In this document: one piece after another, positions 1-64,000 of the stretch
Position numbering within the stretch: the stretch's first letter is position 1
How the letters are laid out: every line of letters starts with the position of its first letter
Assembly (NCBI RefSeq): GCF_016433145.1
Contig: NC_058134.1
Span: forward strand, 196,930,859 to 196,994,858
DNA length: 64,000 nucleotides
Source of the DNA: Gracilinanus agilis
Lineage: Eukaryota
Direction of reading: 5' to 3'
Notes under the pieces: model-generated
What the model saw: only the letters and a program-made list of their open reading frames with translations
Database searches by the model: none
What the model was told of the DNA's origin: nothing
Position numbers and translations under genes: made by a program

Positions 1-211
1 TACTCTGTGGCCCTGTGAAGCCATTTTTTAATCATCATTATGAAGGGTGATGGAGGTTCATGCTTTAGGGATTTCTTGGCTCTAAAATAGGAAGAAATAG
101 TTGTTTCGATACCATATACGGGGCCTTAGTGTCTACAGGGTTAACTTCCTTTTCCCCTGAATGAAACTAGTCCTGAGAGGTGTTCCCACTGAACTTGAAT
201 GTCTGCCCTAG

Positions 212-3200
212 ACTCCGGGACCCCGCTTCCCAAGTTCGGAAAACAGCAGGGCTGGTAATGACACACCTAATCCTGAAGGACATGGTGAGGGTGAAGGGGC
301 AGGTGAGCGAGATGGCCGTGTTGCTTATTGACCCGGAGCCTGAAGTTGCTGCTCTAGCGAAGAACTTTTTCAATGAGCTGGCTGGCAAGGTGAGAGGGTG
401 AGCCCTCCCGGGNNNNNNNNNNNNNNNNNNNNNNNNNNNNNNNNNNNNNNNNNNNNNNNNNNNNNNNNNNNNNNNNNNNNNNNNNNNNNNNNNNNNNNNN
501 NNNNNNNNNNNNNNNNNNNNNNNNNNNNNNNNNNNNNNNNNNNNNNNNNNNNNNNNNNNNNNNNNNNNNNNNNNNNNNNNNNNNNNNNNNNNNNNNNNNN
601 NNNNNNNNNNNNNNNNNNNNNNNNNNNNNNNNNNNNNNNNNNNNNNNNNNNNNNNNNNNNNNNNNNNNNNNNNNNNNNNNNNNNNNNNNNNNNNNNNNNN
701 NNNNNNNNNNNNNNNNNNNNNNNNNNNNNNNNNNNNNNNNNNNNNNNNNNNNNNNNNNNNNNNNNNNNNNNNNNNNNNNNNNNNNNNCCACCTAACTCTG
801 TCTGCCTCTGTTCCTCTCCCCAGGGGAACGTGGTCTACAATCTCCTTCCTGACATCATAAGCCGCCTATCTGACCCTGAAAATGGGGTAGAGGAAGAACC
901 TTTCCATACCATCATGAGGTGATGCCCTGGACCACAAAGCATCCCCTGAGCTTTCCCTGGGGCCTGGGGGTGGGGGGAACCCCACTAGGAATGTACAACC
1001 AGAGAAGGATAGAGGAGAAAGCTGATCTGTCTTCTAGTACTCCAAGGAATAGATGAAAGATGTTTGTCCTCCTTGGCCCAGGGGGCAGATTATTGGCTTG
1101 ATTTTAAAAGAAAATAACTTTCTAACAAGTAATAAAGGTTTCTAAAGACCTTCATAGAAATGCTAAGAGTAGGGGGAGATAGCTAAGTGGCTCCATGGAT
1201 TGAGAGCCAGGCCTAAAGGCAAGAAGTCCTGCATTCAAATCGGATCTCAGACACTTCCTGGTATGTGAGCCTGGGCAAGTCACTTAACCCCCATTGCCTA
1301 ATGCTCACTGCTTTTCTGTCTTGGAACTGATACTTAGTATTCTTAGACAGAAAGTCAAGGTTTTAAAAAGAAAAAGAAATGCTAGAGTAGCACTTGCCAG
1401 AGATGTTGCAGAGAATATCTTTTGCCTCTCTGACCTACAGACATCTATCCCTTTTTCTCCCTGGACCATGTGTCTCCTTCATGTCTTTCATTTCTAAATT
1501 GTTCCCTTGGTTTCTGTATCCTAGAGAGGCAAGGATATGACGTAAAGCTAAGAGAGGATAGGCCTCAGCCCTTGGGTCAGCCTGAGGGAGCCAGCCACAA
1601 CTCTTCTCTTTCCCATAGGCAACTTCTTTCCTACATCACCAAGGACAAACAGACAGAGAGTCTGGTGGAAAAGCTGTGCCAGAGGTTCAGAACAGCCCGG
1701 TATGCTGCCAGCAGGCTGGAGGGAACCCAGGAGGGAAAGACAGGTCCCACCCCCCCCACCTCCCCTCATCCTGACCCTGGAGCCTCCGTAGAGCTGTGGG
1801 TGACAGGCCCCTAAGGAGCATGGCACAAAGAAGGCTGGGTTTAACATGAGCTTCAGGCAAGGCTTTGTGACTGTGTGGTCTTTGCCAAGTTTATTTGACA
1901 TCTCTGGGCCTTTATCTGTAAGGGAGGGACTTGGATTCAGTGATCTCTTATGTCCCATTCCAGCTCTGGCTTTGAGATCCTAGAACAACAGAGGCACAAA
2001 GGAATGTATCCAGATCCTCATCATTTCTCAGACTCTTATAGTAACTTATAAATTAGGTTTTATCTGGGCAATGAGGTAGCTCAGTGGATAGAGAGCCAGG
2101 CCAGGAGTCAGAGTTCAAATCTGTCTTCAGATACTTTTTAGCTAGGTGACCCTGGACAAGTCACTTAACCCCCATTCATTTCTTCTGCCATGGAACCAGT
2201 ACTTAGTACTGACAAAAGGTAATGGTTTAATCAGTGATGGGCAAACTACAGCTCCAGGGCCATATGTGGCTCCCTGAAATGTTCTATCTGGCCCCTGGAG
2301 ACATTATTCCTAATCTGCAGAATACAATGAGTAGGATACAATAGGATGAAACTTTGGAAGAGTTGTCTTAGAAACAGACTGACAGATGAGCATTTCCTTT
2401 CCTTTGGTCCTCTTTAAAAAAGTTTGCCCGTCACTGGTTTAAACAAAGTTAGGCTCCATGTATTCCATCTACATCTATGTCTAGCCTCCTGACAGCTGCC
2501 AACGTAATATTTGTAAACACACATCTGACTATGTCGTTGCTCTACTCAGGAAGCCTCAATGTATTACAGTTGCCTTTAGATTAAAATACAAACCCATTTG
2601 GGCATCTAAAGACCTCAGTGTGACTGAAGCTTTTATTTCCAGGCTGGTTATACATTTCCCAGCCAGCCTGCATTCTGTTCCTCAGAGCTCATGATCCACA
2701 GCGCCCAGGTTGTCTCCTATGCCTACAACAAACTTTCTCTTTAGCTGAGGCTCTCAGAAACCCTAGTACCCCTCAAGGTTTGGCTCAAGCTATGCTTCCT
2801 CCAGGAGCTCTTTCCTGGATGCTGCTTCCCCCCACCATGTATATGCCTTGTATGCTTACTATGAACATTTCCCCTGTAGCCCTTATCTATGAGCATACAT
2901 ATGCCCAGGAGACTCGGATTCCTTGAGAGTAGCCGCTGTCTCACTGTGCCTGGCACACAGGAAACACTGAGTGGCAAATGCTTCTTAATTCATTGATTTG
3001 ATGCCTGGCTCTCTCTACTCCTCATCAATTCCTCTGTGTCCTCAGGACTGAGAGGCAGCACAGAGACCTGGCCTACTGTCTGTCACTGCTGCCTCTCACA
3101 GAGCGAGGCCTCCGTAAGATGCAGGACAACTTCGAATGCTTTGGAGACAAATTATCTGATGAGACCATCTTCAATGCCTTCCTGGCAGCTGTAGGCAAGC

Positions 3201-5938
3201 TTCGGCGCTGGGCTAAACCTGAGGGCAAGGTGAGTAGGGCCCAGGGCCAATAGATTTATCCCTTCTGCCCTCTGAGCAATGCTAGCACATTCCCAACTGA
3301 GCAAATCAAGCACTTTAGGACTTATTCCCAGACTTGATTATCCATCCAACAGGGCAATAACTGTTTCCGCCCCTTTCTTAATTCTTTCCATTTTTACTTC
3401 AGGCTCTGGTGGATGAATTTGAACAAAAGCTTCGCTCCTGTCACACCCGAGGACTAGATGCAACCCTGCAGCCTGAAAACGATCAAGGTGCTGCTCAGCC
3501 ATCCCAGCCAACGACTAGAGGACCCAGTAGTGGTGCGTGAGACAGCCCAGTGGCATAAATGAGAAAGGCTAGAAATATAGGACAGATTCACAATTTGACA
3601 AAGCCTGTTGAGGAAAACTAGAAAAGCAGTGTAGCAGAAAACTATGTAGAAACTAGCAGCTGACAGCACATACCAAGATAATCTCCAAATGGGTACATGA
3701 CTTACACATTAGACCAGGGGTCGGCAACCTTTATGGCCGTGAGAGCCAAAATGTAATTTTGTGAGAGCTGTGCAGTGCTCACAGTGCTGCTCCTGTAATA
3801 GCGCCTGAAAAAAAATGGCCTTTATGGCTCCTGCAGAAAGAGCCATACATTGCTGACCCCTGCTCTAGAAGAAATCATCTTTCAGATCTATGGATGGGGA
3901 AGAGTTCAGAACTAAACAAGCAAAGAGATTCATAGAACATAACATGGAACATCTTGACTATGGTATGTTTCCACACTAACTGAAACAAACTGAGCTCCAT
4001 TTGAAAATTAAAACAGTTTTGCACACATAAAGCCAGGGTAGCTAAAATTAGAAGAGAAGCAGGTAACTGTGGAGGGAGGCTTTGTATCACATTTATCTGA
4101 TAATGGTCATAGGGAACTGAGTCAAATTTTCAAAAATAAGAGCTATTTCTCAATTATAAATAGTCAAAGGATAAAAACAGGCAGTTTTCAGAGGAAGAAA
4201 TCCAAGCTTTCAATAACTATGAAAAAAAATGCCAGTTAAAGCAACTTTGAGGTTTGGCCTCACCCCTATCAAATTGCCAGTTGGCATAAAAGAGAAAACA
4301 CAAAAAATCCTTGAGTGGAGAAAACAGGTACATTTAATACACTGTGGCCCTATAAATTGACCCAAGGTTCTAGAAAGTAATTTGGAACCATGCCCAAAAA
4401 ATTACCCAACATGCATGCACCCATTGACCCACTAATACCACTACCAGGGCTATAAATCCTGAAGTGGTCTTAAAAAGAGGAAAAGATTCATATGTACAAA
4501 AATAATTATAGCAGCTCTTTGTGATGGCAAAGAACTGGAAGCAGGGTGCCCATCAGTTGAAGCCTGGTTGAACAGTTAGGACACATGAGTATGATGGAGT
4601 CCTGCTGTGCTGAAAGAAATGATGATGGGGGGCAGCTGGGTAGCTCAGTGGATTGCGTCTCTTGACCCCCATTGCCTACCCTTACCACTCTTCTGCCTTG
4701 GAGCCAATACATAGTATTGACTCCAAGAGGGAAGATAAGGGTTTTAAAAAAAAATAATTGATGATGGGGAATTCCTGGTTGCAGAGAAAACATGAAGGGG
4801 AAGACTTACTTGAACCAAGAGAATAATTTCTACAATCACATAATCTTGTAAAAGCAAACCACTCTGAAAGATTCAAGAACTTTGACCAATCCAGAGGACT
4901 AAAAATGTCCCTGACTTGGGGCAGCTGGGTAGCTCAGTGGATTGAGAGCCAGGCCTAGAGACTGGAGGTCCTAGGTTCAAATCCGGCCTCAGACACTTCC
5001 CAGCTGTGTGACCCTGGGTAAGTCACTTGACCCCCATTGCCTACCCTTACCACTCTTCCACCTATAAGTCAATACACAGAAGTTAAGGGTTTAAAATAAA
5101 AAAAAATAATAATTAAAAAAAATGTCCCTGACAGAGGTGATGGCCTCGGGGTTCAGATCAAGATGCATATTTTTGGGATGTGGCCAGTAGGAGAATCTGT
5201 TTGGTTTAACTATGCATGTTTGTTATGAGGGGTTTTGTTTTTTTTCCTTTAAAGGGGCATAGGATAGGAAGAAGAGACTTTCATTAATTTTTTTTTTAAT
5301 TTTTAAAAAGAATGTAGAAAGGGAAAGCCTTGTGACTGAACTGTGATACTCATCTGTCTTATTCCCTTCAGCTGCCTCAGACAATGACTTTGTTACACCT
5401 CCGCCCCGAGGGACTTCTAAACAGCGCCCAAACACCAGAAAGCAAGTTTCTAGAAAGACTACAATCGTCTTTTCCAGTGATGAATCCAGTAACGAAGGTG
5501 AATGTTCCAAATCCCTAAGGTAGTTCTTGGGCCAGGAGGGGAGTGCATGACTGCCCCAGGATTCTGGTGGCAGGGACTACAGAATCATAGATTGTTTAGA
5601 GAGCTGGAAGGGCCATTATGGGTTATCTGGTCCCACCTCTCATTGTATAGCTGAGGCCCATACATAGAGATAAAGTGAGGAGTCTGAGGCCACAGTTAAA
5701 ATTAGAACCTCAGCCTCCCGAATTCCACTTGGTGCTCCTTGTCAGTAGCCGTCTATTTTGGGCGGCCTATTTATTCTTTACATTCGTGCCTCAGCGCTCT
5801 CTCACCCTCCGTTCTTCAGAATGCTCGGCCGAGATGACAGAAGATGATGAGACCCCTAAGAAGACAACCCCTATCCGCCGAGCGTCTACCCGCAGCCAAA
5901 AGGCTTTAAGGCGCCTTCCGCCCATCCCTGTCGTGTAG
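212..5938 (+). CDS. NCAPD2: Condensin complex subunit 1 (CAP-D2), 3' part; gene begins upstream of window
   Basis: GT-AG exons 212-389, 824-918, 1619-1699, 3046-3229, 3403-3532, 5372-5497, 5820-5938 (TAG). Spliced peptide LRDPASQVRKTAGLVMTHLILKDMVRVKGQVSEMAVLLID...GNVVYNLLPDIISRLSDPE...QLLSYITKDKQTESLVEKLCQRF...ASDNDFVTP...AEMTEDDETPKKTTP matches the NCAPD2 C-terminus; phases consistent. Confidence 0.97.
413..787. other. Assembly gap (375 N) inside an NCAPD2 intron
   Basis: Run of N. The flanking exons join in frame, so no coding exon is needed in the gap. Confidence 0.99.
1173..1374 (+). mobile_element. tRNA-derived CORE-SINE (SINE-1_MD type)
   Basis: Degenerate A/B boxes, CORE, A tail; TSD agaaatgcta(a)gagtag 1156-1172 / 1375-1390. 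Confidence 0.85.
2066..2231 (+). mobile_element. CORE-SINE (SINE-1_MD type), tail interrupted by a MITE
   Basis: gtagctcagtggatagagagccagg...gttcaaat...gtcacttaacccc. Confidence 0.8.
2232..2436 (+). mobile_element. hAT-type MITE, family A
   Basis: 16-bp TIRs CAGTGATGGGCAAACT / AGTTTGCCCGTCACTG; near-TSD gtttaa(t)/gtttaaac; homologous to 42987-43190. Confidence 0.85.
3715..3862 (-). mobile_element. hAT-type MITE, family B (internally deleted copy)
   Basis: TIRs CAGGGGTCGGCAA / TTGCTGACCCCTG; flanks cattagac/ctctagaa; reverse-orientation homologue of 43467-43673. Confidence 0.85.
4627..4757 (+). mobile_element. CORE-SINE with internal deletion removing the B box
   Basis: SINE head joins the CORE via cgtctc; TSD tgatgatggg on both sides. 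Confidence 0.8.
4918..5117 (+). mobile_element. Young full-length CORE-SINE (short-tail subfamily)
   Basis: Intact A box TAGCTCAGTGG and B box GGTTCAAATCC; 15-bp TSD aaaaatgtccctgac. Confidence 0.92.
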
Positions 5939-6025
5939 GAAGAGAGGCTGATGGGAAGAATTGAGCCAAGTTTGTCTCTTCTTGTTTTGAAATATATGTG
6001 TTTCTCTGTGCCCTTATTTTTTATG

Positions 6026-6031
6026 AATAAA
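6026..6031 (+). terminator. NCAPD2 polyadenylation signal AATAAA
   Basis: First AATAAA, about 90 nt after the stop, followed by T-rich sequence. Confidence 0.75.
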
Positions 6032-6104
6032 AAAAATTTTATATACTTCCCAGGAATTTTTCCTTAACCAGCTTCCTTGGTCTAAATAGGAATCCTTCTT
6101 TTAT

Positions 6105-6608
6105 GATTATTTTTATTTAATTTTTAAATTGTTTTTTCCCCATGGTTACATGATCGTGTTGTCTCTCTTCCTCTTCTTTTCCTCCTCCCAGAGCTGACAA
6201 GCAGTTCCACTGTTATTCTTGTGTGATCACTCAAAACCTATTTCCATATTATTCGTTTCTATAATACAACAGTCTTTTAAAACCAAAACCCCACAACCAG
6301 TACCCATAAAAGCAGGTGATAAATATGTTTTCCTTCTGCATTTCTACCTCCCACAGTTCTTTCTCTCCACGTGGAAAGCATTCTTTGTCCCAAGTCCCTC
6401 GGGATTATCCTGGATTGTTGCATTGCTAGTAGCAGCAAAGTCTGTGGCATTTGATTGTCCCACAATGTTGCTGTTACTAGGTACACCGCTCTCCTGGTTC
6501 CGCTCATTTCACTCCATGTCCGCTCGTAGAGGCCTAAGCAGTTCATCGTTCCTTACAGCAGAATACTCTGCCATTGCCACCACATACCACAATTTGTGGA
6601 ATTGTCCT
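6105..6608 (-). mobile_element. L1 3' end, antisense
   Basis: Marsupial L1 3' UTR (ttttccccatggttacatgat...), poly-T at left. Confidence 0.75.
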
Positions 6609-7258
6609 TTTAGAAACTTTAGCCCCAGCTTGATTCTGGAAGCCATGGTTGGAGACAGGACTTGGGGAGGGAGCGGGGGGGCGCCTCTGGGGTCGGGGCA
6701 CAAATCACTGTCAGACTCTAGATAAGCATCCTGCTTCCCGTGGATCAGTTTTCCTCCTTTCAGCCCCCCCACCAGGGACAATAGGAGCTGCTCACACCTC
6801 TGAGAATGGCCAGCCTGGATCCAACAGTGCTCATGCCCAGAACCTGAGAGTCTTTTGTTTCTAGAGCAGTTCTTTGCCTTTGTTTCCCTCCCAGGGTTTG
6901 CTATGTAGCTCCTCAATTCATGGCTCACGGCCTCTGGTTACTAGAGATTGACTCCAGAGCTACATTTCATGCCATTTGCACATTACCCCATTGCTAATGA
7001 GTATCACATCCATGATATGTCAGGCCCCGCTGAGGCACTCGGCACACAAAGGCAAAATAACTCCATCCCTACTCTGGGAGCTTCTGTCTTTTCAGGGGAG
7101 ACAACAGGCAGCTATTTTAGATGTACAAATGGAAGTCCGTACACAAGTCAAGATAGGGATGACCCTAGCAATTGGGACTAAATAGAAAAGGCTTCCCATG
7201 AAAGAAAATTGCATAAATGTGTCTAGTTGTGTCTGACTCTATGTCCCCATTGGGGTTT

Positions 7259-8026
7259 GTTTGTTTTTTTTTTAATATTTTGTTGTTTAGAAAAATTTTC
7301 CATGGTTACATGATTCATGTTTTTACTTTCCCCTTTGTCCCCCCTCCCCTCCAGGCATTTCCACTGGTTTTAACATGTGTCATCCATTAAGACTTATTTA
7401 CATATTATATATAGTTAAATAGGTGTGGTCCTTTCAGGTCTATATCCCCAACCATGTCTGCATCAACCCGTGTGTTCAAGCAGTTGTTTTTCTTCTGTTT
7501 CCTCTCCTGTAGTCCTTCCTCTGAATGTGGGTAGCGTTCTTTACCATAAGTTCCTCAGAATTGTCCTGGGTCATTGCATTGCTACTGGTACAGAAGTCCA
7601 TTACATTCAATTTTACCACAGTATATCAGTCTCTGTGTACAATGTTCTTCTGGCTCTGCTCCTCTCGCTCTGCATCAGTTCCTGGAGGTCTTCCCAGTTC
7701 GCCTGGAACTCCTCCAGTTTATTATTCCTTTTAGCACAATAGTATTCCATCACCCGCATATACCACAGTTTGTTCAGCCATTCCCCAATTGAAGGACATA
7801 CCCTCATTTTCCAGTTTTTTGCCACCACAAAAAGCGCAGCTATAAATATTTTCGTACAAGTCTGTTTATGATCTCTTTGGGGTACAGACCCAGCAATGCT
7901 ATGGCTGGATCAAAGGGCAGGCAGTCTCTTAGAGCTCTTTGAGCATGATTCCAAATTGCCATCCAGAATGGTTGGATCAGTTCACAACTCCACCAGCAAT
8001 GCATTAATGTCCCCATTTTGCTACAT
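7259..8026 (-). mobile_element. 5'-truncated L1 inserted inside a MAR1-type SINE
   Basis: ORF2 C-terminal peptides VAKNWKMRVCPSIGEWLNKLWY and HCWWSCELIQPFW; poly-T at left; TSD cccattgggg(g)ttt. Host SINE pieces about 7219-7258 and 8027-8200. Confidence 0.85.
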
Positions 8027-8429
8027 CCCATTGGGGGTTTTCTTGTCAGAGATAGTGGAGTAGCTTGCCATTTCATTTTGCAGGTGAGAAAACAGGCCAA
8101 TGGTTATATAGCTAGTAAAAGTGTTTGAGGCCAAATTTGAACTCAGATCTTCCAGACTCCAGGGACTCCTAGGCTTGTATTTGCCATACCATCTTGCTGC
8201 ACACATTTTACCTTAAAGGAAAAGCATTATTCTCTGAGCAGAGCTAAAAAGGAAATGCATTCCAGACACTAGAGACAGGAAATGGAGTGCTTTGTAATAT
8301 AAGAGCATGGATCCAGAAAGGACCTTTTGGCCCCATTGTAGAGTGGGGGAAGGGAGAGTCTGGTAAAAAAGGTGAGGGCCTTCAAAGCAACCCCAAGGAA
8401 ATTATATTTTATTTGGGCATAAACAAACA

Positions 8430-9300
8430 CTTTCTAAAATCACTGGCAGCAGTGTAGAGAATGGATGGAAGTTAAGAGGGACTGGAGGCTGGGAGGCCAC
8501 TGCAATGAGAAGGGTGAGATGGGAAGACAGCAAGATTTTTTGGCAACAGATGGATTCGTGGGGTGAGGAGCTGAGATACCAAAGAGATTACAAACCTGGC
8601 AGACTAGAAGAATGGAGAGAATTTGCAAGATATGAAAAGAAAGATGAGTTTTGCTTTGGACACTGAATTTGAGGTGTCTGCGGGCCTATCAGTTTGAAAA
8701 TGGCCAAGAGGCAGGCGATTGGTATGGTGGGACTGAGAGCCATAGGAACTGGACAGGTACATCTGCAAATCTGCTAATCATTGAATCATTTGCATAGAGG
8801 GGATGATTAAGCCAGTGGAAGCTGAAGAGATCTGGGAGATGGTGGGGAAGGCAGAAAAGAGCCCAGAACAAAGCCTTGATGGCGGGAAGGGAGGATTCAG
8901 ACCCAGAGAGAACTGGCTAAGAATGGTTGGGAAAACAGATAGGACACCCTAGATAACAATGGCAAATGCAACAGTAAGGTCAGAGAAGACTGGCTGAGAA
9001 ATAACTGATTTGGCCAGTTGAGATCTGGAGAGAACAATTTGAAGGATAAAGTGAGAAACTATTTCAAAGGGCTGAGGAGAGAGAAGGAAAAGCAATGGGC
9101 ACAGATATTTTTCTAGGATTCTGGCTGGGAAAGGAAGGAAAGACATGGGGCTGGACATCTTCAGGAAAGGATGAAGCTTGAATGTGTGGAGGTTATTTTA
9201 AGATGGAGGCGTGGGGCACAGGAATGTCTGAAGAAAGGAGAGAGAGAAGGAAGCAGTAAACAGGGAGAAGGTAGCCTGAGTTACATGGAACCAAGATATT
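8430..9300 (-). mobile_element. Ancient LINE2 remnant (approximate bounds)
   Basis: L2-like phrases gatgagttttgctttggacactgaatttgaggtg, gagatctggagagaacaatttgaagg. Confidence 0.55.
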
Positions 9301-11258
9301 GGTTCTCCCTTGGCTATGAGCTGCCTTCTCTGACTGGAGTGGGAGTGGGATGATCCTGAAGCAGAGGGTCCTCTGCATTACCACCAGTGAGGAGAGATCT
9401 CCAAGCACATGGTGTTTTTTGTTTGTTTTTTGTTGTTGTTTTGGGGGTTTTTTGCTTGCATGGTAGGCTGCATGCCTGCATGCAGGAATACTCAGGTATC
9501 CCTCTTCCCCAGAGCTTGATTCTCCTACTTTCCCACAAGAGCAAAAGCAACAGACACTTTGCTCTTGGCACAGAGGCAGCCCACCCCCTTCTTTCTCAGT
9601 CTGATGCCTCATTAAGTCCATGAGCTGACTGCCAAGCAAGAAGACAGGACGCCAGGCCCAGGAGCTACTGAAGATGGGGACAGTCTTAGGAGAGGGCCAG
9701 GCAGAATCAGTGAGGAGCACCACCACCCTTTCTTAACCTTTAAAGTAAAGGTTATCTCGAGCTAAATTTAGCCTCAGGAGGGGCAGGGGGCTGAGCTCAG
9801 ATTACCCTGAGCCAGCAAGGAGCCCCCACCCACGAACCTGCTGCTCTTGTCCCACCATTTCTTAATCCTCTCAGTTCAACAAGAGGATTCCATTCTCCGG
9901 GTGCCTTTAGCCACGTTCCCAGACGGCTTCACGTTTAGAATCAGAATTTAGAGTTTAAAGGGTATCATCTCGGCACTAGATTTTAAGGCGATGCCCACCC
10001 CCACGCCCATAGATGGGAAGGGAGGTGACCAGCTCCTTCATTCTTTACTGAAGCACCTAGCCCCTCCCTGTCGGTGCGCCTGAAACCCTCATTACAATCC
10101 AGAAACCAATCCCAGATCACAATCGCGACCCCTACGCTGAAGAAGGGGGCTTCCACCCCAATCGCCGGGCTCTCCACCGCGGCACCGAGAGAGCACAGGG
10201 GCGCCTCACACCCCATCTCCGTATGAAAGGGGCACTGTGTTCTCAGCCCGGAGGGGACACCTCCCAGCTCACCAGAAGCTCAATTCTCCTTCCTATGCCC
10301 TTCCTCCTCATCCCATCCGTAACCAGGGAGATATGCTCCCGCTCCCGAGCAGCGGGGGAGGAGGGGGGCAGGGAGATCTCCTCCCTGCCCCCCACCTCTT
10401 TCTCCTCCTCCTCCCTCCCCTCCTGCAGGATCCCAGTAAAGTAGCAAAGCCAGGATTGGGATCATTCCGGCCGGGGTGGGTTTAATCTGCCGAAATTATC
10501 TAGTCTTTCTCCAGGCTGCTTTTTTTTGTTCTAGAAGGAAGGAGTCTCAAGCGGCCTTGGGCTGGGCTGAACCTCTCCCGTCTCCCCCAGTTTGGTCCCC
10601 GCGAGGCCGAAGCCCGAGGCCAAAGGCCTTTTGTGATACAAATCTGGCCGGACAGCCTGAACCGTGGGGGAAGTGGGGGCTGGGGAGCCCCACCCCTGCC
10701 TTTTCCTCAGCTGTTACTTCGTCACTACCGTAAAGACTGGAGGAGAGGTACCTTTTCAGGTCTCCAGAGGTAGAGAAGTCCCAGGCTAGAGCCTTCCCTC
10801 CTCCAAGTGAGAAAAGAACGAAGAAAGCGGAGATGGAAGGCGGTTTACATAGTGTGGCCACGGACGGCCCTCATGCGTCCTGTGTTGGTCTCAGAGGCCT
10901 TGGAAATGGAAAAAGCCTTCAAGCTCATTTCGTGGGAACCCCTCATTTTCCAGAGGAGAAGCCTCACTTTCTAAGGTCACACAGTTGTGACTACCAGAGC
11001 CCACAAGCCCCTTCGAAACCCATCCTCCTCTCCAGCACCATGTGCGTGTGGCTACCGTAATTTCCCCGTCCCTCTTCCTCCCGCTCCCCAAGGCTTGCTC
11101 CCTCTTCATCCGTCTTAATCTCATCCGATCAAGCAGCAAGCCTTAGTCTTCTGGCTTCCCACCGATTTCTTTAATAATATCTCTTTATACAACCCCGGTA
11201 CTTGAAAAAAGAAATTCCCTTGCCATAACCATACCAAGTGAGGCAGTTATGGCTAGCC

Positions 11259-11345
11259 CCATTTTACAGATGAGGAAACTGAGGCCCGAAGAACTTAACC
11301 GACATGCCCAAGGTCACAGGGCTGTGGTAGGATTTGAATTCGGGT
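11259..11345 (-). mobile_element. MIR/CORE fragment
   Basis: cccattttacagatgaggaaactgaggc...cccaaggtcacag. Confidence 0.75.
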
Positions 11346-11689
11346 GTTTCACAAAACGGAAACTGGCCTTGCCTTCTAAGAACTGACTTACTCAAGGAGA
11401 CAATATATAAGCAAACGTGTACAGACACAAGGTAACCTTGGTGGGAAGGGCAGTAGCCGTTGGGTGTCCAAGGAAAGACTAAGCACAGAAGGTGGCGCTT
11501 TGGGGAATGCCAAGAGGTGGAGGTGAAGAAGGAAAGTACTCCGTGCTGGGGAGACGCCTGTGCATCTGGAGACAAGAACCCGAGCGTCCCGTGCGACGGT
11601 GTGGCCAGTTTGTGGCCAGAGATCTAGTTACAACGACCAGTTCTGGCATTTACAGCCTCAAATTCATGCCACTTCCATACAAGCAGGCT

Positions 11690-12105
11690 TTTCACTACGT
11701 GCAGAGAATTCCACAGCCTTTCCCCCACCCCCATAGTTTCACTGCCCACCCCCTTCTCGGATCCATAGAGCCCCTCTCCCCCTAAACGCCGACACCTTCC
11801 CCAGCCCCAGTAGCTGCCCAGGTCTCCTTCCTCTCCCCCGCCCCTCCCCCTCAGCCCAGTGTGGCTCCCCGTGCAGGCGGAGATGGGGGAGGGGTAGGAG
11901 CAGGGTAGCGGAGAGGGAGAGGAGCGGGGAGGGGGGAGCGCCTCCGCAGCTGCTCGGAGTTTTAGGGCTGCACGTAGCCTCCGCGTCTCGGCCCAGGGAC
12001 TGGTGTTGCGCAGTATAAGGGGCGGGGCAGTCGTCCGGGCCCTCTATAAAAGCAGCCTCGCTCCTCCCTTTGCGCTCTCAGCTCTACACCCAAGCTCGCT
12101 GCCAG
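11690..12105 (+). promoter_or_regulatory. GAPDH promoter / CpG island and non-coding exon 1
   Basis: TATAAAA 12045-12051, GC box GGGGCGGGG 12019-12027, second TATA-like TATAAG 12014-12019, HIF-type TACGTG 11696-11701 (+) and 11970-11975 (-), donor GTAAAT at 12106. Confidence 0.85.
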
Positions 12106-12719
12106 GTAAATGCTCCACAAGAAATAGGAATGGGGGTGGGAGGGAGTGGGGGGCAGAATGCAAGGCGGCTCTTCGGACCCCTTTGCTTCCTTCCCTCCTT
12201 TAGGGGAGAGCGAGGTGCATGTTAGAGAGGAAGAGGAGGCGTTTTTCTCGCAAGCTGGGATGCCTGGACCCGGGGGAGGGGAAGGAGGAGGGAGGGCGAG
12301 ATGAGAACAAGGACAGGGACGTGAGGCCGCAAAGGGCAAGGATGGAGGCCGGGCGTGGGGGGGCCTCCCTCCTTGCTTTCCTCCCTCCCTCCTCTGCGCA
12401 TCCCTCGGATGCATGAATGGATGGAAGGAAAGGAGGGAGCGGGGATGGTGGCGCTTGAGCCGATCCGCGAGAGAGGAGGAAGAGCCGCCCCATGGGGGTG
12501 GGGGCAGCCCCGCTACCCGGTTCCGGGTAGATCCTCCCCCACGCACACCCAGGGAGACAGGCAGGGCTTAGCTGGGGGTTGAGGGATGTGCAGGGGAGCT
12601 TCGGGGTTGGAACTTGGGGGTGGGTGTGCGAGAGTCGGGTCGGGAGGAGATGGGTTCGGGTCTAAAATGCATCCTCTACCCCCCAGAATCCTCTGCTGCA
12701 GTCGCATCCTTTAGACAAG

Positions 12720-16808
<4,089 letters not shown>

Positions 16809-16986
16809 AGTGGAAAGCCATGATGGATCTTCATCCCCAGCCAAAAAAAGAGTAGTTCCACCACTGGGGAGCCCACATCCATAATAACCTATGTCCCTGT
16901 GCTGGGGATCCCATGCCCTCTTCACATCCCTGCCCCAGGCACCCCTGTAGTGGGGGGAGGAGCATAGTCCTATCTTGTGTACCATC

Positions 16987-17066
16987 AATAAAGTCATCAC
17001 GTTCAGTGCATTTCTGGTCTAACTTTGTCTTTTTGGGAAGAAACCCGTCTCCTCTCTATAAATAAG
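16987..17066 (+). terminator. GAPDH polyadenylation signals (AATAAA 16987-16992; second AATAAA 17061-17066)
   Basis: Canonical hexamers 180 and 250 nt after the stop, with GT/T-rich sequence downstream of the first. Confidence 0.8.
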
Positions 17067-17615
17067 AGCTACCTTTTCCACCCTTTCTGTTTATAAAGGG
17101 AAGCAACTGAATTTTCATTCAATTTTGAATGAAGTAAACTGACTTTAGTACATGTTGATCAATCCCAGCCTTGGCTTCAGTAATGTTAGGCTTTTGGTCT
17201 TAACTTTGATCCCTAAATCCCTAGGGTGATGGTGAGGCCTGCTAGACTTGCCCACATTGACATGTGTAGCCAGGCTTGTGCCCTTGATGGGCCCATTGCT
17301 ATAACTGCTACCTTTGCTGGGATGTGGGTGACAGTTCTCCAAAGCTATGCAAAGGCATATGTGAAATTAGGACTGGTCTTAAGTCTGGAAAAACTGTTCA
17401 GGGGCTACTTCAGCTCCCAAGTGTCACCTGGTAGCCCACTTTCCAGGAATGGGCCTTTCAACTTAGCTCTAAGCCAAAGGGTAACCCAAAACCAGGAATA
17501 AGGGACAGATTGGTTAGTGGCTGCCACCAATTCAAACTAGCCAATGAGGGGAGAAAGCCAAAGAACAAAGGAGTTCCAGCATCATCCCAAAGCATCTCTA
17601 GGGAAGCTGATTTCA

Positions 17616-17789
17616 GGGGCAGCTAGGTGGCCCAGGATATTGAGCCAGGCCCAGAGGAGGGAGGTCCTAGGTTCAAATCTGTGATGCTGGGCAAGTCATT
17701 TAACCTCCATTGCCTAGTCCTTATAGGGCTTTTGCTTTGGAGGCAACACACAGTACTGATTCTAAGTTATAAGAAAAGGGTTTAAAAAA
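17616..17789 (+). mobile_element. CORE-SINE between GAPDH and IFFO1 3' ends
   Basis: ggggcagctaggtgg...ggttcaaatct...gggtttaaaaaa. Confidence 0.8.
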
Positions 17790-17951
17790 GATGTAGGTTG
17801 CAGGGTACCTCAAGTCCCCCTTTAGAGAAAATAGGCCAAGAAAGGCAGAGACTTGCCCAGGGCTACCCAGCCCCTCTTGTTCTCTAAAATGTTAGGTATG
17901 GCCTCCCCCAGTCTGAAAGAAAGAACCCCGAGAGGCAGGTATCAAGGCCCT

Positions 17952-17957
17952 TTTAAT
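17952..17957 (-). terminator. Probable IFFO1 polyadenylation signal ATTAAA
   Basis: ATTAAA on the minus strand about 630 nt after the stop. Confidence 0.5.
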
Positions 17958-18585
17958 ACATGGTACCTCTATGGGAGAAGAAAACACACCCATACATATC
18001 AATTACACACACTGCAGCCAGCAGTGGATACGGGGAATGGCAGAGCCCCCAATCTTTAGCCCTGTTTTCCTCCATACTAAGCATATTTCACTGGCCCTGA
18101 GACTCCTGGCTTGGTCCAGTTTACACCAGTACATGGGCCAGTTAGCACCAGTATGGGGACTAGAAACAGTCATCTGACTCTAGGCAGCAGCAATGGGGAT
18201 GATGGAGGATGTAGGGAACCATCATACACCATATGAGTCTTGTTAATACTTCTCAGTGTGAGGCAGCAGGGGGCACCGATTACTGAAGACTCCGGAATGC
18301 CCCACTTTGCTGAGAGTCTGAGATGAGACCAGAACCCACCACCGAAAACTGGAGGCGATGAGGAAGACGTAAGGGAGCGAGTGCTCCCCAGCACCCTAGG
18401 ACTGGGCTCGTTTGGTGCAAGGGGACAAGTAGAATTCTGTGACATCTCCCCAGGGAAAAGGGCTAAGGAATCATCTCCACACCAAACTGAAGGTCCTGGT
18501 GACGTCTGCTTTCCCCCATCTCCAGTGCATGTCGTTTCAGTGGTGGGGGAGATGTTAAGGGGGACCTAGAATGGAGGCAAACCCC

Positions 18586-34950
<16,365 letters not shown>

Positions 34951-35011
34951 TCACACAGTAGTCAGAGGTGGGGATGGGCATGTTTAAGTGTATACAAGGG
35001 GAAGGGGCAAG

Positions 35012-35017
35012 TTTATT
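35012..35017 (-). terminator. NOP2 polyadenylation signal AATAAA
   Basis: AATAAA on the minus strand about 115 nt after the stop. Confidence 0.75.
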
Positions 35018-35130
35018 GGATTGTCTCAGAGTCAGAAAAGGCTGCTTCTGTCCGGGCCCGGAAGTTAGCTCACAGCCAGAAGCAACCCAAGAGTCACACC
35101 AGGCTAGTATGAGATCCCACAGTGGCTGTG

Positions 35131-38100
35131 TTAGGACTGAGATTTCTGCTTCTTCCTAGGTGGGGGCTGGCTGGAACTAGAAGTCCGAGAGCCTTTGTGG
35201 ACAGGTTTGCCATTCTGGAAACCAGCCTTCTTAGGGGGCTGCTGCTTTGTCTTTTCCTTTCCAGCTGCTCCTAGCTTTGCCTTTGTCTTCCCAGCTCCTA
35301 GCCTCACAAACTTTGCCTTTCCAGCTTGCTTGGGCTTCTTGGCAGATTTAGGGCTGACTTTAGGCCCAGGAACCACTTGCAAATTAGCTACAGAAGGTCC
35401 ATCATTGGGTCTGGAGTCCGTGGAGTCTTCGGGGTTGGCTGCTTCATCATCTGGGGTTGGAGTGAAATGGTTACACAAGTTTAAATGACACTGGGTTAAT
35501 AAAGTAGGAAAAACCAACACAGGTGAGTTTGAAGCAAAGTGCACCAAAGGAGCCAACATTGCACTTAACTGAAGCATGGCATTTTGTACTCCAATGACTT
35601 TGCAAAAGGTACTAAAAAGAGAAAGTTTCTGGGACTTCCTGGGACATTTCTCAGCATTCAAACCAATGATGGCTTTTGAAGACACTATCTTTTCCTCCTG
35701 AGAGCTGGACCTCCAACTTAAAATGCTCAAGAAAATGATGATTTGAAAGTATCTGAGAGGCATCATGATCTAAGGGGTAGAGAATTCACTTTCAAGCCAA
35801 GGAGACCCAAGCTCATTTCCCACCTCTGACACATACTGCCAAAGTCATTTAACCGATTAGTGCTTCAGACAATTCTCCTGGACCATGAACAGCAGAAGTG
35901 AAAGGAAATTCCTTATCCAAGAGTGCCCTGTTGTTGTTCAATTACATTCAAGTCTTCATGACTCCATTTGGGTTTTCTTGACAGAGATACTGGAATGGTT
36001 TGCCACTTCCTTCTCCAGCTCATTTTACAGGTGAGGAAACTGAAGCAAACAGGGTTAAATGGCTTGCCTGGAGTCACATAGATAACATGTGTCTGAGGCC
36101 AAACTTGAACTCAGATTTTCTTGACTCTGGGCCTGATACTCTACATTCATCTTGCCACTTCACTGCCCTATGCCAATGTAAATCACAGGTCTAGTCCCTA
36201 TCCCCTAGGAACTTAGATGTTCCCAAAAACCAGTTGGGCCTGCCTCGTGCTTGATAGTTCTTAGTCTCAAGTGCCAATTTATCATCTAGTAAAGAAGGAT
36301 AAGTTCAGGTAATCCAGAAAGGAAGGGAAACCACAACTCTTTAACTCTTGGGATTCAATTAGCTACATGAACAAAACAAATATAACCATCTACTTTGGAG
36401 GGAGAAGGAAGTAAAATTCCATTCTGATTTGAGTTTCTGACCTCAAAAACGCACCAATCTGAAAGAGACTGCTGTAGTTGGATTCTTGGTCAGAAGATCT
36501 AGTTTTGAGTCCTAGCTGACAATTTCTAGCTATCTGAGTCTTTGCAAATCATTTAGCCACTCTTCAGTCTTAGTTTCCTGATTAAATGATGATACCTGTA
36601 ATCCTACCTAACTCATAGTAAGAAAAGCACTAAGTTTAAGGCACCAAGGAAATGATTAGGAATAATGCACACAGGAAGAATTCTTTCATTCAAAAAGGGT
36701 AGAGTGTGGGAGAGCCACAGAGTTATTCCCAAGCAAGAGACACAGGGAAATGAGTCACAACTTTGTGGATAGAGAACTTGAACAAATGAGAAGTAGCAGA
36801 GATATTTCTTACTTTTCTTAGACTGAGGTATAGCATTGGAAAATTTCTTGAACTTGGCAATAAAGAAGCCATCCATGTTGTGTGTATGAGGGTAGAAACG
36901 TCGGGTAGAGCGAAGTGTGGGATGGAAGCGCCGCTCTCGGAAATGAGTAAAGCCCTCTTGACCAAAGTCTAGCCCTGTAGGCACCAGCCGCACATTCCTC
37001 TTCTTCAGGGCATACTCTACTACCCATTCATTTTCTTCTACCTGAGGGGGGTGGGTGACATGAGGGGTAAGGGGAAAAACTAGGAGTTAGTCTTAGCTGA
37101 AGGGGTCCCAAGAATAAGCTGTCCCTAGCCATTTCTGCCCACATTCCAACTTAGCAGCCTTACCGTAATGGAGCAAGTACAGTAGACAATATAGCCTCCA
37201 GTCTTAGAAGCAGCATTAACAGAATCAATAGCACTCAGGAGCAATTCCTTCTGGATGTGGGCACATCTTTTGATGTCTTTCTCATCCTTTCCAGGAAATG
37301 GGAAGAAAAATTTTGGTGTTTAAACTGATTTGTCCTCCCAAAATAGTATAACTTGCTGAGGATGACATTTTCCCCATGCTTCCACACCAATACCCTTCCC
37401 TTTCCTTCAAAATGTCTGTTCAACCTTTTTTTCCTCCTCACCTTGTTAGTTTTCACAGATGGGTCCTTAGAGATGACACCAGTGCCACTACATGGGGCGT
37501 CAAGTAATACTCGGTCAAATCCTCCCACCACCTGGGCAGAAAGATGATGAAGAGGTGGTCAAAGGAACTTCTACCTATCCAGAATGGCTCCCCACCCCTG
37601 AGCTCTTATAGGCAAAAGATAAAGCCACAACAAAATGAAACATCTAGAATGGTGTTAGTGGACAAGGAAGCAATTAAGAGTATTGGGAGAGGGGCAGCTG
37701 GGTAGCTCAGTGGATTGAGAGCCAGGCCTAGAGACTGGAGGTCCTAAGTTCAAATCTGGCCTCAGACACTTCCCAGCTGTGTGACCCTGGGCAAGTCACT
37801 TGACCCCCATTGCCCATCCTTACCACTCTTCCACCTAGGAGCCAATACACAGAAATTAAGGGTTTAAAAAATAAAAAATAAAATAAAAAAAGAATATTGG
37901 GAGATATAAGAGAAAAACAATGGTGGCTCTTGGGTCTAACCTTAGGGAAATGACGCCCATCATCATGGCTGATGATGGTGTTGGTGACCCCCAACCGGTG
38001 CAGATTGCCTACAACACTCTTGAGGCGCTCAGCATTAGCATCATTGGCAAGGATCACTCCTGTATTCTTCATTAGTTGGGCTGTAGGTGAAAAGCCATCA

Positions 38101-41100
38101 TCCTTCAGTTGTTCCCATGCCCCTATACCAATCACCTGTCCACCTTGATACTAGTTCCAACCAGAAATCCACTGAGTTAAATCCCAGCATCTCACCACTT
38201 AACTCCACACGCAATCACCCAGTAACTCAACCAGTATCCTAGATGGCTATATTCCCACTTCCTACTCCCACAGTAAAATCTATGGGTCTGATTTTCACTT
38301 TTACTGAAGTACTTTCTGGCCTGAAAAATGACCTTGGGCACCTATGAGCTCACCTTACACTTAAAAGCAAAGTATTAAATGAATGTGTGTACTTCTTGCA
38401 CTGAATGTTTTAAATGTCCCTGTTCTGCCACTTCCCTACCTATGTAGCTAGTCTTGCCACCAGGGGCACAACACATATCCAAAATACGCTCATGTTCCTG
38501 TGGTGCCAAGGCAATGACAGGCAGCATGCTGGAAGCACCCTGAAGAATGTAGTGTCCTGCCAGGTATTCAGGGGTAGCCCCTGGGAAGACAAAAAAAGAG
38601 GCAGATTAGAATAGGTTCAGTGAGATTCCACAAATATAAAGCCCTATCTAAATGACACTGGGATCACACATATGAAAGACAGGAGCTGACAACCTTGAGA
38701 AAGGGTAAGAAATGTACACAAATAGCTACATCCCATGGACACTGTGGGATGAGAAATTGCTTTCGCCTTTCTAGGAATGGGAAAATACTTGTGCAAAGGT
38801 AAGGAAGCAGGAAAGGCAGAATAAGTCCAGAGAAATAGAAGTCACTCACCAATGGGCACAGAAGAGTCATACACCACCAGTCCAGTCTTTGACCATTTAC
38901 CCAAGGGATCCAAATTCACCCCACGGTTGATCAAGGCCTGTGAGAGGATAGATCATGTCAAGGTTGCAGGCATCATGGCTTCCAGGGCAGAGGAAAGACT
39001 TCAAGACAGCCTGGCATTTGGAAATGTGGCTCTAATAAAGTTCACACTTCATTTTCACAACAGAAAAATGACTCTATCTATAATCATCTTTGTTTTCTTT
39101 CTCATGTTTATGTTCCACATTTTAATGGAAATGATTTATTTTTGTAGCCAAGCACAGTGCTTTGCATATAGGAAACACTTGATAATTTTTTATTGAACTA
39201 AATTAACTAGAACAACCTTTCTTCCTAATCATCTGTCCCTAAGAATACTCAAGGCACAGCCTCTCTCACCAAAAGCATCACTAATACCCTATTGCAGGTT
39301 TCAGTGTTGTCCAACAAAGCACTGAGTCATCACTTATGTATCACAGAACCACATTAATGGCAGGGACCCCCTTTAATTGAGATGTTATGAATGGTACCTC
39401 TTCTCCAACCATTCTGCTTCATACAAGATTTCATTCCTTGTAGATCTCTCTTTACACTTCATTCAGCAAACCACAGCCCAGCTGAAGGGCCTACCAACTT
39501 GTTTTTGAATAGGCCTTATAAATATGTTATATTTAAAAATTTTAAGTGGTACAAAACAGGCCAACCACTGGTCTACACTGGCAAAAAGTAGCCAGGCAAT
39601 ATGCTGGGCACAATGCAGGACAGGCCTTTTCTCCCCAGTCTTAACCCATCAAATTTGAGACATGAGAAAGAATTTCAAGGACCATAAAAATCCAACTTAT
39701 GCAAAAAAGAAATCCTCACTATAAAACTATCTCAATGGTTGTATCATCCAGTGGCATTCAAGTCTGTTTGAAGACCTCCAAGAAAGGGAGGAACCCACCT
39801 CTACTCAAGATAATCCTCTCCACTTCTGAACAGCTTTCACTGTTTAGTGTTTCCTGACATCAAACCTAAATTGGACTCTTTACAAATTCCATCCATTGCT
39901 TGAGGTTTTAATTTCTGAGGCAAGCAGAGTAAGTTTAATTCCTTCTCCATTTGACAGTCCTTCAGATATTTGAAGATGGCTATTCTCTCTCCTTCTTCCA
40001 AAGCCAAGTTTAAAAAGTATTCCCTACTTCCCTAGCCCCTGAATTAATGACTATGCCCATGAAGAATAGGTAAAATATCCCCGAGTTTATTTTAAAATGG
40101 ACCTTCCTTTAAGATACTTCCCAATCAACCCTACCTGAGCCAGATCACGTCGACGGGTTTTCAGGGTATTGGTCCTGAGGGTGATGGGTCGAGGAACCTC
40201 ATTAGCCTCTAGGAACTCCACTAGCTTCAAGGAAAAAAAGGAGATTAGTGTGGCCAGGGACTGAGTATAATAGAACATGAGCAACAACAGGGAACTCAAT
40301 AGCTTGAATACAGAGTAGTAAGAAAGTGAGTAAGAAAAGGATGACAAGTAGGATGGCAAGTAGGATGGCTGGCATCACCAATACCTCAGAAAGAGGGAAA
40401 ATGTCCATTATTTTGCCAATCAGGAAGTCTCCATAGGAGTAGTATGTAGCCAAGTCTTTCCGAAGCCTGCTTAGGTATTCAGTCCGAGACCGACCTTCTT
40501 CTCTCTGAGAACCAAAATCCCGTAGCACCCCAACAATGTCCTGGATTCGCTGGTGTACAGACTGCAAGTCTGGAGCCTGGGCACGTGACCATATTAAGGA
40601 ACAATGTCCAACATAACCTGACCCATCCCTATGTATTCCAAATACCCTTCACCATATCCTCTACCTCCTTTGTCTCATACAAGTATACAATACAGACACT
40701 CCTCCTCCAGTATCTGTCCTAGTAGGATATTCTCTTGTTCTATCTCCTTGCCAGTGGGCAATACAAATTTTTCATCCTTTTCCACATTGATCTGAAGATC
40801 TTCATTTGCTTCATCATCGTTTTTGGATTTTGGCTGGGGAGACAGTTCCTCCTCCTCCTCATCAGTGTCTTCTGAACTCCAGTGATCCCTGTAAATTACA
40901 ACAAATCAGAAGGGGGACCTTAAGTATTAAGAAATCCTAGCTCCTTCCTAGCCACTTCCACCCTAACTCTTGACCATGCCCATGATTAGAATTTCTAAGA
41001 CTTACAGAGTTTCAGTTTCCTGGGCCCTCTGCTTCCGAGCAGCCTTCTCAATGGGCAGGAGCTGTGGACAGAGAGAGAAGACAAAGACTTAAATAATGTC

Positions 41101-44100
41101 AACCTCACCTTCTTTAACACATCACTTTGCTCTGACCTCTTTCAAGGATTGTTGTGAGAACCTAGGCATATGATTCTAAATGAGATGTAAAAGACTGCAA
41201 ACTTTAAAGTGACACAAACTCTATTATTATTATTATTATTAATTATACACCTGCACAAGTCAGAAGGAAGAGACAGAGGACGGTGGGATGAATCAATCCA
41301 AAAAGGAAACTTGATGGACTTAAGAGCCCTGGTTCTCTGGGAGGCAAGGAAAAATTCTTTTAAAAAATTAGGGAAATAATTCAGTGAAAAGGAACTCATC
41401 CTGAAAAAGTAAAACTACGGTAAAGCTATAATTATCAGAACTATCTGATATTGGATTAAACAAAAATCAATGAAAAAATAAAGAGAAACAAGGAATAGAG
41501 CCAAATGTAAAAGATTAGTGTTTGATAAACACAAGATAAATTAAATAGCAATATGGCAAGAAGAAATTCATTTAGTTCCACGTCTCAGACCAACCAGATC
41601 TAGAATATTAATTTTTAACTTAAGACGAAAGAAAAAAAGCTTATGAAACTTTTTAGCTATCAAAGAAATGGAAGAAATTATTGGAGATGGAGTTGTTTTG
41701 AGAAATTATATATATAAATGAGATTTGATCACATAAAAACAAAAATACATTTTTGATCACAAAAAAAAAAAACAAAAAAAACCACCAGGGGCGGGATGAA
41801 TAGGTCTTGACAAATAAATGGCTGACAACCTGAATCTTAATCTATGACTTCCCAAAGAATCCCTGAAGAATCTAAACAATTTCCCAAGGAAAACACTAAA
41901 CAAAAATTGCTGACACCTTGAAAAATTGTTCAAAATCTCTAATGATCAGAGCAACACAAATTAAAACAACTTTAAACCACCAAATTGGCAAATTAGTAAT
42001 AAATCTACAAATTCAATGTTGCTAAAGCTATAAGTAAGGAGGTGTGTGTTGTTCTAATTGAATATAAGTGCAATCTTGGGGGAGCAACCTGTTAAAAATA
42101 ACTACAAAATATAGCATATTTTTATTTAAAAGAGAAAGACACACAAAAATATTCATAATTGTTTTACCTTTAAAAAGAAAAAGCTAAAAATATTTTCCAT
42201 ATCCAACAACTAGGTAAAGGTAAATTATAGTATATAAATCTAGTGGAATATTATTGAAACAAATATGGACACTTCGAATACAAAAAGTAAACAATGGGAT
42301 TTAGAAAGTAAAATTAAGAGCATACTATACAGTATACATTATGCACAAATCATGAAAAAAATAAATAAATAAAACCTTTCCACACAAGTAGGAAAAAGTA
42401 TCACTTAATACAGGGGCTAATCAACTTACCAGTTCTTTGATTAAATTTTACATTATAAAATTTGGTGTGTTCTTTGTTCACTTATAATATTAAGATATTA
42501 ACACATTTATAGCACTTTTGTCATAACAACCATCTGAGGAATAGTACAAATGTTCATTTCCCCATTTTATAGACGAGATAGGCTAGGACATCAAGTAAAC
42601 TGCATGTGTCACAAAGCCACTAAGTGTCCAAAGCAGGGCAGACCTCAAATCAACAAATGATCATTAAGAGTCTACTGTAATAGAGGCACTGTTCTAAACA
42701 AGCCAAGGGCTATTCAAGCTTACATTCTTACAGAGGATATAGAGGATGTAGGTGGATCTACTCACATAGAAAATAAATACAAAGTTTTGGGAGAGAGGAG
42801 TGTCTTAATAACTGGAAGAACCAAGAAACTTCAAAAAAGGTAATGTTTGAGTTATGAGAAACAGGGATTCCAAAGATTGGAAGTGAAGTAGGGTGTGCAT
42901 TTCATTTCCCAATGAAAACTCCCTTCACTGAGCAGAGTTTGGTGACTTACGATAATACAACTAGTACAATGGTTTATACTCTAAGCCAGTGACAGGCAAA
43001 CTAAGGTCCTCAGGCCAGATGCAGTCCCCTGAAATGTTCTATCCTGCCAAGGGACATTATTCCTAATCTAACGAATACAATGAGCAGGATACAATACAAT
43101 GAAACTTTGAAAGAGTTGCCTTAGAAACAGACTGACAGATGAACATTTCCTTTCCTTTGGCCCCCTCTTTAAAAAGTTTGCCCATCACTGATCTAGGCCA
43201 GTGTTGGTGAACCTTTTTAAGATCGCCTACCTTGCCTAAATGCAACTTCAAGCGGCCTACAAGACACCTGCTTCCACACCCCACACCCCCCCACTACCCC
43301 AGAGAAGTTGAGGAAGTGCTTGTATTGGGTGGCTGGACAGAGGGGTGAGACATGCAAAAAATGTCCTTGGGCATTGTGGAGAAGGGCACCAAGCAGCCCC
43401 CTCTAGGCCCCCATGGATGCCACACCTTTGCCAACACAGCTCTAGGCTATAGATCACACTATAGACCAGGGGTTGGCAACGTATGGCTCTCGAGCCATAT
43501 CTGGCTCTTTTGAGGGCCAGATAAGGCTCTTTCTGCAGGAGCCATAAAGTCAATTTTTTTTCAGGCGCTGTTACAGGAGCGCACACTGTGAGCACTGTAC
43601 GGCTCTCACGAAATTACATTTTAAAAAATGTGGTATTTATGGCTCTCATGGTCAAAAAAGTTGCCGACCCCTGCTATAGACTATAGACAATCATGTGGAC
43701 ACAGAGTATTTCAAAATAGCTTTAATGCAAAAAAGTTGGAGGAGAGGGGATGGGAGTGTTTCTATTTGGTCCTAGAGGTAATAGGGAACTAAAGGGAGTT
43801 TGTTTCCAGTTCAGTAAAATCATTTTGGTAAGTGTGTATCAGACTAGAGAGAGGTTTGAGGTAAGGAGGTCAAAAAGAAAGTTATTGGAAATAGACCTGG
43901 TAAGAGGTGATGAGGGCCTGAGAATGGTGGCTGAGTAAATAGAAAGAATTGTTTTCAGATATAATAGAAAGAGAAATGACAAGATTTGGCAACTGACTGT
44001 ATATGTGTGGTGAATGACAGTGAGGGCTTGAAGATGGCACGAAGGTATCAAGTCTGGATGACTAAGGGAGGATGGTATTCTCAACAATAAAATAGAAGCT

Positions 44101-46332
44101 TGAAAGAATAGTGGACCTGTGGGGGGAAAAGATGTGTTGTTTTGGACAAGTTCAATTTTGGTGATAAGGAAGGGATTGGAGTTCAGGAAAGCAAACAGGG
44201 CTTGAATATAGACATTTCAGAGTCTTCTTAGAGATAATAAGTGAACTCAAGGGAGTTGATACGGTCACCCAGAAAAAGCAAAAAGAAATAGAGAGGGTGC
44301 AGAATATAACTTTGGACATGGCATTGATAATGAAAAAGGTCCCAAATCTTCCCCACTACAAGTCTAACACTCTTTCTATAATTCTACTATTTCTCATTTT
44401 AAAAATAAGACATTTTAAGAACTTAATATTCACAAACAAATTTTCTTCACAATAACCCACAAGAGAAATATTCTGGGGAAGGGCCAGATAGATAACTTAA
44501 AAAAAAGTAAAGTCCCAATGAAAACTCTCTCCACTGAGCACATAATTTAGATAACTTGCTTATGGTAACATAACTAGTATATGTCAAAAGTAGGATTTAT
44601 GAACCTAGGCCTTCCTGATGCTAAGGACCACTTCTCTCAATCCACTTAATCATGCTACTCTCACTATTACAGTGAGTATTATGAGGTAGATACAGGTATT
44701 ATCATCCTCATTAATACAATGAGGAAACAGACTCTTGAGAGATTATATAGCTTATTTATGGCTGCATAACTACTTAAGTGTCAGAGGTAGGAATTAAACT
44801 GGGGCCTCCCCATAAGCAAGTCCAATGGTTCTTCCTACTAAGGTTAAAGCAATAACTTTTTTTTTTTAAATTAAAACAAATTTTAAGTTAACAAAATCCC
44901 ATCTTGAATGTTTACCTCATCATCTTCATCAGTTTCTTCTTCTGAGGCGACACCATAATCATCTACCATATCATCTTCACTCTCCATAGAAGCCCAGTCA
45001 TCCCCTTCACTCCTTGCATCATTGACCTCAGAATCCTCCTCTTCATCACTACTATGAGGGGGAGCTGGGCGCTTTTTGCCCCTAGCAGGTCCAAGTAATG
45101 CTTTATTTCCAATTTTGAGCCCAGGAGCCTGGGGTCCTTTCTTTTGTGAGGACTGGATAGCACCTATAGAGAACCACAGGTGTTAAAACAGCATCTTCTC
45201 CAGCTAAAGATGTCAAGGGCTCCTAACCCCAACTGGACTAACCCAGCAATCCCACTCCCTCCACCAATCTCCAAACCATTTCTACCTTCAAATATATTCC
45301 ATCATCTTGCATCTCATCCTTGAATTACTCTATTAGTCTACACTCATCACTTGCTTTAAAATCTGTTTGCAAACTAAAGTCCCCAGCACCCTATTTTCAA
45401 ACTAACCTTTTGTAAGAGGCTTTGGACTAGGAGATAGTTTCTTCTTTTCAGGAGTCCCTGCAGACTCTGATCGTCTTTTGGCTGCCCTGAAAAAGTAAAA
45501 AAGAATAAAAGAATGGAAATATGCTTCTCTCTCAACCTGCTTTCCTCCTAGCTTAAAAGTGATGGAGCTTCCCATTAGCATCTACATCCATCTGTGCCCA
45601 GGAGCTCTAAGATGAACTTCCTATCAGCTTACATTATCTAAAGGAGGGTAGCTATTAGCAAGCATCCCCACACTTGACTATCCCAAACTCACCTTTTCCT
45701 GGCACGGCTAGAGAGCCTCTTCCCATTTTCATTGACAGCTATAAAAAGATAGGAACAAGAATAAGAAGTCATAGAGGAAATATGCCGGAGAAGAGACCAC
45801 AAGAACAAGATGGAAAAGAGATTTTGACGCTAAGAGTATAGAAATTCAACACAACAAAAGCTCCAGCTAACCATGCCTCAACTATCATAAAACTGTGGGG
45901 AAGTGGAGGTTTGAAACACATTAGAATCCTGGCCAAAATGGTAACAGGAAAATTTAAAGATAACTGAGTAGACCTTCAAAGATCCCTTTCTAGACTTCTC
46001 TCTTATTGGCACTTCAGTCTATTATCAGTTGCTGCAGAGAAAAAAGCTCAGTACAAAAATGAACAGAGTTGTTCTGAGAACTGAGAAAATCAGTTAAGTT
46101 GACGTGCAGAAGGAGCTGACGCAACGTAAAATGCTAGAGTACAGGCTAAGTGGGAAAGCGGATAAACGATGCTGAGGGCCAAGAGCAACAGGCACAGAAG
46201 GAACCAAGAGAGGGGTTCTCTCTCACCGGAGGGCAGGAATTTGGCGAGCTCGGTCTCAGCGCCCTTCTGTTTCCGGGCCTTTCGGCCAGGCCCGCGCTTC
46301 TCCTTCTTGGTGGGGTCCAATTTGCGCCCCAT
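35131..46332 (-). CDS. NOP2: NOP2/NSUN1 (p120) nucleolar rRNA m5C methyltransferase, 704 aa
   Basis: Coding exons (minus) 46332-46227, 45738-45693, 45486-45407, 45163-44916, 41061-41006, 40888-40731, 40584-40385, 40224-40135, 38937-38850, 38580-38440, 38080-37941, 37531-37442, 37286-37164, 37041-36813, 35450-35131 = 2115 nt. MGRKLDPTK start; [17 protein letters not shown] and YCTCS motifs intact. Non-coding exon 1 ends 46596. Confidence 0.97.
35925..36170 (-). mobile_element. MAR1-type SINE (CORE plus RTE-like tail)
   Basis: gactccatttgggttttcttgacagagatactggaatggtttgccacttccttctccagctcattttacag. Confidence 0.75.
37691..37890 (+). mobile_element. Young full-length CORE-SINE (short-tail subfamily)
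   Basis: Intact A/B boxes; TSD aaga(g/a)tattgggaga. Confidence 0.92.
39650..39980. mobile_element. Ancient CR1/L3-like remnant (approximate)
   Basis: gtttgaagacctccaag...ccacttctgaacagct...cctgacatcaaacctaaatt phrases typical of old CR1 3' ends. Confidence 0.45.
40585..40730 (-). other. U12-type AT-AC intron of NOP2
   Basis: 5' ATATCCTA, branch TTCCTTAAT (40601-40593), 3' CAC. This junction gives in-frame EQE-S-AQAPDL. Confidence 0.92.
41250..42400 (+). mobile_element. Old, highly degraded L1 ORF2 remnant in NOP2 intron 5
   Basis: A-rich, L1-like phrases (aaatctctaatgatcagagcaacacaaattaaaacaact). Confidence 0.55.
42987..43190 (+). mobile_element. hAT-type MITE, family A
   Basis: TIRs CAGTGACAGGCAAACT / AGTTTGCCCATCACTG; flanks ctctaagc / atctaggc. 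Confidence 0.88.
43199..43439. mobile_element. hAT-type MITE, family C
   Basis: Imperfect TIRs CAGTGTTGGTGAA / TTTGCCAACACAG; flanks atctaggc / ctctaggc (7 of 8 match). Confidence 0.75.
43467..43673 (+). mobile_element. hAT-type MITE, family B
   Basis: TIRs CAGGGGTTGGCAAC / GTTGCCGACCCCTG; perfect 8-bp TSD CTATAGAC. Confidence 0.92.
43690..44310 (-). mobile_element. LINE2 remnant (approximate)
   Basis: gatttggcaactgactgtatatgtg, tgttgttttggacaagttcaattt: L2-like. Confidence 0.5.
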
Positions 46333-46595
46333 GATGCTGGGGCAAAGAAAAAAGGTTCATGCATCAAGGAGCAGACGTGGGGCAGGCGAGGCAGAAAAGG
46401 GGGCTCCCACACCCCCGACATCGCTCGCTCTCCCTCCTCCTGAGATCCCAGCTCTCCCTGGCACCCCAGGGTAAGCCGGAGAACCCAGAGGCCTCCTTCC
46501 CCCAGCTCCACCACAGCTCCGAAGCCCCAAGGACGAAAGTCCTCAGGGGCCCCTCAGCAGACCCAGTCAACTAGCTACTCCGAACCGAGGCTTAC

Positions 46596-46860
46596 CAGCC
46601 AAATCCCGGGTCCACGTGCACTACCAAAACCGCGGCTCGCACGCCACTGAAGCCGGAAGCAGTTTTGTACCAACGCGCTGACGCAAAACGCCAGGACACA
46701 CGGCTCTCCAAGCCACAAGGCTTCGCCCCGCCCCTTCCGCCGGGCGCTTCCGGATGCGGTTTTCTTAAGTGAGCCTGTGGTTGGCTAGAAATTTAGCGGA
46801 CGCGGCTCTTGGGCCTATTCGGGAAGGTCCCGGAAGTGAAAACCCGAACCTCCCCACCCC
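46596..46860 (-). promoter_or_regulatory. NOP2 promoter / non-coding exon 1 (TATA-less CpG island with ETS motifs)
   Basis: CCGGAAG 46653-46659, CTTCCGG 46747-46753, CCGGAAGTG 46830-46838, TGACGCA near 46680; donor GTAAG at 46595. Confidence 0.75.
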
Positions 46861-46869
46861 ATACCGTTA

Positions 46870-47700
46870 GGTCAGTCAATGGGCATGGATTAAGCACCCA
46901 CCATATGCCAGACACTGTGCCGAGTGCTGGTGACAAAGAAACGTAAATGCCAGCTCTCTGCTCGCTAGGGGATCGCAGTTTCTCGGGGGAGAAAATTCAC
47001 CAACAGAACCGGAAGAACCACCTCCAGACAGGCCGAGAGAGAGGCAGTCAGCTTGGAGGAGCCCGAGGGCTCTGTGAAGCTGTTCGGCCAAGGTGGCATT
47101 TTAACTGGGACTTGAAGCAAGCGAGGGGTCGTGAGGGACAACCAGGGTATGTCTTGTGCAAGCAGCACCGAGGCCAGCGTCCCAGGAAGAGTACTTGGGG
47201 TGGGATACAGACTGCAAGAAGTCTGAAAAGGTGCCGGGGAGAAGCTTATGAATGCCAGAGGATTTTCTGTTTGATCCTAGTGATAAGCCCCTGGAGTTTA
47301 TTGAGTAGAGGGTGACACGGTCAGCTTTAGGAAAGTAAATCTGACAACTATGGGAGTGCTATGGCAGTAATGTGGCAATGAGGTGATGGGGACCTGCCTG
47401 GCCTCGGAAGGGATGTTACAGTAGTAAAATTGGGCAGGGCTTGGCAATGAGAGGTAAGAGTGAGTAATTGAGGACACCTAGACTGTGAACCTGCCTGATT
47501 GGTGATATCCCTGAGGGTATCAGGGAAAGGTGAAGGGTTTAGGGGAAAAGAATAAGTTCAATTTTGGACATGTTGAGTTTGATATGCCTACAAGAGTCTA
47601 GTCTCTGGCAGCAGAAGCAAAATTGGAAGTCACCTGAGAGATATGGGCTGAATGAAGTTGATTTGATAATCGTTAGCATAGAGATTAAATCTGTGGACTG
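46870..47700 (-). mobile_element. LINE2 remnant (approximate)
   Basis: L2 tail cagtcaat...ttaagcacccaccatatgccagacactgtgc and ttttggacatgttgagtttga. Confidence 0.6.
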
Positions 47701-47719
47701 TGTATGAGGTATATCAGGA

Positions 47720-47945
47720 GACAGCTGAATGGCTAGGTGGATAGAGTGCTAGGCCTGGAGCCAGGAAGACCCAAGTTCAGATACTTCCTAGATATGTGAT
47801 CCTAGGCAAATCACTTAATCTGATTGCCTGACAAAAAGACTTACTGGAGAAGAAAATGGCAACCCACTCCAATATCCTTGCCAAGAAGACCTCATGAATA
47901 ACTGTGGTCCATGGGGTCCCGAAGAGTCCGACAAGACTGAACAGG
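47720..47945 (+). mobile_element. MAR1-type SINE with RTE/BovB-like tail
   Basis: ctggagaagaaaatggcaacccactccaatatccttgcc...catggggtcccgaagagtccgacaagactgaa. Confidence 0.8.
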
Positions 47946-47959
47946 TTTGAGGCCTGTGT

Positions 47960-48490
47960 TGTGAACAACAGATAAGTGTTCGGGGAGGACTAGCACCTCT
48001 GTGAGGGCTTGCTGAATCCTTTTCAGGGCTGCTCAACCACCTCGATATCCATCTTTCACCTAATTTCACCTGTGGCTCCAAGCTGTAGCATGCACAGCTA
48101 CCACACCTCAATAAAACTTTCAGCCAACAATCCCTCCCTCCACCAACTTATAGGTATTATCAGATGGACTAAACCAGGTTGAGATAACTGATAGGCCTCA
48201 AACTTGTTGATGAGTTAAGGGGATATCTACCCCAAACATGTGAAGACTTCCCCCAACAGAATGAATGGATGAGAAGTGGAACACTTGGATCTTGGTCAGA
48301 CATGGAAGACTCCAAGGCAATCTATTGCATTCTAGGCCATCACCATTCATTCTGACTTTTGTCTTGCCACTGGACTTCAGTGACTCTGGAAGAGAAAATG
48401 AGACTGATGATGCAACTCTGCCTCACTTAAATCTAACTCATGTACAACTCCGATGTCATTTGTCTTCATGGAAAAACAAAAAACGAATGC
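47960..48490. mobile_element. RTE-related marsupial repeat fragment(s)
   Basis: Resembles RTE 5' UTR-derived marsupial repeats (gagggcttgctga...ggactaaaccaggttgag); recognition only. Confidence 0.4.
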
Positions 48491-48609
48491 CTTTTATCTT
48501 TCTTGCTGTTCTCTTCCAAACCTCACCAACTTAATTCTCTGGTAAACACTGTTCATAGCTTACCTTTGCATCCTTCTGACTTCCTTTAAACACTTAGCTC
48601 AGCTGATAT

Positions 48610-50690
48610 AACCTATATCAGACTCTTTCCCACCTCAGGGGGAGAGGGAAGATCTGAATAACAAAATGTCAGAAAACAATTGTCAAAAATTGTTTCTATG
48701 ACTAAACTATCACTTTTGCATATGATATGATGGTAAACTTAGAGAATCCTAGAGAATCAACTGAAAAATTAGTTAAAATAATAAATTGATCAAAGTTGCA
48801 GGATACAAAATAAAATTGCATAAATCATCAGCATTTCCATACAAAGTCCAGCACCAAGAATTAGAAAGAGGAATTCCATTTAAAATCGCTCTAGACAGTA
48901 TAAAATACTTGGGAATCTATTTGCCAAGACAAATCATATGAACACAATTACAAAACAGTTACACAAAGTTAGGTCTAAACAATTGGGAAAACATTGCTCA
49001 GGGCCATCCCTCAAGCTAACATAATAAAAATGACAATCCTAAAATAATTTATTTAGTGCCATGCCAATCAAACTACTAAAAAACTTTTATAGAACTAGAA
49101 AACTAAGTTCATCTGGAAGCACAAAAGATCCAAGAATATCAAGGGAACTAATGAAAACAAATGTAAAAGATGATGGCCTAGTGGTAACATCTTAAACTTT
49201 ACTATAAAACAGTAATCAAATGTCTGGTACTAGCTAAGAAATAGAAGAGTGGATCAATGGAATGAACAGATATGGGGTAAATGACCTCAGCAATCTAGTG
49301 TTTGATAAATCCAAGGATCCCAGCTTTGGGGATAAGAACTCAACATTTGACAAAAACTAGGAAAATGGTATGGCAAAAATTAGATATAGATCAATCTCAC
49401 ACCCTCTATCAAGATATGGTCAAAATGGGTATACAACTTAGACATAAAGGGTGATACTTGTATCATAATAACAGAGGAAGATAGAATAGTTTACCTGTCA
49501 GATCTATAGAGAGGGAAGAATTTATGACCAAACGAGATAGAGAACATTACAAGATGTAAAATGAATAATTTGGATTATATTAAAGTTTTTGTACAAACAA
49601 AACTAATGCAACCTAGGAGGGAAACAACTAGGAAAAAAATTTACAACAAATTAATCTGATAAAAATCTCATTTCTCAAGTATATAAAGAAATCACATAAT
49701 ACAAATCATTCCCCAGTTGACAAATGATCAAAGGATATGAATAGGCAGTTTTCAGATGGAACAAATAAAAGCTATCAATAATCGTATGAAAAATGTTCTA
49801 AATTTCTCAATTAGAGAAATGCCAATTAAAACACTTGAGGTATCACCTATGCCAGTAAAGGAAAATGATAGATGTTGAAGGGGATGTGGCAAAATTGGGA
49901 CACTAATGCATTGCTGGTAGTTATGAACTGATCCAACCATTCTGGAGGTCAATTTGGAATTATGCCCAAATGTCTATGAAATAATGCTTTAATTTAGTAA
50001 TACCTTTAATCTAGTAATACCACTATTAGGTCTGTATCCCAAGGAGATAAAAAAAAAATGGAGAAGGACCTGTTTGTACAAAAACATTTTATAGCTGCTC
50101 TTTTAGTGGTGACAAAGAATTGGAAACTAACAGGATATTCAATTAGGGAATGGCGGAATAAGATGGTGATATAATACTATTGTGCTGTAAGAAATGAGCA
50201 AGATGAGTGATTCAGAAAAAAAAACTGAAAAGACCTACAATGAACTGATGCAGTGAAATAAACAGAACCAGGAGAACACTGTACAGTTAACTGAAATATG
50301 TGGAATGATCAACTATGATAGACTTAGTTACTTTCAGCAATACAACTCCAAGACAATTCTGAGGGACTATGACAAAGAATGCTATCCACCTCCAGAGAAA
50401 GAACTGTTGGAGTAAGAATGTGGATGAAAGCATATGATTTTTCACTTCCTTGGGTATCTGTTTTGAGGTTTTGGTTTTTATAAGATTATTCACTTTAAAA
50501 AGTGAACAATATGGAAATGATTTGCATAATACATGTAAAATCCAGACTGAATTCCTTGCCAGTCCAGGAAGGGGGAGGGAAGGAGAAGGGGGACAATTTG
50601 GATCATGTAACTTTGGAAATTTTACATAGAATTTTATTACATATAATTGGTGAAAAAAATTTAAACAATTGTTTCTATAGAAAAAAATTA
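48610..50690 (+). mobile_element. 5'-truncated L1 (ORF2 3' half, 3' UTR, A tail), many stops
   Basis: ttgcataaatcatcagcattt, atacttgggaatctatttgccaagac, ctaggtctgtatcccaagg, L1 3' UTR and aaaaaaattaaa tail. Confidence 0.85.
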
Positions 50691-51629
50691 AACACTTCAA
50701 AATTACATTAATAAAATAGCTTACGTTCCATTTTCTGCAAGGAGCTTTTCTTGTTCCCATTATTTCCTTCTGAGATTGCCTCCAATTACACAGCATATAT
50801 CATGTAGTTATTTGAAGGTTACCTCCTCCATTAGAAAGTGAGATCACTGAGGGTAGGGATCATATTTTTTGCGTTTGTATCCTCAGCACTTAGCCAAGTG
50901 CCTATAAATGATAGGCAACAATAAATGCTCATTGACTTACCAGGCAATGAGCTGAAGGAGCTTGTTTTCTAATGAGGGAGACAACATACAAACAATTATG
51001 TACAAACTACAGGATAAATTGGAGATGACCTGAAAGAGGGTCTGAGAAAGGTTACTTGTAGGTGGGACTTTTAACTGAGACGAAAAGGAAGCATGGAGAC
51101 ATAGATGAGGGAAAGAATTTCAGCTATGGGAAATAACCAGGGGAAATGTATAGAGTTGAGAGTATCTTGTCCAGGGAACAGCAAGGAAACAAATTCCACC
51201 AACTTGTAGAGTACTCGTGGATCAAGTGCTTAATGACTGTTGTCTAGTCCCCATAACCAGTTTTATTCTCCCCAAGCCCAGGAAGGAAAGTAGTTTTGGA
51301 TCAAGGACACCCCCTTTTTATTCCATCTTTCCTTCTTCATACTCCACCTACAGGACCCTTCATCCTAAAGCAGGTTATCTCAACACTGTAGGACTAATAG
51401 GAACTAGAAAAGAAGAATCCCTTTAGTGGGGAAGAAAAAAGAAGCTAGCCTTAGGCAGGGGTTCATAATGGGCAAAAGTGAGATTATTTCCACTATTTTC
51501 ATGGTTGTCATGAGGAATTAAAAGTACTTTAAATGTGTATGGCATTCAAGCATCCCTAGAGCCACAAACTGCCACAAAGCAGTATACTCAGATGGGCATG
51601 CATAGGAATGAACACATATAACTAGAGGG

Positions 51630-52266
51630 TTTAAAATACAAGGAAACTTTTATTTTCAATTTTTATGAAGTTTTTTTAAATGCTTTTGGTTCTTTTTCTT
51701 TTTTTTTTCCCTTTTTCTTTTTTCTTTTTTTTCTTTCTTTTCTTTTCTTTCTTTTTTTTTTCTTTTTTTCTCTTTTTTGCATTTTATCTCATTCTGGCCG
51801 CTCAGTGGCTGGAGCCGCTCGGTTCCTGGTATTAAAAAGATGCCAACGGAGGTAGCTGTGTCTCGCCCAGGGGCCCGGCCCATCCGAAACCCCAACAAAA
51901 AGGAAAAAAAACAAAATAAAATAAAAACATAAAAGAAATTTCAGATCATTTTCTCCGAGCTTGGTGGGAACCCACAAGAGTTTGTATGTAACAGACGTTA
52001 CAGTGGGGAAGAGGCCATGAACCCGGAGGGGGCCTGGCCTGCCCTCTCCCTGCAGATGGCGCCGGCGCTACTGCTGCATGTCTCTCTGGCAGGAAGGGCG
52101 ATGCAGCCCCTCACTTCCTCCCCTCCCCAAGTGACAGGGGGAGTTGTTCCTTTATAAAATGAGGAGGGGGTGGAAGGAAGAGGGACTCAACCCCCAAAGG
52201 AGAAGCTGGGGGCAAGGGGGAGGGAAGGGTCACTGCTCAGTGGTAAGGTGGTATCAACCTGGATCT
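51630..52266 (-). other. CHD4 3' UTR with long A-rich tract and distal AATAAA (51649-51654)
   Basis: Follows the stop codon. T-rich (+ strand) run 51687-51777; AATAAA on the minus strand beyond it. Confidence 0.8.
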
Positions 52267-60739
<8,473 letters not shown>

Positions 60740-61498
60740 TCAAAACTCAGGTGGGGTAGGGGCAGCCACCATCACCATTCCACACAGATCCTCAAAGCTT
60801 CTGGGCCACTCAGACATTTAAACTATTTACTTCGAGAACAATTATATAGTACCATATCTGGTTGGGCTTGAGTTTTCAAAGAAACTCAACTGATAAGACA
60901 GCCCTTCTTATTCCTTATGTTCACTGTATAAATTAGTAGACAAGGACAGAATATCAACAGAGATAAGAAAATTCACGTTTAATGTTTTCAAATGGGCATC
61001 TGACTAAGACAAAACAGGGTAAGGTAGTGGACAAGGAAAGTCAGACTTTCAATAAGGCAGAGTGAATAGCAGGAATTTCCCCTAAAATTTTTAGCACATA
61101 AGCTCCTTGAGAACAAGAACTGTTTCATTTTTATCTCTGTATAGCTACTGCCTAGCACAAAACAGGCTGTTTAAAAAATGTTGAAATAAAAAGGACAAGC
61201 ATATTAGATTGAATTTTGATACCTATTTCCATATGCCTTGTAGACTCAAAGTCTTTACTGAATCCTTACAATATTCAAAAGTTTGCTCTTCTAAAGGTCA
61301 TTTTGAAATTATCTTTGACAAACCAATGATGCACAGTAGTTTAGGATCTCTTCCCCTAGACTTGCCAACACCAGCAACAACCAATAATTTAAAACATTTT
61401 TAAACATGTTTAAAACTCAGACACTTCCAACAAAAATATGGATCCATTAATGTGGATATTTCCTTCAACAGAATGGATTACAACCCATTAATGCTCAC

Positions 61499-61700
61499 TT
61501 TTTCTTTAAACCCTTACCTTCTAACCAATTGATACTAAGTATTGGTTGTAAGGCAGAAGAGCAGTAAGGGCTAGGCAATGGGTTTAAGTGAATTGCCCAG
61601 GGTCATGCCACTAAGAAGTATCTGAAGCCAATTGTGAACCTAGGACTTCCTCTGTCTCTAAGCCTGGCTTCTTAATCCATTGGGCTACCTACCTCTCCCA
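61499..61700 (-). mobile_element. Antisense CORE-SINE
   Basis: tttaaacccttaccttc...gtaaggcagaagagcagtaagggctaggcaatgg. Confidence 0.8.
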
Positions 61701-62769
61701 ATATTCTTTCAAACTGTGTAACTAATTCATATCTTCCTATATATTCTCCATAGGAGAAATCAGTCAATGTGCTGAGGTTCTTCCATTAAACCTCTTGGTT
61801 ATACATGAACACTATAAGAACTCAAAGGCTATCAGTTACACTTCACTATCACTATATGTCCATCTACCTCTTAGTCATATATCCTCTACACTATATACTC
61901 TGCATACTATTCCTTATGCCACTTTTCCTAAACAATTCTTATGGTAATACACTTCATATGGACTACTTGTGTCCACAACTTCCCTATTGAGAACCTAAAT
62001 TTTTAATTCTATGGAGCCTTTGGTTTTCTGAAACTTATAGCCATACAGAATATTATTTTAAATACAGACCTTTATTTCAATAAGTATGGAGTCATTAAAA
62101 ACAATGCAAAATTTCTCACATGCAACAGCCTTTTCTCCTCTAATACTCAATTGTGGACCAAGTTCATTGTTCATTCACAATATTTGTGTAATATAGGCAA
62201 TCCAACCAACTGTATCCAACTGGACAATAGATTCCTTTCATCCACCTGGCTTCTGGTACTGGTAATTTGGCCAAATGAGTTATTATGGCTCTCATTTATA
62301 GGGGTATGAAATATTCCTGGGTAGTGTGCTCTAGAAACATTGAACCTTATCACATCTAAGGAATAATCCTACTTCCATTTGAAATCCATGCTTATAGAAA
62401 GCTTTTAGCAAGTACCCATCTTTCTATGTTTCTGTTCTACTTGATGGTAATAAGCACATGGTCAAATAAAATTGTCATTATAGCTTTCAAAGGCTTTAAT
62501 GGGATTTTGACATTTAGAGATAAGTCTTTGGGAGGAAAGTCTTCACCTTGACATTGTACTCTTATCAAATTTTTTTATAGTCAAGAAATGATAAATACAA
62601 TGGAGATCTAATCTGTTTCTACATATTTTAAATGACCAGGTAACTATGAAAATGTGGTCTACTAAAAAAAAAAATGTGTCTACTACAGAATATCATTTGC
62701 AAAGTCTAAACTATTTTCTAAGAATCCGTAGAGATGAAAATATGGATTGGTGGAACCAAATACATTTTG

Positions 62770-62903
62770 CTAAGGCAGAAGTGTGATAAGAGCTAAGCTA
62801 CTGGGGTCAAGTGACTTGTCATATTGCTAGGAAGTATCTGAAGCAAAATTTGAATTCAGGATCTCTAGATCTGGCTCTTAAATCCACTCATCTAGTTGCC
62901 CCC
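62770..62903 (-). mobile_element. Partial antisense CORE-SINE
   Basis: ggggtcaagtgacttg...tttgaattcagg...ctagttgccccc. Confidence 0.7.
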
Positions 62904-63589
62904 TAATACTTTATTAATTACCTTTTTTCAGCAATGAGGTTCAAGATTTCCCCAAAAAAATTTGGCAAGAGGAAGAAAAAACTGCCAATGTTCAAGTCAC
63001 ACTAAGCTACTCACAATAGAGTAGCTACAATGTAGGAAGAAAAAGAAAAACAATAGGGACAACTCCAGAAGCTCACAGAATATAAAAATCCAAGAAAGGA
63101 AATAGTAATTAAAACCCATGATATTAGTCTTTATAGAAATTTACACGAAGTATATGGGTATCAAGGAAAGTGAATCAGCTATCTTAACAAAAAGAAACTA
63201 ATCTCACTTCATATTATAAGAACTAGTGAGATGAGACTCATGAATGCAATGACTCTGGAAGGATATTCCTGATTTGTTTAAAAAAAAAAATTAATGATTT
63301 CAGAGTTGTGAAGGAACCTCAATAGCCATCTAATTCAATTCATCCCTGGAAAAGGACCTTCCCTACAACATACCTCACAAACAGGAAACAAGCTTCCACT
63401 GGGTAGCTTCTATAAACAGGAATCCACCACTTCCCAAGACAGTACTATCCATCTTAGAGGACAGGTGAAATGGTGGAATTATTTGGAATAGCATTACAGA
63501 TTAAGATATAATTCCATCCCAGGGCCCAGAGCAGGGAAAACATATTGTAGATAAATAACTTTTGGGTGAAGAACAGAGAAGGTAAGGAA

Positions 63590-64000
63590 TAAGAACAAAT
63601 ACCTCTCAAAAGAAAAAATGCAAGCCACTATCAGTAATATAAGAAAACTACACTAATGAGAGAAATTCGAAGTTTATAAAACTCTTGAGGTTTTACCTCA
63701 TATCCATATCAAACTGGAAAAGATGATAAAAGCTAAAGACAATCAATGTTGGCAGGGCTATGGGAAGTCAAGCATACTAATAAACTGTTGGCAAAGACAC
63801 GAATTAGTATAACCATTTTAGAAAACAATTTATAATTATGCCAAAAATTACTAAAATGTTTATCATTTTTTTACCTAGGAATGACACTACAAGGAATTTA
63901 CTCCAGTGAGGTTAACACCAAGAAGGCTCATTGTATACCAAAAAAATTCAACCCAGCACACTTTGTGGTAGGGAAAGATTAGAAACAAAATGGATACCCA
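63590..64000 (+). mobile_element. Old L1 ORF2-end fragment running off the window
   Basis: ttgaggttttacctcata...caatcaatgttggcagggctatgggaag...gattagaaacaaaatggataccca. Confidence 0.65.

What the first reader, a model, noticed from the sequence alone, without database searches (positions are those of the whole stretch)
42979..43688. Three different hAT MITE families stacked at regenerated NTCTAG-type target sites in NOP2 intron 5
Seen: [ctctaagc]-MITE A (42987-43190)-[atctaggc]-MITE C (43199-43439)-[ctctaggc]-11 bp-[ctatagac]-MITE B (43467-43673)-[ctatagac]tatagac. A and C share one 8-mer as a flank, and all three elements have different TIRs and interiors. Known: Charlie-type hAT transposases make 8-bp TSDs and prefer NTCTAGAN-like sites. 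Inference: each insertion duplicates the preferred site and so creates the next landing pad, a self-propagating hotspot used by at least three families. The order and divergence of TSDs would record the sequence of DNA-transposon waves, some of which are known to have reached opossums by horizontal transfer.
Basis: partly seen in the sequence, partly recalled or inferred. Interest (0 to 1): 0.7.

Follow-up and report, generated by a model that had tools for sequence, protein, structure and literature searches.

The report
Three hAT transposon fossils, one shared target
Three short dead "cut-and-paste" transposons sit side by side in an intron of the opossum-like NOP2 gene, two of them sharing one duplicated 8-base target site, which is a real but ordinary result of a transposase that prefers a specific target sequence.

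Summary
A (42987-43190), C (43199-43439) and B (43467-43673) each have CAG..CTG-type inverted ends and 8-bp flanking duplications. A and C are separated by exactly one 8-mer (atctaggc) that matches both outer flanks (ctctaagc, ctctaggc). A and B are abundant repeat families. C is a weaker, partly repeated one.

- Only one re-use of a duplicated target is documented, the A/C pair.
- B used a different site, CTATAGAC, 11 bp further on.
- The three TIRs are not "all different". They are variants of one theme, CAGKGDYSGGCAA, and C's left end is 18/22 like A's right end.
- The two TSD substitutions are each private to one copy, so the order of insertion cannot be read from them.
- No link to horizontally transferred families could be tested.

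The mechanism is already published for P-element and hobo tandem dimers (McGurk and Barbash 2018): an insertion keeps its target and makes a second copy, which invites a second insertion. A rough estimate suggests such pairs are expected about once per few windows of this size.

One detail is mildly interesting. Without the elements, the site is a short run of CTNTAGR 7-mers, including a perfect CTATAGA tandem abutting B. These may be excision footprints.

The scan's other notes on this genome report similar hAT dimers elsewhere; I did not check them.

The parts
42979..42986 (.). T1: left copy of the 8-bp target (ctctaagc), left TSD of A
   Evidence: It differs from the inferred ancestral CTCTAGGC by G>A at position 6.
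42987..43190 (+). MITE A, 204 bp, TIR CAGTGAcaGGCAAACT / CAGTGATGGGCAAACT
   Evidence: TIR (I5). A full-length 84% copy lies at 2232-2436. Thousands of X1 contigs lie on it at 80% likeness or more.
43191..43198 (.). T2: the shared 8-mer (atctaggc), right TSD of A and left TSD of C
   Evidence: There are exactly 8 nt between the two facing TIRs. It matches T1 at 6/8 and T3 at 7/8, including the off-consensus GC at positions 7-8.
43199..43439 (+). Element C, 241 bp, weak TIR (CAGTGTTGG / CTGTGTTGG). Its left end is homologous to the A-type right end.
   Evidence: (I1, I9). There is no second copy in the window. In one search only 43286-43383 is clearly repeated and 43237-43285 is at single-copy level. 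The joints 43224>43313 and 43347>43417 show shorter relatives elsewhere.
43440..43447 (.). T3: right copy of the target (ctctaggc), right TSD of C
43448..43458 (.). 11-bp spacer tatagatcaca. Together with base 43447 it contains a further target-like 8-mer, CTATAGAT.
43459..43466 (.). Left TSD of B (ctatagac)
   Evidence: 8/8
43467..43673 (+). MITE B, 207 bp, TIR CAGGGGTtGGCAAC / CAGGGGTCGGCAAC, with repeated subterminal GGCTC/GAGCC(AT) motifs, an internal 17-nt hairpin (43492-43529) and 7 CpGs
   Evidence: (D1, I2-I4). A 79% copy lacking the hairpin segment lies at 3715-3862 on the minus strand. Thousands of X1 contigs lie on it.
43674..43681 (.). Right TSD of B (ctatagac)
43682..43688 (.). 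Extra tatagac, which forms a perfect period-7 tandem (CTATAGA CTATAGA C) with B's right TSD. It may be a hAT excision footprint or a pre-existing tandem.
   Evidence: It is the only period-7 target-like tandem in the window; shuffles give about 0.5.
41062..44915 (-). NOP2 intron that holds the block, between coding exon 4 (ends about 44916) and coding exon 5 ([11 protein letters not shown], starts about 41061). The limits are approximate.
   Evidence: ORF reading. NOP2 identity from Pfam PF01189 on four exon ORFs and a match to human NOP2 chain 8fkt_SY at E 5.7e-45.

Best explanation
The block is a cluster of three fossil non-autonomous hAT (Charlie/MER1-like) transposons in a NOP2 intron.

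The ancestral site was a short run of hAT-preferred 8-mers: ATA-CTCTAGGC-TATAGATCACA-CTATAGAC-TATAGAC.

1. One element, A or C, integrated at CTCTAGGC. The transposase's 8-bp staggered cut and the gap repair duplicated that 8-mer.
2. Later a second element with a closely related TIR integrated exactly into one of the two copies. This gave target-A-target-C-target with three copies of the 8-mer. Two point substitutions followed.
3. B integrated independently at the neighbouring CTATAGAC.

Nothing beyond the sequence preference of the transposase is needed. A duplicated target is still a good target, so double insertions are an expected by-product.

Shown: the anatomy, the repeat nature of A and B, and the target preference of both families. 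Inferred: the order of events, and that the same or related transposases moved A, C and B.
For: - Anatomy: exactly 8 nt lie between the facing TIRs of A and C. That 8-mer matches both outer flanks at 6/8 and 7/8, and the outer flanks match each other at 7/8. All three share the off-consensus GC at positions 7-8.
- TIR+TSD-bounded units are far above chance: 3 in the window against 0-1 in shuffles.
- A and B are separate families. Independent solo copies lie at 2232-2436 and 3715-3862, and 42,132 contig records of run X1 lie on the stretch, nearly all on A and B.
- The block is not one composite consensus. The 43237-43285 part of C is at single-copy level, and several contigs join a hAT right end directly to a B-type left end without C (table 5).
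- Target preference of these same families: most of the listed loose ends at A's right edge (43195 and 43196, against 43190) and at B's left edge (43462, against 43467) run 5-6 nt into the flank. So other copies also sit in xTCTAG / TAGAC flanks (table 7).
- The ancestral site ATA-CTCTAGGC-TAT fits the published extended hAT motif WWN-NTYTARAN-NWW.
- The empty-site reading has 4 target-like 8-mers in 34 bp, against 1.12 per kb in the window.
- The same mechanism is documented for P-element and hobo dimers, with an 8-nt TSD between the TIRs.
Against: - C is a weak element. Its TIR is good for only 9 nt, it has no second copy in the window, and its ends are not visibly multi-copy.
- No empty, one-element or two-element state of the locus was seen. 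Only one sequencing run was on offer, so the stepwise history is inferred.
- The genome-wide rate of TSD-sharing pairs could not be measured, so 'expected from preference alone' rests on a rough estimate.
- After the first insertion the re-used 8-mer had lost the AT-rich flank on one side. That should make it a somewhat poorer target than the native site.
Confidence: 0.75

Rival explanations
1. A-atctaggc-C formed as a dimer somewhere else and then transposed here as one composite unit, using A's left TIR and C's right TIR. On this reading only the outer pair ctctaagc/ctctaggc is the TSD of the event at this locus.
For: The outer flanks match 7/8, which is better than A's own pair at 6/8. A's and C's TIRs are of the same type, so one transposase could use the outer ends. 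First-stage notes on other windows of this genome describe two-MITE composites under one outer TSD (unchecked).
Against: The middle 8-mer shares the off-consensus GC at positions 7-8 with both outer copies, which is expected only if all three descend from one local 8-mer. One search shows no sign of a multi-copy A-C unit: 43237-43285 is at single-copy level, and only the local contig is listed as bridging the A/C junction.
Confidence: 0.1
2. The second insertion was drawn in by the resident element rather than by the 8-mer. Transposase bound to the resident TIR or subterminal sites tethers an incoming transpososome (homing or local hopping), so that related elements pile up next to each other.
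For: A, C and B have related TIRs, and three elements lie within 700 bp. About ten X1 contigs join a hAT right end to a B-type left end within about 7-21 nt at other loci (table 5).
Against: The insertion is exactly in register with the 8-bp TSD, which sequence preference predicts and tethering does not. B's site is a good target in its own right. The recurrence cannot be normalised. This reading does not exclude the main one.
Confidence: 0.1
3. 43199-43439 is not a transposon, and the third copy of the 8-mer together with the CAGTG..CACAG ends is coincidence. On this reading there is no target re-use at all.
For: The TIR is weak, there is no second copy in the window, and much of the segment is not visibly repeated.
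Against: A 7/8 copy of the 8-mer directly preceded by an 8/9 inverted match to the bases that directly follow the middle 8-mer has a joint chance of order 1e-5 (my calculation). C's left 22 nt are 82% like A's right end (I1). The core 43286-43383 is repeated, and contigs with shorter versions exist (tables 2 and 5).
Confidence: 0.03
4. Pure chance adjacency under insertion that is random with respect to sequence.
For: With very many windows scanned, rare coincidences will turn up.
Against: With about 8 hAT MITEs per 64 kb, the expected number of exact TSD-sharing pairs per window under uniform insertion is about 1e-3 (my estimate). A third element within 20 bp is rarer still. The families show a clear target preference.
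Confidence: 0.02

Closest known systems
Tandem TE dimers formed by double insertion at one target (P-element and hobo in Drosophila melanogaster; bacterial IS dimers): McGurk and Barbash 2018, PMC5932611
   Same: Two TIR elements are separated by exactly one TSD-length (8 nt) spacer that matches the family's target consensus. [quoted passage not shown]
   Different: Here the partners have different interiors (A and C) and face each other as fixed, decayed fossils in a marsupial-type genome. They are not young same-family head-to-tail dimers that are polymorphic in a population, and there is no expansion into an array.
Mammalian hAT-Charlie / MER1-type non-autonomous elements with NTCTAGAN target duplications (Smit and Riggs 1996; refined motif in Levy et al. 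2010, PMC2836564)
   Same: 8-bp TSDs, CAG..CTG termini, a central TA/CTAG in the target, AT-rich positions flanking the ancestral A/C site, and lengths of about 200 bp.
   Different: The family names could not be assigned because no Dfam or Repbase was available. Links to OposCharlie1 or SPIN were not tested.
Insertion hotspots of hAT elements inside older repeats (Levy et al. 2010), and clustered or nested MITEs in plants (Jiang and Wessler 2001, from my own knowledge)
   Same: Sequence preference concentrates independent insertions at a few positions.
   Different: Here the re-used position is the duplicated target itself, outside the resident element, rather than a motif inside it.
hAT excision footprints (Ac/Ds, Tam3: both TSD copies are kept with a base or two lost or changed at the join; from my own knowledge)
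   Same: CTATAGAC+TATAGAC next to B is two copies of the 8-mer minus one base, which is the classic footprint shape.
   Different: No excised element is known for this locus, and slippage or an older tandem is equally possible.

Membership tests
hAT superfamily non-autonomous element (MITE) | 8-bp target site duplication | tested here: met
   A 6/8, C 7/8, B 8/8. Other copies in the window: 57430-57609 at 8/8, 3715-3862 at 5/8, and 2232-2436 at 7/8 with a 1-nt register ambiguity.
hAT superfamily non-autonomous element (MITE) | Short terminal inverted repeats beginning CAG / ending CTG | tested here: met
   A 14/16, B 13/14, C 8/9 only. The motif CAGKGDYSGGCAA has 12 matches in the window against 1.45 expected.
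hAT superfamily non-autonomous element (MITE) | Target consensus NTCTAGAN / TYTARA with a central TA | tested here: met
   The targets are CTCTAGGC and CTATAGAC. The flanks of other A and B copies extend through xTCTAG / TAGAC (table 7). The motif is from PMC2836564.
hAT superfamily non-autonomous element (MITE) | Multi-copy family with conserved ends | tested here: inconclusive
   Met for A and B. For C only the core 43286-43383 is clearly repeated, and the ends cannot be separated from the pile-ups on A and B.
hAT superfamily non-autonomous element (MITE) | Derivation from, or mobilisation by, an autonomous hAT transposase-coding element with the same ends | not testable with these tools
   No repeat library and no further sequence of this genome was available.
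Double-insertion TE dimer (McGurk and Barbash type) | The spacer between the two elements equals the TSD length and derives from the insertion site | tested here: met
   The spacer is 8 nt and matches the outer flanks at 6/8 and 7/8, including off-consensus positions 7-8.
Double-insertion TE dimer (McGurk and Barbash type) | Both partners are copies of the same family, head to tail | tested here: not met
   A and C share no interior similarity. Only their TIRs are related, and the ends that face each other across the spacer are homologous ends (I1).
Horizontally transferred opossum hAT families (OposCharlie1, SPIN) | Sequence identity of ends and interior to the OC1 or SPIN consensus | not tested
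A literature search for the TIR strings found only unrelated primers.

The most novel reading that the evidence does not exclude
The short period-7 runs of target-like words next to these elements are stacked excision footprints. Two such runs were seen: CTCTAGG-CTATAGA-tcaca-CTATAGA-CTATAGA-C here, and ATCTAGG-ACTAGGC-CCTAGGG between two hAT ends at another locus in run X1. On this reading, repeated insertion and excision of hAT elements builds small arrays of the transposase's own preferred target and so makes lasting multi-family landing pads. Such sites would record visits by elements that are no longer present.
Probability: 0.2. Interest if true: 0.45.

Novelty: new member of a known kind. 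Interest (0 to 1): 0.2.

Why it matters
It matters little by itself. It is a clean, easily read vertebrate example of double insertion into a duplicated hAT target, between two different non-autonomous families. It shows that families with related TIRs shared one target preference.

If TSD-sharing pairs were counted genome-wide and compared with a target-preference model, the excess or deficit would show whether a target next to a resident TIR is as good as a native one. Such pairs would also give unambiguous relative ages for DNA-transposon waves in marsupials, taken from the divergence of the elements rather than from their TSDs.

There is no sign of any effect on NOP2.

Tried and rejected
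- Looked for orthologous or polymorphic empty sites in public reads. Only one run holds the stretch, and it carries the same filled arrangement, so there was no test.
- Tried to name the families. A literature search for the TIR strings returned only unrelated primer matches.
- Asked whether the block is a structured RNA or another known non-coding family. Rfam gave only two sub-threshold lncRNA-fragment hits. Rejected.
- Asked whether TSD divergence orders the insertions. Rejected, because both substitutions are private to one copy.
- Tried to turn the A-end-to-B-start joints into an enrichment figure. Rejected, because most rows of tables 5 and 7 are not shown, contig depth is not copy number, and a B-type right end is about 80% like A's right end, so the left partner's family is uncertain.
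- Earlier-findings searches by sequence and by 'shared TSD' words were blank.

Full report
**What is there**

- ctctaagc (42979-42986)
- element A (42987-43190)
- atctaggc (43191-43198)
- element C (43199-43439)
- ctctaggc (43440-43447)
- eleven bases, tatagatcaca
- ctatagac (43459-43466)
- element B (43467-43673)
- ctatagac (43674-43681)
- tatagac (43682-43688)

A has 16-nt inverted ends at 88% (I5). B has 13/14 inverted ends and a perfect 8/8 duplication. C has only CAGTGTTGG / CTGTGTTGG (8/9) before the match decays.

A strict scan asked for CAG..CTG ends with at least 11/14 TIR matches and at least 6/8 TSD matches. It finds three elements in the 64-kb window: A, B and a further one at 57430-57609. 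Twenty shuffles gave 0-1.

Contigs assembled independently from run X1 bridge every junction of the block with 0-2 differences (table 8, records 1, 6, 7, 8). The arrangement is therefore not an assembly slip. That run may be the assembly's own source.

**Are they three repeat families?**

A has a full-length solo copy at 2232-2436, 84% identical, flanked by GGTTTAAT / GGTTTAAA-like words.

B has a solo copy at 3715-3862 on the minus strand, 79% identical and lacking about 40 nt. That segment covers most of the 17-nt hairpin at 43492-43529. The joints 43487>43528, 43490>43536 and 43493>43540 show that this short form is common.

At 80% likeness, 42,132 contig records of X1 lie on the 1.45-kb stretch, almost all on A and B.

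C is different:
- It has no second copy in the window.
- The bin 43237-43285 is at the level of the unique flanks.
- Only 43286-43383 is clearly repeated.
- A few contigs show shorter relatives (joints 43224>43313 and 43347>43417).

C is still a bounded TIR+TSD unit. By my calculation, a 7/8 copy of the 8-mer preceded by an 8/9 inverted match to the bases that follow the middle 8-mer has a joint chance of about 1e-5. Its left 22 nt are 82% like A's right end, including the subterminal CTTTTTAA (I1).

So 'three families' is fair for the interiors. 'Different TIRs' is not: all six ends fit CAGKGDYSGGCAA, which has 12 matches in the window against 1.45 expected by chance.

B also carries repeated subterminal GGCTC/GAGCC(AT) words in both orientations (D1, I2, I4). 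These look like hAT transposase-binding repeats, which is an inference.

**Context**

Four ORF pieces on the minus strand between 36.6 and 38.6 kb match Pfam PF01189. One of them matches human NOP2 (PDB 8fkt chain SY) at E 5.7e-45.

From the ORFs, the coding exons upstream of the block are:
- [12 protein letters not shown]... (about 46.2 kb)
- [14 protein letters not shown] (about 45.7 kb)
- [10 protein letters not shown]... (about 45.45 kb)
- ...KKGPQ...DEDDE (ends about 44916)

The next coding exon downstream is [11 protein letters not shown], at about 41061-41011. The block therefore lies in a 3.85-kb intron between coding exons 4 and 5. 'Intron 5' is right only if there is a non-coding first exon, which I could not check. 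A first-stage note places GAPDH at about 16 kb in this window, which agrees with the known GAPDH-NOP2 neighbourhood. That neighbourhood is my own knowledge.

**How it most likely arose**

hAT transposases cut the target with an 8-bp stagger, and repair duplicates the 8-mer. The published preference is NTCTAGAN. Levy et al. refined it to WWN-NTYTARAN-NWW with the central TA most conserved (PMC2836564).

With the elements and the extra TSD copies taken out, the local sequence reads ...TTTATA-CTCTAGGC-TATAGATCACA-CTATAGAC-TATAGAC-AATC.... The A/C site, ATA-CTCTAGGC-TAT, fits the extended motif except at position 7.

That 34-bp stretch holds four target-like 8-mers. The window as a whole has 1.12 T[CA]TAG[AG] words per kb. 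The site was therefore a dense cluster of good targets before anything landed in it.

The same preference is visible for these very families. In one search, table 7, most listed loose ends at A's right edge lie at 43195 and 43196 (273 + 359) rather than at 43190 (368). At B's left edge, more lie at 43462 (441) than at 43467 (358). So the flanks of other copies also read xTCTAG and TAGAC.

Given that preference, the three copies of one 8-mer around A and C are what a second integration exactly into one TSD copy of the first element would leave. All three copies share the off-consensus GC at positions 7-8. That argues for descent from one local 8-mer rather than mere similarity through preference.

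B is a separate event at a neighbouring site. It is not an insertion into a target regenerated by A or C.

**What cannot be read from the block**

The inferred ancestral 8-mer is CTCTAGGC. The left copy has a private G>A and the middle copy a private C>A. Neither change groups two copies, so the TSDs do not say whether A or C came first.

There are weak hints on age:
- In the listed rows, table 3, this A copy departs from the majority letter at about 10 of 204 sites, and B at about 5 of 207.
- B keeps 7 CpGs and a perfect TSD.

B may therefore be the youngest. The table is truncated and weighted by contig depth, so this is only suggestive.

**Is it more than expected?**

The window holds about 8 hAT-type MITE copies.

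Under insertion blind to sequence, I estimate about 1e-3 exact TSD-sharing pairs per window.

Suppose instead that about half of insertions go to T[CA]TAG[AG]-like words, as the loose-end rows suggest, and that a TSD beside a TIR is as good as a native site. The same arithmetic then gives roughly 0.2 pairs per window. Both figures are rough inferences. They do show that plain target preference is enough, and no special hotspot mechanism is needed.

One search, table 5, lists about ten contigs that join a hAT right end (43190-43200) to a B-type left end (43459-43467) at other loci. Their junction positions differ, so such neighbours recur and arose independently. I could not normalise this count. 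The left partner could be a B-type end, because B's right end is about 80% like A's.

**Comparison with what is known**

McGurk and Barbash (PMC5932611) found that P-element tandem dimers carry exactly 8 nt between the elements. The consensus of those 8 nt, GTCTAGAG, equals the P-element target motif. An intact hobo (hAT) tandem carried an 8-nt word between its TIRs. They state the principle outright: an insertion preserves its target while generating a new one, which enables further insertions.

The new points here are modest: the partners are different non-autonomous families, they are old and fixed, and the host is a marsupial-type genome.

**One detail worth keeping**

B's right TSD is followed by tatagac, which gives a perfect period-7 tandem, CTATAGA-CTATAGA-C. 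This is the only period-7 tandem of a target-like word in the window; shuffles give about 0.5 per window (a period-6 ATATAGA pair lies at 22662). A further CTATAGAT lies 5 bp upstream of B's left TSD.

Two copies of an 8-mer minus one base is the classic shape of a hAT excision footprint, from my own knowledge. At another locus, table 5c, shows ATCTAGG+ACTAGGCCCTAGGG between two hAT ends, again three CTAGG cores at period 7.

This could mean that insertion-excision cycles add copies of the target. Slippage or an older tandem would explain it equally well, and I give the footprint reading about 0.2.

**Verdict**

The mechanism is already described. Interest is low.

First-stage notes on other windows of this genome describe two-MITE hAT composites. 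They agree that dimers are common here, but I did not check them.

Noticed in passing
window 24087-24226: A 59-bp mini-MITE with A-type ends (CAGTGATGGGCAAAT...TTTGTCCATCACTG, 24087-24145) is followed after ccttgagc by a second, inverted A-like half element that ends in a TIR at 24214-24226. Its inner end is decayed. It resembles the 'two inverted mini-MITEs' composites noted by first readers in other windows of this genome.
   Followed up: partly
window 57430-57609: A 180-bp hAT-type MITE of a fourth family (TIR CAGTGRTTCCCAAA, 13/14) with a perfect 8-bp TSD, GTATAGGC.
   Followed up: partly
window 3715-3862 (minus strand) and joints 43487>43528, 43490>43536, 43493>43540: Family B exists in a long form and a short form. 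The short form lacks about 40-46 nt, covering most of the 17-nt internal hairpin at 43492-43529, and seems common in the genome.
   Followed up: partly
window 43972-44020: This segment is moderately repeated in run X1. Two contigs join a hAT right end plus 7 nt (43197) directly to 43972, so another repeat may start there. No TIR is obvious by eye.
   Followed up: no
window 43169-43220: The facing TIRs of A and C form a 22-nt near-palindrome (82%) around the 8-nt shared target. This head-to-head junction is intact, although such junctions in hobo dimers are often deleted (PMC5932611).
   Followed up: no
window 413-787: A run of 375 N, either an assembly gap or a masked stretch.
   Followed up: no
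window 36616-46356 (minus strand): NOP2 coding exons are readable as ORF pieces, from [12 protein letters not shown]... at about 46.2 kb to the RsmB/F methyltransferase exons at 36.6-38.6 kb.
   Followed up: partly
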